Part shown: positions 1 through 64,000 of the stretch, piece by piece
Numbering within the stretch: the stretch's first letter is position 1
How the letters are laid out: each line of letters opens with the position of its first letter
NCBI GenBank assembly: GCA_965229355.1
Contig: OZ245869.1
Span: 2,078,318-2,142,317 of the forward strand
DNA from: Rhodospirillaceae bacterium
Lineage (GTDB): Bacteria > Pseudomonadota > Alphaproteobacteria > Rhodospirillales > Rhodospirillaceae
Reading direction: 5' to 3'
DNA length: 64,000 bases
The notes under the pieces: generated by a model
What the model saw: the letters and a program-made list of their open reading frames with translations, nothing else
Databases searched by the model: none
What the model was told of the DNA's origin: nothing
Position numbers and translations under genes: made by a program

Positions 1-338
1 CAACAGGGTTAGCGGCCTATCAACGTGTGCTAGCTAAGCTCACACACTTCTTTTTGTACTTTCTCATGTTCCTGCTACCGTTGTCGGGCTGGGCTGCCAT
101 GTCGGCCTTTGGTGAAGCGCCGTCGTATTTTTTCTGGATCGAGCCGTTGCCCTCCATCGTGCCTAAGGTGCCGCTGGATCATCCGTATGGCTATTCGTTC
201 TTCAGCCGCATCCATCACACCGCCATTAATGCGGGCGCAGTGTTGTTAACACTGCATGCGGTCGCGGCTCTGTGGCATCAGTTTGTCAAGAAAGATTCCG
301 TGCTGCGGCGCATGTGGCCGCTGGCAAATCCTGATTAA
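1..338 (+). CDS. cytochrome b561-family protein, C-terminal part (5' end outside window)
   Basis: Reading frame stays open to base 3. Hydrophobic helices carry conserved His residues (RIHHTAINAG, LHAVAALWH), as in CybB-type dihaem cytochromes. Confidence 0.6.
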   Translation, partial: TGLAAYQRVLAKLTHFFLYFLMFLLPLSGWAAMSAFGEAPSYFFWIEPLPSIVPKVPLDHPYGYSFFSRIHHTAINAGAVLLTLHAVAALWHQFVKKDSVLRRMWPLANPD

Positions 339-910
339 GGTCTTTCGCCCCAATTCCAGCCTGAACGCTTTCTGTAGGCATCCGCCAGGCGTGTGTCGGC
401 GGTGTCGAACATATCCGCACCGCTTAACTTCGCCCATGCCATCAGGCGTTCTTCGGTTGCGGCGTGTGGTTCAAGCGCGCCGTCGCCCAAAATATTGAGC
501 ACGGTTTGACCGCGCTCCTTCAACGCGCGTGCCACAAGCAGGCAGCGGTGACAATCCAGCGGATCACGTTCTGCGCACATGACTGCGATGACTTGCGTCG
601 CGGAACCTTTTTCCACACGACTTAAGCCTTCACAGAAATTCGGTGTCTGCGCGATGCGTTCATAGTCAGGCCGTTCAAAGCGCCACAGGGAAGGGTCAGC
701 GGGGCGTCCGCCCAACTGATCTTCCATGGCTACGTATTTCATACCGGCGATTTGGATCGCCTCTTTCAACGGTTCGCGATTGAACTGCGGATTGCGCCGC
801 GAATAGGGTGTGCTGCGCACATCAGCGACAGCCGTAATGCCGTGCTTGTTCAGAAGCGATAAGAAATAATCCAAGGCGTGATTGGAGTGCCCGATCGTGT
901 AAACGCTCAC
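335..910 (-). CDS. DUF488-family protein
   Basis: MSVYTIGHSNH N-terminus and ADVRSTPYSRRNPQFN match the DUF488 signature. It overlaps both neighbours by 4 nt. Confidence 0.7.
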   Translation of the reverse strand: MSVYTIGHSNHALDYFLSLLNKHGITAVADVRSTPYSRRNPQFNREPLKEAIQIAGMKYVAMEDQLGGRPADPSLWRFERPDYERIAQTPNFCEGLSRVEKGSATQVIAVMCAERDPLDCHRCLLVARALKERGQTVLNILGDGALEPHAATEERLMAWAKLSGADMFDTADTRLADAYRKRSGWNWGERP

Positions 911-1725
911 GCGGCGACTTCAGCCATCCAGTCGTTCACGACTTTGGCGAATCTGATCTTCTGGTCTTTACCCGCCACAACGTGCGCGACATCCAAAAGG
1001 TCGATACCTTTGGCCCCCGGAATGCCGTTCTGAATCGGTTTAGTCATGCGCGGGCCTGTCACTATATCTAAGTGGCTATGCACAATCAGTGTTGGGCATT
1101 TGATATTCTTCAACTGCGCTGTTACGTCGTGGCTTAAGCACGCGTTGATAAAGCGTTCGTGCGCGGGGTAACGGCCGCGTAATTCACGCCAGGGGCCTTG
1201 CGGGCCCAATAATTTCTGGTGGTTCTCGTTATAATATTCCGGCGAAAAGCTGAGGACGCACACAAGTTTTTGGAATGCTTCCCAGCCGGCATCACGATGC
1301 GCAGTTTGCAGCACGCGGATATGATCGACGAAGTGTTGGTCGGTCGTGTCGCACCATGCGCCCATGTTCATCATGGACTTCACCATGTCGGGGCGTTTGA
1401 TGGCGATGACTTGGCTGATGCACGCGCCCATGCCGACCAAGCCAATTAAATGTACATCTTTTTTGAAGCCCAAGTGCTCCAAAAGTTGAATGGCATCTTC
1501 GGCGTATAGATCAATTGACGAGGGAATACTTAAATCGTCATCGGACTCACCGATACCGCGATAATCAATAATCACAACGCGATTGGTATCGGTCAGGCCG
1601 CGCGGTAAGTGCACATGCCCGCCGTGACAAAACGTGCCCCAGCCTCCCATCAATAGAACTGGGTCCCCCTTATCGCCATGAATCTCGTAATACATCTGGT
1701 GATTGTTGATGTTTGCAATTGGCAT
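907..1725 (-). CDS. alpha/beta-fold hydrolase-like protein
   Basis: The layout HGDKGDPVLLMGGWG ... IDYRGIGES ... HLIGLVGMGACIS fits the alpha/beta hydrolase fold. No canonical GxSxG serine elbow is visible; the position reads GMGAC/GACIS. Confidence 0.6.
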   Translation of the reverse strand: MPIANINNHQMYYEIHGDKGDPVLLMGGWGTFCHGGHVHLPRGLTDTNRVVIIDYRGIGESDDDLSIPSSIDLYAEDAIQLLEHLGFKKDVHLIGLVGMGACISQVIAIKRPDMVKSMMNMGAWCDTTDQHFVDHIRVLQTAHRDAGWEAFQKLVCVLSFSPEYYNENHQKLLGPQGPWRELRGRYPAHERFINACLSHDVTAQLKNIKCPTLIVHSHLDIVTGPRMTKPIQNGIPGAKGIDLLDVAHVVAGKDQKIRFAKVVNDWMAEVAA

Positions 1726-1851
1726 GTTGGGGGCGCCACCTAAAGCGATTGAGCCTGTGAAAGAAGTATTACCTTATTTTCGTTATGCCTTTTGCCCGGA
1801 AAACTTAAGCCGAACAAGATGAGCACATTGTACAGCATACAAATTTTACCA

Positions 1852-1988
1852 CCCCTCTTGAAAGTCATTCTGTCGCGCTTATGTCGGCTATAACCCACGG
1901 TCCGGGCCCCTCTGGCAAGAGCTGCGCTGGCAATCTTGCGATGTCGGATCGCTTTCTGACATCACCGCCAGCACATTTTTAAGAGGGG
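1852..1988 (+). promoter_or_regulatory. structured 5' leader of the TerC gene (possible riboswitch or attenuator)
   Basis: CCCCTCTT (1852-1859) and GCCCCTCT (1906-1913) are complementary to the Shine-Dalgarno stretch AAGAGGGG (1981-1988), which lies 8 nt before the ATG. The gap upstream of the gene is about 270 nt and non-coding. Confidence 0.3.
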
Positions 1989-1996
1989 TCCCGCGT

Positions 1997-3004
1997 ATGG
2001 AATTTCCATTCATCGACACTGCGTTTCTCACGTCGCCCTGGCTTGGCAAGCCAGTCTGGATGTGGCTGGGCTTTCTCGGCCTTGTCACCACATTGCTCGC
2101 CTTTGACCTGGGTGTTTTGCACAAGAAAGACCGCGAAATTGGTGTTCGCGAAAGCCTGACACTCTCCGCTGTTTATATCGGTCTTGGCCTCACGTTTGGG
2201 GCTTGGGTGTGGTGGCAGCTTGGGGCTGAAAGCGGTATGGCTTACCTCACGGGCTTTGCCGTCGAGAAGACCCTAGCGATGGATAACGTGTTTGTTATCG
2301 CACTTATCTTCTCGTTCTTCGCCATACCGCGCGCCTACCAGCACCGCGTTTTGTTTTGGGGCATCATCGGTGTCATTGTTTTACGTGCGATCATGATCGG
2401 TATTGGCGCTGCGTTGGTGGCCTCGTTTAGCTGGGTTCTATACTTGTTTGCGGCGTTCCTGATTCTCACTGGCATCAAGATGCTGGTGTTTAAAGAAGGC
2501 AGCTACGATCTCGCGAATAACCCGCTGCTCGCTTTCTTGCGTAAGCATTTCAATGTGACCGACACACTGCAGGGCAATCATTTCTTCGTGCGTCAGCCCC
2601 ATCCGGTGACCGCTAAGCCCGTCTGGTTCATGACGCCCCTGTTTTTGGCGCTGGTCCTCATTGAAATTGCCGACGTTATTTTTGCGGTCGATAGCGTGCC
2701 GGCTATTTTTGCCCTCACGACAGACCCGTACATTGTCTACACGTCGAATATCTTCGCGATCTTGGGCTTACGGGCGCTCTATTTTGCGTTGGCCGCGATG
2801 ATTGAGCGGTTCAAATATTTAAAACCGGCGTTGGCGGTCGTGTTGATTTTCATTGGCTCGAAAATCTTTATCGCCGACGCGTTCAATCTGGCCAAATTTC
2901 CGGCGCTGGGCTCGCTCGGTATTACGATGGCAATTCTGGCGTTTGGGATTTTCTATAGCCTTTGGAAAACCCGCAATGATACGCCGCAGCAAAACTTATG
3001 CTAA
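1997..3004 (+). CDS. TerC/Alx-family integral membrane protein
   Basis: 335-aa polytopic protein with TerC-type motifs (LAMDNVFVIALIF, EIADVIFAVDSVPAIFA). Confidence 0.85.
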   Translation: MEFPFIDTAFLTSPWLGKPVWMWLGFLGLVTTLLAFDLGVLHKKDREIGVRESLTLSAVYIGLGLTFGAWVWWQLGAESGMAYLTGFAVEKTLAMDNVFVIALIFSFFAIPRAYQHRVLFWGIIGVIVLRAIMIGIGAALVASFSWVLYLFAAFLILTGIKMLVFKEGSYDLANNPLLAFLRKHFNVTDTLQGNHFFVRQPHPVTAKPVWFMTPLFLALVLIEIADVIFAVDSVPAIFALTTDPYIVYTSNIFAILGLRALYFALAAMIERFKYLKPALAVVLIFIGSKIFIADAFNLAKFPALGSLGITMAILAFGIFYSLWKTRNDTPQQNLC

Positions 3005-3642
3005 ATGCGCCCATGCCGGTGTGCATCGTCGGTTAGCAGCATCCCTTCCATGGTGGTGCGGTAAAGTTGCTTGAAGTTGGGGTCGTTGCGGTACACCCGC
3101 ACGACCTCAATGCCGCAGCGGGCGATCAGGCGTTGAGTGTGTGCTGAGCTGCTATTGCGCAATATGCCTGCGGCTTCAACTGCGCCAAAGCATTTACCCA
3201 GCATCTCGACGTACTGGTTGTGGGTTTTGGCGATCAGGTTGAATTCATCGTGGCCAATGCGCAGGAACAGGGCTTCGCCGTATTTTTCCCATAGCATCGG
3301 GTACATATCGATCACGCCGTACACGATTTCTGCGGGTGATTTGCCCTGAAGTTCTTTCATATGGCTGACGCCCGTTTGAAACACGGGGTCTAAAATATGA
3401 AACACCAAGTCACGCTTGCTGGTGAAAAAGCTATAGAAGGTGCTGCGGGCTAAGCCTGCGGTCGCCAGAATTTCCTCTACGCTCACGTTCTCGATGCCCC
3501 GGTCCAGGAACATCTTGGCCCCTACGCGCAGCACATTCTGGCGCATCCGTTCGCGACGCTGGGCCACCCGCGGGCTGCGTGAGAGTTGGTTGCGGTCCAG
3601 AGCGTCGTCGGTGTCTTCAACGTCAATGTTCATACAAATCAC
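3001..3642 (-). CDS. TetR/AcrR-family transcriptional regulator
   Basis: N-terminal helix-turn-helix VSVEEILATAGLARSTFYSFFTSKRDL. Size is typical of TetR repressors. Confidence 0.85.
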   Translation of the reverse strand: MICMNIDVEDTDDALDRNQLSRSPRVAQRRERMRQNVLRVGAKMFLDRGIENVSVEEILATAGLARSTFYSFFTSKRDLVFHILDPVFQTGVSHMKELQGKSPAEIVYGVIDMYPMLWEKYGEALFLRIGHDEFNLIAKTHNQYVEMLGKCFGAVEAAGILRNSSSAHTQRLIARCGIEVVRVYRNDPNFKQLYRTTMEGMLLTDDAHRHGRI

Positions 3643-3690
3643 CCCAAAGCATACACCGCTGTACGATATTGGGGCGGAACGCCTGTGTCA

Positions 3691-3704
3691 ATACACCTGT
3701 GTAT
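3691..3704. promoter_or_regulatory. palindrome ATACAC-CT-GTGTAT upstream of tetR (candidate operator)
   Basis: Perfect 6-bp arms, 49 bp upstream of the tetR start codon and 19 bp outside the transposon terminus. Confidence 0.4.
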
Positions 3705-3718
3705 GATTTCTGATCGGC

Positions 3719-3723
3719 CCTGG
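3719..3723. repeat. target-site duplication CCTGG (left copy)
   Basis: Identical pentamer abuts both transposon termini (3719-3723 and 39550-39554). Confidence 0.75.
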
Positions 3724-3799
3724 TGTCGCCAGACATTGCTCTTTGCCAAATGGACATATGGGCTTGCCCAATTCGGACTTCAGCTTTTGCCCAATTGCG
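3724..3799 (+). repeat. tnsA-proximal (R-like) transposon end: 8-bp terminus plus three contiguous putative TnsB sites
   Basis: TGTCGCCA is followed by the units GACATTGCTCTTTGCCAAATG (3732), GACATATGGGCTTGCCCAATTCG (3753) and GACTTCAGCTTTTGCCCAATTGCG (3776). Confidence 0.7.
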
Positions 3800-3847
3800 T
3801 AAAACACAACAGGTAGTAGATTGCGCCATCAACGAGGCTAGTTATCG

Positions 3848-4270
3848 ATGGCGGCAATTAACTACGAAGAAAAAGCCAAGTCGCTAGGAAAAGCGATCAA
3901 AGGAGTTCGCGAAGAGCGACAGCTTACGCAAGCTGAACTCGGTGATCTCGTGGGATTGAGCCGACCGGCGATCGCAGCTTTTGAAACTGGCCGCGTAACG
4001 CCTTCACTCGAACTTGTGGATGTAATTGCCAGGGCATTGAGCCTCCACCCCAGAGCACTCGTAAACACCTATCTTGACCCAAACGCTGACAGCCTAACGC
4101 AGTCTGATGACAAGACTTTGCGGCGGGTCATCGCAAAGGTTCAAAGCATGCCAAAGCCACAGCTCGAGAATACGTCGCGACTGCTTGATCTCGTTATCCT
4201 TCGAGATGGCCTGCCGCGAGATGTTCGTAGGCCCAGAGAGACTGCGCGCCGCAAAGAGCGCGTGTCGTAA
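3848..4270 (+). CDS. XRE-family helix-turn-helix regulator (first gene inside the transposon end)
   Basis: The helix-turn-helix region reads QLTQAELGDLVGLSRPAIAAFETGRVTPSL. An RBS-like GAGG lies upstream. Confidence 0.8.
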   Translation: MAAINYEEKAKSLGKAIKGVREERQLTQAELGDLVGLSRPAIAAFETGRVTPSLELVDVIARALSLHPRALVNTYLDPNADSLTQSDDKTLRRVIAKVQSMPKPQLENTSRLLDLVILRDGLPRDVRRPRETARRKERVS

Positions 4271-4296
4271 ACAGTCCAAACGTCATCAATAGGTTA

Positions 4297-4334
4297 TTAA
4301 TAGTATCACGTCATAGTAATCGTGATATTTTAAG
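4297..4334. promoter_or_regulatory. palindromic operator-like site (motif copy O1)
   Basis: TTAATAGTATCACG-N10-CGTGATATTTTAAG with a perfect TATCACG/CGTGATA core, about 60 bp upstream of the 4394 gene. Confidence 0.5.
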
Positions 4335-4393
4335 TAACTCATGTGGTCGCCAGTCTTAAGGCGTGCGCTTTTGTCGCCGCATGAACAGGGCGA

Positions 4394-4873
4394 ATGCGCA
4401 TGACCACAGGCAATACTGAGTTCAGTCTCAACGCTCTCATGAAGTACGTCAGTGCTTTGAGCTACGAGACCATATCGCGCAATCCTGAGTGTCCGATCCG
4501 AATTGCTGCCATAGGACTCGAGCATCGTCAGCGACTGATTGTTGCTGCGTCAACAATACGAAGCGTACACAAGTCGCCGGCAGGCCAATTCTGCAGGTGG
4601 ACCATTTGGACCATCGATGGATTTCCAGGAGCTGCAGAGCCCGAACCTCATCTCACCGGCATAAAGATAGTAGGTGGAACGAGGTCTTATCAGACCACAA
4701 GCGAGGTCGTTGCAATCGCCCACGACTTAAGCTGTGTGCTCACAAGAAGCGGCAAACTATACGAGATTACAGACGAGAGCCCCGAGCTCACAAACGACGG
4801 GTTTATGCAGGTCGTATCGACATTGATCGCGTGGGGCTATCAGAACGCTCTCAGGCTTCCGCCAATTTACTGA
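4394..4873 (+). CDS. hypothetical protein, paralog of 11490..11963
   Basis: 159 aa. The C-terminal half aligns with the 11490 product (HLTG, TTS.V..IA.DLS.V.T.SG.LYE, EL.ND.F, WG, LPP..Y). Confidence 0.6.
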   Translation: MRMTTGNTEFSLNALMKYVSALSYETISRNPECPIRIAAIGLEHRQRLIVAASTIRSVHKSPAGQFCRWTIWTIDGFPGAAEPEPHLTGIKIVGGTRSYQTTSEVVAIAHDLSCVLTRSGKLYEITDESPELTNDGFMQVVSTLIAWGYQNALRLPPIY

Positions 4874-4886
4874 TCCCGAGCGTGCT

Positions 4887-5363
4887 TTATGCGACTGGCG
4901 GAAAGCCTTTCGCAACGAGACCTGAAACGAGGAACGCCCATGCTTTATGTGGATAAGCTTCCCACAATGCTTCATCGGAGCGCGGCGCTTCAGGCAAACT
5001 CTTTCTCCACCATAGATGAAATGGGCTTTCAATTTTCACCACGACCGACGGAAGCCCTAATTGATCGGCAGTGATGTCGATGATGATCTCACCAACTCTA
5101 AGCCATCCGTGCCTGATCCGATCATAGCCGGCATCCGACAAAACTCCCGATATGACAAACGGTTTTAAGCGGAGTGCTTGATCCATGTATCTGCCGAGCA
5201 GATCAGACGTGGGATACGACGCAATGGCGGGATGGGGATAAGAAGCCAGTGCCGGGAACCGATCAAAGGGCTCTTCCAATCCAGCTGACCGGCCCGCTTC
5301 AAAGACCTCTCTCGCACTCGTCGCGAGCTTGGTGAGGAACTCAACAGACCCATATTCGCTCAT
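4887..5363 (-). CDS. hypothetical protein
   Basis: 158-aa ORF convergent with 4394..4873. I recognise no family. Confidence 0.5.
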   Translation of the reverse strand: MSEYGSVEFLTKLATSAREVFEAGRSAGLEEPFDRFPALASYPHPAIASYPTSDLLGRYMDQALRLKPFVISGVLSDAGYDRIRHGWLRVGEIIIDITADQLGLPSVVVKIESPFHLWWRKSLPEAPRSDEALWEAYPHKAWAFLVSGLVAKGFPPVA

Positions 5364-5421
5364 AGGGTTGGCTCAAACCTTCTGTGCTTTAGCGCGGCCC
5401 AGGAACGGTAGGCGATGATTA

Positions 5422-5438
5422 CGTGACACCATTAATAT
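5422..5438 (+). promoter_or_regulatory. operator-like motif copy O2 upstream of tnsA
   Basis: CGTGACACCATTAATAT. It matches O1 (reverse complement) at 12/14 positions and O3 at 13/17, and is embedded in GATGAT...ATCATC. Confidence 0.4.
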
Positions 5439-5660
5439 CATCGTAAGCAACAATTGTTATTATTAAAATCACAGCACATGCAAGGCGGGCGCTTATTACC
5501 ACATTGAAATATTGGGGTAATTTCGATTTTAAGCCTTCTCTCTCTTAACCCGTTACCTTTCGAGACCTCCGTAGCTGTGCGTCAGGTCTCGACCGACGTT
5601 CCAACATACACGTGACGAGGACTCATTGAGTCCATCTGCGAGCAAAGGCGGAGTTACGAT

Positions 5661-6359
5661 ATGAATGCGCACTACCGAGCACAAGGAGTTAGGGCAGAAG
5701 GGCCGACGCCTGTTCCTCTGATAACGCCCGTTCGCATGTTGGGTCTGAACCCAACGACGGCTTCGCGCCGGGGTGTGTTTCAGAGCCGGAAGGTCGACGC
5801 GAGCCTCCATCATGAGAGTGGCTTAGAGAAAAGTGCGTTCATGCGCTTTGAGGCCGACCCGCGGGTAAAATCCTACTGCCCACAACCTTTCACCTTGCGA
5901 TACTTTGAGGACGGTCAAGCAGCGTCCTCAACGCCTGACATCCTGGTGGAGACAGCGACTGGCAAGGTAACCGTCGAAGTAAAACCGCTTAGTAAGCTGT
6001 GTCTGCCTGACGTTGCGCGCAAAATTGCAGCCACGGCACATCTGCTCCGCCAACGCGGCGAAAAATATATCGTTCTCACAGAACGTGAAATCTATTCCCA
6101 ACCGGCCCATGAAAACTCGTTGCTCGTCGCGCGCTATCGTTGGTGGCCGCTAGATCCGGACGCACGCGAAAAAGTGCTGAGCTACTGCCAGGATTTCGAA
6201 CAGCTTCCGGCAAAGAACTTACTTTCATTCATGTCGTTCCTTGGGAATGACGCGCCGCACGTACTATTGACGATGATGGCCCAAGACTACTTCGACTTCG
6301 ACATTTCGATGTCGTTGGATATTGCGCTCACCCTACGCTTGAAGCAGAGCGCGAAATGA
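5661..6359 (+). CDS. tnsA: TnsA-like transposition endonuclease
   Basis: Restriction-endonuclease-like triad ESGLE ... TPDILVE ... VEVKP. Its stop overlaps the tnsB start (ATGA). Confidence 0.85.
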   Translation: MNAHYRAQGVRAEGPTPVPLITPVRMLGLNPTTASRRGVFQSRKVDASLHHESGLEKSAFMRFEADPRVKSYCPQPFTLRYFEDGQAASSTPDILVETATGKVTVEVKPLSKLCLPDVARKIAATAHLLRQRGEKYIVLTEREIYSQPAHENSLLVARYRWWPLDPDAREKVLSYCQDFEQLPAKNLLSFMSFLGNDAPHVLLTMMAQDYFDFDISMSLDIALTLRLKQSAK

Positions 6360-8428
6360 ATAAGCCACTTTCCCCATTTCGCCTCACGCCCGGCCAAACC
6401 GTAATTTTCCGCGGCAAGGAGTACAGAGTATTTGGAAAAACGAGAGCCGGCTGGGCGCTCACGGGCGATGGCATTCCAGCTGTTGAGATCGCCGATACAG
6501 AGCTATTGGAACTGCTGGCTGCGCGCGAAATAAGCTTTATCGCCAACACTGCGGTTCTCAAGACGGCGCATGGTGTTGTGGAGGGCACTCAGTGTATCGC
6601 TGTCCAAGATGAGGCGTCATGGAAGGAAGCCTCTCTTCGCGTCGAGTATGTCTTGATGCTCGAAGCGACTGCTCGCGGATTTCGCACCGGTCATCGTTTC
6701 CAACAGGAAATCGACGACCTCGCTTTAAAGCTCGGAGACAAAGATCCGCCTAAGCCTCGGACTGTACGCGAATGGGCAAGGACGTATCGGAAAGGCTGCC
6801 GCGCGCAGGACGCACTTGTAAAGCAATCGGCTAAGGTCAGCCTCCGCCGCAAACGCCGCGCAGACGCCGCTGTTGATGCCGCCGTGCACAAGTATTTCGG
6901 CGTTTACTTGAAAACGCCTAATTCCGTCCGCGGCATTGCGATCCGTGATGCTCAGCGAGAACTGGAACAGGCCAACGCGACTTGGGTTCCATGTCCCAAG
7001 TATTTTTATCGCCGTTTCGACGAGCTCGAAGGCTTTGGGCCGACGACCACGAAATTTGGAAAGCACACGGCTCGTCGCATGCGGCGCCATACGCTCAATA
7101 GCATCACAGCGTCCCGACCGTTGGAACTGGTGCTCCTGGATTCAACTACCCTTGATGTGTTCGCCGCGTACGGAAAGAAGGGAAAGAAGCGTCCTTTTTT
7201 AACTTTGGTCATTGATGTCTATTCCCGTTTCCCTATCGGCTATTACCTCGGCTTTCGTGACCCGAGCAGTTGGACATCCATCGAAGCGCTGAAGTGCGCG
7301 ATATTGCCTAAGGATTGGGTTCAAAAACATTTCCCCGAATTAGGCCCCTGGTTAGCCCAAGGCATGATGGAAGGTGTGGGCGCCGACAACGGTCGCGAGA
7401 ATTTGGCCGTCTTCGTTGATGGCTGCAACTCACTTGCCATCGACTACTACAGAACGCCTGTGAAAACGCCTTGGGCGAACGGCATTGTCGAAAGGCTTAT
7501 CGGTCGCTGCAATCAACTGCTCCAGAAACTCCCTGGCAGCGTGGGATCTGATCCAGCCCTTATCTATGAAAAAGGCGGCATGCGCGACGACTGCTTAACC
7601 CTTAAGCAGATTGAACGTGAGCTACTAAGAATCATTATTGAAGAGATGCAGAACGCTCAACACACGACGCTCGGTGATAATCCAGGCCGTGTTTGGCTTG
7701 AGGGCGTTGAGCGATTCAAGGTTCGCCCGCCGTGCAATATTGAAAAGCTGGACATGCTCACCGGCGAGCAGATGCGTCGCTCTGCGTCACCGAATGGCAT
7801 CAAATATGATGGCATTCGTTACAACGGTGTCGCCTTGGAAGCACTGCGATTGCGCGATATTCGGCCTCGTCATCCTGATGAAACGGATCGTCCAAAATAC
7901 ACGATCATGGTCTACGAGAACGACATCACGCACATCAAAGTGTTTAATGAGGTCGACAAACACTTCTATACAATTCCCGCGATTGAGCCCGATCTGTACG
8001 ACGGACTTTCGCGCGGTGAGCATCAACTCATTCGCTCACGAGCGCTGAAGCACGCAAAAAAACGGCACCCTGGCTCAGAGTATCGAGGCGTGCATTCTCG
8101 CGACGATTATCTCCGCGCCAAGAAAGAGATTCTTTCGATTCCAGATGAAATTGTGAGCGTCGCGCATCGCGAAGTCATGAGGGCGCGCCCAACGCGCTTG
8201 ACCGAACCACCATCGCAATCCGTCGACACCACTCACCTTCTTGCCGGCGAGGCATCGTACGTCCAATCGAGCATCGACATTTCGAACATAAGTTCGTGCC
8301 CACCTATCGACATGTCGTCGCAACAGACGGACGTGGCCGCTCCCAAGCCTGCCAAGAAGTCCAAGGCCCCAGAGGCCGACCCCACACCCATATCCGCAGA
8401 TCAGTTCACGACCCTCGACTCAGAATAA
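6356..8428 (+). CDS. tnsB: TnsB-like DDE transposase (Mu/retroviral-integrase fold)
   Basis: 690 aa. DDE candidates are LLDSTTLDV, GADNGREN and ANGIVERL. It sits between tnsA and an AAA+ gene. Confidence 0.85.
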   Translation: MNKPLSPFRLTPGQTVIFRGKEYRVFGKTRAGWALTGDGIPAVEIADTELLELLAAREISFIANTAVLKTAHGVVEGTQCIAVQDEASWKEASLRVEYVLMLEATARGFRTGHRFQQEIDDLALKLGDKDPPKPRTVREWARTYRKGCRAQDALVKQSAKVSLRRKRRADAAVDAAVHKYFGVYLKTPNSVRGIAIRDAQRELEQANATWVPCPKYFYRRFDELEGFGPTTTKFGKHTARRMRRHTLNSITASRPLELVLLDSTTLDVFAAYGKKGKKRPFLTLVIDVYSRFPIGYYLGFRDPSSWTSIEALKCAILPKDWVQKHFPELGPWLAQGMMEGVGADNGRENLAVFVDGCNSLAIDYYRTPVKTPWANGIVERLIGRCNQLLQKLPGSVGSDPALIYEKGGMRDDCLTLKQIERELLRIIIEEMQNAQHTTLGDNPGRVWLEGVERFKVRPPCNIEKLDMLTGEQMRRSASPNGIKYDGIRYNGVALEALRLRDIRPRHPDETDRPKYTIMVYENDITHIKVFNEVDKHFYTIPAIEPDLYDGLSRGEHQLIRSRALKHAKKRHPGSEYRGVHSRDDYLRAKKEILSIPDEIVSVAHREVMRARPTRLTEPPSQSVDTTHLLAGEASYVQSSIDISNISSCPPIDMSSQQTDVAAPKPAKKSKAPEADPTPISADQFTTLDSE

Positions 8429-8436
8429 GGCCAGCC

Positions 8437-9306
8437 ATGTTTGAGCACACTGAAATCCTCCGCAAGATCCGCGACCTCAAGACCAAACGCGTCAAGTATC
8501 CGCAATATGTTCAGGCGTGTAAGCGCTTGAGTGATTTTATCACCCTGTCGGAATGTGGGGACGCGACCTTGCTTATGGGCGAAAGCGGCGTCGGCAAAAC
8601 TGTAACAGCAGAAACGGTCTACGACGCCTGCAAGCAAGTGTATGTATCCGATGATCCAAAGCACATGCCGGTAGTGAAATGTCGCCTTCCATCTTCGACC
8701 GGAACTAAAAGTTTGCTTGAGGTGGTTCTGGAGGCCGTGAAGTATCCATTCATCACAAGTGCTACGAAGGAGACGGTGCTAAGCCGCATTGTGCGAGAAG
8801 CTTACGCCGAGCGTGGTGTACGCGTGCTGTTTATCGATGAAATGCAGCGTGCCAAGCACAGCGACAAACGGACAAGAATTCAAGAGGTCGCAAACGCATT
8901 TACCTCCCTTATTGATGAACTCGGTATCGCGGTCGTGATGGTTGGCACTGAGGATATGCAAAATTTCACGCAGCAGTTCGAGCCATTCCGACGCCGCGCA
9001 CTCAAGAGAGTCGTTCTTAGACCATTCGATATGGATACATCCGCCGGCCGCCAGGATGTTCGCAACTTCGTTGGTACTCTTGCTCAGCATTTGCCCGCCC
9101 CCATTGATGGGGCTCTGGTTCAAGAGGAAGGGTTAACGTTTCTCGAAAAAACTACGTCGGGAAAGGTGGGCGTGATTAATGAGCTATTGCGCATCGCTGC
9201 GGCCGAAGAGGTGCGTGTATGCGACGGGGTCCCCAACATCATCTCGTTTGCCCGCATCCGTGAAGCCGCGGATGGCATGGATGTTTCACGCACTCTTGCC
9301 AATTAA
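8437..9306 (+). CDS. tnsC: TnsC-like AAA+ ATPase
   Basis: Walker A GESGVGKT and Walker B LFIDEMQ. The ATG at 8437 lies 8 nt after the tnsB stop, and the longer ORF start at 8296 overlaps tnsB. Confidence 0.8.
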   Translation: MFEHTEILRKIRDLKTKRVKYPQYVQACKRLSDFITLSECGDATLLMGESGVGKTVTAETVYDACKQVYVSDDPKHMPVVKCRLPSSTGTKSLLEVVLEAVKYPFITSATKETVLSRIVREAYAERGVRVLFIDEMQRAKHSDKRTRIQEVANAFTSLIDELGIAVVMVGTEDMQNFTQQFEPFRRRALKRVVLRPFDMDTSAGRQDVRNFVGTLAQHLPAPIDGALVQEEGLTFLEKTTSGKVGVINELLRIAAAEEVRVCDGVPNIISFARIREAADGMDVSRTLAN

Positions 9307-9316
9307 ACGTCCGAGT

Positions 9317-11029
9317 ATGAACTTTGTAGTCCACCCCGTTATCGCGCAACTACAGCCTTTTCCCGATGAGTCATTATTAGGATTTGGCCTGCGGATTGCC
9401 GAGGCCAATTGGGCACCGACTGGCCTCCGCGCTATTGCGATGGCCATTCACACTGCCAAAGAATCACGCAGTGATTACTTGTCCCTTGTGTCGAATATTG
9501 ACGCGCTGAGCCAGCTTACCCAGATCCCAGTGGAAGACCTCCAAGCCATGGCGTTTTGGCATTTGCCGCGGGACGAGTGGCCGGCCAGTTTTAATATCGG
9601 CCGTCACGGGGGCACCGTTTCGACCACTTCACTATATCGCGGCTTCTCTCGCATCTGCGTTGAATGCTTGAAGGAGCAACCTTACACGCGGCGCCTATGG
9701 GATTTGAAGTTCTACCAAGCCTGTCACATTCATCACTGCAAGCTTATCTCTAACTGTCATGGTTGCTCGAGATCGCTGAGCTGGCATCGTCCAACGCTTA
9801 TGCGTTGTAAAGCGTGCCATGCTGATATTCGAGGGGCGTGTTCACAGGCGGCGACCCAGGCAGAAGTGAACTTTGCGGGGTTCATCGCGGGTTGTGTCAA
9901 AGGGAGTGGTTCTGATAGCGCTCAACATGTTAGCATCGCGCCGGAATTTAAAGACATCTCGATTGGCGATCTCGTGAATGTGCTTGGGTTTCTAGCTGGC
10001 TATGCCAAGGACGGTTGTCCCATTGGCGTGCGCGGCATGGTGAGTTCAGGGAACGAAGAACTTCTCGAAAACTTGCGGGAGTGCGAGCAATTATTCGCGG
10101 ATTGGCCTAACGCGCTTTACCGAATGATTGACGCGAATATGCATTCCAGTAACGACTGGTTGCCTCCAGAGAAGAAATTTCCTCACATCTATCGAGCTAT
10201 TGCCAGGACGCACAAGTCAGCCTACCCGTTGACGCGTTTGCGGCCTCTTATGGTGCGTTATCTTGCTGAGCGCCACGGATCATATGCTGCGCAATGCGGG
10301 TCGCGGCATGGTGCAATTGAAGAGGCGGCACGCATAGCTGGATACATTACTCTTGGAGAGGCAGCCAGGTTACAGCAAACGAGTGTTGGGCTTATCAAGC
10401 GCGCCGCCCCAATAGTGGGCGTCACCATTCATCACGGTGATCGCATGGCTACCGCCCGGATCTTAAAGGAGGATCTAAAGTTACTGAGCGAAGAGCTTTG
10501 GTTTTCTCGCAGATCAAGGCTGCCAACAGGAGCGTATGGCGACTGGGATGCTTTGCCTAAAGTGGAGCCCGCTGAATGTCAGGCATCAACGAAAGTGCGC
10601 CAATCTGACCCAATAATTCCTCGTCAGCCGCAGCCACACCGCGATGTAATTCGTCGCGAGCGCGTAGACATGAAGGGCATTGGTCTTTCGCTTGGCGTGT
10701 CCCCAGCGACCGCCGCGCGTTTGCGACGTGATAGCCTGTTCGGTGCTTATAATCCCAACCGGCCGACCACGATCGCTGACGTGCTCGGATACATGGATGC
10801 GCTGGAACGGGGCTGTACGCCGTCTGAAGACCCACTGTTGGTCCCGTTAATGATATTGGCAGAGAAAAACTCGGTTTACTGGCGGGTGGGGCTTCGGACA
10901 GCGCTTAATCTTATAAAATCCGGCAAGCTTCTCGTACGGGGCGTGGACACGCGGGCCACCGGCTTAAATCGCATACTTCTGTCCGACGCGGACTTGCGTC
11001 AGCTTAACGATGACTGTGAGCGAGGATAA
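9317..11029 (+). CDS. tniQ: TniQ/TnsD-like target-selection protein
   Basis: The N-terminus (PFPDESLLGFGLRIAEANW) is typical of TniQ, and a Cys/His cluster (CVECL...CHIHHC...CHGC...C..C) follows. 570 aa from the ATG at 9317. Confidence 0.75.
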   Translation: MNFVVHPVIAQLQPFPDESLLGFGLRIAEANWAPTGLRAIAMAIHTAKESRSDYLSLVSNIDALSQLTQIPVEDLQAMAFWHLPRDEWPASFNIGRHGGTVSTTSLYRGFSRICVECLKEQPYTRRLWDLKFYQACHIHHCKLISNCHGCSRSLSWHRPTLMRCKACHADIRGACSQAATQAEVNFAGFIAGCVKGSGSDSAQHVSIAPEFKDISIGDLVNVLGFLAGYAKDGCPIGVRGMVSSGNEELLENLRECEQLFADWPNALYRMIDANMHSSNDWLPPEKKFPHIYRAIARTHKSAYPLTRLRPLMVRYLAERHGSYAAQCGSRHGAIEEAARIAGYITLGEAARLQQTSVGLIKRAAPIVGVTIHHGDRMATARILKEDLKLLSEELWFSRRSRLPTGAYGDWDALPKVEPAECQASTKVRQSDPIIPRQPQPHRDVIRRERVDMKGIGLSLGVSPATAARLRRDSLFGAYNPNRPTTIADVLGYMDALERGCTPSEDPLLVPLMILAEKNSVYWRVGLRTALNLIKSGKLLVRGVDTRATGLNRILLSDADLRQLNDDCERG

Positions 11030-11155
11030 CGAGTGCGACGGATCGATGCATGGGCGTTAACGTTCGAATCTGTAGATGTTAATCAATGCTAATGAGGGTT
11101 AAACGCACAACTGGTATGGGGTCCGTTTGAAATTGCAGCCCTGCATCTTGCGGCG

Positions 11156-11204
11156 TTGACACTATAAATAACTATGGCACGAGTACGTGTTATCTATAGT
11201 AACA
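11156..11204 (+). promoter_or_regulatory. operator-like motif copy O3 (inverted pair) upstream of 11218
   Basis: TTGACACTATAAATAAC (11156-11172) matches the reverse complement of 4294-4310 at 14/17 positions. Its inverted partner is GTTATCTATAGTAA (11189-11202). Confidence 0.45.
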
Positions 11205-11217
11205 CAGGCGAATTGCC

Positions 11218-11481
11218 ATGCCCGAACCTAAATTCACTCAGATCGGTATAGTCTTATCAGCTGGCGATGCCGAAGCTCTCAAGAGAGCCACTCTTCATTT
11301 GCGTGAGCAGCTGGGGCCAATGTTCAATATGACAGATGGCCCAATTTGCGAAGCGGGCGTGTACGAGGTGAACTGTTCATTCGGATTGTTGCCATCATCG
11401 AAACGGCCTGATCTTGTTCTCGTGCAGGGCGGCCGAACTCGGGGTCAACGCTCTCATGTCCCCGATGCGAATTCCAAGTAG
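11218..11481 (+). CDS. hypothetical small protein
   Basis: 87-aa ORF ending 8 nt before the next gene, directly after the O3 palindrome. Confidence 0.45.
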   Translation: MPEPKFTQIGIVLSAGDAEALKRATLHLREQLGPMFNMTDGPICEAGVYEVNCSFGLLPSSKRPDLVLVQGGRTRGQRSHVPDANSK

Positions 11482-11489
11482 GGGGCTCT

Positions 11490-11963
11490 ATGAACCACGA
11501 GTCCATCGAAATGCTTACGGGGTACATAGACGCACTCAGCTTCACGACGATTGCTCGTGTGCCTGATCCGCCGGTAACTTTTGGGATACCGACCGCAGAG
11601 CTTCGAAAAAAACTCACAATCGACGTGACTGAGTTTAACCTCAAAAAGAACCGCTATCGCTTCAAAGGCCAAATTAAAAACTGGACGTTCTGGACATTCA
11701 CTGACAAAGCCGCGCCCGAGCAAACCAGCATCCACTTGACAGGTACGCTTACGAGTCAAAGGGGTCTCCATCCATATCTGACGACCAGCCAGGTGCTGGA
11801 AATTGCGAGCGACTTAAGTGGTGTGATCACCAAGAGTGGAAGCCTCTACGAGCTTTCGAATGAGCGCGGCGAGCTCAATAACGACGAGTTCGTTCACCTG
11901 ATCTGTGTCCTTAACTCATGGGGACTTGGGGCGGATTTAAATTTGCCACCCCTTCATTACTAG
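11490..11963 (+). CDS. hypothetical protein, paralog of 4394..4873
   Basis: 157 aa. By eye it is about 40-45% identical to the 4394 product over the C-terminal 75 or so residues. Confidence 0.6.
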   Translation: MNHESIEMLTGYIDALSFTTIARVPDPPVTFGIPTAELRKKLTIDVTEFNLKKNRYRFKGQIKNWTFWTFTDKAAPEQTSIHLTGTLTSQRGLHPYLTTSQVLEIASDLSGVITKSGSLYELSNERGELNNDEFVHLICVLNSWGLGADLNLPPLHY

Positions 11964-12004
11964 TCCAGGAAGCAATTAACATTCCGCCTCAATAGTAGAG
12001 CGCA

Positions 12005-12532
12005 GTGATGGTCGACTACATCTGCATCGACATCGAAGCGTCCGGGCTTCACAAGAATTGCTATCCGATTGAGGTGGCATTGGCTCTGCCGATAACGGCC
12101 CTTGAAAAGGCCTGGCTCATTGCGCCAACACCGGAGTGGCGTGACAATGGTATCTGGGAAGAGCAGGCGGAAGCTTTGCATGGCATCACTCGTGCTGACC
12201 TTTTTCGCAATGGCGTCCTACCGGAAGTCGTCGTTGGCGAGCTCATAGTTTGCATCGGCGAAAAACAGCTGGTGTCAGATTGTCCGAGTGCGGATGGAGG
12301 ATGGCTTCAGCAGCTTTTCGCCGCTGCGGACGTACATCGAGAATGGAGGATCCATGATCTCGACGAAGTTGCGCGCCGCATTACGTGGGGTAGGGGTGTG
12401 CATCATGAAGCAGCCTTATCGGCAGCCCGGACCTATGCTCAGACAGTCTGCCCTAAAATGCACCGCGCACTTCCAGACGCACGTCACAATGCTGCGATAC
12501 TTCAACACCTTAACGTGGCGCCGAGCTGTTAG
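12005..12532 (+). CDS. DEDDh (DnaQ-like) 3'-5' exonuclease
   Basis: Exo I motif CIDIEASG, Exo II region LVSDCPSADGGWL, Exo III motif HRALPDARHNA. The start is GTG 12005 or ATG 12008. Confidence 0.75.
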   Translation: MMVDYICIDIEASGLHKNCYPIEVALALPITALEKAWLIAPTPEWRDNGIWEEQAEALHGITRADLFRNGVLPEVVVGELIVCIGEKQLVSDCPSADGGWLQQLFAAADVHREWRIHDLDEVARRITWGRGVHHEAALSAARTYAQTVCPKMHRALPDARHNAAILQHLNVAPSC

Positions 12533-12864
12533 CCCCGGAGTGCCTCGGGAAGCGAATACCATTTTCTTATCGCGCGGTTTATTCGTTCCTAAGCGACTGG
12601 TGCTGGAGCGGTGCCAACGCGCCTAAGGATAAACACAATCTCGGGCCTGGGCAACAGGACGCGCTGGAATGAATTCGTTCACCCCCATAGCCTTGCCTTA
12701 GCTGCGTCCACAGCGAGTGAATTTTAGTGGTTTCACAGAGACCATACTAATGAGCAATAAGGCCTATTATCGCGCCAAACCAATATGGGCCGCTGATTAT
12801 GCTCAGGAGCAGCGCGCAACAGGTCGCTCCTGACTCCAGTCAGCTCTCATGATAGCCTGAATCC

Positions 12865-13425
12865 ATGATAGGCGAGAGCGACTATTGGAAAAAACCTCTC
12901 CTCACGGGGGCGAGGTTCATCCGGAAACATATGGATGTCGAAGATATTACCCCTTCGCAGTTCGCCCGGATTGAACGCGAAATTCTCATCGGCTTCTACT
13001 CGATTCGAAAATTGTTCGAGGCGACGGCAAAAGTCAGTCCTGAAACGCGCGATCTGAAAATCCAGCTAAAATTCTATCCGAAGCGTGCTGATCAGCCGCC
13101 TGTGGACTGGTTCAATCGGGACAAGTTCTGGGAGCTATACGACCTTGAAGTCGCTGGGGCTGAGCAGCGCGATCTGCTCTACGCCGCGCACCGGATGGTC
13201 CACAGCTTCGTCTTGCTGCTGTCGGGCGACGACGCCGGACATGGCGCATTTTTCACGAGTGATCGCGACAAGGAAGCACGCTTAAATTTCGTAAGCACGA
13301 GTGAGATTGTTCGCGTTTTTGAAGCCGTTGGAACCGACTATCCATCAGGCCTCAACGCATGGCGCGATGAGGCGACCGGCGAAATGAAGTGGGTGGTGCC
13401 GCCGTCGCCAGAGAGTGTGCGCTAG
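12865..13425 (+). CDS. hypothetical protein (gene 1 of a coupled three-gene operon)
   Basis: 186 aa. Its TAG stop overlaps the GTG start of the next gene (TAGTG). Confidence 0.55.
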   Translation: MIGESDYWKKPLLTGARFIRKHMDVEDITPSQFARIEREILIGFYSIRKLFEATAKVSPETRDLKIQLKFYPKRADQPPVDWFNRDKFWELYDLEVAGAEQRDLLYAAHRMVHSFVLLLSGDDAGHGAFFTSDRDKEARLNFVSTSEIVRVFEAVGTDYPSGLNAWRDEATGEMKWVVPPSPESVR

Positions 13426-13793
13426 TGAGAACGTCGATTGAGCTGGAAATCGCTGGGGTCTCCTTATCCTATGCCAAAAATTATATCGGGGTTGATTTTG
13501 GCTTCCTGTTTCAGGATGGCGACGAGACGCGACGTAGATCAGACGCCATCGACTATGAGTATTATGAGGATCACCCGGATGAGATCGCAGACCTAGAAGA
13601 GAGCGAGGCCGCTTTTGCCAGACCTCTTTCGCGCGTGCTGCCGCGTCTATCGCTCCTCGGATCCACGATACAAACCGCGCGTGCTGAATATGAGGCGGTG
13701 ATCGCGGAAGCTCTAGAAATGAGTTCTGGCGAAGGGCGCGAACTTGGCCTGCTGTCGTTCGATGAATTTTGCTTGCTTGCCGCTATCCGTTGA
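13425..13793 (+). CDS. hypothetical acidic protein (gene 2 of the coupled operon)
   Basis: 122 aa from GTG 13425. Its stop overlaps the next start (TGATG). The ORF-track start at 13389 would overlap gene 1. Confidence 0.5.
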   Translation: MRTSIELEIAGVSLSYAKNYIGVDFGFLFQDGDETRRRSDAIDYEYYEDHPDEIADLEESEAAFARPLSRVLPRLSLLGSTIQTARAEYEAVIAEALEMSSGEGRELGLLSFDEFCLLAAIR

Positions 13794-14689
13794 TGAGCCT
13801 CAGGGGCGGAGAGGAGTTTCACGACAAAGAAAAAGCTAAGGGCCGGCTTGCTGTAGAAGGTGACTTCGCGCGTCTGCCGTGGACCGATAACTCGGACAGC
13901 TTCTGGTCAGAGCGAAGCTACTTCGGCGCGAAGCTCACGTTGCTGAGTGCAGAGTCTATGCTTCAGGTGTTTAGCCTCAACGCCGAAAACCTGACGGCCG
14001 AGGTGACGTGGGAGTTCGGCACTCTCGTCAGTAGCGGTTGGGCCAGCCGCTCTGAGTTTCAGCCCGGCGCAAGGCGCGTTCAAAAAGTGTTGATCGCGAC
14101 CGAGGGAGCGTCCGACGCTCGGATTATCAAGCGTGCGCTTGAGGTCCTCCGCCCTGACGTCGCCGACTTTTTCAACTTTGTTGATGTGGATGAGCGCCAT
14201 CACTTTTGGGGTACCGGCAATCTCGTAAAATTTGCTGAAGGGCTTCTGCGCATCGACATCCAGAATATGGTTCTGTTCGTGTTTGATAATGACGCAGAGG
14301 GTGTTGATGCTTATCGCAAACTCGAAAATCTGAATCTCCCCGGCAACATGCGCTCGATGCTCTTGCCGAACCTAGACGAGTTTCGCAATTTTCGAGCGCT
14401 TGGGCCCGAAGGCGTTAGCATTTCCGACATAAACGGACGAGCCGCAGCAATCGAGTGCTATCTCGATCTTGAATTGCCGAACAATGCACCCGCGCAAGTG
14501 ATCTGGAGCAACTACAAGAAGGATATCGACGCGTGGCACGGAGCCTTGGAGTTCAAGGATTCCTATCAGCGTCATTTCTACGACCAGACTGACGGTACGC
14601 TTCGGAGTGGGCGTTATGACACTACGAAGCTCTTGAAAATGTTGGACGCAGTAATAGCGCAGGCATCTCTGGTGTCGCCTGTGGTGTAG
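13793..14689 (+). CDS. Toprim-domain protein (OLD/AriB/DUF4435-like nuclease candidate)
   Basis: VLIATEGASDARI (Toprim Glu) followed about 70 aa later by LFVFDNDAEG (DxD). The N-terminal 100 or so residues are unassigned. Confidence 0.6.
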   Translation: MSLRGGEEFHDKEKAKGRLAVEGDFARLPWTDNSDSFWSERSYFGAKLTLLSAESMLQVFSLNAENLTAEVTWEFGTLVSSGWASRSEFQPGARRVQKVLIATEGASDARIIKRALEVLRPDVADFFNFVDVDERHHFWGTGNLVKFAEGLLRIDIQNMVLFVFDNDAEGVDAYRKLENLNLPGNMRSMLLPNLDEFRNFRALGPEGVSISDINGRAAAIECYLDLELPNNAPAQVIWSNYKKDIDAWHGALEFKDSYQRHFYDQTDGTLRSGRYDTTKLLKMLDAVIAQASLVSPVV

Positions 14690-14953
14690 CTGTTTACATC
14701 TACTTCCAATTCATGAGTAAGCGGTCTCACGTCGCTCCAAGTTTTACACAGCGAAACTGAATGCTATTCTATAAAACGAGATAAGTGGCGAGTTTCATAG
14801 ACGCTCTAGTCCGATCAGATCGTACCCTCGTCCCATCTTTGATCATCAAACAATAGGATGAGCACACTGTCACTGATGGGTGCCTTGAGCGATAAACGCC
14901 ATTCTCGCATTCCAGATACCAAGCCGCCACGGAGGGCCTATCTGGAATGCGTA

Positions 14954-15199
14954 TCAGCCTGGCGAACGCTTCGGATCTGCTTTTCGCGGAAACGTGCGCT
15001 CTTCTTGGATTCTGCCATTTTGCTTTTGAATTTTGACAGATCCGCCATCAGTGCCAATAGCACGCTTTAACGCTCCACCAGCCGTTGCGTCGGACTTGTT
15101 TCCATATGACTTCACGGTTTTATCCGTTCGGTCATTCGTCAGATCCCACGTAGTCTTCTTCTCGTTGTACTCAAGAGTGAATTTCGGAAGTTTGGTCAC
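14954..15199 (-). CDS. small basic protein, DUF2188-like
   Basis: 81 aa. The pattern TWDL...KSYGNKSDA...GGSVKIQKQNGRIQEERTF resembles DUF2188. It lies 17 nt downstream of 15217..16017. Confidence 0.4.
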   Translation of the reverse strand: MTKLPKFTLEYNEKKTTWDLTNDRTDKTVKSYGNKSDATAGGALKRAIGTDGGSVKIQKQNGRIQEERTFPRKADPKRSPG

Positions 15200-15216
15200 G
15201 ATGTTACTCCTGATTA

Positions 15217-16017
15217 TTATAGAGACGGCTTAGCTAAGACACGTGAGCGTTCAACGAATGCTATCGAGATGACCTGTTCGCTGAGTTCTTTAACTGTGGG
15301 GATGCCCAACTCTGCCGACAAAAATAGAAGCCGCGCTTGAACTTCTTCCGGCACCTTCTTTAGCGTTACTCGCTTCGGAGATTGGCCCCTAAAAGCTTTT
15401 TGCGCTTCTTGATGCGCGTTGTTCAAAATAGTCCGAACATCATCGACTGAACGCTTGGCGCGCATGTGGTAGATTTCACGCGATGCGATATCCAGCGCTT
15501 GCTTCAGTCCGCTTTGCTCACTGTCATCGCCGGCTAAAGCCGTGCATAAGCCGTCGATCAAGTCAGCTGCGATCTGACCAGATAGTTTGGTTGCTTTAAT
15601 GTCTTGGACTATTCTGTCAGAGGATTGTTTTGCCGCCTCCGCTCGAAGGTCTGCCAGCCAAGAATCTCGTTGGAAATCTTTAGCACTCGGGACGACAACA
15701 TCGAGTGCACTTATGAAATTGATCATAGCTTCCTCCGCTGTGATTCCGGTGCCTCGCACCCCAAAGGGGCCTACGTCTGCGCAGTAAGCGATGTGCGTTC
15801 GTGTTTCCTTATGAAAGAACTGCATCACTTGCGCCGTCGCCAACGAATTTATCTCGGCGATTATGGCTTCCTCATCTCGCGTTACGTGAGGCGTCGCGAC
15901 TGCATCGTCATCAGCCGGCTGCTCGGTCCGATTCAACGCTTCGCGCCTTGCACGAACGAGCTGATCGCCCTTCACGCCCCGAGCTAAGAAACCATCCTTT
16001 TTGAAGCCTAAAATCAT
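15217..16017 (-). CDS. hypothetical protein with a HicB-like (UPF0150) segment
   Basis: HIAYCADVGPFGVRGTGITAEEAMINFISAL resembles the HicB antitoxin fold motif. The rest is helical and unassigned. Confidence 0.45.
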   Translation of the reverse strand: MILGFKKDGFLARGVKGDQLVRARREALNRTEQPADDDAVATPHVTRDEEAIIAEINSLATAQVMQFFHKETRTHIAYCADVGPFGVRGTGITAEEAMINFISALDVVVPSAKDFQRDSWLADLRAEAAKQSSDRIVQDIKATKLSGQIAADLIDGLCTALAGDDSEQSGLKQALDIASREIYHMRAKRSVDDVRTILNNAHQEAQKAFRGQSPKRVTLKKVPEEVQARLLFLSAELGIPTVKELSEQVISIAFVERSRVLAKPSL

Positions 16018-16028
16018 TTGGCACCTCT

Positions 16029-16060
16029 CAGTACCAAATATATACTATTTTTTGGTACTG
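16029..16060. promoter_or_regulatory. inverted repeat in a divergent promoter region
   Basis: CAGTACCAA-N14-TTGGTACTG with perfect 9-bp arms, between 15217..16017 (-) and 16133..17161 (+). Confidence 0.45.
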
Positions 16061-16132
16061 GCAACATTAAAGGTTGCACAATTCTGCGATTTCTTTCAGA
16101 GGTCAGGCCCAGTTCGACGGAAACGATGAGAC

Positions 16133-17161
16133 ATGATTGTTCGAGAGTTAACCATTCCAGGCCTTCCGGTCGCGGTACATCGCGCCATCCAGGCGAGTGG
16201 TCAACAACTCCACATCTCGAACTTGCCGGCGCTGGCGCACAGCTTATTACCAACCATAACTTCGAGACTGGATGCAAATGTGCAAGCCCAGTTGAAGCAA
16301 TCGATAAATGCCGCTGTTCCAAAGCTGGTCGTGAAGAATGCTTTCGCGATCGTCGACAATGCGCTCGGCCGTACGCCTGATGGCTTCATCAAACATCCAA
16401 GCGATCCGACGTGGTTGACGGCCGCAGTCTCCGCTTTGACGGTAATGAGCATAGCAGGATTGCAAGCGACCTCATTCGCTGGCGAAAATAAAGGTGAATT
16501 GTTCGTGCACTTGGTTCCGGAGAACACATCCGCGACCGGCCGAAACGCCGAGCAATCAACAGCATTTATGACGGGACATACGGACGCATTGCCGTTTCCA
16601 TTTCCGGCTGAATTTGATCCAGCCAACGTAAGTCTACCACCACCAGCTCCAGATTTCGTCGTTTTGGCGGCACTTCGCAATCCAGGTGACGTTCCTACAA
16701 CTGTGTCGCCTCTCGATGTTTTGCGCACGCACATGGCTGATGATCCTTCGTTCAATACGAAGGTTTCAGATGCACTCTTCCAACGGCACTTCGGTTTTAA
16801 GAGCCAGAGCAGTTGGGACATGGAGTATTATCTGCCGTCTGCACCGATTTTGATGGACGACCAACGCGGGACACTGATCCGGTTCAGTATCGGCGGTACT
16901 CAAGTTCTGCCGGGCGCGCCGGAAGAGGCGGTGACAGCGTACCATCTGCTTTCCGAGGCTTTGAAGCAAAATAGGCAGCAAGTTGTCTTGAAGCCGGGCG
17001 ATATCATGTTGATCAACAACAGGACTAGCCTGCACGGTCGCGAACGGGTGAGCTATTTGCCAGAGGGTAACTCTCGGTGGTTGCTGCGAACATATGGATA
17101 TTACTCATCCACACCACGTCGCATCATAAGTCCATATTGGACGAAGGCCGAGCCTTGTTAA
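16133..17161 (+). CDS. Fe(II)/2-oxoglutarate-dependent oxygenase, clavaminate-synthase/TauD-like
   Basis: The facial triad candidates are GHTDALPF (HxD) and NNRTSLHGRE (distal His). RWLLRTY follows, as in VioC/AsnO-type amino-acid hydroxylases. Confidence 0.65.
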   Translation: MIVRELTIPGLPVAVHRAIQASGQQLHISNLPALAHSLLPTITSRLDANVQAQLKQSINAAVPKLVVKNAFAIVDNALGRTPDGFIKHPSDPTWLTAAVSALTVMSIAGLQATSFAGENKGELFVHLVPENTSATGRNAEQSTAFMTGHTDALPFPFPAEFDPANVSLPPPAPDFVVLAALRNPGDVPTTVSPLDVLRTHMADDPSFNTKVSDALFQRHFGFKSQSSWDMEYYLPSAPILMDDQRGTLIRFSIGGTQVLPGAPEEAVTAYHLLSEALKQNRQQVVLKPGDIMLINNRTSLHGRERVSYLPEGNSRWLLRTYGYYSSTPRRIISPYWTKAEPC

Positions 17162-17679
17162 TCAGAGAAAAGAGATAGCAACCTAATCGTCATCGCTTGC
17201 ATGCTGACTTCGTAAAGTGAGGCCAACTTCCTCAGGTCTTCCTCACTGGTCATATCGATGTCCTGAGCGGCGACATCTTGCTTTAGCCACGCCGCCGGCA
17301 TGAGAAGATTAGCTGCAAACGCATTGGCCTCGCGTTCATCGAGGTGTTCCGCGGTCGTGGAGCGTATATCGCGAAGGTTGACACGAAACTCTTGGTCAAC
17401 GTGAACCTCTTCGCCGTCATGAAGCATCAAGTGCCCCAACTCGTGCGCAATCGTGAAGCGCTGACGCAAGTCATTGTGCAGAGAATTCACGACGATGACA
17501 TTGCCTGACTCAGCACGAAACAGAATTCCCGAAATGTCCTTTTCGAGTTCCATGCGCTTGATGGCGACATTATTCGCTTCAGCAATTGCCTCAACGTCGA
17601 CCGGAGGCTTGATCTGATCGGCAAGCAGTTCATCAACGCGTCGGCGAATACGGGTGTAACCAATCCGTACTCGGATCAC
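17158..17679 (-). CDS. ImmA/IrrE-family zinc metallopeptidase (CapP-like)
   Basis: HEXXH motif IAHELGHLMLH. It overlaps the upstream XRE gene by 4 nt. Confidence 0.8.
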   Translation of the reverse strand: MIRVRIGYTRIRRRVDELLADQIKPPVDVEAIAEANNVAIKRMELEKDISGILFRAESGNVIVVNSLHNDLRQRFTIAHELGHLMLHDGEEVHVDQEFRVNLRDIRSTTAEHLDEREANAFAANLLMPAAWLKQDVAAQDIDMTSEEDLRKLASLYEVSMQAMTIRLLSLFSD

Positions 17680-17978
17680 GACCCGCTCGCTTGTTCTGAC
17701 TTAATCGTGTCGATTACCTTCAGCACGTCCTCACGTCCCGCAAGTTTGTCAGCTGCTTTTTCTTCTCGCGCTTCGACCAACTGCGACGGATTTGCGTTCA
17801 GCGCTTTTGCGATGTCGACCATTTGATGGAGCAGCACGCGTTGGCGGCCGCTTTCAATATTTGTGATTGATGCGCGAGACAGAGACACGCGATTCGCGAG
17901 TTCTTCTTGGGTGATTTTTCGATTTTCGCGCAGCTCCTTCACCCGATTTCCGAATAGTTTATAAACGCGTTTTTCCAT
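17676..17978 (-). CDS. XRE-family helix-turn-helix repressor (CapH-like)
   Basis: 100 aa with the helix-turn-helix region ITQEELANRVSLSRASITNIESGRQ. It is divergent from the ubiquitin-like operon. Confidence 0.8.
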   Translation of the reverse strand: MEKRVYKLFGNRVKELRENRKITQEELANRVSLSRASITNIESGRQRVLLHQMVDIAKALNANPSQLVEAREEKAADKLAGREDVLKVIDTIKSEQASGS

Positions 17979-18058
17979 TGTGGCTCCCGGGGGTAGGCTT
18001 TTAAAGTTCTGATTTTAAATGATAATCTGGTTTGACAAGCCTTTCAATAAGGCTTTTA

Positions 18059-18103
18059 TTACAAACAGTTTGTAAAAGCGTTAATGAGGCAATGTTTGTA
18101 ATA
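18059..18103. promoter_or_regulatory. operator/promoter region of the Bil-like operon
   Basis: Perfect palindrome TTACAAAC-A-GTTTGTAA (18059-18075), then ATGTTTGTAATA (18092-18103) overlapping a TTGACA box (18104-18109). Confidence 0.55.
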
Positions 18104-18165
18104 TTGACATTTCGTTTTCGTTTGCATACGGTCACTCCATCGCAACTTACCGATAGGAGCTCCAA

Positions 18166-18657
18166 ATGGAAAAGCCGGATAGCAAGGAATTGGTGGAAAT
18201 CTTGTTCGCCCAAGAAGGCCATCGTGATCCGAAGGTGGATAAAGTTGGCTCTAAAGTCACGGTCAGTGACTTCTTGAAACACGTCACCCAGGGTGACCCC
18301 GCCGAGTTTGAGTTTTCGAGCGAAGATGCCAACGAACCGATCGGAAACGACCTCCTGATCGGTGATGTTGCCCGTCGCGGTGGCCAAGCTGTGTTCCACG
18401 TTTCGCGTCGCGGCCTCATCGCAGTTCATGTGACGTTCAACGGCCGCGTTATCAGCAAAGACTTCCGCCCGAACGTGACGATGAACACGATTGTGATTTG
18501 GGCAATGCGTGAACTCCGTCTCGACGGCGTGCCATCGGACTACCAACTCAAATACCGCGACCAGCTTTTGCCCCCGGGTGATCACTTGGGGCAAATCACG
18601 CATGGCGCCAAGGAAATCAAGCTCACTCTTGTCATGAAGATTAAGCCGCAGGGGTAA
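18166..18657 (+). CDS. bilA: tandem ubiquitin-like (beta-grasp) protein ending in Gly (BilA-like)
   Basis: 163 aa, enough for two beta-grasp-sized halves. The C-terminus is ...MKIKPQG followed directly by the stop codon. AGGAG lies 7 nt before the ATG, and the E2-like gene starts 3 nt downstream. Confidence 0.75.
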   Translation: MEKPDSKELVEILFAQEGHRDPKVDKVGSKVTVSDFLKHVTQGDPAEFEFSSEDANEPIGNDLLIGDVARRGGQAVFHVSRRGLIAVHVTFNGRVISKDFRPNVTMNTIVIWAMRELRLDGVPSDYQLKYRDQLLPPGDHLGQITHGAKEIKLTLVMKIKPQG

Positions 18658-18660
18658 ATC

Positions 18661-19173
18661 ATGAGCTTGGACGAAACTGCATTGAACGCCTCGATCGCGA
18701 GTTCGAGTTTTCGGATCGGGGTGGCGCGTAGCAAATGGCGGCACGTGAAAACTGATTTCCCTCACGTGTACTTCCAAATTGCTCTGCCGAAAAATAAACC
18801 GGGTCCAGAATGGGTTCTCATTCGGGTCAAGTGCGATGGCTTTCCAGCCATCGCGCCTACTGCTCAGCTTTGGGACGCCCGCACAAACGCGGCACTGCCT
18901 GACAACCTCCGCCCCTTTGGTGCTACGGGGTTGCTGATCCAGTTCTCAGCCTGGGGAGCATGTCTCTATCACCCGATTGACCGTGTCGCCCGCGACCATT
19001 GGCCTGGCAAATTCCAGGAACTGGTGTGGTTGCCAGGCTCATCCATCGCTGCATTTTTGGAAGTGGTTCATGATCTCTGCAATGATTCGGCGTATGTCCG
19101 CTGCGATGCGCCCGCAGCAGCGGCTGAAATGCAACAAGTTCCTCTGGAAGAAATTGCTGCTCAAGCTGCGTGA
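18661..19173 (+). CDS. bilB: E2-like ubiquitin-conjugating protein (BilB-like)
   Basis: 170 aa. The candidate active site is FSAWGACLYHPIDR. It sits between the ubiquitin-like and JAB genes. Confidence 0.65.
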   Translation: MSLDETALNASIASSSFRIGVARSKWRHVKTDFPHVYFQIALPKNKPGPEWVLIRVKCDGFPAIAPTAQLWDARTNAALPDNLRPFGATGLLIQFSAWGACLYHPIDRVARDHWPGKFQELVWLPGSSIAAFLEVVHDLCNDSAYVRCDAPAAAAEMQQVPLEEIAAQAA

Positions 19174-19576
19174 ACGCGGGCAAGGGCGCCAGGAAAGCGG
19201 TGCTTTTTTGCTGGGTCGCGAGATTGATGGCGTTCGGGTCATTGAAGATTTCATTCTTTATGACGACGTCGATCCGAACGCCTTGCGCGGTATCATCATG
19301 TTTGATGGCTCCAAAATGGATAAGGTTTGGCAACGCTGCGAAGCCACTGGACTACAAGTGGTTGCGGATGTGCACACTCATCCATACGGATATCAGCAAA
19401 GCCACATCGATCAAGCGAACCCGATGATTCCACAATCAGGGCACATCGCGATGATCGTTCCCAATTTTGCTCAGCAGTTGTTCGGCCCCGAGCAAGTCGG
19501 CATTTTCGAGTACCGGGGTAAGGGGCGCTGGAAAGATCACAGCGCCACGCGGTATCTCGCATTGTCATGGTGGTAA
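19106..19576 (+). CDS. bilC: JAB/JAMM metallo-isopeptidase (BilC-like); start uncertain
   Basis: JAMM motif ESGAFLLG ... DVHTHPYGYQQSHIDQ. In-frame starts at 19094, 19106 or 19154 all overlap the E2 gene's 3' end. Confidence 0.75.
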   Translation: MRPQQRLKCNKFLWKKLLLKLRERGQGRQESGAFLLGREIDGVRVIEDFILYDDVDPNALRGIIMFDGSKMDKVWQRCEATGLQVVADVHTHPYGYQQSHIDQANPMIPQSGHIAMIVPNFAQQLFGPEQVGIFEYRGKGRWKDHSATRYLALSWW

Positions 19577-19577
19577 A

Positions 19578-20885
19578 ATGAATCATCCCCTCTTCAGCGA
19601 CCGCCCTGCTCAAGCGCTCATGGCGCGAGACCAGGATCTCGACTACGCATCCGCGCGCCTTAAGTTGGAAACGGCATCCGTGGTATTGACCGTGGATGAT
19701 GAGATGTCGGACTGGCATCAGGCAGCGCTGATTGCGTTCGTCGCCTGCGGATCGCGGATGTTCCAGGGCGGCGTATTTTTACAAGATTTTCCTGACGCGG
19801 CCACGCGCGTTGGCCATCAGCAGCGCCTCTCGATTACTCGTGTACTGATCCGAGGTGGCGCCAGGCCAGGGCAGCGCCCACCTGGGGCTCTTCGTATTCA
19901 CTTTGGATCTAAGGGAAGTGCCGACCTTTACGTGCAGTGTGAAGGTTGGACCGCGCATGTCGGACCCATTCCCATCGAAACGACAGGTCACTCAAACAGT
20001 AACGTGGTCGTCGGCGCGTTCGCGGCGGCGCTCGGCGCGACGGCTGCATTTCGTCAACTGATCTTCAATGACGTTCGAGCCTCTAGATTTCAGCAGTCGC
20101 ACAAGTTGATGACCTCTGATGAAGTGGATCAAAGTGGAACAATTACAGCCTTACCAAAGCATCTGTGGTTGCTAGGGGCTGGCAACTTGGGCCAGGCGGT
20201 GCTGATGATTCTCGGTCTGTTGCCGTGGAAGGATTGCGAAGACTTCCACTTGCACATCAACGACGGGGACATCGTTGGGCCAGAAAATGTAATGGTCCAA
20301 GTGCTCACACAATCGAATTGGATTGGCTCCAAAAAAGCGCGTGTTGTTGCGAGTTGGGCGGAGGCACAGGGCTTTAAAACGAGTATCGATGAGCGCTTAT
20401 TTGGCTCATATACCCATCCCATGCCATACGAGCCACGCGTAGCTCTGGTATGCGTCGATAACGTGGACGCACGACGCGCTGCCTCCATGGCCGGGTTTGA
20501 CTTGGTGATTGATGGCGGTCTTGGCGCCACAGCTGCTGATCTGTTTGATTTACGTGTTCATGCGTTCCCGAGTGACCTTGATATTGACCGCATCTGGCCA
20601 TTGGACACTACCTCCGCTGTCAGCGAACTTCCTGCCAACCTGAAAGCTATGGTTGGACAAGGGCAACTTGATGACTGCGGCGCAACAACGATTGCGGGCA
20701 AAAGCGTGGGCGTACCTTCGACCGCAATGGCGTGCGCGGCGTTGCAAGTCGCACAGTTATTGTCAGTTCTAATGACGGGACGTTGCGCCAAGACGGTTGA
20801 TGCAAGCCTTGCCGACATAAAGCGGGCACACGCTGTTATGATGGCCGACGATACGCGCGTTCATTTGGCGCGGTTGAGTTGTTAG
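19578..20885 (+). CDS. bilD: E1-like adenylating enzyme, ThiF/MoeB fold (BilD-like)
   Basis: Rossmann motif LLGAGNLGQAVLMILG. 435 aa from the ATG at 19578, 1 nt after the JAB stop codon. Confidence 0.75.
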   Translation: MNHPLFSDRPAQALMARDQDLDYASARLKLETASVVLTVDDEMSDWHQAALIAFVACGSRMFQGGVFLQDFPDAATRVGHQQRLSITRVLIRGGARPGQRPPGALRIHFGSKGSADLYVQCEGWTAHVGPIPIETTGHSNSNVVVGAFAAALGATAAFRQLIFNDVRASRFQQSHKLMTSDEVDQSGTITALPKHLWLLGAGNLGQAVLMILGLLPWKDCEDFHLHINDGDIVGPENVMVQVLTQSNWIGSKKARVVASWAEAQGFKTSIDERLFGSYTHPMPYEPRVALVCVDNVDARRAASMAGFDLVIDGGLGATAADLFDLRVHAFPSDLDIDRIWPLDTTSAVSELPANLKAMVGQGQLDDCGATTIAGKSVGVPSTAMACAALQVAQLLSVLMTGRCAKTVDASLADIKRAHAVMMADDTRVHLARLSC

Positions 20886-22567
20886 CGCGGATATCTGCAG
20901 CGGCCACGGTACTCGCCGTCTGACTCGAAGAAGATGCACTCAAGGTCAAATTCTTTGGCAGGCTCAATGATGTCGTCTTCTACGTGCGCGCGTGCCTCGG
21001 CCTCATTACGGTGCACGACAATGTGAGGTAGATGCGCCATGAGCAAGTCACTGCTCGGATTGCTGCTGCTTGTGGCGTTCAGCACCATGTGACCAATGAC
21101 ATTTCTTGCTTGACCGTCCTCGGGCAGCGAGTTCTTGCGCAAGATAAGCTCCGTGACCCAAACGAAGTGCGGTAACGCTCGATCAATGAGGCCCGCTTTA
21201 ACGTCATCGCTCAAATTTGTCTCTGCGATGTGGCGGCGATATTTGCCGGCGGTCGTCAGATAAGTTCGTTGAACCAATTCGCCGGCAGCAAATAAATCCA
21301 AGAAAGCATTAATGAAGGGCAGGATGTGTGCCTTCTTCTCTTGGATCCTTGCAATCAGCTCCGGGTCATTGTTGGTGGCCAATTTTTCAAGGTAATCACG
21401 AACCACCAAGTTTGCGCGGTCTGCACTGATTAACACGCGGTTCGGTAACGCGACAAACATGTGGGACACTGCTTGGTCCACAGTCAGAATTTTACCGTGG
21501 TCATTGAGCAGTCGGTCTTTTGGCAAGTGCTCGATGTCTTTTTCTGTCAGAGGCATATAGCGGTACGGACCACGCTGATCATCATGAACGATCAATGCTC
21601 GCACAAAGCAATCATAGGAACTGCCCTCGCGGACGGCGCCACCACGATCTTCGATATATCCTACCGCCGTTATTGCATGTTCTATGTCGTCCAGCGCGAG
21701 TACGACACCCAAGCCCCCATCGATGTAGCGCAAGATTGTTTCAGCGGCCTCTGGTGACGGAGCCGCAATTTTCGCCGCCTCCAATGCTGGTCCAGATTTC
21801 AATCGCGCTGATTCGAGGCGCTCTTGATCGCGGAACAAGTAATACAAAGGTTGGTGGCCCATACCACGCAGCGCTCTGATGATATGCAGTGGATTGAGGC
21901 CAGCTGACCCCGCCGGTAGTGATTGGCTTAAGGCTACATCCGTCGGTGTCGTGGCGTGCTGCGTGATTTCGGTGACGGAGTGCCATGTCGCTCGGGGATA
22001 ACGAAGATGGATCGGTCGTGCTGCCATCCAGATTGCTGCCTGCGCACAGGCGCCGACGCGCGTATCTTGCTGGATAAACGGTGCAACGTCCGGAATCGAG
22101 AATGTGTGGCCGCGCAGCTGTGCTGAAATTCCAGCGCGCGCTCCAGCGCGAACGACGTAACTGTCCGTACTAGCAGGGTACGGCAGATTAGTTCGCCCGA
22201 TTGGGCCCTGGCCGATGGGGCGCACGACGAGAAATCCAAGATATTCTGTTTTCTTAAACTCTGCTGATTGCTCAGCAAGTGGCTTGCCGACGATCGCGCT
22301 CACATCGGCCTTGAAGAAGTGCACACGTTTCGTAAACCGCGGGTACTCGTGAAATGCGGTAGCGTAGAAGCTCCAATAATCAGTCGAGTAATCGAGATCG
22401 GTGTATGGATATTCGACGATGGCGTAAGTGGCGCCAATGTCTTTTAGGTGCTCAACAATCGCTGACGCGCAAACGCTTGAGCCTCCTTCCTTAAGGCCGA
22501 CAAACAGTGCGCGAATGATGTTAAAGCCGTCGGGATCTAGAGCGATCCCCTTGATTTCGATGCGCAT
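20882..22567 (-). CDS. 561-aa hypothetical protein with a putative papain-like cysteine-peptidase core
   Basis: FIQQDTRVGACAQAAIWMA (Gln then Cys) and about 120 aa later DDIEHAITAVGY...HDD (His then Asp) resemble a C39/papain-fold arrangement. Its stop codon overlaps the bilD stop. Confidence 0.45.
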   Translation of the reverse strand: MRIEIKGIALDPDGFNIIRALFVGLKEGGSSVCASAIVEHLKDIGATYAIVEYPYTDLDYSTDYWSFYATAFHEYPRFTKRVHFFKADVSAIVGKPLAEQSAEFKKTEYLGFLVVRPIGQGPIGRTNLPYPASTDSYVVRAGARAGISAQLRGHTFSIPDVAPFIQQDTRVGACAQAAIWMAARPIHLRYPRATWHSVTEITQHATTPTDVALSQSLPAGSAGLNPLHIIRALRGMGHQPLYYLFRDQERLESARLKSGPALEAAKIAAPSPEAAETILRYIDGGLGVVLALDDIEHAITAVGYIEDRGGAVREGSSYDCFVRALIVHDDQRGPYRYMPLTEKDIEHLPKDRLLNDHGKILTVDQAVSHMFVALPNRVLISADRANLVVRDYLEKLATNNDPELIARIQEKKAHILPFINAFLDLFAAGELVQRTYLTTAGKYRRHIAETNLSDDVKAGLIDRALPHFVWVTELILRKNSLPEDGQARNVIGHMVLNATSSSNPSSDLLMAHLPHIVVHRNEAEARAHVEDDIIEPAKEFDLECIFFESDGEYRGRCRYPR

Positions 22568-22632
22568 ACGCTTCTCAGTGGGGCGGTATTTTCCCTACCT
22601 TAAGGCGCAAACTGCGGAATCTCTAGTGGCTA

Positions 22633-22857
22633 TCAGCGGATAGCAAAAATCGACGCTGTGGCGATCACCAAGCTCGCGCGCTTTTCTTTGCGCGCAATTT
22701 CTTTCAGGCCATTTTCCGTTACGTAACCAAACGTGCCAGAAGAACTGAGCTTCACGGTGTTGTCCGCGAGCTCGGTGCGTTTAGGGTTCAGCGTTTGAAC
22801 CTTTTTTTGATCGGGCATTTGCGACGCATTTTCAGTGTTGGTTTTGTCGGGGCACAT
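22633..22857 (-). CDS. possible small tail-anchored protein (weak)
   Basis: 74-aa ORF upstream of 20882..22567 on the same strand. It has a hydrophobic C-terminus (ASLVIATASIFAI) and no clear RBS. Confidence 0.25.
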   Translation of the reverse strand: MCPDKTNTENASQMPDQKKVQTLNPKRTELADNTVKLSSSGTFGYVTENGLKEIARKEKRASLVIATASIFAIR

Positions 22858-23007
22858 CGATCTCTTGCCTTGTGAAAAAGGGGGAAAACTCGAGTACCGC
22901 GCGCATTCATGGCATTACTTGCGCGCACCGTACAATCGCCAACTTTAAGAAGTGGTTGATCGTAATGCTGAATTTGAACGCTTGTAGTGAGCGACACGTT
23001 CCAAATA

Positions 23008-23143
23008 AATATGTTTACAATGCAAACATATTCAAGCGGCAAAAACCCGAGATCTCAATTTTACCTCATTTTGCAGGGTTCTTTTAGACGCTGATAACGT
23101 GAGTAATAGGGTATAACGTTAGTGATATGTTTGTAATACAAAC
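23008..23143. promoter_or_regulatory. two palindromes sharing the GTTTGTAA half-site of the Bil operator
   Basis: AATATGTTT-N7-AAACATATT (23008-23032) and GTTTGTA-A-TACAAAC (23129-23143). ATGTTTGTAATA at 23127-23138 is identical to 18092-18103. Confidence 0.5.
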
Positions 23144-23360
23144 CTAGCAACGGCCTTGACCACGCAACCACTTTTTTTGCGAGTAAGTCGCCAAACGAGC
23201 AATTTTGATGTCGCGTGTGGTCCTCAACGCGAGATTTTCGGTTCGACGCGATGCGGCGCGAGTCTGGCAGTGCTGTAAAATTCATCCGGACGCTATCGGT
23301 GCGCGCTCTATTCGCACTGATTTCAAAAGCCTTACTCGTTCGAACTGTGAATTCGCGTCG

Positions 23361-23768
23361 CTATGCCGCGGCCGCTGACAGCGCTTCGATGATGCGGCAG
23401 TCCTTGATATTGCCACCTTTACACTGCCTGATGACACGCTTCAGTTCGTGAGCTAAGCGCGAAAGGTCTGCAACTTTCTGTTCCACATCGGCCAGATGCG
23501 TTCGAGCGATATCATCGACTGTGCAGCAGTCGTTGGTACCCGTTTCGGTCATGTTGAGCAGATCGCGTATTTGTTGAAGTGTGAAGCCGAGTGACCGTGC
23601 TCTCCGCACGAATGACAGCCGCTCCAAATGCTGCTGACCGTAGGCTCTGTAGTTACCTTTGGTGCGCGGCGGCGCCGGCAATATTCCCATGCCTTCATAG
23701 TATCTGATCGTCACAACCTTTGTGTCTGTGCGCTTGGCGAGTTCACCAATCGTAAAAGGAGCGTCCAT
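23361..23768 (-). CDS. MerR-family heavy-metal-responsive regulator (ZntR/CadR-like)
   Basis: The N-terminal helix-turn-helix is FTIGELAKRTDTKVVTIRYYEGMGIL. C-terminal Cys residues (NDCCTV, RQCKGGNIKDC) could bind metal. Confidence 0.85.
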   Translation of the reverse strand: MDAPFTIGELAKRTDTKVVTIRYYEGMGILPAPPRTKGNYRAYGQQHLERLSFVRRARSLGFTLQQIRDLLNMTETGTNDCCTVDDIARTHLADVEQKVADLSRLAHELKRVIRQCKGGNIKDCRIIEALSAAAA

Positions 23769-23771
23769 GGC

Positions 23772-23804
23772 TTGACCCTATAGTTCCTATAGACCTCATA
23801 TTAC
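23772..23804 (+). promoter_or_regulatory. MerR-type promoter with a 19-bp spacer
   Basis: TTGACC (23772-23777), dyad CTATAG-TTC-CTATAG (23778-23792), CATATT (23797-23802). It lies between merR-like (-) and the CDF gene (+). Confidence 0.7.
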
Positions 23805-23833
23805 CCGTAAATACGCAAAATCACGAGGTCCCC

Positions 23834-24475
23834 ATGGGCGCAAGTTGTTGCGGCGGTACGCCGCCCAAGATCGAAATAAAGCACGACGAAAAATACCGCC
23901 GCATACTTTGGATCGTGCTGGCTATCAACGCAGCCATGTTTGTCGCTGAGATCACAGCAGGGATGCTTGCGGGCTCCGTATCGTTGCAGGCAGACGCTCT
24001 CGACTTTCTCGGCGACGCAGCAAATTACGGGATCAGCTTGTTCGTGATTGGAATGTCGCTGCGGTATCGCGCAACGGCGGCGCTCATCAAAGGCGTATCG
24101 ATGGGAGTATTTGGGTTCTGGGTCACAGGCTCGACGTTGGTCCAGCTTGCCAACGGTGCCGTTCCACAAGCTGAGACGATGGGTGTCGTGGGCGCGGTCG
24201 CATTGTTGGCGAACGTCGCGTGTTTTGGCCTTTTGTGGGCCTACCGCAACGGGGATTCAAATATGCGTTCAGTATGGATTTGCTCGCGAAACGATGCACT
24301 CGGCAATGTCGCGGTTCTATTCGCAGCAGCCGGTGTGTTTGGCACTCAACAAGGATGGCCAGATATTCTGGTCGCCGGAGTGATGGCTGCGTTAGCGCTG
24401 CAAGGTGCGTGGATTACTATTCGTGCTGCGACGATGGAATTAAAAGAGCCGGAGGCCCAGGCCTCCGGCTCTTAA
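23834..24475 (+). CDS. cation-diffusion-facilitator transporter, short form (membrane domain only)
   Basis: AEITAGMLAGSVSLQADALDFLGD matches the CDF TM2 signature. At 213 aa it has no cytoplasmic C-terminal domain. Confidence 0.8.
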   Translation: MGASCCGGTPPKIEIKHDEKYRRILWIVLAINAAMFVAEITAGMLAGSVSLQADALDFLGDAANYGISLFVIGMSLRYRATAALIKGVSMGVFGFWVTGSTLVQLANGAVPQAETMGVVGAVALLANVACFGLLWAYRNGDSNMRSVWICSRNDALGNVAVLFAAAGVFGTQQGWPDILVAGVMAALALQGAWITIRAATMELKEPEAQASGS

Positions 24476-24487
24476 TTCCGTTTTACC

Positions 24488-24592
24488 TTAGCAGGGGCAA
24501 ATCGGGCAGATCATCGACAACGTGTTCACGACGTCGGCCATTGCTGTGCCGGCCATCAGAACGCCTGTCAAAGCGAGAGCTAATACTTTCAT
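24488..24592 (-). CDS. 34-aa secreted Cys-rich peptide (not in the ORF track)
   Basis: MKVLALALTGVLMAGTAMA/DVVNTLSMICPICPC. A strong SD (AAGGGAGG) ends about 6 nt before the ATG. It lies downstream of the HXXEE gene on the same strand. Confidence 0.5.
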   Translation of the reverse strand: MKVLALALTGVLMAGTAMADVVNTLSMICPICPC

Positions 24593-24690
24593 AGAAACCT
24601 CCCTTTGTAGTTTGAGCCTGCTCACAATACGCGAAAATATGACCGTATGGTCAGTTTTCTAAAGGGGACCGCAGTTCGGTCGCTTTTGGC

Positions 24691-25254
24691 TTAGCTGGCG
24701 GCCCAGCAGGGCATTTTAAGGCGAATGAGACCCCACCAAGCCGCCGGTACCAGGGGCACAACAGTCGCCATACCAGGGAAGTAGCCGTAGGGGCTGCCGG
24801 TAAAAAGCGGGAATGCGAAATGAGCCAATTCGATGACGCCCATGGACGTGAAGAAAGTCCAGGCTAGAAACCAACCGAACTCACGACCTCGCTTCATCAA
24901 GTACGGGATCAGCAGCCACGCGCCTGACAAAGCGTAAAGGGCAAAAACCATCGGCGAACTGGTGTCCGGCATTGGCACGCCAGTAATTTTTGAAAGAGCA
25001 GGGAAGAAGTCCATGTAGCGCTCTTCGATTTTGTGAAGTGCGAAGAATAGAAGCGTAATCCAATACGCCGTTCGAATGCGCTCGAAGCGTGCGTGTGCAG
25101 GGACAACAACCCACAAAATGAATCCGCCAACAAAGCCCAGCGTGAAGAGCAGTGCTGGCAAAAGTCCAAGCATCAAGTAACCAAGAACAACGACTGCGCC
25201 AGTGTAAGTAGCTGCGCCAGCAACTGTGAAAGATCGCTTCACGGCAATGACCAA
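24691..25254 (-). CDS. HXXEE-domain membrane protein
   Basis: Polytopic, 187 aa, with FALHKIEERYMDFF (HXXEE motif). Confidence 0.7.
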   Translation of the reverse strand: MVIAVKRSFTVAGAATYTGAVVVLGYLMLGLLPALLFTLGFVGGFILWVVVPAHARFERIRTAYWITLLFFALHKIEERYMDFFPALSKITGVPMPDTSSPMVFALYALSGAWLLIPYLMKRGREFGWFLAWTFFTSMGVIELAHFAFPLFTGSPYGYFPGMATVVPLVPAAWWGLIRLKMPCWAAS

Positions 25255-25584
25255 GGGTTATGTTTCACGCCACTCACAGTTAATCCGGCCGTGAGATTTA
25301 AATACAACGGATGAGGATGCCTGGGGTTCACACTGCGTCCAAAGTAACTGTTTGAGCCAGGCGTCAACATAGGAAGCGGCACGAAAAATTGTTATTTGTA
25401 TAAGATGGCACTGGCTGATCAGTTGCGCCCGCGCCCGCGCATGAAAGTTAACGAGTGACAAAGCGATGAGCGCTCAACGGTTTACGATACATGAGGCCAC
25501 ATCACTCGATGCGTCCAGTGTCCGAAACACGGTGTTACAAACCCGCGCTTGCGCTTTTTTTCGAAGCAGCCCTATATAAACGCT

Positions 25585-25938
25585 ATGAAACGCTTTTTCG
25601 CCATCATTGCGATTTTGCTTGCCGTTGGGTTCCTCAACGGCGGCAATGCTGTTTCTGCTCATCAAATGAATAGTGTTGTCGTTGAAATCGAAGCGACGAA
25701 CGATCAATTTTTCGTCGCAGCTGACAGCGAATCGCATCACGAAGATGAGAAAGGTTGCTGCTGGGATAGTTTGTGCTTCAGCGCAAATCATTGCCATCAT
25801 GCTGGTGGCTCAGGCGCCTTTCTGAGCTTTGCCGACACCGTGACGGGACCGGTCACTTCAAGTGCGTTTGAAGCAACATCGGACAGCGTCCGCGCGCTCG
25901 CACTTACTTATCTCCTTATAGATCCTCCTAGAGCCTAA
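25585..25938 (+). CDS. small secreted His/Cys-rich protein (CzcI-like position)
   Basis: Signal peptide MKRFFAIIAILLAVGFLNGGNAVSA, then SESHHEDEKGCCWDSLCFSANHCHH. It lies immediately upstream of czcC-like. Confidence 0.6.
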   Translation: MKRFFAIIAILLAVGFLNGGNAVSAHQMNSVVVEIEATNDQFFVAADSESHHEDEKGCCWDSLCFSANHCHHAGGSGAFLSFADTVTGPVTSSAFEATSDSVRALALTYLLIDPPRA

Positions 25939-26020
25939 TCGCATCTCTGCGCCGCAATAGCGGCGCGAACTCCGATGGTGCGACTTGTTGCACCGAGTTT
26001 AATGCGACGAAAGGCTACCT

Positions 26021-27325
26021 ATGTTTACGCGATTATTTTTTGGCGCGCTGCTGAGCGCGACAGCATGCACGGCTGTACTGCCGGCTTTTGCTCAAGTTCA
26101 AGGTCAATCCCAATCTGAGTTGGGTCTGTTACAGCCCGGCGCCCCTGTCACGCTGCGCGATGCGATCAATCGCGTATTAGAAGTGAACCCGAAATTAGCG
26201 GGCCAGAAATTCGCTTTAGCCGCCGCCGACGCACGCCGAAATCAGGCGGCACTGCGTCCCGCTTATGAAGTGGGTGTCGAGATCGAAGATATCTTCGGCA
26301 CAGACAAACTCTCAACGTTCAACGATTCCCAGATAACGCTTCAGCTCAGCACGGTCATTGAGATGGGTGGCAAGCGTGGCAACCGTATTGGTGCGGCAGA
26401 CCGCGAGCGAGACCTGCTCCTCACCGAACAAGATGCTGAGAAACTCGATACCATTGCCGAAGTAACGCGCCGCTATATCCGTCTGGTCGCCGCACAGCGT
26501 GAGGTCACGCTTGCTGCCCGATCCTACGAGCTTGCGTCAAATACACGAAAAGTCGTGGGCCAGCGGGTTTCAGCCGGCCGCGCCGCTGCCGCTGAAGATC
26601 GCAATGCTGACATCGCGCTCGCACGTGCACAAATTCAACGCGCCCGTGCAGATAGTGCCGTCACTCAAGCATCGCAAAGCCTTGCTGCGATGTGGGGCGG
26701 CGATAGCGTGGGTAAAATAGAGACATCTGCGGAACTGTTTACGCTGCCAGTGCTCGTCGCAGAACCTGCTCTCGGAACGCTGCTCGAGCAGAACCCAAAT
26801 CTTGTGCGGTTTGCTTCGGAACGTCGCGTCCAAGAAGCGAAAATTCGATTAGCCGAAAGCCAAGCGGCGCCTGACTTAACGGTCGGTGCCGGTGTGCGTC
26901 GCGTTCAAAGCAATCGGAGCAACGCTTTCGTCATGTCGGTCTCCGTGCCACTCGGCACCGGCAATCGTGCGGCCCCGTACGCTGCCGAAGCGCGCAGTAA
27001 CCTTCAAGTCGTTGACTTCAAGGAAAAGGCCGCGCGGGCGGAGCTGTCCGCAACCCTGTCAGCTTTCTACCAAGAAGCTCAGCAGCGTCAGGCGGAGGTG
27101 GAGATCCTGCGCCAGAGCGCAGTGCCACAGGCGGAAAGTGCCGCTGACCTTACGCGCAATGGGTTCGGCCAAGGGCGGTTCTCATTCCTCGAGCTTCTAA
27201 ACTCGCAGCAGCAACTCGTCGATGTGCAGCGCGCAGCCATCGATGCGGCCGTCGCGTACCACAACGCTGTCATTGAAATCGAACGTTTGACCGCGCGCGC
27301 TGTCTCCCAAGCCGGCGCTCAGTAG
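26021..27325 (+). CDS. czcC: outer-membrane efflux protein (CzcC/TolC family)
   Basis: 434 aa with a signal peptide and a two-repeat OEP-like sequence. It is the first gene of the C-B-A order. Confidence 0.8.
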   Translation: MFTRLFFGALLSATACTAVLPAFAQVQGQSQSELGLLQPGAPVTLRDAINRVLEVNPKLAGQKFALAAADARRNQAALRPAYEVGVEIEDIFGTDKLSTFNDSQITLQLSTVIEMGGKRGNRIGAADRERDLLLTEQDAEKLDTIAEVTRRYIRLVAAQREVTLAARSYELASNTRKVVGQRVSAGRAAAAEDRNADIALARAQIQRARADSAVTQASQSLAAMWGGDSVGKIETSAELFTLPVLVAEPALGTLLEQNPNLVRFASERRVQEAKIRLAESQAAPDLTVGAGVRRVQSNRSNAFVMSVSVPLGTGNRAAPYAAEARSNLQVVDFKEKAARAELSATLSAFYQEAQQRQAEVEILRQSAVPQAESAADLTRNGFGQGRFSFLELLNSQQQLVDVQRAAIDAAVAYHNAVIEIERLTARAVSQAGAQ

Positions 27326-27334
27326 GAAACAAAA

Positions 27335-31533
<4,199 letters not shown>

Positions 31534-31551
31534 GATCGGAAAGGAAAACCA

Positions 31552-31983
31552 ATGATTAAAACCAAAGTGATCCTGCTCTCAACGATGTTGGCTTTTGCAA
31601 TGGGTGCTGCCCCAGCAATCGCAAGTGAACAACATAATCATGGGGCTGGCGGTGCGATGACGTTTCCGTCGGCATCAGCAGGTTTGAAAACGATCGACGA
31701 ACTTATCGCTGAAGCTAAGGCAAAGATCGCCAAAGGCGATTTCGAGGGTCTGCATGAATCCTCTGAAGAATTCCAATCGGCCTCGAAGGGCTTGAATAGT
31801 CGCCTCTCCGACATTCCGCAGGCGAACGCAGAACGCTTCAAGTTCAATGTCGAGCAAATCCGCTCACTCGGCGCGCAACTTGAAGAGGCTCATGAGAGCA
31901 AGAACAAGGCAGAGGCCGATACCGTAATCAAACGTCTGGAAGGTGTTCGCGATCGCCTGAAGTCGCTCACAGTTCCGAGTTAA
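31552..31983 (+). CDS. secreted helical protein of unknown function
   Basis: Signal peptide ...GAAPAIAS, then EQHNHG, and a predicted helical bundle. It starts 18 nt after czcA. Confidence 0.55.
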   Translation: MIKTKVILLSTMLAFAMGAAPAIASEQHNHGAGGAMTFPSASAGLKTIDELIAEAKAKIAKGDFEGLHESSEEFQSASKGLNSRLSDIPQANAERFKFNVEQIRSLGAQLEEAHESKNKAEADTVIKRLEGVRDRLKSLTVPS

Positions 31984-32007
31984 CTCACAAGCAGAACCGC
32001 TTGTGAG
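31984..32007 (+). terminator. stem-loop after the czc operon (weak terminator candidate)
   Basis: CTCACAAGC-agaacc-GCTTGTGAG. A second hairpin CCCCCAA...TTGGGGG follows. There is no clear U-tract. Confidence 0.3.
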
Positions 32008-32093
32008 TAGGGAAGTCTCCGGCACTCCCCAAAACCCCCAAAACCTAGTGTTGGGGGCTTCCCTGGCCCTATTTGCAAAAGGTGAGACATCTC

Positions 32094-32600
32094 ATGACCC
32101 GAAAGTCAGAACTGCTAAAAGCAATTGTCCTTGCAATCCCCTTCACTGGTATTTTGGCAGGGTGTGCAACTTCATCTGAGCCTTGCTCTAGCGCATCGCC
32201 AGCGTCTTCTGTTGTCGGAGGTATCGACGACACCAAACGTTTTCGTCGCGATTGGCGAGAATTACACGATCATCTAACCGCTCTAGAGGAGGCGGCAGAG
32301 CGCCGAGATGATCAGGCGTGGAAAGTTTCGGCGGCGTCTCTCGGTAAAGCAATGTGGGAGCTGACCCGCTACGCGCCTCGCTATGGCGGCCGATCCTGCG
32401 AGGCTGTCGGTGCATACGCCACAGAAGTTGTGACGATCGCTGCTAACTTGAAAGAAAATGATGCCGAATTCAGTTGGACTCGCGCATCCGACGTCACACA
32501 GCAGGTGCGACAGCTCTCTACCAGCCTGAGGGCCGCGCTGCCGGAATGGTGGTTTCTCAGCAATCATCGGCATGGGCGCAAAATGCACAGAGGCACGTAG
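32094..32600 (+). CDS. putative lipoprotein
   Basis: Lipobox FTGILAGC. ATG 32094 is preceded by AAAGGTGAG. Confidence 0.55.
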   Translation: MTRKSELLKAIVLAIPFTGILAGCATSSEPCSSASPASSVVGGIDDTKRFRRDWRELHDHLTALEEAAERRDDQAWKVSAASLGKAMWELTRYAPRYGGRSCEAVGAYATEVVTIAANLKENDAEFSWTRASDVTQQVRQLSTSLRAALPEWWFLSNHRHGRKMHRGT

Positions 32601-32603
32601 CGT

Positions 32604-33215
32604 ATGAAACGTGCGCTCGTCTCCATAATCGGTGTCGCCCTAATGTCGTTCATATCCGCCGCCCACGCGGAAAAGCCGGCATTTTGTGCGACACCGAACC
32701 AGGCACAACTGATTCAAGCAAAGTACAAAAGTCTCCCAGGTAGTCGGCCCTCCAATATCGGGGCAGCATTGAGCCTTCCGGAGGCAACGGTGTTGAGTGG
32801 GCTACCGGTAGATCAGTCAGTGGCTGTTCGCGCCAGTGAGTTAGCTCTCGTCTGGGCATCGCTGTCAAAATGGACCAATGCCCTTACTCTCGTCTCACGC
32901 GATGGACATGATTTCGAAATCAATGGTCCAGTGCATGCTGGTGAGATGGACGACAAAGGTAAGTTTCACTTGGCGACAATCGGCTGGGGTGCGGCGGGGC
33001 ATCTCAATGCAAATGAAATCGGAGGCATTTTTGCATTGTCATTGCCGACGCATACTAACCTACGCATTAACGGAGTGCTTTTCACAAATCGGGATGGCGC
33101 TTCAAGCTTCGCGATCATGGTTCCGACTGTGAATGGTCAGCCATCGAGAACTGTAACTTCTGATTACTACGAAACAGCCGCTTTGATGCGGACTCTCCCA
33201 AAGCTGTGTTCTTAG
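32604..33215 (+). CDS. secreted ChuX/HutX-like protein (paralog 1)
   Basis: It has a signal peptide. LPEATVLSGLP...WASLSKW...FEINGP...GHLNANEIGGIFAL...GASSFAIMV matches the HutX/ChuX haem-carrier pattern. Confidence 0.6.
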   Translation: MKRALVSIIGVALMSFISAAHAEKPAFCATPNQAQLIQAKYKSLPGSRPSNIGAALSLPEATVLSGLPVDQSVAVRASELALVWASLSKWTNALTLVSRDGHDFEINGPVHAGEMDDKGKFHLATIGWGAAGHLNANEIGGIFALSLPTHTNLRINGVLFTNRDGASSFAIMVPTVNGQPSRTVTSDYYETAALMRTLPKLCS

Positions 33216-33283
33216 GTGCGCTCGTAAGGTGGATCGGCCAGTAGGCTGCTAACTCATTAGGCTTAACGTTTCGGTATTTTGAT

Positions 33284-35287
33284 ATGAATGATCATTCAGG
33301 CCACGACCATGATAGTTCAGCGGATCATACAGGCCACGATCACGCCCATGGGGCGATCTTCGGCGAACACACTGAACTGCTTTTTGCCATTGGTTGTGGC
33401 GTTGCGCTTGGCGCGGGCTACTTCATTGAACGCTCCACAGGCGCGGATGGTGGCCTCTCGTTCGCGCTCTATCTTCTCGCCTACTTCCTGGGCGGCTTTT
33501 ACACAGTTAAGGAAGCCATCGACAACTTAAGACTGAAGCGTCTGGAGATTGACTCGTTGATGCTGCTGGCTGCCATTGGCGCCGCTGCGCTGGGGGAGTG
33601 GGCTGAAGGCGCACTTCTTCTGTTTCTCTTCAGCATCGGTCATGCTCTCGAGCACTACGCTATGGGGCGCGCGCGCAAAGCCATCGAAGCCTTGGCCAAG
33701 CTTGCTCCAAAGATGGCTGAGGTCCGAAGAAACGGCGCGGTAACTGAGGTGTTTGTCGAAGAGCTGGTGGTGGGAGACATCGTCCTCGCGCGGCCTAATA
33801 GTCGCATTCCAGCTGATGGCTTCGTCATCCTTGGAGTGAGCAGCGTCAATCAGGCCCCGGTTACTGGTGAGAGCATGCCTGTTGATAAGGAGCCGGTGCC
33901 GGATCATGGCCGCGCGTCCTCTAAGCCCGAGGCCGTGTCGTCAAAGCACCGCGTATTTGCGGGGACCATCAACGGTGCTGGAGCGCTCGAGATTTTCGTC
34001 ACGCGCTTATCGGCCGACAATACGCTTGCCCGAGTGGTCAAAATGGTCAGCGAGGCGGAAGCACAAAAATCGCCGACACAACGATTGACTGACAAGTTCG
34101 AGCGCATCTTTGTGCCAGTGGTTCTTTCATTCGTGGTGTTGTTGCTGTTTGCTGGTTTTGTGATTGATGAGGCATTCCGCGACACATTTTACCGCGCCAT
34201 GGCTGTACTGGTTGCGGCGAGCCCCTGTGCATTAGCCATAGCGACCCCAAGCGCCGTGTTATCGGGCGTGGCGCGCGCGGCGCGCGGCGGAGTGCTCATC
34301 AAGGGCGGGGGCCCACTGGAGATGTTGGGAACATTGCGCGCTATAGCATTTGATAAAACCGGCACTCTCACTGAAGGACAGCCTAAAGTGATCGACGTCG
34401 CGCGCGCGGAGGGATCGGAGGAGTCCGAATTCGTGCGTGTTGCGATCGCTGTCGAGCGTCAAAGCGACCACCCGCTTGCGGCGGCGGTCGTCCGCGATCT
34501 CGAGAAACGGCTTATCGAGAATACCGACATTCCAACCGCCACCGACGTTAACGCCATTACGGGCCGAGGTCTGTCGGCGACGGTGGGCGGCGACGTCGTT
34601 CACATTGGTAAGATCGAGTTATTCACAGAAGTTCCTGGCGCTCCCGTGCCTGCTGATGTGAAGGCAACAGTAGATAGGTTGGCGGCGGCTGGACGCACGA
34701 CAATGATCGTCCGGAAAGGTGGCAAGTACCTAGGTGTTTTGGGACTGATGGACACGCCACGTCCCGCCGCCAGGGCGGTGATTGAGAAGCTACGCGCGCT
34801 CGGTATCGATCGCATGATCATGCTCTCGGGTGACAACTCTGTGGTTGCTAAGAACGTGGCGCAGGAAGTGGGTCTCGATGAAAGCCGCGGCGACCTTATG
34901 CCCGACGACAAGGTGAATACTATCAAGGCGCTGCGCGCGGAACAGAAGGTCGCAATGGTAGGCGACGGCGTAAACGACGCACCGGCCATGGCCAACGCCG
35001 ATGTAGGCATCGTGATGGGTGCCGCGGGTTCGGACGTGGCGCTAGAGACGGCCGACGTGGCGTTGATGGCAGATGACTTAAATCATTTACCATTTGCAGT
35101 CGGACTGAGCCGGCAGGCGAGTGGCGTCATCCGCCAGAACTTATGGATGAGCTTAGGGATGGTCGCATTCTTAATTCCTGCGACGCTATTCGGGCTCCAA
35201 ATCGGGTTTGCTGTTCTTCTTCATGAAGGATCTACCCTTGTGGTCGTCATCAACGCACTGCGCCTGTTGGCGTACCGCAAGGAATAA
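33284..35287 (+). CDS. P1B-4-type heavy-metal ATPase (CzcP/CoaT-like)
   Basis: SPC motif (VAASPCAL), DKTGTLT, GDGVNDAP and HEGST in the last TM helix. The N-terminus is His-rich (HSGHDHDSSADHTGHDHAHG). At 667 aa it has no ferredoxin-like metal-binding domain. Confidence 0.9.
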   Translation: MNDHSGHDHDSSADHTGHDHAHGAIFGEHTELLFAIGCGVALGAGYFIERSTGADGGLSFALYLLAYFLGGFYTVKEAIDNLRLKRLEIDSLMLLAAIGAAALGEWAEGALLLFLFSIGHALEHYAMGRARKAIEALAKLAPKMAEVRRNGAVTEVFVEELVVGDIVLARPNSRIPADGFVILGVSSVNQAPVTGESMPVDKEPVPDHGRASSKPEAVSSKHRVFAGTINGAGALEIFVTRLSADNTLARVVKMVSEAEAQKSPTQRLTDKFERIFVPVVLSFVVLLLFAGFVIDEAFRDTFYRAMAVLVAASPCALAIATPSAVLSGVARAARGGVLIKGGGPLEMLGTLRAIAFDKTGTLTEGQPKVIDVARAEGSEESEFVRVAIAVERQSDHPLAAAVVRDLEKRLIENTDIPTATDVNAITGRGLSATVGGDVVHIGKIELFTEVPGAPVPADVKATVDRLAAAGRTTMIVRKGGKYLGVLGLMDTPRPAARAVIEKLRALGIDRMIMLSGDNSVVAKNVAQEVGLDESRGDLMPDDKVNTIKALRAEQKVAMVGDGVNDAPAMANADVGIVMGAAGSDVALETADVALMADDLNHLPFAVGLSRQASGVIRQNLWMSLGMVAFLIPATLFGLQIGFAVLLHEGSTLVVVINALRLLAYRKE

Positions 35288-35382
35288 GAGGTGATGATGA
35301 TCATCATCACCACCATCACCACCGGCGGCGGTGACGCCGCCGTCATCATGTTCCGTGAATAAATTCAACAGGGGGATTAACG

Positions 35383-36015
35383 ATGAACTTTACAAAACTG
35401 AAAACCGTAACTTGGATTAGTGCCGCAACGGTTCTTGCTGCCATTAATGTGGCATCGGCCGCCGACAGTCCTTTATGTGCCTCGCCAGAACAAGCGGCCA
35501 AAGTCTCGGAGGCCTATAAGGCGTCGCCGGGTGGGCTACCTTTTATGGTGAATAAGCAACTTGGGTTGACGGAATCTCAAGTGGTAAGTGCGCTGCCACA
35601 AGGCCAGGCAATTGGCGTCGCAACGAGTGAGTTCGCCAAGGTTTGGGATACTCTAACCAAGTGGGAACATGGCGTCGTGCTGGTGGTCACCGGCGGCCAG
35701 GTTCTTGAAATCCACGGGCCGATTAAAAGTGGCGCGCCTTCCACACGGAGCAAGAACTTCAACCTTTCCACAGATGGCGATGGAATGTCCGGGCATTTAC
35801 GTCCTGATCTGCTGTCAGCGATCTATGCAATTTCTCTCCCTGGCAAAGACGATAACAAAACGCGTGGCGTAATGTTCATGGACGCTGAAGGAAAATCTGC
35901 GTTCGGCGTCTTCATGCCGACCGAGGCCAAACCGCTGACGCAAGCGCAGATCGCACAGTTCGATGCGACCTGGGATGCGATGAAGGGTATGCCGTCGGCC
36001 TGCGCCAAGAACTAA
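35383..36015 (+). CDS. secreted ChuX/HutX-like protein (paralog 2)
   Basis: It has a signal peptide and the same motif order as 32604..33215 (CASPEQAAKV, LTKW, LEIHGP, GHLRPDLLSAIYAI, GKSAFGVFMP). Confidence 0.6.
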   Translation: MNFTKLKTVTWISAATVLAAINVASAADSPLCASPEQAAKVSEAYKASPGGLPFMVNKQLGLTESQVVSALPQGQAIGVATSEFAKVWDTLTKWEHGVVLVVTGGQVLEIHGPIKSGAPSTRSKNFNLSTDGDGMSGHLRPDLLSAIYAISLPGKDDNKTRGVMFMDAEGKSAFGVFMPTEAKPLTQAQIAQFDATWDAMKGMPSACAKN

Positions 36016-36041
36016 TACGAATGAACTAGGAATTACGCACA

Positions 36042-37100
36042 ATGTCTTCAGCGCAGAACAGCACACCCCACGTTCTTTCCGGTGAGAGAGAGCCGTTCTG
36101 GTCAAGCGTTCCTGCGAGCAAAGGTTTGCTGTGGGGCGTGGTGTTCTGCGTCGGATATGTCGCGCTGATTAAAGGGTTGGCTCCTTATCTTCCACCAATC
36201 GACTTCGCACCCGACACCGGATTTGCGCACTATTATTGGAAATTACCCAATCCAACCTTCCTGAGTCATTTCACGGCCTGGAGCGGTTACATACTGCATC
36301 AACTGGTGTCTTGGGGCTTAATGTATTGGGCCCAGGAAAAGGGGCTCAAATACTCGGACAAACTTCAACCGGTTAACCTTATTGCTCTTGGAGCTAACGC
36401 AGCCTTCGTGCTGCTGCATTTGCTTCAGACGCACTACTTCTATGATGGGCTGGCTCAAGACACTCACATCTTCGCATCTCAAGCGTCGGTCATGCTTTTG
36501 CTTGGCATGGTGCTTGTCATGGAAAATCAAAGGCGCGGTTTAGCGCTGGGTGCCAAAGCGCCGTTTATGCAAGAAGCCGGTCGCGTACTACGAAAGTACC
36601 ACGGCTACATCTTCTCCTGGGCTATCGTCTTCACGTTTTGGTACCACCCCATGGAGTCCAGTTATGGGCATCTCTTGGGAACGTTCTACACGACACTCAT
36701 CATGGTTCAGGGCAGCCTATTCTTCACGCGCATGCACACCAACAAATGGTGGACGCTCGTCATGGAGGTTACCGTTCTCATACATGGAACGTTAGTGGCT
36801 GTGATGATGGCGAACGGGCAGTGGGCGCAATTCTTATTCGGGTTCTTAGGCATGTTTGTCATCACCCAAATGTACGGATTGCGGCTTCCGCAGTGGCTGC
36901 GTTGGGCTTTCTGGTTGGCCTATATCGGCGGCATCGCCGCCGTCTATCAATTCGTCCGTGGATGGGGAGCGGTGAGCGAAGTGTTCAACGTGCCGGCAGT
37001 GTTGTACGCGCTGTCGTTCGGGATCGCATTCATCACTTGGGGTATTCTCGTTCTCGCGCGCGCGTGGATCACGCGCAAATTGCCCGCAAAGGAAGCGTAG
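36042..37100 (+). CDS. polytopic membrane protein of unknown function
   Basis: 352 aa with about 8 hydrophobic segments and several conserved-looking His/Trp residues. It is the last + strand gene of the metal block. Confidence 0.55.
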   Translation: MSSAQNSTPHVLSGEREPFWSSVPASKGLLWGVVFCVGYVALIKGLAPYLPPIDFAPDTGFAHYYWKLPNPTFLSHFTAWSGYILHQLVSWGLMYWAQEKGLKYSDKLQPVNLIALGANAAFVLLHLLQTHYFYDGLAQDTHIFASQASVMLLLGMVLVMENQRRGLALGAKAPFMQEAGRVLRKYHGYIFSWAIVFTFWYHPMESSYGHLLGTFYTTLIMVQGSLFFTRMHTNKWWTLVMEVTVLIHGTLVAVMMANGQWAQFLFGFLGMFVITQMYGLRLPQWLRWAFWLAYIGGIAAVYQFVRGWGAVSEVFNVPAVLYALSFGIAFITWGILVLARAWITRKLPAKEA

Positions 37101-37101
37101 A

Positions 37102-37413
37102 TCAGTGCTCGAGCACGTACACGATCAACGGCGTCAGCACAAAGAATGCTTGTAAGCCTGTGCGGTGCTTAACGCCAAACCGTTGTCCACTCCAACGAGA
37201 ACCGAAGTAGACGCCAGCTATAACGATGACTGTAAGTGCAACTGCGATGATGCCGCGCTGTACGATCGCGTCAGTGACAGCATTCGATTGTACGGCAGGG
37301 ACGATGCGGTCGTAAGAATGGCGGATGATGTCGATGCATGCTCCCATAACAAATGCCGTTAGATAGGCGAGGCCCAATAACCATAGCGGCGCTGACGGTT
37401 GCACTTGTGTCAT
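37102..37413 (-). CDS. small membrane protein of unknown function
   Basis: 103 aa with three hydrophobic segments. Confidence 0.4.
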   Translation of the reverse strand: MTQVQPSAPLWLLGLAYLTAFVMGACIDIIRHSYDRIVPAVQSNAVTDAIVQRGIIAVALTVIVIAGVYFGSRWSGQRFGVKHRTGLQAFFVLTPLIVYVLEH

Positions 37414-37459
37414 TGTTTATCCCCGTTGGTGATGCGCGAGGGCGCATGTGGATGTGTGT

Positions 37460-38737
37460 TTAAAGCAGATCTTGAGCAGCGCGTGTTTCTGCATGTTCGA
37501 ATGCTTCTTTAAACGCCGATGCTTCCTCAGGTGTCATGCCTAAGCGGTACGCTTCGTCTTTCCATTGGCTCACGGCCGAGTAGAGTTCCCCAAGTATCTG
37601 AAGGGCCCTTGCCTCTTTAATTTTGAAGTAAGGCAGCACTGACATGAGGGCTGACATGGTGGCGTCAGGCCCGACTTCTTCCGATATCCATGTCTTGAGT
37701 TCGCGCACACGATCAGGGAATGGATTCACGTCAAAGGTTGGAGAGAGCGTCCACAGCCCATTTTCAACATGGATAAATCCATGATTGTGAAGGTGATCAT
37801 CCACATTAGTGATCAGAATTGAGAAGCCTATGCGACGCCACAGCTCCTCAATGTCTTCAGTGACGTGTCGACCATTTTGACGGATCACATCAACGATCTC
37901 GGTGTAGCTGCGGGGATCAGGATCTGCCGCGTCCACGCCGAGCATGGTGGCGGCTGACACATACATGTGGCGATCACCATTGGCCGTTCTGTCGAAACGG
38001 CGAATGAGGGCGACGGGCAGGCCGTCGCTGTCCACGATACGCGCGTCAGCAGTTCTAATGCCAGCCATCTTGGCCAAGTTCAATGCAAGGACTTCACCTT
38101 TGGTGACGGCCCTTTCATCTGAAACACTGGGGAATTTGCCGATCGCTAAATGCCCATCTGTATCAATGATCGTGCACTTGGGCCGCATTCCGCCGAGCGA
38201 TGTTCCGCGGCCGCGCAGGTAGGCCAGATCGGCTTCGGTGTCTTTGTTTAGCTCGACCGCTCTTGTGGCCGCTAAAAGATGCCGGAGTTCAATGAGCGGC
38301 GGTGTACCTCGCCCTTGCCCCTCAATGGTTCTTTGGTAGAGCCCATTTTCATCACGCATCCGTAATGCACCAATGCGGCTCATGTCATCGACGGCCAAAA
38401 GGTAGTCCATTTCGTTTAATGGACGATCATCGAATGGTGTTTTCGTTCGACGCGCCTGGTCCCGGCGCTTCACATGATCCCGGTTTATAACTCGACGTGC
38501 CCAGCCATCAGGTTCTGTATCGGAAATAGCGCCGTGGAAAATTGAGGCGTCCTTGCTCTTGGTGCGAAATTGCGGACCAGAGACCAATTGTAGCGTGGGA
38601 TCAATCGCGTATCTGTCAGCATTGGCCAACCAATCCGCTGAATACTCAAATGATGCGTTCTCGCGCGCGCCCTGTTGATTGTAGAAGAGTTTCCCAACCG
38701 GTGTTTCGTTGATATCGATTTGGATCTCGCGTTTCAT
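37460..38737 (-). CDS. hipA: HipA-family Ser/Thr kinase toxin
   Basis: LGGMRPKC, LIRRFDR and ITNVDDHLHNHGF motifs. It overlaps the upstream helix-turn-helix gene by 4 nt. Confidence 0.85.
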   Translation of the reverse strand: MKREIQIDINETPVGKLFYNQQGARENASFEYSADWLANADRYAIDPTLQLVSGPQFRTKSKDASIFHGAISDTEPDGWARRVINRDHVKRRDQARRTKTPFDDRPLNEMDYLLAVDDMSRIGALRMRDENGLYQRTIEGQGRGTPPLIELRHLLAATRAVELNKDTEADLAYLRGRGTSLGGMRPKCTIIDTDGHLAIGKFPSVSDERAVTKGEVLALNLAKMAGIRTADARIVDSDGLPVALIRRFDRTANGDRHMYVSAATMLGVDAADPDPRSYTEIVDVIRQNGRHVTEDIEELWRRIGFSILITNVDDHLHNHGFIHVENGLWTLSPTFDVNPFPDRVRELKTWISEEVGPDATMSALMSVLPYFKIKEARALQILGELYSAVSQWKDEAYRLGMTPEEASAFKEAFEHAETRAAQDLL

Positions 38738-39066
38738 GATGGGCCCCGCTGCCGTGCTGGGCGCACTTTACGCGGTAAGCGCTCTGCTTCGAGCAGCAGA
38801 CCTTGATCATCATTCTTCGCGTCCAGCACTTCGCCAAAGTTCACGCGCATACCCAGCACGAAAAGGATCATCGCGTAGACCCCAATCCCCACCGTGGGGT
38901 CACCAGTCTGGGCCCGTTGGTAAGTCGCCATCGATACCCCAACGCGCTCGCTCATCATGGCCATCGTGAGCCTGCGCTTTTTGCGCGCAATCTCGATGTC
39001 CTCTCCAAGCTTTTTGAGAGAACGCCTGACCGATGTCGGCAGTATATCGTGGACAGCTCCGCGCAT
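38734..39066 (-). CDS. hipB: HipB-like XRE-family antitoxin
   Basis: Helix-turn-helix region RRLTMAMMSERVGVSMATYQRAQTG. It is the first gene of the hipBA pair. Confidence 0.75.
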   Translation of the reverse strand: MRGAVHDILPTSVRRSLKKLGEDIEIARKKRRLTMAMMSERVGVSMATYQRAQTGDPTVGIGVYAMILFVLGMRVNFGEVLDAKNDDQGLLLEAERLPRKVRPARQRGPS

Positions 39067-39071
39067 GATTT

Positions 39072-39116
39072 ACTCATATATAAGTCAATATGGCTTATAT
39101 ATACTTATATATGAGT
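39072..39116. promoter_or_regulatory. hipBA operator-like perfect inverted repeat
   Basis: ACTCATATATAAGT-N17-ACTTATATATGAGT, starting 6 bp upstream of the hipB start codon. Confidence 0.55.
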
Positions 39117-39411
39117 ATTATACTTCCATCAATGCCTGACCAGAGTTGTCTGAAGCTCAGATAATATGTTCATGAGAAGGGGCGGTAAGAGGTAAAAAAT
39201 ACCCCTATAGACATCCCTACATTGTAAAAGATATTTAAAATCAATGTATTAGGAGAATTCGATCCCCAGCGCAAAATACCAGGATCGGGGTCTCATAGAG
39301 ATATAGAGTCTGGAATTTGCAGCCGCGCTTTATAGCTTCAAAATCAGAGGGTCGCGTTGCTCATCCGATGGGAGTTAACGCCATAAAATCCTTTATTTAT
39401 CAATAACTTAA

Positions 39412-39549
39412 CTTTTGGCAATAATTAGCGTCCGAAACCACGCTGTTGGCAATAATTAGGGTTCGGCTTGGGCAATACCCAAATGTCCGAAAACTGCTAA
39501 GGCGCTGGACTCATTGAATCGACTTGGCGGAATTTAAAGTCCGGCGTCA
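39412..39549 (-). repeat. distal (L-like) transposon end: four spaced putative TnsB sites plus the terminus
   Basis: The + strand units are TTGGCAATAATTAGCGTC (39415), TTGGCAATAATTAGGGTTC (39446), TTGGGCAATACCCAAATGTC (39468) and TTGGCGGAATTTAAAGTC (39524), followed by CGGCGTCA. Confidence 0.7.
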
Positions 39550-39554
39550 CCTGG
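39550..39554. repeat. target-site duplication CCTGG (right copy)
   Basis: It directly follows the terminal ...GGCGTCA and is identical to 3719-3723. Confidence 0.75.
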
Positions 39555-39602
39555 AATCGTAGCGGTGAGCAGTACCGCCAAGGTTGATCCGCCCGTTATT
39601 TT

Positions 39603-40181
39603 TCATGATCTGCACGTCTTGCCATCATTTGCAGTTGGCAGTTTCGCGAAGACACGCACAGTGTTGTCCTTTCCTGACATTGTGCTGCTCATCCCCAGAG
39701 CTTTTGCTAAAGCAAGCATGGGCTGATTGTCATTCAGAACCGTGCCCCAAAGCTCTCGCAGACCATAGAGTTTCGCGAGTTTGAGGAGATGCTGCATAAG
39801 GGCGTATCCAAGGCCTCTTCCATGAAAATCTGACCGAACAGCCACGGCAAATTCTGCTGCGGTACCAGTCTTATCCAGATGAAATCGGGCAATAGCGCTA
39901 GGCTCGTGTGTATGGATATCAGTAGCCAGTATTGCCACGCCCTGGGTTGGATCGGTTTGGGCAAGTTGCGTAGCAAGCTTTTTATCCATTTGGCGTACGG
40001 GAACCAGAAACCTCAAGCGCCGGTCTTCGGGTGATAATGCGTTAACGAAGCGTTCGATTAGACAGGCATCAACGGGTGTAAGTGGGCGAACATGAAACTG
40101 CGCACCTGCTCGCGTAACTAAATCGCACTGAAGCAGTGAAGGATCAATTGAGTGGGCCATACTCTTGATCCATACCTCCAT
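39603..40181 (-). CDS. GNAT-family N-acetyltransferase
   Basis: FAVAVRSDFHGRGLGYALMQHLL is the acetyl-CoA-binding motif A (R/Q-x-x-G-x-G/A). Confidence 0.8.
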   Translation of the reverse strand: MEVWIKSMAHSIDPSLLQCDLVTRAGAQFHVRPLTPVDACLIERFVNALSPEDRRLRFLVPVRQMDKKLATQLAQTDPTQGVAILATDIHTHEPSAIARFHLDKTGTAAEFAVAVRSDFHGRGLGYALMQHLLKLAKLYGLRELWGTVLNDNQPMLALAKALGMSSTMSGKDNTVRVFAKLPTANDGKTCRS

Positions 40182-40316
40182 GAAGTCTGGCTGCGTGTAT
40201 TATGCGTTTAAGGTGCCGCGTAAACGCTTAACGATTTTTTGCCGCGCATTGTTTTTTGCAGCGTGTGGGCTCGTTTCATTCAATCCTCGCTTCATTCAAC
40301 CGAAGCCCAGTTAATA

Positions 40317-40330
40317 TTGATCCTGATCAA
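40317..40330. promoter_or_regulatory. FixK/FNR box TTGATCCTGATCAA
   Basis: Perfect TTGAT-N4-ATCAA, ending 66 bp upstream of the hemerythrin-like gene. Confidence 0.7.
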
Positions 40331-40396
40331 TGAAGGTAAGTTGCCCCAAAAGTAAAATGTTTTGGTGGCGCACCAACTGCCGCTGCGGATGATATC

Positions 40397-40900
40397 ATGG
40401 ATCACGAAATATTGGAGCGCCTGCGGCATGAGCATTGTCATTTCGAACGTATTTTCAGTGCGATTGAAGCAGAGTGTTCCCGTTTAGAGGTCGGCATCAC
40501 CGCTAATATTGAGCGCCTCAAATCGATTGTTGCATATCTCGGTAAATATGCGTTCCCAGCGCATCATGCGCTGGAGGATGCAATATTTGAAAAACTTGAG
40601 CAGCATGTTCCACTGTTTCGCCAGGATATTTTTGACCTGACTGAAGATCACGAAATAAGCCGGCATGAATTTAGTATGTTTTCGAACATGTTGAACGCTA
40701 CAGATTCAGCTTTATCAGACGCTGGCCGCTCTTTTGTCGCGAACGAGCGTGGTCATTTCATTTCCGAAGAAGAAATTTTCTTTAAATACGCGCTAAAACA
40801 CTTAGCGCCATCTCAGTGGAGTGAACTACAGCAGCGTTGGCCTTGCGAAAGAGTAGACTTAAGGGCTGTGTTTCCCTTAATAGAGGATTTGCTCGATTAG
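40397..40900 (+). CDS. hemerythrin-like domain protein
   Basis: The His/Glu pattern (HEHCHFERIF, HHALEDAIFEKL, HEISRHEF) is typical of hemerythrin HHE domains. Confidence 0.7.
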   Translation: MDHEILERLRHEHCHFERIFSAIEAECSRLEVGITANIERLKSIVAYLGKYAFPAHHALEDAIFEKLEQHVPLFRQDIFDLTEDHEISRHEFSMFSNMLNATDSALSDAGRSFVANERGHFISEEEIFFKYALKHLAPSQWSELQQRWPCERVDLRAVFPLIEDLLD

Positions 40901-41508
40901 TGGTTGGTCTCAGTTGTCATTACCATCCGCACCAACTCTGATAGGCTGTGGGCTTGCGTTTTTTGCATAATGCGAGCGCGATGTGTTTCCACTGTTCTAA
41001 CGCTCATCCCCAGTTCATGCGCAGTGATCTTGTTTAGTTTTCCCATAACAAGACATTGCAATACTTCCATTTCTCGTGGGGTGAGTGACGCCAGACGCTC
41101 TGCTGCCTCATGGTTTTGCTGAGCGAGAGAACGCGGTAACTGCTGGCGAGCTGCGGTGTTCACGGCGTCGATTAGAATTTGGTCGTCAAATGGCTTCTCA
41201 ATAAAGTCAGAGGCGCCTGCCTTAATGGCTTGGACGGCCATCTGGACGTCACCATGCCCTGTGATGAAAATCAGGGGTATATGAATTTTAAGACTATTCA
41301 ATCGTTGTTGCAGCTCAAGTCCGTCAATGCCAGGCATGCGTATGTCGCTAATGATAACTCCGTTACTGACCGATGAAGCCGCGTCTAGAAAGTCGGTGCC
41401 TGATCTAAATGCGCGTACAGCAAAGCCCGCTTCAGCGAGTAAAATGGTAAGGCCATCGCGCACACCATCGTCGTCATCGATTAAATGAACTGTTATTGTT
41501 TCATTCAT
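40897..41508 (-). CDS. fixJ: FixJ-type response regulator (receiver plus LuxR helix-turn-helix)
   Basis: VHLIDDDDGVRD...ISDIRMPGIDGLEL is the receiver and LTPREMEVLQCLVMGKLNKITAHELGMSVRTVETHR is the helix-turn-helix. The start is ATG 41508 or 41514, overlapping the fixL stop. Confidence 0.85.
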   Translation of the reverse strand: MNETITVHLIDDDDGVRDGLTILLAEAGFAVRAFRSGTDFLDAASSVSNGVIISDIRMPGIDGLELQQRLNSLKIHIPLIFITGHGDVQMAVQAIKAGASDFIEKPFDDQILIDAVNTAARQQLPRSLAQQNHEAAERLASLTPREMEVLQCLVMGKLNKITAHELGMSVRTVETHRARIMQKTQAHSLSELVRMVMTTETNH

Positions 41509-43045
41509 GGTCATCTGCGGCCTCATCAATTGCGCGCGCTAAACTAAAGCGGAAAGTCGTCCCTCCGCCGGGATTATCTTCAGCATGAAGACGACCGCCA
41601 TGTGCTTCTATAATAGTTCTACAGATTGCGAGCCCGACGCCCATTCCATGTTGTTTTGTCGTAACGAATGGCTGAAATAGACGTTCCTTCACGTCGGGCG
41701 GTATGCCAGCGCCAACATCTGTTACAGACACTTCCACCATCTCGTCGTTTGGGCGCGTAGAGATTCTGAGAATGGGGGCTTTAAGGCCTTCCATGGCTTC
41801 AAGGCCATTTCTGACAAGATTCAATATAACCTGCTGAATCTGAACTTTGTCCGCCAAAACGGCAGGGGTGTCAGCGAAGTCAATCTCTACCTTGGTATTG
41901 CCAAATCTATTGCTAATACGCGCAAGCGCGACCGCTTCATTGACGATAACATCGATTGGCACCTCTGCTTTTTCTGTATCGCCACGGGACGCAAACTCTC
42001 GTAGCCGTCGTATAATTTCGCCCGCCCGTAGCAACTGTTGCGTAGCTTTTTCAACTGCATCACGCGCCCGCCCAATAGCTGCGGGATCGCCGACTTCCAG
42101 CATTCTTCGCGTCGCTTGAAGAAGGCTGCTGGCTCCGGTAAGCGGCTGGTTAAGCTCGTGTGCGAGTGAGGATGCCATCTGACCCATGCCGCTCACGCGC
42201 GAAACTTGAAGCAGCTCATTTTGTAATTCGCGTAGCTGGCGTTCGGTTTCTTGCTGCGCGGTTATGTCGTGAATGATTCCGACATAGATGCTTTCGCCCT
42301 CTAAATTGCCTTCGCCCACTGAAAGGTACATTGGAAATATCGAACCATCTTTGCGTCTACCCAGAACTTCGCGGCCGACCCCGATGATCTTTTTCTCATG
42401 TGTCTCTTGGTACCTATGAATATACCGATCATGCTCGTCACGGTATGGCGATGGCATAAGGAGGCTTACATTTTGGCCTTTAATCTCATTTTCCGTGTAT
42501 CCGAATTGTCGTTCTGCGGCTGTACTGAACGATTGGATGCGTCCGCGTTGATCAATCACGATGATCGCGTCAGGAACAGTTTCGAGAATGGTGCGTAGAC
42601 GTGTTTCCTGCTGCTTAAGAGCTGTGTTTGATTCTCGGCGTTCGCGGATATCCTCACTTAAGGTAATGACGCCGCGAATGTTTCCTTGTGAGTCATGAAG
42701 AGGGGCAGCTGAGTACCGCACGAGTGCTTTCTCGCCATCCTTGCGTAAGCGCTCTATTTCGACATCGCGAATGACTTGCCCAGCCAGAATTTTCTCGAAC
42801 ATCGCATGAAATGTCGCGGCTTGATGCGGTGAGTCTGGAAATGGTCGACCAAGAATATCGTCAGCAGTGTACCCGTAGAGATATGTGGCAGCATTATTCC
42901 AATGTGTGATGCATTTATCGAGATCGAGACCAATAATTGCGCTTGGCGAACCATCGACGATTGCTTCCAGCAATTCGTTTGTCTCGCGGAGTGCATCGGT
43001 GTCTGAAATCATGTCTAACGCTGCCGTCTTGCGAATAGTCGGCAT
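41501..43045 (-). CDS. fixL: FixL-type haem-PAS sensor histidine kinase
   Basis: DAIIVIDQRGRIQSFSTAAERQFGY...PYRDEHDRYIHRY...GSIFPMYLSVGE closely parallels the FixL haem-PAS domain. The H-box is SLAHELNQP. Confidence 0.85.
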   Translation of the reverse strand: MPTIRKTAALDMISDTDALRETNELLEAIVDGSPSAIIGLDLDKCITHWNNAATYLYGYTADDILGRPFPDSPHQAATFHAMFEKILAGQVIRDVEIERLRKDGEKALVRYSAAPLHDSQGNIRGVITLSEDIRERRESNTALKQQETRLRTILETVPDAIIVIDQRGRIQSFSTAAERQFGYTENEIKGQNVSLLMPSPYRDEHDRYIHRYQETHEKKIIGVGREVLGRRKDGSIFPMYLSVGEGNLEGESIYVGIIHDITAQQETERQLRELQNELLQVSRVSGMGQMASSLAHELNQPLTGASSLLQATRRMLEVGDPAAIGRARDAVEKATQQLLRAGEIIRRLREFASRGDTEKAEVPIDVIVNEAVALARISNRFGNTKVEIDFADTPAVLADKVQIQQVILNLVRNGLEAMEGLKAPILRISTRPNDEMVEVSVTDVGAGIPPDVKERLFQPFVTTKQHGMGVGLAICRTIIEAHGGRLHAEDNPGGGTTFRFSLARAIDEAADDHE

Positions 43046-43201
43046 ATGCTTCCACGGATAATCGCTCAGTGGTCAATTGCGCCGGCTCTTTGCGTCCCAC
43101 GCGTTTGTTGTGACAAACGCTGCCCAGGGCGAAATGTACAATGTTTCTCGTGAATTTCCAGGGCTGGCAGTGTTAGGGCGGGAAATTCGTTGCTTAGAAA
43201 T

Positions 43202-43597
43202 CTATTGGGCGTCCGCCGCGGCTGGATTGGGATGCCACGCATCAACAGAACGCACCTTAAAGGTTCGCTGGATCTTATCGTGTTCTGTAATCGAAATATA
43301 TTCACCTGGGATAAAACGATGGTCTCCTAAGCGGAATATTCCTTCGTCGTCGTCTTCTCCAGGTGCATAGGAGATGACCCATTGGCCTTGTTTGTTGAGG
43401 ATGAGTAAACCGACTTCCACCCGAAGACCATTTGCGATGCGATGAACACTGCATAATGGCTTAAACTTATGCCACTGATCGCGGTCAAGCTGCGAGTTTG
43501 TATCAAGCGGGGCCCGGACAATGTACCCGTGATTTGGATCGCCAGATGGGTGCGTAGAATCACGCGCAAGTTCCAAGCTGATTACTTTCAGAGGCAT
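43202..43597 (-). CDS. hypothetical protein
   Basis: 131 aa from ATG 43597 (MPLKVISLE), which is preceded by AGGAGA. I recognise no family. Confidence 0.5.
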   Translation of the reverse strand: MPLKVISLELARDSTHPSGDPNHGYIVRAPLDTNSQLDRDQWHKFKPLCSVHRIANGLRVEVGLLILNKQGQWVISYAPGEDDDEGIFRLGDHRFIPGEYISITEHDKIQRTFKVRSVDAWHPNPAAADAQ

Positions 43598-43670
43598 ATT
43601 TTCTCCTACGGGGTTCAAATCCAAGAACGTGCGTGAGGTAAAGTGCTGGCCCTATTTAAAAGCGCCTTAT

Positions 43671-43886
43671 TTAAAATACGGTTCGCAAGCGTCCGCCGTT
43701 GCGCTCGGCTCGGTTGGCCGGATTCCAGCCAAGTTTCATGCAGTGTGTCTCAGCAGCCGCCTTGCCCATGGCTTCAGTATCAAACGTTCCGGGTAACACT
43801 GCGATGCGGCCGCGAAATGCAATAACGACACGTTTAGAAGATGCGTCGTAGGTGATTGTCATTCCAGGCTCATAAACATTGCTCAC
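43671..43886 (-). CDS. hypothetical small protein
   Basis: 71-aa ORF between fixK and 43202..43597 on the same strand. Confidence 0.4.
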   Translation of the reverse strand: MSNVYEPGMTITYDASSKRVVIAFRGRIAVLPGTFDTEAMGKAAAETHCMKLGWNPANRAERNGGRLRTVF

Positions 43887-43931
43887 GAGTGCTTTGCCTT
43901 CTTAGAAAGTGCGTTGTTCCGTTGTCCGCAG

Positions 43932-44654
43932 CTATGCGTTTTGAAGTGAGTCTTCAAGCGCATAACGATTCACCAACTTGATACGATTTAGGCTGGCTTC
44001 AATAATTGCGCGCGACTTCTTTAGTTTTGTGAAGTTGCGGCTCACTGTTTCATGTGCCATGCCCAGATAATCGGCAATATCAACGCGCGACATGGGTAAC
44101 TCAACCCAGCCGTCATCGTTATGTGCACGGTCCGACATTGACAGAAGGAATAACGCAAGCCGGTCGTGCGCCGACCGATGGCAAAGCCGAACCATGTGGG
44201 CATACGCGCCTGTCAGCCCTTTCATCGTCAACGACTGCAGTTCGCATGCGAAGACTGGGTCTGTTCGAATGATCGCATCCAGATCTTTTCGGCGGTAGCG
44301 AACCAAAGTGCAGTCCTGCAAGGCCTCCGCTGTGAACTCATGGACGTCTGAGTTCGTGAACCCGACTAAATCGCCTGCCAAGCTGAAATCGCAAATTTGA
44401 CGATGACCGTCGCCGATAATTTTGATCAAACGCAGGCTACCGCTCGTTACTTTGTAGAAGTAGGTCGTGTCATCGCCTTCGTGGAAGATTGTACTGCCAG
44501 ACTTTATTTTTAGTTGAGTTTCGTAGGGTCGTGCCGCAAGTGGTTTTGCCGTGTTGGCGCCCGACCATGCCGACGGCGGCGCTTGAATGTGACGGGCTTG
44601 AACAGCGGTCTGTAACATCGTGAAACCCCATGGTCCTGCAATTTCGATGGTCAA
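43932..44654 (-). CDS. fixK: Crp/Fnr-family regulator, FixK type
   Basis: It has a cNMP-binding-like barrel and the C-terminal helix-turn-helix RVDIADYLGMAHETVSRNFTKL. There is no N-terminal Cys cluster. Confidence 0.8.
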   Translation of the reverse strand: MTIEIAGPWGFTMLQTAVQARHIQAPPSAWSGANTAKPLAARPYETQLKIKSGSTIFHEGDDTTYFYKVTSGSLRLIKIIGDGHRQICDFSLAGDLVGFTNSDVHEFTAEALQDCTLVRYRRKDLDAIIRTDPVFACELQSLTMKGLTGAYAHMVRLCHRSAHDRLALFLLSMSDRAHNDDGWVELPMSRVDIADYLGMAHETVSRNFTKLKKSRAIIEASLNRIKLVNRYALEDSLQNA

Positions 44655-44768
44655 GAGGTACGGCTATTTTGGGGCTGTCGATACTTGTTGGTTCCCCGTC
44701 CGTATTTATACGTACGCCCTATAAGGGCGGCACAAGCATGCCCAAATCGTCGTCGAGTGGGGCGACAA

Positions 44769-45617
44769 TTAGTGCGCGTAAAGGACCGGCATATCTGCGA
44801 ACTTCAACATATACTCGGTCACACCGCCTAAAACGAATTGGCGTAGACGACTATGCGTATACGCGCCGATTACCAAAAGGTCAGCGCCCTCAGCATTTGC
44901 AACTTGAAGAAGGAGTTGTCCTGTTTGCCGCGATGCATCCGGAAATTTACAGACTTTAGGCTTTAAGCCGTGCCAGGTGAGATAGGCGGCTAAATGTTCG
45001 CTCGTTGATCCGTGTACGCGGATGTCACCAAACTGAATAATGGTCACTTCAGCGCCGCGAGGGAGAAGATCGATGGCAGATTCAACTGCGTTCGAAGCTT
45101 CCAGGCTGCCATTCCAACCAATAGCAGCTTTATGTGCAAACTCACCTACGTGCTCAGGCAAAGTCAGGACCGGCCGCTGAACCGTGAACAGGGCCTCTTC
45201 GATTGTTGCTCTGTCTAATATGCCGGTCTCGGCATCGGGCTGCGGTACAACGACCAAGTCGGTGAGCAATCCCAGATTTGTGATGGCTGTGCCGTCGAAC
45301 GTTTTTGCGTCAATCCACGTTGCCGAAGGCAAATGCACACTGTCTTCAGATATCCCTGACTTTTCTACTGCGTGCTTATAAATGCTGTGCGCCTGGGCGC
45401 GCCTGCACGCGTAGGCGTGTTCCAGCGCTTTGTGTGCAGCCTCATAATATAAGGGCATTATTGCCGATTCTGTATCTGCGTTTAGGCCAATGCTGTGCGC
45501 CGCTGCTGTAAAGGAAACATGTGCCGAAAGGCGCTTCGCGAGATTTATCGCAGCAATTGCAGCGTTCTCGACATCTCGGCCCCCGGCCAGAGCGGCGAGA
45601 ATTTGCTTTATAGCCAT
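44769..45617 (-). CDS. tandem universal stress protein (UspA family)
   Basis: 282 aa, two Usp halves, with the C-terminal motif LLVIGAYTHSRLRQFVLGGVT. Confidence 0.8.
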   Translation of the reverse strand: MAIKQILAALAGGRDVENAAIAAINLAKRLSAHVSFTAAAHSIGLNADTESAIMPLYYEAAHKALEHAYACRRAQAHSIYKHAVEKSGISEDSVHLPSATWIDAKTFDGTAITNLGLLTDLVVVPQPDAETGILDRATIEEALFTVQRPVLTLPEHVGEFAHKAAIGWNGSLEASNAVESAIDLLPRGAEVTIIQFGDIRVHGSTSEHLAAYLTWHGLKPKVCKFPDASRQTGQLLLQVANAEGADLLVIGAYTHSRLRQFVLGGVTEYMLKFADMPVLYAH

Positions 45618-45730
45618 TTATATAACTCCCGTAGAAGCATGTGAGATACGGGAGTACGACAAACTTTCGCGATTATAAATTTCGTTACTACGCGTACGTA
45701 TTTCTACTGAGAGGCCTGCATGACTTCCAG

Positions 45731-45744
45731 TTGACTCTGGTCAA
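45731..45744. promoter_or_regulatory. FixK/FNR-like box TTGACTCTGGTCAA
   Basis: TTGAC-N4-GTCAA in the divergent usp-usp intergenic region, ending 61 bp upstream of ATG 45806. Confidence 0.6.
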
Positions 45745-45805
45745 TGCGGCGCTTGGCGCTGGACCTATAATGCACGTTGTTCCGTGTAAAATGTCGGAGG
45801 CTAAT

Positions 45806-46663
45806 ATGACAATTAAATCCATCGTTGTGCCATTGACTGGTATCGCTGAAGCCAAGAACGTTGTGGCTGTGGCCCTTAACTTGGCGCGCCACTTCGATGC
45901 GGCGCTCACGGGTTATGATGCTGTGCCAGAGCCCGAGCTTTTTGTCGATCAGGGTGCGTTCGGCACAATGGCTGCCGGATATGAAGAAATTTACAAGATC
46001 AATCTTAAACTTGCCAATGATCGGCGGATTGCTGCGAAACGCATGTTCGAGGCAGCATGTAAAAGTGCCGCTCTGCCGGTGAGCGCGCGTTTGAACTCAA
46101 AGGGGACATCAGCCGCATGGTCGTCGACCGAGAAAATAGCTTCGGGCGATATTTTTATGCTGATGCGCTGTGCCGATCTGATTGTGTCCAAACTCCCATC
46201 GCAAGAACACCAATTTGCTGATCTCGATCTATTAGAGAAGTGTGTGTTTGCGACGGGCCAGCCTGTGCTGGCTGTCCCCCAGGGGGGAGGAACCACATTC
46301 TCGGGTCGTACCGCGATTGCCTGGAACGGAAGCGTAGAAGCGATGCGTGCAGTGAAGGGCGCGTTGCCACTTCTGCAACTCGGTAAAGGTGTCGAGATCA
46401 TCCAGGTCGGCGATGTGCCTACGGCTGATGCAGAGTTATTAGCCATTTACCTTGGACGGCACGGCATTAAAGCGAAAATTCAGAATCTGAAGGACCAGAA
46501 GCGCCGTACTGGTCAGTTAATTTTTAATGCGGCAACGGATGCTAATTGCGAGTTGCTCGTAATGGGTGCGTATACGCATAGTCCCATGCGCGAATTCATC
46601 TTGGGCGGGGTCACGCGCTACATGTTCGACAATGCCAATATACCGGTGTTACTCGCGCATTAA
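45806..46663 (+). CDS. tandem universal stress protein (UspA family)
   Basis: Start MTIKSIVVPLTG is preceded by GGAGG. The C-terminal motif is LLVMGAYTHSPMREFILGGVT. Confidence 0.8.
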   Translation: MTIKSIVVPLTGIAEAKNVVAVALNLARHFDAALTGYDAVPEPELFVDQGAFGTMAAGYEEIYKINLKLANDRRIAAKRMFEAACKSAALPVSARLNSKGTSAAWSSTEKIASGDIFMLMRCADLIVSKLPSQEHQFADLDLLEKCVFATGQPVLAVPQGGGTTFSGRTAIAWNGSVEAMRAVKGALPLLQLGKGVEIIQVGDVPTADAELLAIYLGRHGIKAKIQNLKDQKRRTGQLIFNAATDANCELLVMGAYTHSPMREFILGGVTRYMFDNANIPVLLAH

Positions 46664-46686
46664 AACAAGTGGATCGGAGATCTGCT

Positions 46687-47223
46687 ATGGCAAAAGTCCT
46701 TATACTATACGCCACCACAGAAGGACAAACCCGCAAGATTGCACAGTTTCTTGCGGACCGTGCCGCATATCGCGATCATGCCGTCGATATGCATGATGTT
46801 ACATGCCTACCGGCTCAATTGGATCTTGAGAGCTATGATGGTGTGATCCTCGCCGCGTCCTTGCACATGGACCAGCATCAGCCTGCGATGCACCATTTTG
46901 TGGTCAGTCACTTGCTAACGCTTCAAAACGTGAAAACTGCTTTTCTGTCTGTCAGCCTCAGCGCTGCAGGCGATAAGTCTGATCAAAGCGTCGCATACAC
47001 ATGCATGGAACGCTTTTTGCTCGAAACGCGGTGGTCGCCCAAAAAAAGAATGATGGTAGCAGGGGCATTGCGTTTTCCAGAGCATGACTTTTTTCGGCGC
47101 TGGATGTTAAGACGGATTGCAAAAGTAAAGCATGCTCCGGCGGACGCTTCAGGTGATCATGAATTCACAGATTGGGAGGCGTTAAGCAAATTCTTCGATG
47201 AATTCATGGCTACCTCATATTAG
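46687..47223 (+). CDS. hemG: flavodoxin-like protein, HemG-family protoporphyrinogen oxidase candidate
   Basis: MAKVLILYATTEGQTRKIA ... VAGALRFPEHDFFRRWM ... EFTDWEAL parallels E. coli HemG. Confidence 0.6.
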   Translation: MAKVLILYATTEGQTRKIAQFLADRAAYRDHAVDMHDVTCLPAQLDLESYDGVILAASLHMDQHQPAMHHFVVSHLLTLQNVKTAFLSVSLSAAGDKSDQSVAYTCMERFLLETRWSPKKRMMVAGALRFPEHDFFRRWMLRRIAKVKHAPADASGDHEFTDWEALSKFFDEFMATSY

Positions 47224-47437
47224 CAACAGCTATGATGGCGCATATAGAGCGTTAGTAGAGTCAACGCATTAGTCGATCAAATGTCTTGCCCCATATTTGC
47301 ACGCTGAATTGGGAGGCCGGATACTCAGTGATGGCACTGTCGTCGCCGGTCTTATCGAGCCTAATACAGGGCCCTCGCGGATCGTGCATATCCACAGGCT
47401 GAGTCATTTAGCGTAAGCAAGGAAAGATATTCTGGTA

Positions 47438-47890
47438 ATGCGACAAATTGTCTGCTGCGAGTGCGAGGCGGTGAATCGCGTATCGGTCGAGCGCGACCCT
47501 GCTGTCGCCAGATGCGGGCGTTGCCGTCAGCCGCTATTTAATGCTGCGCCAGCGGATGTTTCGCAGGCTGCGTTTGAAAAACATATTCGTTCTTCCGTAG
47601 GTATAAGTCTCTTGGTTGATGTGTGGGCGCCCTGGTGTGGGCCTTGCAAGGCTATGGCGCCGCATTTTATGAAAGCAGCCGCATCGCTTGAACCAGAAGT
47701 TCGTTTGCTAAAATTAAATGCCGATACGGCCCCTCAAGTTATGGCGAATTATCATATCTCCGGAATTCCGACCCTGTTGCTGTTTCAGGCGACACGCCTT
47801 ATTGGCAGGCGTTCTGGCGCGTTGAGCCTTGATCAAATTGTGACGTGGACGCGGCAAACAATCGCGCAAGGCGGCTCAGTGTCTGACTAG
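47438..47890 (+). CDS. trxC: thioredoxin 2 type (N-terminal zinc finger plus WCGPC)
   Basis: CCECEAVNRV...CGRCRQPL is the zinc finger and WAPWCGPCK is the active site. Confidence 0.85.
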   Translation: MRQIVCCECEAVNRVSVERDPAVARCGRCRQPLFNAAPADVSQAAFEKHIRSSVGISLLVDVWAPWCGPCKAMAPHFMKAAASLEPEVRLLKLNADTAPQVMANYHISGIPTLLLFQATRLIGRRSGALSLDQIVTWTRQTIAQGGSVSD

Positions 47891-48102
47891 AGTGAAGTGA
47901 TCGCGGGTTGAGTTGATTTCGACTTTCCACACTTTCATCTCTGTCCACACTTTCATCCAACTGTTACCCGTATACCACCCGACTTCACATCGGCCGGGAA
48001 GAAGGGTTGCTGTTGTAAGATAGTCAGCGCGCCACAGGCAAAAAAGTTTCTCCTCACCGCCGCCTAAGCCTACGGCATACTTTTTTCTCAACCAAAGCAG
48101 CG

Positions 48103-48933
48103 CTAAAACGCCGGCAAAGGTGGTGCATTATAATATGCCGACAACTCATCGATTTCCTGCGGCGTCAACCTTTTCGCAATAACCCTCATGCGGCTATAAA
48201 GGTCATTCCGACGTACACCGCTCGCGAAGGCATTCATTTGCGTTTCAAAATATGGTCGGTATTGCCCCGTTAAATTGGGTGCTTCAAGCGGTCCGCCTGT
48301 GCGGCGCTCGTGGCAGGATGTGCAAGCCGGCAGTGCGCGCGCTGTATCCCCGCGTAAAACCAAATCGAGTGTCTTTTGCGACACCGGGATACTCGCCAAG
48401 TTGTCCTGATTGCGCGGGCGAAGGCTGCTGTAATAAGCCGCGACATCACTCATCTGCTGGTCGTCAAGTACGTCGGCGATCGGCTTCATGACATCACTTA
48501 TCCTGACGCCAGCTTTAATATCCTTTAGCTGTTTGTAGATTGCCCGTGCAGATTGCCCCGTGATCGCCGGTGTTATCTTCGGATCGGACACGAGGCTATT
48601 GGGGAGATGGCATGACACGCACACGTCGGCCGCGTATGCGCGACCTCTGGCGATATCTCCGCCTGCGAGAAGGCCAAGCGTGTTGCTATCAAACGCGACC
48701 GTAGATCCGCGCGTTTGTCCCGTCACTTGTGTTGGAGCTTCTTGTTCCAGACCAAGTGCGCGGCAAAGAGCGGAGAATACATCCAGACCATCCTCGTAGC
48801 TTTGCGCCGCAGGAAAGATCACGAAGCTGAGCAGACCAGCCATAATGGCCGTTGTGCCGATAACGGCGACGGCCTTACCGCTGAATGAACTTTGGCCACC
48901 CGGCGTGGCGTTGCGAGATTTATTCTTGTCCAT
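48103..48933 (-). CDS. dihaem c-type cytochrome
   Basis: Two CxxCH motifs (CVSCH, CTSCH) and an N-terminal membrane anchor. ATG 48933 overlaps the stop of oxidase subunit I. Confidence 0.75.
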   Translation of the reverse strand: MDKNKSRNATPGGQSSFSGKAVAVIGTTAIMAGLLSFVIFPAAQSYEDGLDVFSALCRALGLEQEAPTQVTGQTRGSTVAFDSNTLGLLAGGDIARGRAYAADVCVSCHLPNSLVSDPKITPAITGQSARAIYKQLKDIKAGVRISDVMKPIADVLDDQQMSDVAAYYSSLRPRNQDNLASIPVSQKTLDLVLRGDTARALPACTSCHERRTGGPLEAPNLTGQYRPYFETQMNAFASGVRRNDLYSRMRVIAKRLTPQEIDELSAYYNAPPLPAF

Positions 48934-50575
48934 TGACGCGATGCACCAAAGCTTGTGGCGGAGCCACGATAAAGGAATGAGCAATTGGCAGTGCGTAGGC
49001 CGCTGCCATGAGAATCAGAACGAGAATGTTCCACAGACGAAATCCATTGAGCGCTGCGGGAACGAGGCCGCCGTGCAGTGGAGCGGCATATCGCATCGGC
49101 TCAGCGTCGGGCTTCAGTTTGATGGTGTCGGTGTGGAAGGCGGCGATATTCCAGATAAACAGCACAGCGCTGTACACCATGATCGCGCCACCAATCAGCG
49201 ATGCAATCATCCACGGGGCCCACCACGAAATATTAGGATCACTATAATCAAACTGAGCTACACGCCGCCATTGACCGAACATCCCCAACAGGTGCCATGG
49301 CAGGCTGAGCAGCATCATGCCGATAGCCCAAGACCAAAGTTGGATTCGCTGATTTTTAACGGAGGGTGCTGCGCGGCCAGTCAGTTTGGGCCAAATTTCA
49401 TAAGCGATGGCGAAGTACATGATGACGACACTGCCGCCAAAGATCATGTGGAAGTGAGCAGTAACCCACGACGTATTATGAACCATAGCATTCATGCCAT
49501 AGCTCATGTTGATGAGACCGCCGAACCCGCCAAACCAAAGCATAAAGAATGACAGCCCGGTTGCGAGCACCATGGGTTCCTCCCAAGGCAGGGCCTTCAC
49601 CCAGCCGAGTGCACCCTTGCCGCCGCGCAACCGACCGGCAATTTCCATTGAGGCACAAACGGTGAATACGGTCAGCAATGTTGGGACGGCCACAAGAACA
49701 GTGAGAACCATCTGAACCGCCTTAAACCCGCTAGAGGGATGCGGATCCATAAAGAGGTGGTGCAGACCAACCGGGAGCCCGTAAATGAGAAAAGCAACAA
49801 AACTGATGCGGGCCATCAAGTCGCTATAAAGACGACCGCCAGCACGTTGTGGTGCCATGGTATAAAAAGCGATGTAAGCAGGCACGAGCCAGAAGTAGAC
49901 GATCGCGTGTAGCGTCCATGAAAACAGCGTGCGTGTCAGTCCCACGTCAACGGCATCGGTCCAGCCGAAGGCTGCGGGCAGCACGACAAAAAGCAGTTCA
50001 ACGGCCACGCCGACTGTTGTCCATAACCACAGGACCGCATTGGCTGTGGTAGCGAACATGGCTAACGGCACTGATTGCCCCGGGTTCTCCCGTTTCCACT
50101 GCGCCATCGCGATAAGCATCAGCGCACACCATATCCATGAGGCAACGACAACGAGAACTAAGCCTACGTAAAACCACGGGCTTGCCGTTAATGGCGGATA
50201 GAAGGTGAAAAGCACGGTCGCGCGGCCACTCAGGATCGTCGCGACAACGAGTGCAACGCCAATTAAGCCGCCGTAAAGACCCGCCCAGGCCAGCTTTGGA
50301 AAAGGCAGGTCGCGTTTCAGTGCGGTTTCTGCGACGAAGTAGCCGAAACCCATGATGAAAAAAGTCGTAAGAACATACGCCATAGCCGAGCCGTGTGCCG
50401 TGACGGAAATGAAATAGTTCTCCGACGACGACAGCGGCGCAGCCAGCGGGCTTCGGACCCACATCTGCCAAAGACCCAAAAGGATTGCGACGGCGAACGC
50501 GCCGAACGCGGTCCACAGATGGGCGAGAATAAGACGGTTAACGCTCCTCACAGGACGCTCTCCCATTTTCATCAA
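48920..50575 (-). CDS. cbaA: haem-copper oxidase subunit I, B family (ba3-like)
   Basis: WTLHAIVYFWLVPAYIAFY (His-Tyr crosslink region as in ba3 HPIVYFWLLPAY) and HFHMIFGG. Confidence 0.8.
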   Translation of the reverse strand: MMKMGERPVRSVNRLILAHLWTAFGAFAVAILLGLWQMWVRSPLAAPLSSSENYFISVTAHGSAMAYVLTTFFIMGFGYFVAETALKRDLPFPKLAWAGLYGGLIGVALVVATILSGRATVLFTFYPPLTASPWFYVGLVLVVVASWIWCALMLIAMAQWKRENPGQSVPLAMFATTANAVLWLWTTVGVAVELLFVVLPAAFGWTDAVDVGLTRTLFSWTLHAIVYFWLVPAYIAFYTMAPQRAGGRLYSDLMARISFVAFLIYGLPVGLHHLFMDPHPSSGFKAVQMVLTVLVAVPTLLTVFTVCASMEIAGRLRGGKGALGWVKALPWEEPMVLATGLSFFMLWFGGFGGLINMSYGMNAMVHNTSWVTAHFHMIFGGSVVIMYFAIAYEIWPKLTGRAAPSVKNQRIQLWSWAIGMMLLSLPWHLLGMFGQWRRVAQFDYSDPNISWWAPWMIASLIGGAIMVYSAVLFIWNIAAFHTDTIKLKPDAEPMRYAAPLHGGLVPAALNGFRLWNILVLILMAAAYALPIAHSFIVAPPQALVHRVNGQE

Positions 50576-51080
50576 GTTTGAAATCGCTCATGGGCACAAC
50601 GCGCACTTTCGCGAGCATTTGGCTGTGGCCAATTCCACAGAATTCGTGGCATGGCATCAGCATTTCGCCAGCTTCGGCAAAGCGCGTGCGGACACGGCTG
50701 ATATAGCCGGGGATGACCATGGAATTGACGTTAGTGCCGACAATCATAAGGCCGTGCACAACGTCGGGGCTGACCACACGGAAGGTGACAGGGGTATCCT
50801 GTGGCACAACCACACAAGCTGGTGAGAACGCAAACTGTGTGGTGACGATGCGGACTGTTAAGCCACCCTTCGGGTCAAGGCGTGTGCCGAGATTTTCTTC
50901 GACGAACTCGCCGCTGACGTGAATGGTTGCTGGATCAATTGTTTCAACATTCGACGGTGGGGTAAGGTGCAGCCCCAAGGCGGCATAAATAATCGCCACA
51001 AGAAGCACGACCGTAACACCAACCATGGCGACGGCCCATTTACGCTCGCTGCGTTCAACTGAGATCGCGTCAACACCCAT
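50538..51080 (-). CDS. cbaB: oxidase subunit II with CuA centre (single TM, ba3-like)
   Basis: 180 aa. CuA motif CHEFCGIGHSQM. Confidence 0.8.
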   Translation of the reverse strand: MGVDAISVERSERKWAVAMVGVTVVLLVAIIYAALGLHLTPPSNVETIDPATIHVSGEFVEENLGTRLDPKGGLTVRIVTTQFAFSPACVVVPQDTPVTFRVVSPDVVHGLMIVGTNVNSMVIPGYISRVRTRFAEAGEMLMPCHEFCGIGHSQMLAKVRVVPMSDFKLDENGRASCEER

Positions 51081-51081
51081 A

Positions 51082-51264
51082 TCAACCTACCTGTCCGCGT
51101 TGCAGGAAGATCAGGAAGTAGACGAGAAGCCACGCGATCAGCAGTAAACCAACTGCGGTACCGGCTAGCGCAAATGCGCCTTGCGGAACCGCATCAAGCT
51201 GGTCCGAGGCAGCAATGATCTCTGCGTCACTATTTTTCTGGTGACTTTGCGTGTCATTCATCAA
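51082..51264 (-). CDS. oxidase small subunit IIa-like
   Basis: The C-terminal TM segment QGAFALAGTAVGLLLIAWLLVYFLIFLQRG resembles Thermus CbaD. It ends 1 nt before the subunit II start codon. Confidence 0.55.
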   Translation of the reverse strand: MMNDTQSHQKNSDAEIIAASDQLDAVPQGAFALAGTAVGLLLIAWLLVYFLIFLQRGQVG

Positions 51265-51318
51265 TTCAACCCTTTATCCTGTTGCCGCCGAGAGTGGCTG
51301 AGGATAGCGGCGTTAACA

Positions 51319-51332
51319 TTGATCGAGATCAA
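51319..51332. promoter_or_regulatory. FixK/FNR box TTGATCGAGATCAA (oxidase operon side)
   Basis: Perfect consensus, starting 54 bp upstream of the 51264 start codon. Confidence 0.7.
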
Positions 51333-51361
51333 CCTTCCGCGGGCCTATAGGTTAGGTGCTG

Positions 51362-51375
51362 TTGACATAGATCAA
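51362..51375. promoter_or_regulatory. FixK/FNR box TTGACATAGATCAA (51422 gene side)
   Basis: Near-consensus, ending 46 bp upstream of GTG 51422. Confidence 0.65.
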
Positions 51376-51421
51376 CGCACCGCGCGCGGGTTGTCGGTTG
51401 AATAGCTCACTTTAAACGGGA

Positions 51422-52975
51422 GTGGATGTGACAGGTTATAGTTCAGCGACGGCGTCGCAGATTGCGACCCCAACTCTTATTCTTCGCCGCGTGGGGCTTC
51501 AAACTTACAGCGAGTATGTTGCGTTTTTGAGCTCTGCGTGTTTGGCGTACAAGCCCGAGTCATTTGCGAATATCAACAAGATTGAAATCACCGGATCGAC
51601 AGGCCGCACTGTCGTCGCGACATTGAATATTGTCGAAAATGGCGACCTCTTAGATCCTCTAAGCTTGGGCCTTTCCTCAAATGCGTTTAAAGCGTTGGGC
51701 GAACCAGAAGGAAGTAAAGTCGCAATTCAGCTGTCCCGTCCGCCGCTCAGTATGGATTTCGTACGTCGGAAGATTCGCGGCGAGGTGCTGCGGCCTTCAG
51801 AGATTAAAGAAATCATTGCCGATATCGCCGCGCACAGATACTCGAAGGCTGAAATCACAGCATTTTTGGTGGCTAGCGCTGCTTTCCTCACCAGCGAAGA
51901 GGTGTTGTCGCTGACCAAAGCAATGGCGGACGCAGGTACACGCATCTCATGGAACAAGCCGCCATGCGATTTCTCAGTCGTCATGGATAAACACTGTGTT
52001 GGCGGCATTCCAGGGAATCGCACGTCTATGATTGTTGTGCCCATCATTGCGGCGTGTGGGCTACCAATACCAAAAACATCGTCACGTGCCATCACTTCGC
52101 CAGCGGGTACAGCAGATACGATGGAGGTTTTGGCGAATGTCGATGTCGACTTGCATCGAATGCAAGAAATCGTGAATGCGCACAAGGGATGCTTGGTGTG
52201 GGGTGGCCACGTCAATCTATCGCCCGCGGATGATGTTCTGATTTCGGTTGAAAGGCCATTGGGTATCGATACGCCCGAGCAGATGGTTGCCTCCATCCTT
52301 TCAAAAAAAGCCGCAGCTGGGTCGACACATCTTTTAATCGACATCCCGGTTGGGCCGACGGCAAAAGTCCGCACGACCCGCGAGGCAGCCCGCTTAAGCA
52401 AACTTTTTCAATTTGTTGGGCGCGCCATGGGTATAGAACTCGACGTCCTGCTTACCGACGGAACTCAGCCCATTGGCAACGGCATCGGACCATTTTTAGA
52501 GGCTCGCGATGTCATGGCTGTGCTGAAAAACGAGGTGGGGGCACCGAAAGATTTGCGTGATAGAGCGCTTCAATTGGCTGGCGCTATCCTTGAGTTGCAC
52601 CCCTCGGTGAGAGGCGGAAAGGGGATGGTGCTCGCGCTGAAAATGCTTGAAAGCGGAGAAGCGCTGAGCTCGATGATGAGGATTATGAGTGCGCAGGGGC
52701 TTCCCCCGCATGAGGTTGCGCTGGGGGTGCATACTAAAGAGGTCTGTGCGGCCCGCAGCGGAAAGATCGCCGCGATTGACTGTGAGCGCATTGGACGCAT
52801 CGCGCGGCTCGCGGGGGCGCCTGTGTCTAAGGGGGCTGGTCTCTATCTTCTCAAAAAACTGGGGGATAGCGTTCAGCAGGGAGAGCCGCTTTATCGAATT
52901 CACGCTTCTGTAGACACCGATTTCATGTTCGCAACGGAGATGGCTCGTGACGTGTGTGGCTATGAAATACGGTAA
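51422..52975 (+). CDS. thymidine-phosphorylase-family protein (long AMP-phosphorylase-like form)
   Basis: DKHCVGGIPGNRTSMIVVPI...SSRAITSPAGTADTME matches the TP/AMP-phosphorylase core. The start is GTG 51422 or 51428. Confidence 0.75.
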   Translation: MDVTGYSSATASQIATPTLILRRVGLQTYSEYVAFLSSACLAYKPESFANINKIEITGSTGRTVVATLNIVENGDLLDPLSLGLSSNAFKALGEPEGSKVAIQLSRPPLSMDFVRRKIRGEVLRPSEIKEIIADIAAHRYSKAEITAFLVASAAFLTSEEVLSLTKAMADAGTRISWNKPPCDFSVVMDKHCVGGIPGNRTSMIVVPIIAACGLPIPKTSSRAITSPAGTADTMEVLANVDVDLHRMQEIVNAHKGCLVWGGHVNLSPADDVLISVERPLGIDTPEQMVASILSKKAAAGSTHLLIDIPVGPTAKVRTTREAARLSKLFQFVGRAMGIELDVLLTDGTQPIGNGIGPFLEARDVMAVLKNEVGAPKDLRDRALQLAGAILELHPSVRGGKGMVLALKMLESGEALSSMMRIMSAQGLPPHEVALGVHTKEVCAARSGKIAAIDCERIGRIARLAGAPVSKGAGLYLLKKLGDSVQQGEPLYRIHASVDTDFMFATEMARDVCGYEIR

Positions 52976-53891
52976 TCGCGATGACATAGCGGTGCCCGAC
53001 GTCGTCTACGCCTTCCCCGACGGCGAACAGCAGGCCCAAGCTTTCGCGCAACGCTGTCGTGCTCAAATCGGCACCTGTCAAATCCATCACTTCCCAGACA
53101 GGGAAACGCTTGTCACAGTTGCACCCTCGACGTCTCTGGCAGGTCGCACTGTCGCGATCTATCGTTCGTTACATGAACCAAACGCCAAATTTATAGAACT
53201 TCTACTGGCGGCGGATGCGCTGCGGGCTCTTGGTGCTGCGAAGCTTATTCTGATCGCGCCATACTTGCCGTATATGCGTCAGGACCGCGCATTCAAGCCA
53301 GGACAATCCGTCAGCCAAAAGACGATTGGCAGGCTCTTGGCCAATGCTTTTGATGCACTGATCACTGTCCAGCCACACCTTCATCGCACAAAATCACTCT
53401 CGGCGATTTTTGACGATAAGCCCGCGCGCGACTTAAGTGCTGGGCGTATCATTGGTGCTCATCTTCAGGCAAATTCCGCATCCCCTAGCATTATTGTTGG
53501 CCCTGATGAGGAGTCGGAAGACCTTATTCGCGGCGTCACCAATGTCGTAGGGTTCGGCTGGTTTGTCGCGCGCAAGGTGCGTCATGGAGATGACCACGTT
53601 GACATAGAGCTTCCCGCAGATCTGAACATTGATCATCGACCAATTGTCATCGTGGATGACATTATAAGTTCCGGTGGAACGATCGCGACCCTGGCTCGGG
53701 CCCTTAAGGTGGCGGGTGCTGGTGATATCACAGTCTATGTTGTTCACGCGCTGTTCGATGAAAAAGCGGCTGCGTTAATGTCAGGCGCGGGTGTTTCAAG
53801 GGTCATCTCATTAAATACGGTGCCCCATGTCACGAACGTGATTGATGTTGTCGATCTGATCTGCGCTGATTTAGGTTGGGCGAGTGCATAG
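52962..53891 (+). CDS. ribose-phosphate pyrophosphokinase-family protein
   Basis: PRPP-binding loop VIVDDIISSGGTIATL. ATG 52962 overlaps the upstream stop. Confidence 0.7.
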   Translation: MKYGNRDDIAVPDVVYAFPDGEQQAQAFAQRCRAQIGTCQIHHFPDRETLVTVAPSTSLAGRTVAIYRSLHEPNAKFIELLLAADALRALGAAKLILIAPYLPYMRQDRAFKPGQSVSQKTIGRLLANAFDALITVQPHLHRTKSLSAIFDDKPARDLSAGRIIGAHLQANSASPSIIVGPDEESEDLIRGVTNVVGFGWFVARKVRHGDDHVDIELPADLNIDHRPIVIVDDIISSGGTIATLARALKVAGAGDITVYVVHALFDEKAAALMSGAGVSRVISLNTVPHVTNVIDVVDLICADLGWASA

Positions 53892-53962
53892 TAAACACAT
53901 GCAGAATTGTGGCGTGCCCACGATGACTCTTGAATAAAATGACCCTTGAATAATAAGTGTGG

Positions 53963-55414
53963 TTAAGGGGCTTCGACCTTGGGGCGGTTCCACCAGCCCC
54001 CGCCCAACGCCTGATAAAGCGCCACCACATCGGAAAACCGAGCAGCCTGGGCTTTGGCGAGGTTCATGCGTGCTTGTAGATGCGCGCGCTCTGTCTCCAT
54101 CAGTGCAAGCCGCGAGGTTTCACCCGCACCGTACTGTTTTTCCATCAGCGTGAGTTGTTGGCTGGCCGCCTGTTCCGCCGTCGCTGCGGCATGCAAAGCT
54201 TTTGCATCCCAGTCGATAGCCAGCAGCGCGTTAGAAACGTCGTGGAAAGCTCCAATCACAGTTTCTTTATAGGTGGCTTCGGCTTGGTCGCGTTCAGCCT
54301 TGGCAATTTTGCGTTGATGGCGCATCGCAAAAACGCCAGTGATCGGAATGTTGGCGGTCGACTGCACAACCCATGCTGTGTCGTTGACACCGGGAATGGA
54401 CGTGGTTGCGGCACCATACGCACCACCTAACGTGATTTGCGGAAACATGCGGGCTTCCACAATGCCAATCGCCGCATTGGCCGCGTGCAAATACGCTTCA
54501 GCCGCGCGCACATCGGGGCGCTGTTGCACCAGTTGCGATGGTAAGCTGACCGGCAAATCCGCTGGCAACGTCAGTGCGTCTAATGAAAAAGTTTCCGGCA
54601 ATAACTTGTCTGGGAACTGTCCTGTCAATTTCGTCAGCGCATTGCGATGTTGTTCCAGCGCCTTTTCAAGCGTGATCAAATCGGTCTGGTTTTTAGCAAA
54701 TTGGGTTTCTAGCGCCAGCACAGACGATCGCGCTGTGTTGCCTTGCGCGACTTCTTGTTTCAGCAATTGAATATGCGTGGCGTCGGCAGCAACAACATCA
54801 CGTAAAGCAGACACCTGCGCACGTAGCGAGGCTTCCTCAATCGCTGCAACGGCGACGTTAGAGGCAAGCGTTAAGTATGTTGCTTCAAGCCGGAATCGCG
54901 CGGCCTCGGCTTTGGCTTCTGTCGACTCAATGATACGACGCCGTTCGCCAAACAGGTCGACTTGGTAGGTGATCAGCAGTGCGGCTGTGGCCAGACTGAA
55001 GGGTGTTAACACAGTTGGCGCACCCGTGGTGCTGATCGAAAGCTTCTCACGTGCGGCCAACGCTGATGCCGACAGATCAGGATAGGCCAGCACCTTTTGC
55101 AATGTGACGTTGGCGGTGTTTGCGTCTAATGCGACTTGCGCACTCTGCACACTGGGGCTGTTTTTAAGAGCCTGCTCAATCACACTATTTAAGGCGGCGG
55201 ATTGGAATAGCGTCCACCATTGGGCAGGGATATCCATTTTCGTCACAAAGCGCTGCTCGCTGCCATGCGTACCGGCTGTTGCGGTGGTTTCACCGGGCAG
55301 CGTGCGTGCCGTATAGCCAGTGACTTTCGGGGTGGCTGGCGGAACCCAATCTGGGCCAGCGGTGCAACTTGTCAGCGCATAACCCAAAATGATGCTCTGT
55401 AATGTGCGCGACAT
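53963..55414 (-). CDS. NodT-family outer-membrane efflux lipoprotein
   Basis: Lipobox GYALTSC and an OEP two-repeat architecture. The start is probably MSRTLQS at 55414. Confidence 0.8.
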   Translation of the reverse strand: MSRTLQSIILGYALTSCTAGPDWVPPATPKVTGYTARTLPGETTATAGTHGSEQRFVTKMDIPAQWWTLFQSAALNSVIEQALKNSPSVQSAQVALDANTANVTLQKVLAYPDLSASALAAREKLSISTTGAPTVLTPFSLATAALLITYQVDLFGERRRIIESTEAKAEAARFRLEATYLTLASNVAVAAIEEASLRAQVSALRDVVAADATHIQLLKQEVAQGNTARSSVLALETQFAKNQTDLITLEKALEQHRNALTKLTGQFPDKLLPETFSLDALTLPADLPVSLPSQLVQQRPDVRAAEAYLHAANAAIGIVEARMFPQITLGGAYGAATTSIPGVNDTAWVVQSTANIPITGVFAMRHQRKIAKAERDQAEATYKETVIGAFHDVSNALLAIDWDAKALHAAATAEQAASQQLTLMEKQYGAGETSRLALMETERAHLQARMNLAKAQAARFSDVVALYQALGGGWWNRPKVEAP

Positions 55415-55556
55415 GCGCACGCGGCCTTTTGGCGGGCCTGTCACAACATTTCTCACCGCAACGCACCTCTATCAACTTGGCTGTTATGAGTGGTACCAGA
55501 GCGTGAGCGGTTAGGATATAGACGGTAAATCGTAAGTAAAAGGTACCGGGGCTGGC

Positions 55557-56330
55557 ATGGGGCGCATTATTTCCACACACTCGTACCGTGGTGGGACGGG
55601 CAAATCCAACATCACGGCGAATCTTGCAGTTATGCAGGCGGCTGCCGGAAAGCGCGTGGCGATAATCGATACGGATTTGCCGTCCCCTGGCGTGCACATG
55701 CTGTTTGGCTTGGACGAACAGCCCGTGAAGCACACGCTCAACGACTATTTGTGGAATACATGTTCCATTGCTGATGCGGTGTCGGACGTGTCGCACGTCA
55801 TGACGTCTGAACAACAAGCTGCTGGCGGCAAAATATTTTTGGTCCCGGCCAGTATGCGTGCGCAGGATTTAACCCGCATTGTGCGTGAAGGCTACGATGC
55901 CAACGTGCTGAATGATGGCTTGTTTGAGCTGCTCGATAATCTTGAGCTTGATTATTTGTTTATCGATACACACCCCGGCTGCAATGAAGAGACATTGCTG
56001 GCTGTTGCTGTGTCAGACCTTTTGATTGTTCTTCTGCGCCCAGACCGGCAGGACTTTCAAGGTACGGCCGTAGTGGTTGATGTCGCGCGCAAGCTTGATG
56101 TGTCAAATATGCGCATCGTCATCAACAAGGTGCCGCCGCTGGTGGATGCGGCCGCATTAAAGCAAAAAGTAACCGCAGCCTATGACGTGCCGGTGGCTGG
56201 GCTTTTACCGCTGACGACGGATATGGCGGAATTGGGCAGTGCAGGTATTTTTTCATCGCTTCAGCCCGATCACGTGCTGACGGCAGAATTCCAGCGCATC
56301 AATGCGGCTGTGACAGATGCGACGCGTTAA
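55557..56330 (+). CDS. MinD/ParA-family P-loop ATPase
   Basis: Deviant Walker A SYRGGTGKSN and Walker B-like YLFIDTHPG. Confidence 0.7.
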   Translation: MGRIISTHSYRGGTGKSNITANLAVMQAAAGKRVAIIDTDLPSPGVHMLFGLDEQPVKHTLNDYLWNTCSIADAVSDVSHVMTSEQQAAGGKIFLVPASMRAQDLTRIVREGYDANVLNDGLFELLDNLELDYLFIDTHPGCNEETLLAVAVSDLLIVLLRPDRQDFQGTAVVVDVARKLDVSNMRIVINKVPPLVDAAALKQKVTAAYDVPVAGLLPLTTDMAELGSAGIFSSLQPDHVLTAEFQRINAAVTDATR

Positions 56331-57044
56331 TTAACGATTGGTGCGACGCGCGCGTAGGGCGGCGGCACGTTCCGTGAGTGCTTTGAACTCGGGCGTTTCG
56401 GTAATCGCGGCCACTTGATGCTTTTTGCGCTCAACGTCGATCTCGACTTTAAGCTCGCGCACTTCGTCTTGTAGTTTGGCTTCCCGTTCGCGAACGGTTT
56501 TCATCATATCTCCAAAAGCACGCGCAAAGGCACCTACTTCATCGTCACGTGCGGCCATGGTTTCGGGTACTTCGATCCGGAACGAGTCATTGCGCAATGC
56601 TTGTGCCATGGTTTTGAAATACGTAATGGCTTCGACGTTCTGCTCAAGCCGCGACGCCATCAGGCGCATAATCGTTAAGCCAAAACTCGGAGAACGTGCG
56701 GCCAAATCCTCCATGGCGGTGCGGGTCAGCACCAGAACGTGGCAGTCACTCGCCGCAACTACCGTCGCGGTACGAGGAGAATCGCATAACAGCCCAATCT
56801 CACCCACCAAAGCGCCCGCCGTCAGGGTTGCGACTGTAATGGGCCCCAGTTCCAGGGTCACAATAACGTCAGCCGCACCTGATAGGATGATGAGGGCGTG
56901 TTGCTCGATAGCCCCTTGCTGCATGAGCACGCCCGTTTTGGGGTGTGTCGTATGCTTACAAACCCCTGCAATAGACCGTAGGTCGTGTTCAGACAGGTGC
57001 GCAAAGGCAGCGACGTTGCGCAAGATCTCAAGTTCGGATGTCAC
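56331..57044 (-). CDS. cyclic-nucleotide-binding domain protein with a C-terminal coiled coil
   Basis: The cNMP-binding barrel contains GALVGEIGLLCDSPRTATVVA. A HAMP-like segment DEVGAFARAFGDMM follows. Confidence 0.65.
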   Translation of the reverse strand: MTSELEILRNVAAFAHLSEHDLRSIAGVCKHTTHPKTGVLMQQGAIEQHALIILSGAADVIVTLELGPITVATLTAGALVGEIGLLCDSPRTATVVAASDCHVLVLTRTAMEDLAARSPSFGLTIMRLMASRLEQNVEAITYFKTMAQALRNDSFRIEVPETMAARDDEVGAFARAFGDMMKTVREREAKLQDEVRELKVEIDVERKKHQVAAITETPEFKALTERAAALRARRTNR

Positions 57045-57170
57045 AAGAAGATCCCACCCATAGGAACTTGCGGCAAATGTTGGTTTCGCCGTAGTTTACG
57101 GTTTCGGCCATGCAAGGGAAGCAAGATTGTCTGGTTTGGCTGACTTACGGGTGTTTTTCGCTTCATTTCA

Positions 57171-57980
57171 ATGACCGCTCCAACAGAACAACCGGCACTC
57201 ATCCGGCTTACCGATATTCGCAAACATTACGGCGAAGGCGAAGCGCGCGTTGATGCCTTGAAGGGCATTAACCTGCAAGTCAGTGCTGGTGAAGTCGCTG
57301 TGCTGGCGGGCAAAAGTGGCTCGGGCAAAAGCTCGCTTCTCAACATTATTGGCTGCATCCTGCCGCCCAGCAGTGGGCGCATGGAATTGGACGGCGCGGT
57401 GATCACCGACGACGGCTTTAGTGCAACCGATCAGCGCGCCCTGCGTTTGCATAAAATCGGCTTCATTTTTCAGTTCCATAATCTGATCCCGTTCCTGAAC
57501 TGTGTGCAGAACATAGAACTGGTCATGACGCTGGCGGGACAAAGTAAAACCGCAGCGAAAGCGCGGGCCATGGAGCTTTTAAGTTATCTCGATGTTGCCC
57601 ACCGCGCGGAGAAGATGCCCTATCAGCTCAGTGGTGGTGAAGCGCAGCGTGTGGCCATTGCGCGTGCGCTGGCCAATCGCCCGCGCATTATCTTGGCTGA
57701 TGAGCCCACGGCGTCGCTTGATTCAAACCGCACCATTGCGGTGGTTGATCTGTTACGCCGGGTTGCGCGCGAGCAAGGGGCCGCAGTGCTGATCGTGACG
57801 CATGACGAGCTTGTGATGAACCGGTGTGACCGCATTTATAACATGAGTGGTGGCGTCATCGAGGGCGGCACGGCGGACGATATGTATTTCGCGAAGTTCA
57901 AGCAGATGCGAAATCGCCGACCGACAAAAATTGAATCGAAAAATGAACAGAGTGAGCCGAGCGGACTTCCGCCGAGCTAA
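57171..57980 (+). CDS. ABC transporter ATP-binding protein (DevA/MacB/LolD type)
   Basis: Walker A GKSGSGKSS, signature LSGGEAQRV, Walker B IILADEPT. Confidence 0.85.
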   Translation: MTAPTEQPALIRLTDIRKHYGEGEARVDALKGINLQVSAGEVAVLAGKSGSGKSSLLNIIGCILPPSSGRMELDGAVITDDGFSATDQRALRLHKIGFIFQFHNLIPFLNCVQNIELVMTLAGQSKTAAKARAMELLSYLDVAHRAEKMPYQLSGGEAQRVAIARALANRPRIILADEPTASLDSNRTIAVVDLLRRVAREQGAAVLIVTHDELVMNRCDRIYNMSGGVIEGGTADDMYFAKFKQMRNRRPTKIESKNEQSEPSGLPPS

Positions 57981-58009
57981 GTTACAGCAGTCTTGGGGCT
58001 GCACGGGGT

Positions 58010-59098
58010 ATGATGATCGATATACGCGGTAAACATCAGTACACACTCATCGCGGCTGCGGTTGGCGTGATCTTCATGGGTTGGATCGTGTGGAGTTCCA
58101 CGCGGCCCCAAGAGGTGACGGTGCTTCAGCCTGTCACAAATTTGCCCGTGACCATTGTCGCCATTGGCAATGTCGATGCGGAACGTGTGGCGCAAACAGG
58201 ATTTGAAGTGCCAGGGCGTCTTGCCGATGTTCTGGTGCGCGTGGGCGATCAGGTGAAAGCTGGCCAGGTGCTGGCCACGCTGGATCAAGCGCAGCAGGAA
58301 TTGGTTGTTTCAGCTGCTGAAGAAGCTGCCGCCGCTGCAGAGGCAACATCGACCTTGAAGCAGCAGTTGGTGGGCCGTGCGCGCGGTATGGACGAGCGCG
58401 GAACAGGGTCAAAGGCCGCTGTGGCAGATGCAAATGCCGAAGCCGCAATTGCGCGCGCCACTGCTCGCAAGGCCCAAGCCACGCTGAACTTGGAACGCAC
58501 GCGCTTGGAACGCCAAAGCCTCACTGCGCCATTCGATGGTGTCGTGACGGCAGTTACACAAGCCAAAGGCTCAGTCATTCAAGCTGGTGCGCCGTTAGTG
58601 ACCGTGGCGGAGTTGGCGAGCTATCGCATTCTGGCGAATGTCGATGAAGCACGTGCCGGTATGATTACGCACGGACAGCTTGCAAAAATAACACTCCGCT
58701 CACGTCCGCAAGAGCCGCTTCAAGGCAAGGTGGAGCGCATCGCGCCACAAAGTGACAAGGTTGCCGAAGAACGGCAGATCGCGGTGGTTCTGGATGGCGC
58801 CAGCACTGGACTTTATCTGGCCGAACAAGCCGAGGTTGAAGTGACGGTCGGCAACATTGCGCGCGGTGTAGCGTTGCCCGAACGCGTGATTCGCGAACGC
58901 CGCGCCAGCGAAGGTCGCGTCTGGGCTGTGAAAGGTGATGTGCTGGTTGATCTGCCTGTGCGTCTGGGCCGTCGCCTGATTGATGGCCGGGTGGAGCTTA
59001 TATCCGCCCTGCCTGAGGATACAAAAATTATCGCCACGCGCTTAGATGAGGCGAAAGCGGGAGAGACTGTCAGCATCGTGGATGAGCCCAAGCCATGA
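58010..59098 (+). CDS. HlyD-family periplasmic adaptor (DevB-like)
   Basis: It has an N-terminal TM helix, a lipoyl-like segment (VKAGQVLATLD), a coiled coil and a beta-barrel. Confidence 0.8.
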   Translation: MMIDIRGKHQYTLIAAAVGVIFMGWIVWSSTRPQEVTVLQPVTNLPVTIVAIGNVDAERVAQTGFEVPGRLADVLVRVGDQVKAGQVLATLDQAQQELVVSAAEEAAAAAEATSTLKQQLVGRARGMDERGTGSKAAVADANAEAAIARATARKAQATLNLERTRLERQSLTAPFDGVVTAVTQAKGSVIQAGAPLVTVAELASYRILANVDEARAGMITHGQLAKITLRSRPQEPLQGKVERIAPQSDKVAEERQIAVVLDGASTGLYLAEQAEVEVTVGNIARGVALPERVIRERRASEGRVWAVKGDVLVDLPVRLGRRLIDGRVELISALPEDTKIIATRLDEAKAGETVSIVDEPKP

Positions 59099-60225
59099 TG
59101 TTGGCGCTGTATGATCTGTGGCGCAAGCTGCCGCGGTTCTTAGCAACCACAACGGCTGTCGCGCTTCTGATCGGCATGGTGATGCTGCAAGCCACGATTT
59201 ATCGGGGCTTGGTCGCAGACTCATTATCCCTCGTACGAATGTTGAATGCCGACCTGTGGGTGGTGCAACCTAACAGATTTGGCCCCTTCACCGAAGTTTC
59301 GGGCGTTCCTGAATCCTTGAAGAATGATGTGCAGCTGATCCCCGGTGTGGAAAGTGCTGAACCCATTATCGTGACCACAGCCCTGGCCGACATTGGTGGC
59401 CCCATGAGTGTGACGGTGTTGGGATACGACATCAAAAGTATGCCGTTCCCTGCGACGTTGGTGGAAGGCCGCACGTTGTCGCGGCCGCGATCTGAAGTGG
59501 TGGTGGATCGCACCATCGGGTTAAAGATTGGCGAGACGGTCGATTTACGCGGGCGTAAATTCACGATTGTCGGTTTAGCTGCGCGCGCGGTGGGCATTGC
59601 GGGCGAGCCTATTGCATTTTTGTCGCTGGCGGATGCGCGTGATGTGGCGGCCAAAACCACCCCCGGTGAAATCAGGCGTGATCGCCTGCTTGGGGGCTCA
59701 GGTCTGTTAAGCCCCACGGTCAATGCAATTCGCATTCAGTTGACAGAGGCGGCTGACTTGGAAACGGTGCGCACCGACATACAAAAATGGAAAGATGTTG
59801 ATGTCATTTCACGCGGCGAGCAGCTGGATGACATTATGTACCAGCGCATTGTGCGGGTGCGCCAAACATTGCTGCTATTTGCGGTGATCCTGATGTTCGC
59901 GGCTTCAGCCATTATCGCGCTGACGATTTACAGCCTCACCGCTGATAAGGTGCGCGAGATCGCCACCCTCAAGCTGATTGGCGCTGCCGACCGGGTGATT
60001 GTCGGCATGATCATGTGGCAGGCCGCTCTCATCGGAATCGGGGGATGTACGCTTGGCACGGGCATTATGTTGCTCGAAAAAAGTGTTTTTCCGGGCTATG
60101 CCGAAGCGCACGTCATGGATTGCGTGATCATTTCAGCCATCTCCATGGTAGCCTGTTTCCTCGCCAGCATAATTGGCGTACGTGTTGCCTTGCGTGTGGC
60201 CCCCAATCAAGCTCTCTCAGGCTAA
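59095..60225 (+). CDS. FtsX-like ABC permease (DevC-like)
   Basis: 376 aa with an N-terminal TM helix, a large periplasmic loop and a C-terminal 3-TM FtsX module. It overlaps the upstream gene at ATGA. Confidence 0.8.
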   Translation: MMLALYDLWRKLPRFLATTTAVALLIGMVMLQATIYRGLVADSLSLVRMLNADLWVVQPNRFGPFTEVSGVPESLKNDVQLIPGVESAEPIIVTTALADIGGPMSVTVLGYDIKSMPFPATLVEGRTLSRPRSEVVVDRTIGLKIGETVDLRGRKFTIVGLAARAVGIAGEPIAFLSLADARDVAAKTTPGEIRRDRLLGGSGLLSPTVNAIRIQLTEAADLETVRTDIQKWKDVDVISRGEQLDDIMYQRIVRVRQTLLLFAVILMFAASAIIALTIYSLTADKVREIATLKLIGAADRVIVGMIMWQAALIGIGGCTLGTGIMLLEKSVFPGYAEAHVMDCVIISAISMVACFLASIIGVRVALRVAPNQALSG

Positions 60226-60245
60226 TTTTTCCGATCGATAGTCAT

Positions 60246-61511
60246 ATGCTGCTCACTCAATCACGCTTTCTGCCTCTGTTCATTGTCCAGTTCTTGGCTG
60301 CGTTTAACGACGCATTCTTCAAAACCGCTGTGGTGATGTTGATCGTCTACAAGCGTGTCGTGGCTGACGGTGAAGCAGCAGCGATTTTATCTGCGCTTGT
60401 TTGGGCGCTTTATATGTTCCCGTACTTTGCGTTTTCAGCACCTGCGGGCCAATTATCCGAACGTATGGATAAAGCAAAGCTGATCCGCGCTTTGAAAATT
60501 GTTGATTTGGTTTTGGCGGGCGCTGTGCTGGCCGGCTTTTTGATGGATGACCTGACCATTTTATTGGTGTCATTGGCAGCAAAGGGTGTGACCAGTACAT
60601 TCTTCGGCCCTATCAAGTACGCCATTTTGCCAGAACGTTTGCGCCCCGAAGAATTGATTGCCGGAAATGCGTTGGTTGAAGGCGGCACTTATCTGGCCAT
60701 TCTGCTGTCTACCATCATGGGTGGACTGTTGATTTTGCAAACCAACGGCCCAGTGCTGGTGGCTTGGACTTTCGTGGGCGTTGCCGTGGTAGGGGGGGTG
60801 ACGGCGTGGTTCATCGCACCGGCCAATCTTCCGCTGCCGAAAGTTCCCATCCGGTGGACAATTGCAGCGGAAACAGCCGCCATCATGCGCAGTGCCGCTA
60901 AAGACCCGATGGTCCTATGGGCGATCTTAGGCGTGTCATGGTTCTGGATGTTTGGCACCGTGATCATGTCGGAACTTCCCGCACTCACCAGCAAATCCAT
61001 GACAGCCTCGGGCGAAGTTGTGCCGATTTTGCTAACGATCTTCTCTGCGGGCACCGGTGTCGGCCTGGCGCTGTTCGCGAAGTTACTGAAGGGCAAAATC
61101 TCGACCATCTATGTGCCGATGACAGGCTTACTGATGTCACTGGCCAGTGTCGATGTGTGGGTGGCGTGCATGAGCATCGAGCCCACGGCATCGCCGCTTT
61201 CAACCGCCGAATTCTTCAGTGATCCCACACGGTTGCGTGTCGTCGCAGATTTATTTTTGATGGCCATGGCAGGCGGTGGTTTTACCGTGCCGCTGTCAGC
61301 TATGTTGCAAACACGCACGCCAGTAAATGAACGCTCCAGAATGATTGCAGCCAGTAACGCGATTAATTCGTTGATGACGGTGTGTGCGTTGGCTGGCGCT
61401 ATGGTGGCGCTGTCTTATGGTTTATCGCTGCCAGAGTTGTTCGTGACGATGGCTGTGCTGAATATGTTGGCTGCGATTCTGCTGAGTTACGTGCTCAATA
61501 AAGCGCGGTAA
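60246..61511 (+). CDS. MFS transporter, LplT (lysophospholipid transporter)-like
   Basis: FIVQFLAAFNDAFFK...FGPIKYAILPE parallels LplT. ATG 60246 avoids overlap with the permease gene. Confidence 0.7.
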   Translation: MLLTQSRFLPLFIVQFLAAFNDAFFKTAVVMLIVYKRVVADGEAAAILSALVWALYMFPYFAFSAPAGQLSERMDKAKLIRALKIVDLVLAGAVLAGFLMDDLTILLVSLAAKGVTSTFFGPIKYAILPERLRPEELIAGNALVEGGTYLAILLSTIMGGLLILQTNGPVLVAWTFVGVAVVGGVTAWFIAPANLPLPKVPIRWTIAAETAAIMRSAAKDPMVLWAILGVSWFWMFGTVIMSELPALTSKSMTASGEVVPILLTIFSAGTGVGLALFAKLLKGKISTIYVPMTGLLMSLASVDVWVACMSIEPTASPLSTAEFFSDPTRLRVVADLFLMAMAGGGFTVPLSAMLQTRTPVNERSRMIAASNAINSLMTVCALAGAMVALSYGLSLPELFVTMAVLNMLAAILLSYVLNKAR

Positions 61512-61589
61512 GCCTTTTTCTTGCGCGATTGGCGCACACAGAGTAGTTCTGACCGCGCTGTTTTTGATGTGTGAGGCAAAGGTTTATCA

Positions 61590-62381
61590 ATGAGTGGTGC
61601 GATTAAAACGTTGTCGCAAGACGAAGCAAGCCGTTACAACCGCCGCAACATCCTGCGCTCCGAGCGCATGTACGGCTACGGTTTCCAAAGCCCCGGCCAA
61701 TTGCCGTTGATGAAGACCTTTACCGGTCGCCTTGATATTAAGCCCGGCATGAACGTGCTGGATATCGGCAGTGGCTTAGGTGGCGCGGCGTTTTACTTTG
61801 CCGATCAGTTCAAATCAAAAGTGACAGGCATTGATATTGCACCCGCGATGGTCGAGATCAGCGCGGAACGTGCCGCCGAAAAGCCATCATCCGGCGTGAA
61901 GTTCTTGGAAGGCGATATCCGCACCATTGATTTGCCGCCCGCCAGCTTCGATCTGGTCTGGAGCCGCGATTGCATTCTGTACGTGCCTGAAAAAGATCTG
62001 GTGTGGAAAGCCATTCACCGCGTCACAGCACCGGGTGGCCAAGTATTCATCACCGATTTCTGCCGCCGACCTGATGCGGTCTCGCCGTTGTTCGAGGATT
62101 ACCTTGAGCAATGCCACTACCACCTGCAAGACGTTGATGCTTATGCAGCGGGTATGAAAGCCGCTGGTCTTGACGTGAATGTGGCCGAAGACATCACGCC
62201 GCTGTTCATTCAGCTAATGGAAAAAGAGCAGAGCGACCTGCGCGCGCGCCGCAACGAATTCCTGCAAGATTACACCGAAGAAGATTATGATTATCTGATC
62301 AATCGGTGGGACAGCAAATTGAAGTTCTGCCGTGAGGGTGACTTCCGCTGGGGCTTGTTTATCGCCCGTCGCCCTGGCTAG
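61590..62381 (+). CDS. SAM-dependent methyltransferase, phosphoethanolamine N-methyltransferase-like
   Basis: SAM motif VLDIGSGLGGAAFYFA and a PEAMT-like N-terminal region RSERMYGYGFQSPGQ. Confidence 0.65.
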   Translation: MSGAIKTLSQDEASRYNRRNILRSERMYGYGFQSPGQLPLMKTFTGRLDIKPGMNVLDIGSGLGGAAFYFADQFKSKVTGIDIAPAMVEISAERAAEKPSSGVKFLEGDIRTIDLPPASFDLVWSRDCILYVPEKDLVWKAIHRVTAPGGQVFITDFCRRPDAVSPLFEDYLEQCHYHLQDVDAYAAGMKAAGLDVNVAEDITPLFIQLMEKEQSDLRARRNEFLQDYTEEDYDYLINRWDSKLKFCREGDFRWGLFIARRPG

Positions 62382-62391
62382 GACGCCCCTC

Positions 62392-62841
62392 TTGTCTGAT
62401 AACGCACCAGTTTGGGTCTATGTTGATGTGGTCTTTGACCTTTTTCACAGCGGCCATGTCGAATTCCTGCGCCAATCGCGGGCGTTCGGCGACAAGCTGG
62501 TGGTAGGCTTGGTGAGTGACGACGATGTTGCCACCTACAAACCACGCCCGATTATGAGCATGGAAGAGCGTGCGGCTGTAGTGTCGGCCTGCCGCTATGT
62601 CGATAAGGTTGTCACCAACGCGCCGTTACATTGCACCGCGCCATTCTTAGATCAGATCGGCGCATCGTTCGTTTGTCATGGCGATGACTTCACGCCAGAG
62701 CAGCTTGAATACTGGTACGGCGATCTTAAAAAAACCGGTCGCTTGAAAGTCGTGCCTTATACGGCGGGCATTTCCTCGCGCGATATTATCGCGCGCATTG
62801 CGGCGCGGCTGCGCGACGGCAGTTTGCGGATTCAGCTTTAG
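62392..62841 (+). CDS. cytidylyltransferase (CCT/ECT-like HxGH family)
   Basis: YVDVVFDLFHSGHVEFL (HxGH) and ACRYVDKVV. The probable TTG start at 62392 lies just after the upstream stop. Confidence 0.65.
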   Translation: MSDNAPVWVYVDVVFDLFHSGHVEFLRQSRAFGDKLVVGLVSDDDVATYKPRPIMSMEERAAVVSACRYVDKVVTNAPLHCTAPFLDQIGASFVCHGDDFTPEQLEYWYGDLKKTGRLKVVPYTAGISSRDIIARIAARLRDGSLRIQL

Positions 62842-62852
62842 GCTTTTCGATT

Positions 62853-63935
62853 TCAAGCTGGGCAAACGGCGGCAATCGCCGCCAGCAGCCGGTCCATATC
62901 AGCATCGTGCAAATCGCCCATGGTCGAGATGCGGAACATCTCGCTACTCAAATTTCCTTGGCCTGCATAAATCACGAAGCCGGTTTCTTTCAGGCGGTCG
63001 TGCAGCGAGTCGTAGGTGACGCCTTTGGGTAAATGATACGCCGTCAGCACGCACGACGATGCATCGGCCGCTAAGAATGTGCTGATGCCAAGGCGTTGCA
63101 AACCGGCCATCACTTTGCCAGCCAGCGCGCGGTATTGCGCTTGGCGTTGGGCCTGGCCGCCAGCCTCTTCAAACTCACGCAACGCTTCTTGAAGCGCGTA
63201 AAGAGATTGGATCGCTGGCGTGAACGGCGGCTCTCCCTTGTCCCAACCTTGCGCGTATTTGTGCAGATCGAGATATAAGCTCGTCGCACCTGAGGCGCGC
63301 TCAAAGGCGGTGGTGCGTGTGACAACAAACGCAATGCCCGGCACACCGTGCAGGCATTTGTTAGCGGTGGCCGCACAGCCTTCGATGTTCCAGTTTGCAA
63401 AGTCGATATCTTCCGCACCAAAGCTGCTGACGGCATCAAGCAACAAATTCACATTATGCTTTTTACAAAGTGCTGCGACATCGGCGATGGGATTTAAACG
63501 GCCTGTGGTGGTTTCGTGATGAACGATGGCGGCATGGGTGAAGGCTTTGCCCGCACTTAAAGCGCGCTCGATTTCATTTAAATCCAGCGGTGTGGTCCAG
63601 GAGCCCTTCAACACCACGTGCTCTTTACCGTGGCGGGCCAGCATGTCGGCCATGCGCTCGCCGTACACACCGTTGGCAATCACAAGCACGCGGCCATTTT
63701 TTGGCACCAGGGAGCCAATCATGGCTTCAACCGCAGCTGTGCCAGAACCGGAGATGAGGATCGGGCGGTAGTGCGCCGCACTTGCCGGATACACATGCGC
63801 CAAACGCATCTGCACGTCGCGTTGTAAATCGCGGTAATCAGCCTCGCGGTGGCAGAGGTCTGGGTTCAGCAGCGCGCGACGTACGCGGTCTGATAATGTG
63901 ATAGGGCCGGGGTTCAGCAACAGCATACGGCTCAT
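62853..63935 (-). CDS. phnW: 2-aminoethylphosphonate:pyruvate aminotransferase
   Basis: LLLNPGPITLS, HHETTTGRLNPIADV, ATANKCLHGVPGIAFV and LKETGFVIYAG closely parallel PhnW. Confidence 0.85.
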   Translation of the reverse strand: MSRMLLLNPGPITLSDRVRRALLNPDLCHREADYRDLQRDVQMRLAHVYPASAAHYRPILISGSGTAAVEAMIGSLVPKNGRVLVIANGVYGERMADMLARHGKEHVVLKGSWTTPLDLNEIERALSAGKAFTHAAIVHHETTTGRLNPIADVAALCKKHNVNLLLDAVSSFGAEDIDFANWNIEGCAATANKCLHGVPGIAFVVTRTTAFERASGATSLYLDLHKYAQGWDKGEPPFTPAIQSLYALQEALREFEEAGGQAQRQAQYRALAGKVMAGLQRLGISTFLAADASSCVLTAYHLPKGVTYDSLHDRLKETGFVIYAGQGNLSSEMFRISTMGDLHDADMDRLLAAIAAVCPA

Positions 63936-64000
63936 GGCTTTGCCCCAATCCAACTTTCAAAGCGCCGGGCTGCGGCATCAGGTGTGATGCTCGGGCGGGG
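63932..64000 (-). CDS. 3' end of an upstream gene (partial; possibly phosphonopyruvate decarboxylase by synteny)
   Basis: The open frame reads ...PRPSITPDAAARRFESWIGAKP then stop. The stop overlaps the phnW ATG (ATGA). Too short to identify. Confidence 0.3.
   Translation of the reverse strand, partial: PRPSITPDAAARRFESWIGAKP

Follow-up and report, generated by a model that had tools for sequence, protein, structure and literature searches.

Among the closest described systems are bacterial operons in which a peptidase is encoded together with E1, E2 and ubiquitin-like (Ubl) proteins. Bil systems function as four genes (Hör et al. preprint), and published Bil operons encode no E3. The deconjugases of Bil and of type II CBASS (BilC and Cap3, respectively) are JAB metallopeptidases. 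All published Bub operons (544/544) carry BubE (DUF6527), a second peptidase that removes BubA conjugates; it is a small beta-sandwich protein with a C4 zinc finger and a Ser-His dyad (Ye et al. 2024 preprint, 10.1101/2024.11.21.623953). The pairing of a small protein with a licensing protease also has a precedent in the Pepco and EACC1 modules, where a single site-specific cleavage activates small non-enzymatic proteins encoded beside serine or cysteine proteases (Evans et al. 2025 preprint, PMC12642450). Here we analysed a stretch of 64,000 nucleotides from a Rhodospirillaceae bacterium (hereafter the window), in which a Bil operon faces, tail to tail, the gene of a predicted papain-fold peptidase.

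The Bil operon and its convergent neighbour

The features of the locus are as follows, with the profile matches or other evidence in brackets.

17158..17679, minus strand: capP (PADLOC E 7.8e-36; Peptidase_M78)
17676..17978, minus strand: capH (PADLOC E 6.6e-13; HTH_3)
18166..18657, plus strand: bilA, a Ubl with two beta-grasp domains that ends KIKPQG, with the C-terminal Gly exposed (PADLOC BilA E 5.6e-25; BilA C-termini in related loci)
18661..19173, plus strand: bilB, E2 (PADLOC BilB E 6e-43; Pfam DUF7665/BilB-like E 3.9e-29)
19094..19576, plus strand, start approximate: bilC, JAB/JAMM peptidase (PADLOC BilC E 1.3e-63; Prok-JAB)
19578..20885, plus strand: bilD, E1, with a likely ATG at 19578 and a mechanical ORF from 19467 (PADLOC BilD E 1.8e-92; ThiF)
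20882..20885, no strand: TTAG, overlapping convergent stops of bilD and the peptidase gene (sequence)
20882..22567, minus strand, stop included: peptidase gene, 561 aa, three domains (ORF with an ATG start)
22633..22857, minus strand: small partner protein, 74 aa (a homologous small ORF adjoins nearly all members of the peptidase family)

The start of bilD was inferred from homolog lengths, and the PADLOC match of BilC covers residues 40-192 of the ORF 18977..19576. Upstream of the operon, capH and capP are divergent regulators that belong to a conserved eight-gene block. They are present in 8 of the 9 loci of the Bil clade (clade A) and in all five peptidase-positive metagenomic Bil loci with upstream sequence. 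Among the 25 metagenomic loci with a BilD relative and enough 3' sequence, six carry the peptidase and its partner, and these represent the CapH/CapP-regulated subclade. As just 6 of these 25 loci have the module, Bil works without it, in agreement with the Hör et al. preprint.

An earlier note on this DNA, made from the sequence alone, had pointed out that the canonical four-gene Bil operon has no such peptidase; the published operons bear this out. By PADLOC, neither the 561-aa nor the 74-aa protein shows homology to BilA, BilB, BilC or BilD. The 561-aa protein has no PADLOC match at all, and its four neighbours match BilA-D strongly. At least 299 close homologs of this protein were found, all annotated as "hypothetical" and none with a Pfam domain.

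The stop codon of bilD (TAG) occupies positions 20883-20885 and that of the peptidase gene (TAA) is the complement of 20882-20884, giving an overlap of 4 nt (ttag on the plus strand). The overlap that the earlier note had reported is therefore real on the DNA, with no intergenic space. Its remark that the junction leaves no room for a terminator also stood. No hairpin is embedded there: the folding energy of 39 such junctions does not differ from that of gene-body controls (mean z 0.11; 0/39 junctions below -1.5). The identical 4-nt YTAR overlap was found in 35 of 51 E1-linked loci, from different species (39 loci when the first five are included). Such an exact recurrence places the peptidase/E1 stop overlap beyond chance.

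Predicted fold and catalytic residues of the 561-aa protein

The AlphaFold (AF2) model of the 561-aa protein is confident (pLDDT 86.9, pTM 0.90). In a Foldseek search against the PDB, all top matches of this model were papain-fold peptidases, namely the C39 domains of ComA and PCAT1, ZUFSP, UfSP2 and Josephin. The best one is the C39 domain of ComA (3k8u; TM 0.66 on target, prob 1.0). The peptidase family has no Pfam, PADLOC, NCBIfam or PHROG match. The Pfam profile Peptidase_C39_2 (PF13529) hits 21 of 45 relatives weakly, all below the curated threshold (best E 0.0042), and gives no match in the window protein even at E<=5. The model and the conservation delimit three domains, all on the minus strand.

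22082..22567: N-terminal alpha/beta domain, residues ~1-162 (AF2 secondary structure and conservation)
21443..22081: central papain-fold (C39-like) catalytic domain, residues ~163-375 (Foldseek, Peptidase_C39_2 matches in relatives, invariant residues)
20885..21442: C-terminal domain, residues ~376-561 (AF2 model and conservation)

The Gln-Cys motif followed by His and HDD motifs, on which the peptidase call had been based, was found as quoted, and its positions were verified on the codons. The segment QQDTRVGACAQAAIWMA contains Q166, Q167 and C174, IEHAITAVGY contains H297, and HDD corresponds to H328-D329-D330. The catalytic codons lie at 22067-22069 (Gln167), 22046-22048 (Cys174; aca, reverse complement tgt), 21677-21679 (His297) and 21581-21583 (Asp329). 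Q167, C174, W180 and H297 are each present in 78 of 78 relatives and D329 in 76, the remaining two having Asn. Even plasmid relatives with ~30% identity retain the catalytic motifs. In the AF2 model, Cys174 opens the helix 174-189, His297 opens the strand 297-307 and Asp329 closes the strand 322-329, which is a papain-like placement. The earlier note had named a non-papain fold, or a Cys and His that vary among homologs, as grounds for abandoning the call; the modelled fold is papain-like and both Cys174 and His297 are invariant (78/78). Taken with C39 as the first Foldseek match, the description of the 561-aa protein as a predicted papain-fold (clan CA) thiol peptidase, C39-like, holds on the modelled structure.

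The likeness to the C39 domains of ComA and PCAT1 extends to the papain fold, the Gln...Cys...His...Asp order and the Cys at a helix N-terminus. However, the window peptidase carries no ABC transporter part, the conserved six- and eight-gene blocks are free of transporter genes, and the protein is predicted to be cytoplasmic, without a membrane part. It also has two large conserved flanking domains that C39 lacks, and it is paired with a small protein whose C-terminus is conserved, not with a double-glycine leader peptide. Neither flanking domain has a significant fold match in the PDB or BFVD. In the N-terminal domain, E52, Y55, D57, D59, R81, H83, F85, Y109, G111, R116 and P117 are at least 97% conserved in 78 sequences; the conserved residues of the C-terminal domain are R434, T435, L437, P466, E473 and T499.

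The papain-fold enzymes of Ubl tails among the top Foldseek matches (UfSP2 and ZUFSP of C78, and Josephin) are weak matches, with E values of 0.02-0.3 and TM scores of 0.2-0.45. For the C78 proteases, E ranges from 0.024 to 0.05 and TM on target from 0.27 to 0.34. The active site of UfSP and Atg4 reads Cys...Asp-Pro-His (PMC10318531). The active-site box of C78 (UfSP1/2, ZUFSP) was ruled out here, the order being Cys174...His297...Asp329.

Distribution of the peptidase and its linkage to E1 operons

The peptidase profile matches 4,957 clusters (50% identity) at E<=1e-3, mostly over the full length. Among 80 species-level loci, the gene lies tail to tail on an E1 gene in 51, in conserved gene blocks. 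The association with Ubl/E1/E2 operons, for which the earlier note had asked for co-occurrence statistics, is thus present. The linked operons fall into three groups: Type I Bil, a Bub-like operon without BubE, and a multi-ubiquitin/JAB/ThiF operon. An unbiased delimitation of conserved blocks gave eight genes in the Bil clade and six in the Bub-like clade (clade B), and 38 of 38 intact operons of the latter carry the module. BilD shows no detectable similarity to the Bub-like E1, nor BilB to the Bub-like E2; the peptidases of both are ~35% identical. A neighbour-joining (NJ) tree indicates that the module was docked onto E1 operons at least three separate times. Moreover, the block is conserved across phyla with differing flanks.

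The peptidase could act on the Ubl itself in the E1-linked clades, as a deconjugase or processing enzyme equivalent to BubE, Cap3 or BilC but of the cysteine-protease type. By cutting Ubl-target isopeptides, or else Ubl precursors, it would serve as a negative regulator or recycler, the small protein being its cofactor or inhibitor. The fold matches to Ubl-specific ZUFSP and UfSP2 and to the ubiquitin clippase Josephin are consistent with this reading, as is the tight co-inheritance of the module with E1. Moreover, cleavage by C39 enzymes follows Gly-Gly, and Gly is the last residue of BilA. The clade B operon adds a further argument: it has a BubCD-type JAB-E1 (PDB 9ea4, E 3.9e-21), and BubE is absent from its conserved six-gene block. 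A missing BubE together with the presence of the thiol peptidase would be consistent with non-orthologous displacement. Both enzymes are extra peptidases beside JAB in an E1/E2/Ubl operon. Unlike BubE, however, the window enzyme is a 561-aa protein of the papain-fold Cys type that is convergently transcribed, has a small protein as its obligate partner and is also found at loci that have no Ubl system. With BilC and Cap3 it shares the genetic tie to a bacterial E1/E2 operon but neither the chemistry (thiol versus metallo) nor the fold. The window already encodes BilC, so the thiol peptidase comes in addition to it and does not take its place.

A JAB is present in all of the linked operon types (BilC, a JAB fused to E1, or a 196-aa JAB-like protein in loci L051 and L062), which argues against a second deconjugase. 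The tails of the partners (F-x-F/W-R) do not resemble those of the cognate Ubls (KPQG, NDDNS), and the clade B Ubl has no terminal Gly. In addition, the Foldseek E values to Ubl proteases are weak (0.02-0.05), and the active site lacks the Asp-Pro-His order of UfSP and Atg4. Finally, 28 loci are stand-alone or remote, without E1, E2, Ubl or JAB nearby, and in these copies the three peptidase domains, the catalytic set and the partner are all equally conserved. The core activity is therefore probably not Ubl-specific. We consider a Ubl-directed deconjugase, the main rival of the partner-held peptidase favoured below, rather unlikely; the proposal of a second deconjugating enzyme in the earlier note is doubtful in view of the stand-alone copies, and it keeps some support from the BubE-less Bub-like clade.

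The neighbours of the stand-alone or remote copies include Argonaute (Piwi) with DUF4391 and SNF2, HsdR, TniQ, a caspase-family protein, a TrlF ATPase and Tn3. In three loci (L020, L043 and L045), the peptidase and its partner remain intact after a secondary loss of the E1 operon. The module may be a hitch-hiking toxin-antitoxin-like or independent defence cassette, functionally separate from Bil, for instance an island stabiliser. Stand-alone copies are indeed common in mobile or defence contexts, the module outlives the loss of the E1 operon, and Bil works as four genes. The gene order and sizes are also like those of type II toxin-antitoxin (TA) pairs, in which the gene of a small, partly disordered protein precedes that of the enzyme. 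However, the exact 4-nt convergent geometry with E1 is seen on each of three E1 operon types that are not homologous, in at least three lineages, the block persists across phyla despite different flanks, and no intact operon of the Bub-like clade lacks the module. Because co-localisation in islands does not yield such fixed junctions, simple hitch-hiking is disfavoured, and we regard a separate cassette as improbable.

No description of this peptidase-partner module was found in the literature searched. Its co-inheritance with three operon kinds and its solo copies in defence islands suggest an unrecognised protease arm of Ubl systems.

The 74-aa partner and the proposed mode of action

The small ORF upstream of the peptidase gene had been described as weak and tail-anchored. 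The ORF exists, but this description has to be revised: it is conserved near-universally beside the peptidase, and with a median Kyte-Doolittle value of -1.09 the family is hydrophilic. Of its 66 sequences, that of the window (+0.31) is the most hydrophobic. Judged from sequence, the 74-aa protein is a conserved, soluble partner that forms one two-gene module with the peptidase, a presumably catalytically competent enzyme. It has no Pfam, PADLOC or PHROG match; Pfam searches with the window copy (E<=0.1) and with that of locus L004 (E<=0.5) gave no profile. The window protein has a variable disordered N-terminus and a conserved C-terminal region of ~40 aa, which comprises a short strand-like segment, an amphipathic helix and an F-A-I-R tail that stops exactly at the C-terminus. 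The AF2 model of the partner alone gives a helix at 48-73 and disorder elsewhere. The 66 distinct partner sequences align essentially gap-free, and clade-specific tails (FAFR, FSWR or h-x-h-G) end right at the stop codon. The partner gene lies upstream of the peptidase in clades A-C and downstream in remote members.

We tentatively favour, as a reading somewhat short of probable, a latent peptidase that its partner restrains or licenses, and that Ubl-conjugation systems have taken up as an accessory protease arm. The core chemistry of the module is probably the same everywhere and centred on its own partner, because the presence of a Ubl operon makes no difference to the conservation of the three domains and the partner. 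The strand, helix and C-terminal tail of the partner would dock on the peptidase at a putative binding site. The classic preference of clan CA is a hydrophobic P2 and a basic P1 residue. The partner tail, hydrophobic at -3 and -1 and ending in Arg, would fit this preference and could occupy the non-prime subsites much as a product does, a plug or licence that keeps the protease latent. The disordered N-terminus would make for a labile partner. Within the Bil-linked clade, the module would be the accessory protease arm of the system. With no terminator at the junction, CapH/CapP-induced bil transcription could run antisense through the peptidase and partner genes, leave less partner and so release the protease as a second-line output or reset. 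Its substrates could include Ubl-marked proteins.

Cysteine proteases with a cognate cytoplasmic inhibitor are known, such as staphopain with staphostatin, and type II TA pairs can have disordered antitoxins. The analogy with the window module would lie in an enzyme with a small, co-encoded and partly disordered protein that could occupy the active-site cleft; however, there is no homology, and the window partner has no DNA-binding domain.

The Pepco/EACC1 modules resemble the window pair in that a small non-enzymatic protein adjoins a dedicated protease with extra, possibly sensor, domains. By the same logic, the small protein would be a latent effector and not an inhibitor: the peptidase would cleave it, for instance between the variable N-terminus and the conserved strand, and free an active peptide of ~40 aa, the N- and C-terminal domains of the peptidase acting as sensors. 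The variable N-terminus and conserved 40 C-terminal residues of the partner would suit such a release, and two large conserved non-catalytic domains are available for sensing. However, the window protein is shorter, hydrophilic and without a Pfam match, those to Pepco and EACC1 included, and its protease is C39-like, not caspase- or trypsin-like. Linkage to E1/Ubl operons is also undescribed for those modules. Moreover, known pore formers exceed 100 aa, whereas the conserved part of the partner is short and strongly hydrophilic, and no conserved internal cleavage motif is evident except one Gly. An effector released by cleavage is quite improbable.

A Cys-His-Asp triad is found in SidC-type ligases, and papain-fold relatives of Peptidase_C39_2 such as BtrH are acyl-transferases that move the acyl group of a carrier thioester onto an amine. 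On such a model, the peptidase would be a Cys-dependent E3-like transferase: its Cys-His-Asp site would accept the Ubl of E2~Ubl as a thioester and hand it on to an amine of a target, or else to the partner. It would thereby provide the E3 missing from Bil operons, and the tight linkage to E1/E2 would agree with this role. Stand-alone members, however, have no supply of E1 or E2, the conserved region of six partner proteins is free of Lys and no known ligase is among the top fold matches, so that we hold this transferase to be very improbable.

Quite improbable, too, is the idea that the peptidase is the missing downstream reader of bacterial Ubl tagging, which would degrade Ubl-marked (phage) proteins or perform E3-like transfer, gated by the partner. 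The non-catalytic domains would then recognise Ubl-marked (phage) proteins, and bacterial Ubl conjugation would feed a dedicated protease or ligase, beyond steric blocking alone.

Returning to the latent, partner-held peptidase, the last residue of the partner tail is not fixed: clade C has G, A, S, K or D there, and remote members have R, L, A or E. This makes a strict plug less convincing. The peptidase columns that switch with the tail class (Arg versus Gly end) are conservative swaps only, away from the catalytic motifs, and thus give no sign of an S1-pocket switch.

The peptidase gene and its junction with bilD

In the window, the Bil operon comprises four plus-strand genes located upstream (PADLOC, E 6e-25 to 2e-92), which encode the ubiquitin-like protein (Ubl) BilA, the E2 BilB, the JAB protein BilC and the E1 BilD, with a divergent CapH/CapP regulator pair upstream of the operon. 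ORF calling recovered, on the opposite strand, both the 561-aa ORF (the peptidase) and the 74-aa ORF (its partner) that the earlier note had reported; the two together are referred to below as the module.

Features of the junction and of the module (window positions)
20882-20885: overlapping stops, TTAG on the plus strand (bilD stop TAG at 20883-20885; peptidase stop TAA, complement of 20882-20884)
20882..22567, minus: peptidase ORF, 561 aa
21581-21583: codon of Asp329
21677-21679: codon of His297
22046-22048: codon of Cys174
22067-22069: codon of Gln167
22633..22857, minus: partner ORF, 74 aa

The motifs quoted in the earlier note are all present in the 561-aa ORF, and the catalytic codons were located and checked on the DNA. 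The TTAG overlap that it described also held on the sequence: given the positions of the two stop codons, 4 nt are common to both genes, which leaves zero intergenic space at the junction. A folding test over 39 loci for a bidirectional terminator hairpin embedded at this junction was negative: the 80-nt junction window was no better folded than gene-body controls (mean z 0.11; none below -1.5). From the overlapping stops and the junction devoid of hairpin, we infer that the transcript of each convergent gene would run antisense into the other.

Terminator-like stem/T-run motifs are in excess at window positions 21316-22840 (10 vs. 3.4 +/- 2.2 in shuffles). Nine out of 10 are on the plus strand, i.e. 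antisense to the peptidase and partner genes, and one of the motifs, a 9-bp stem followed by TTTTTTG (22783-22803), lies within the partner ORF. It is there that transcripts reading through from bil might terminate.

Fold of the peptidase and conservation of its partner

Sequence searches of Pfam, PADLOC, NCBIfam, PHROGs and the PDB, with the single sequence and with a profile, gave no match for the 561-aa protein. Six other family members had no PADLOC match either, and PADLOC v2 holds no model for the module. We built an AlphaFold2 model of the peptidase from a 45-sequence alignment. This model is confident (pLDDT 86.9, pTM 0.90) and shows an N-terminal alpha/beta domain (residues ~1-162), a central domain (~163-375) and a C-terminal domain (~376-561). 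The top Foldseek matches against the PDB were papain-fold thiol peptidases only, although every E-value was above 1e-3. They include the C39 domains of PCAT1 and ComA (the latter with TM 0.66 normalised on the target and prob 1.0), as well as a Josephin ubiquitin clippase and two Ubl proteases, ZUFSP and UfSP2. For the N- and C-terminal domains, the structure search gave no significant match.

Conservation was examined on 78 distinct family members, down to ~25% identity. Gln167, Cys174, Trp180 and His297 are invariant (78/78), and Asp329 is present in 76, the remaining two having Asn, as papain itself does at this catalytic position. In the model, Cys174 opens a helix (174-189), His297 stands at the start of a strand and Asp329 at the end of the next strand. 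This Cys-His-Asp order is that of papain and C39 peptidases, whereas the active sites of UfSP and Atg4 have the order Asp-Pro-His (PMC10318531); the protein is therefore called C39-like and not C78-like, and membership of C78/UfSP was rejected. The Pfam family Peptidase_C39_2 was matched weakly by 21 of the 45 relatives (best E 0.004); the peptidase itself does not reach membership by score and is called C39-like only. The model, the Foldseek matches, the conserved residues and these weak matches together bear out the papain/C39-like peptidase proposed in the earlier note. The 561-aa protein is thus very probably a papain-fold thiol peptidase, and this C39-like enzyme is apparently active. That the conserved Cys would instead serve an E3-like transferase is a reading to which we give hardly any weight.

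The earlier note had described the 74-aa ORF as weak and tail-anchored. However, a small same-strand ORF precedes the peptidase gene in all the contexts first examined and in nearly all of 80 genome loci, and the last 45 residues of 66 distinct partner sequences can be aligned with essentially no gaps. This C-terminal part runs from a short strand-like segment through an amphipathic helix to a tail ending exactly at the stop codon. The tail reads ...TTAxxFAFR in the Bil-linked clade (clade A; FAIR in the window copy), ...AAQExQKFSWR in the second, Bub-like-linked clade (clade B) and ...SG-h-h-h-G/A/S in the third clade (clade C). Hydrophobic residues at -3 and -1 are shared across the three clades. 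Tail ends are variable in divergent clades. The N-terminus is variable, and it is disordered in a single-sequence model, where a helix follows (48-73). The partner family is hydrophilic (median Kyte-Doolittle -1.09) and the window copy (+0.31) is the most hydrophobic of the 66, which explains the impression of a tail anchor; the membrane reading was rejected on the hydropathy of the 66 sequences and on the model. A Pepco/EACC1-style effector cleaved by the peptidase (PMC12642450) fits poorly and is improbable, the small protein being short and hydrophilic and without a match to either family. That the partner offers the Ubl a conserved Lys as acceptor was also rejected, since the conserved 40 aa are devoid of Lys in six members.

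The partner is retained in remote relatives on Shewanella and Hymenobacter plasmids. In remote members from IMG/VR contigs (L089:5932-13289 and L090:5977-7760; ~22% identity), it lies directly downstream of the peptidase gene and not upstream. A comparison of peptidase columns with the tail class (Arg vs. Gly end) gave nothing but conservative swaps, all distant from the active site, and no S1-type covariation was found.

Association with E1 operons and stand-alone copies

An E1 gene is convergent with the peptidase gene, within 400 nt of its stop, in 51 out of 80 species-representative loci, and 35 of these 51 have exactly the same 4-nt YTAR stop overlap as the window. Three types of operon are concerned. 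The first is the Type I BilABCD operon with CapH/CapP, as in the window. The second has three genes and a divergent HTH regulator, and encodes a Multi_ubiq-like Ubl (89 aa), a Prok-E2_E-like E2 (130 aa) and an E1 of 473 aa. This E1 is homologous over nearly its full length to Citrobacter BubCD (PDB 9ea4, E 3.9e-21), the JAB-E1 fusion of Bub operons; the idea that clade B has no JAB, leaving the thiol peptidase as sole deubiquitinase, was therefore rejected. The third type was found in two loci (L051:9515-12004 and L062:9630-12116) and encodes a 245-aa Multi_ubiq protein with two repeats, a 196-aa JAB-like protein (HxH...S..D motif, no Pfam match) and a short ThiF E1 of 307 aa. It is accompanied by CapH/CapP-like regulators, and no E2 was identified in these two operons. 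No BLASTP similarity was detected between BilD and the Bub-like E1, or between BilB and the Bub-like E2, while clade A and clade B peptidases are ~35% identical over 85-95% of their length.

Two conserved blocks emerged when all ORFs were clustered without bias. The Bil-clade block comprises the partner, peptidase, BilD, BilC, BilB, BilA, CapH and CapP; the Bub-like block has six genes (partner, peptidase, JAB-E1, E2, Ubl and HTH), every one of which is present in at least 37 of 38 loci, with no further conserved gene and no BubE. In a neighbour-joining tree, the Bil-linked and Bub-like-linked clades are each monophyletic and the L051/L062 pair is nested among stand-alone members, which implies at least three separate dockings on E1 operons. 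Within the Bub-like clade, the E1 operon was lost secondarily in three loci (L020, L043 and L045), with peptidase and partner intact. The genomic link to Ubl/E1/E2 operons that the earlier note had put forward for checking is thus borne out, and it is very probably not accidental. The fixed junction on three operon types also disfavours a hitch-hiking, toxin-antitoxin-like cassette, which we consider quite improbable.

Among 25 metagenomic BilD-relative loci with enough 3' sequence, only 6 carry the module, the downstream genes of the others being unrelated; this makes it an accessory component in one Bil subclade rather than part of the Bil core. CapH/CapP is present in all five module-bearing metagenomic Bil loci with upstream sequence.

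Several individual loci deserve mention. A ~1.3-kb insertion splits the peptidase gene in one Bil locus (L019:8822-10125), where BilABCD is intact. In L020 (9482-9862), the E1-E2-Ubl genes are gone and the HTH regulator abuts the intact peptidase. The Bub-like JAB-E1 (L004:11575-12996 and relatives) has more than 120 clusters at 82% identity or above among the matches listed. The MAGs in which the 38 intact clade B loci lie belong to several phyla (Dehalococcoidia, Acidobacteria, Gammaproteobacteria, Rhodothermales, Nitrospira), and several of these MAGs carry the name of a sponge symbiont or were sampled from one. This level of identity across several phyla suggests a recent horizontal spread of the six-gene block.

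Concerning the Ubl, the window BilA ends at its C-terminal Gly. Two Bradyrhizobium BilA (L003:13885-14385 and L012) have 'AS' after the conserved Gly and would therefore need processing. The clade B single-domain Ubl ends with an invariant ...RFLAIxNDDNS (L004:13382-13651 and 40 other loci), with neither C-terminal Gly nor extension. An E1 is presumed to adenylate this Ubl, and such an ending is unusual for a protein of this kind.

A profile search over 1.84 billion cluster representatives (50% identity clusters) returned 4,957 clusters at E<=1e-3 and 2,354 at E<=1e-30, mostly of 500-570 aa and covering the whole profile. All the close homologs carry the name 'hypothetical' and lack Pfam domains. 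No relative of E1, E2, Ubl or JAB was present within 6-8 kb of 28 divergent or remote loci. The neighbours of stand-alone copies include Piwi/Argonaute with DUF4391 and an SNF2 helicase (adjoining the peptidase-partner pair in L089), HsdR (type I restriction) with YgjP, TniQ, a caspase-family protein with a DEAD helicase, and a TrlF ATPase with a Tn3 transposase. Viral contigs yielded only three relatives, all remote (~22%) and none E1-linked. Taken together, the loci show that the module, with its obligate small partner, is autonomous and widespread, and that it was fused repeatedly, in a fixed geometry, to E1 operons.

Proposed activity, novelty and other genes of the window

The N-terminal residues (E52, Y55, D57, D59, R81, H83 and others), the catalytic and C-terminal residues and the partner are equally conserved with or without a Ubl operon. 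Most simply, all copies would therefore share one core activity, in which the partner, and not the Ubl, is probably involved. In the window clade, the partner tail terminates in Arg, preceded at -1 by a bulky hydrophobic residue; as clan-CA peptidases prefer a hydrophobic P2 and a basic P1, this suggests that the tail could be a product-like ligand in the non-prime subsites.

The strongest rival, which we nevertheless consider unlikely, is that the peptidase is a BubE-like deconjugase. According to the Bub preprint (10.1101/2024.11.21.623953), BubE, a Ser-His protease removing BubA conjugates, is found in each of 544 Bub operons, and the Bub-like clade has no BubE but always the thiol peptidase. 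However, each of the three operon types already has a JAB, and conservation of the enzyme is just as high in contexts free of Ubl. The partner tails also show no resemblance to those of the Ubl (KPQG for BilA, NDDNS for clade B), and the clade B Ubl ends with Ser and not Gly. From sequence and context, we tentatively favour a latent protease that would be plugged or licensed by a labile partner and, in the Bil clade, would be coupled to the conjugation operon via convergent transcription, action on Ubl-marked proteins, or both. The variable tail ends of the divergent clades and the negative search for S1-type covariation qualify this proposal.

The fold, a protease with a small partner and an extra peptidase in a Ubl operon are of known kinds; what is new is a family with two fold-unassigned domains, its partner and their recurrent welding onto E1 genes. 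In the Bil, Bub and papain-classification literature searched, no description of the module was found, whether alongside Bil or Bub or in its own right as a defence system. To our knowledge, the peptidases described so far for Bil, Bub and type II CBASS are restricted to JAB and BubE, and these systems are described without E3 or downstream effector. A thiol peptidase and partner fixed on the E1 of three unrelated operon types would thus be a component added to bacterial Ubl defence, giving a handle on what regulates or reads out conjugation pathways and on what Bub-like systems do. With ~5,000 clusters and no Pfam, PADLOC, NCBIfam or PHROG match, the family, with its two conserved domains, is a candidate for a new module in defence or conflict.

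Other features of the window
13769-14689: 306-aa ORF, HEPN/Toprim N-terminal domain model, C-terminal part only (E 3.8e-17)
15217-16017, minus: 266-aa ORF between the HEPN/Toprim-like and TauD-like genes, no Pfam or PADLOC match
16133..17161, plus: TauD/CsiD-like dioxygenase ORF
17158..17679, minus: capP
23361-28303: heavy-metal efflux cluster (MerR regulator, CDF cation-efflux, outer-membrane factor, CzcB-like membrane-fusion protein)

The 306-aa ORF has no PADLOC match and may be a truncated or mis-started defence-type gene. At the opposite end of the island, a second convergent 4-nt stop overlap (17158-17161) joins the TauD/CsiD-like ORF and capP, and a TauD gene is also found near a Bradyrhizobium island (L003), at another position. 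Finally, the efflux cluster flanks the module in the window and a czc-type cluster flanks that of another locus (L001:1-6351), the two peptidases being only ~50% identical.
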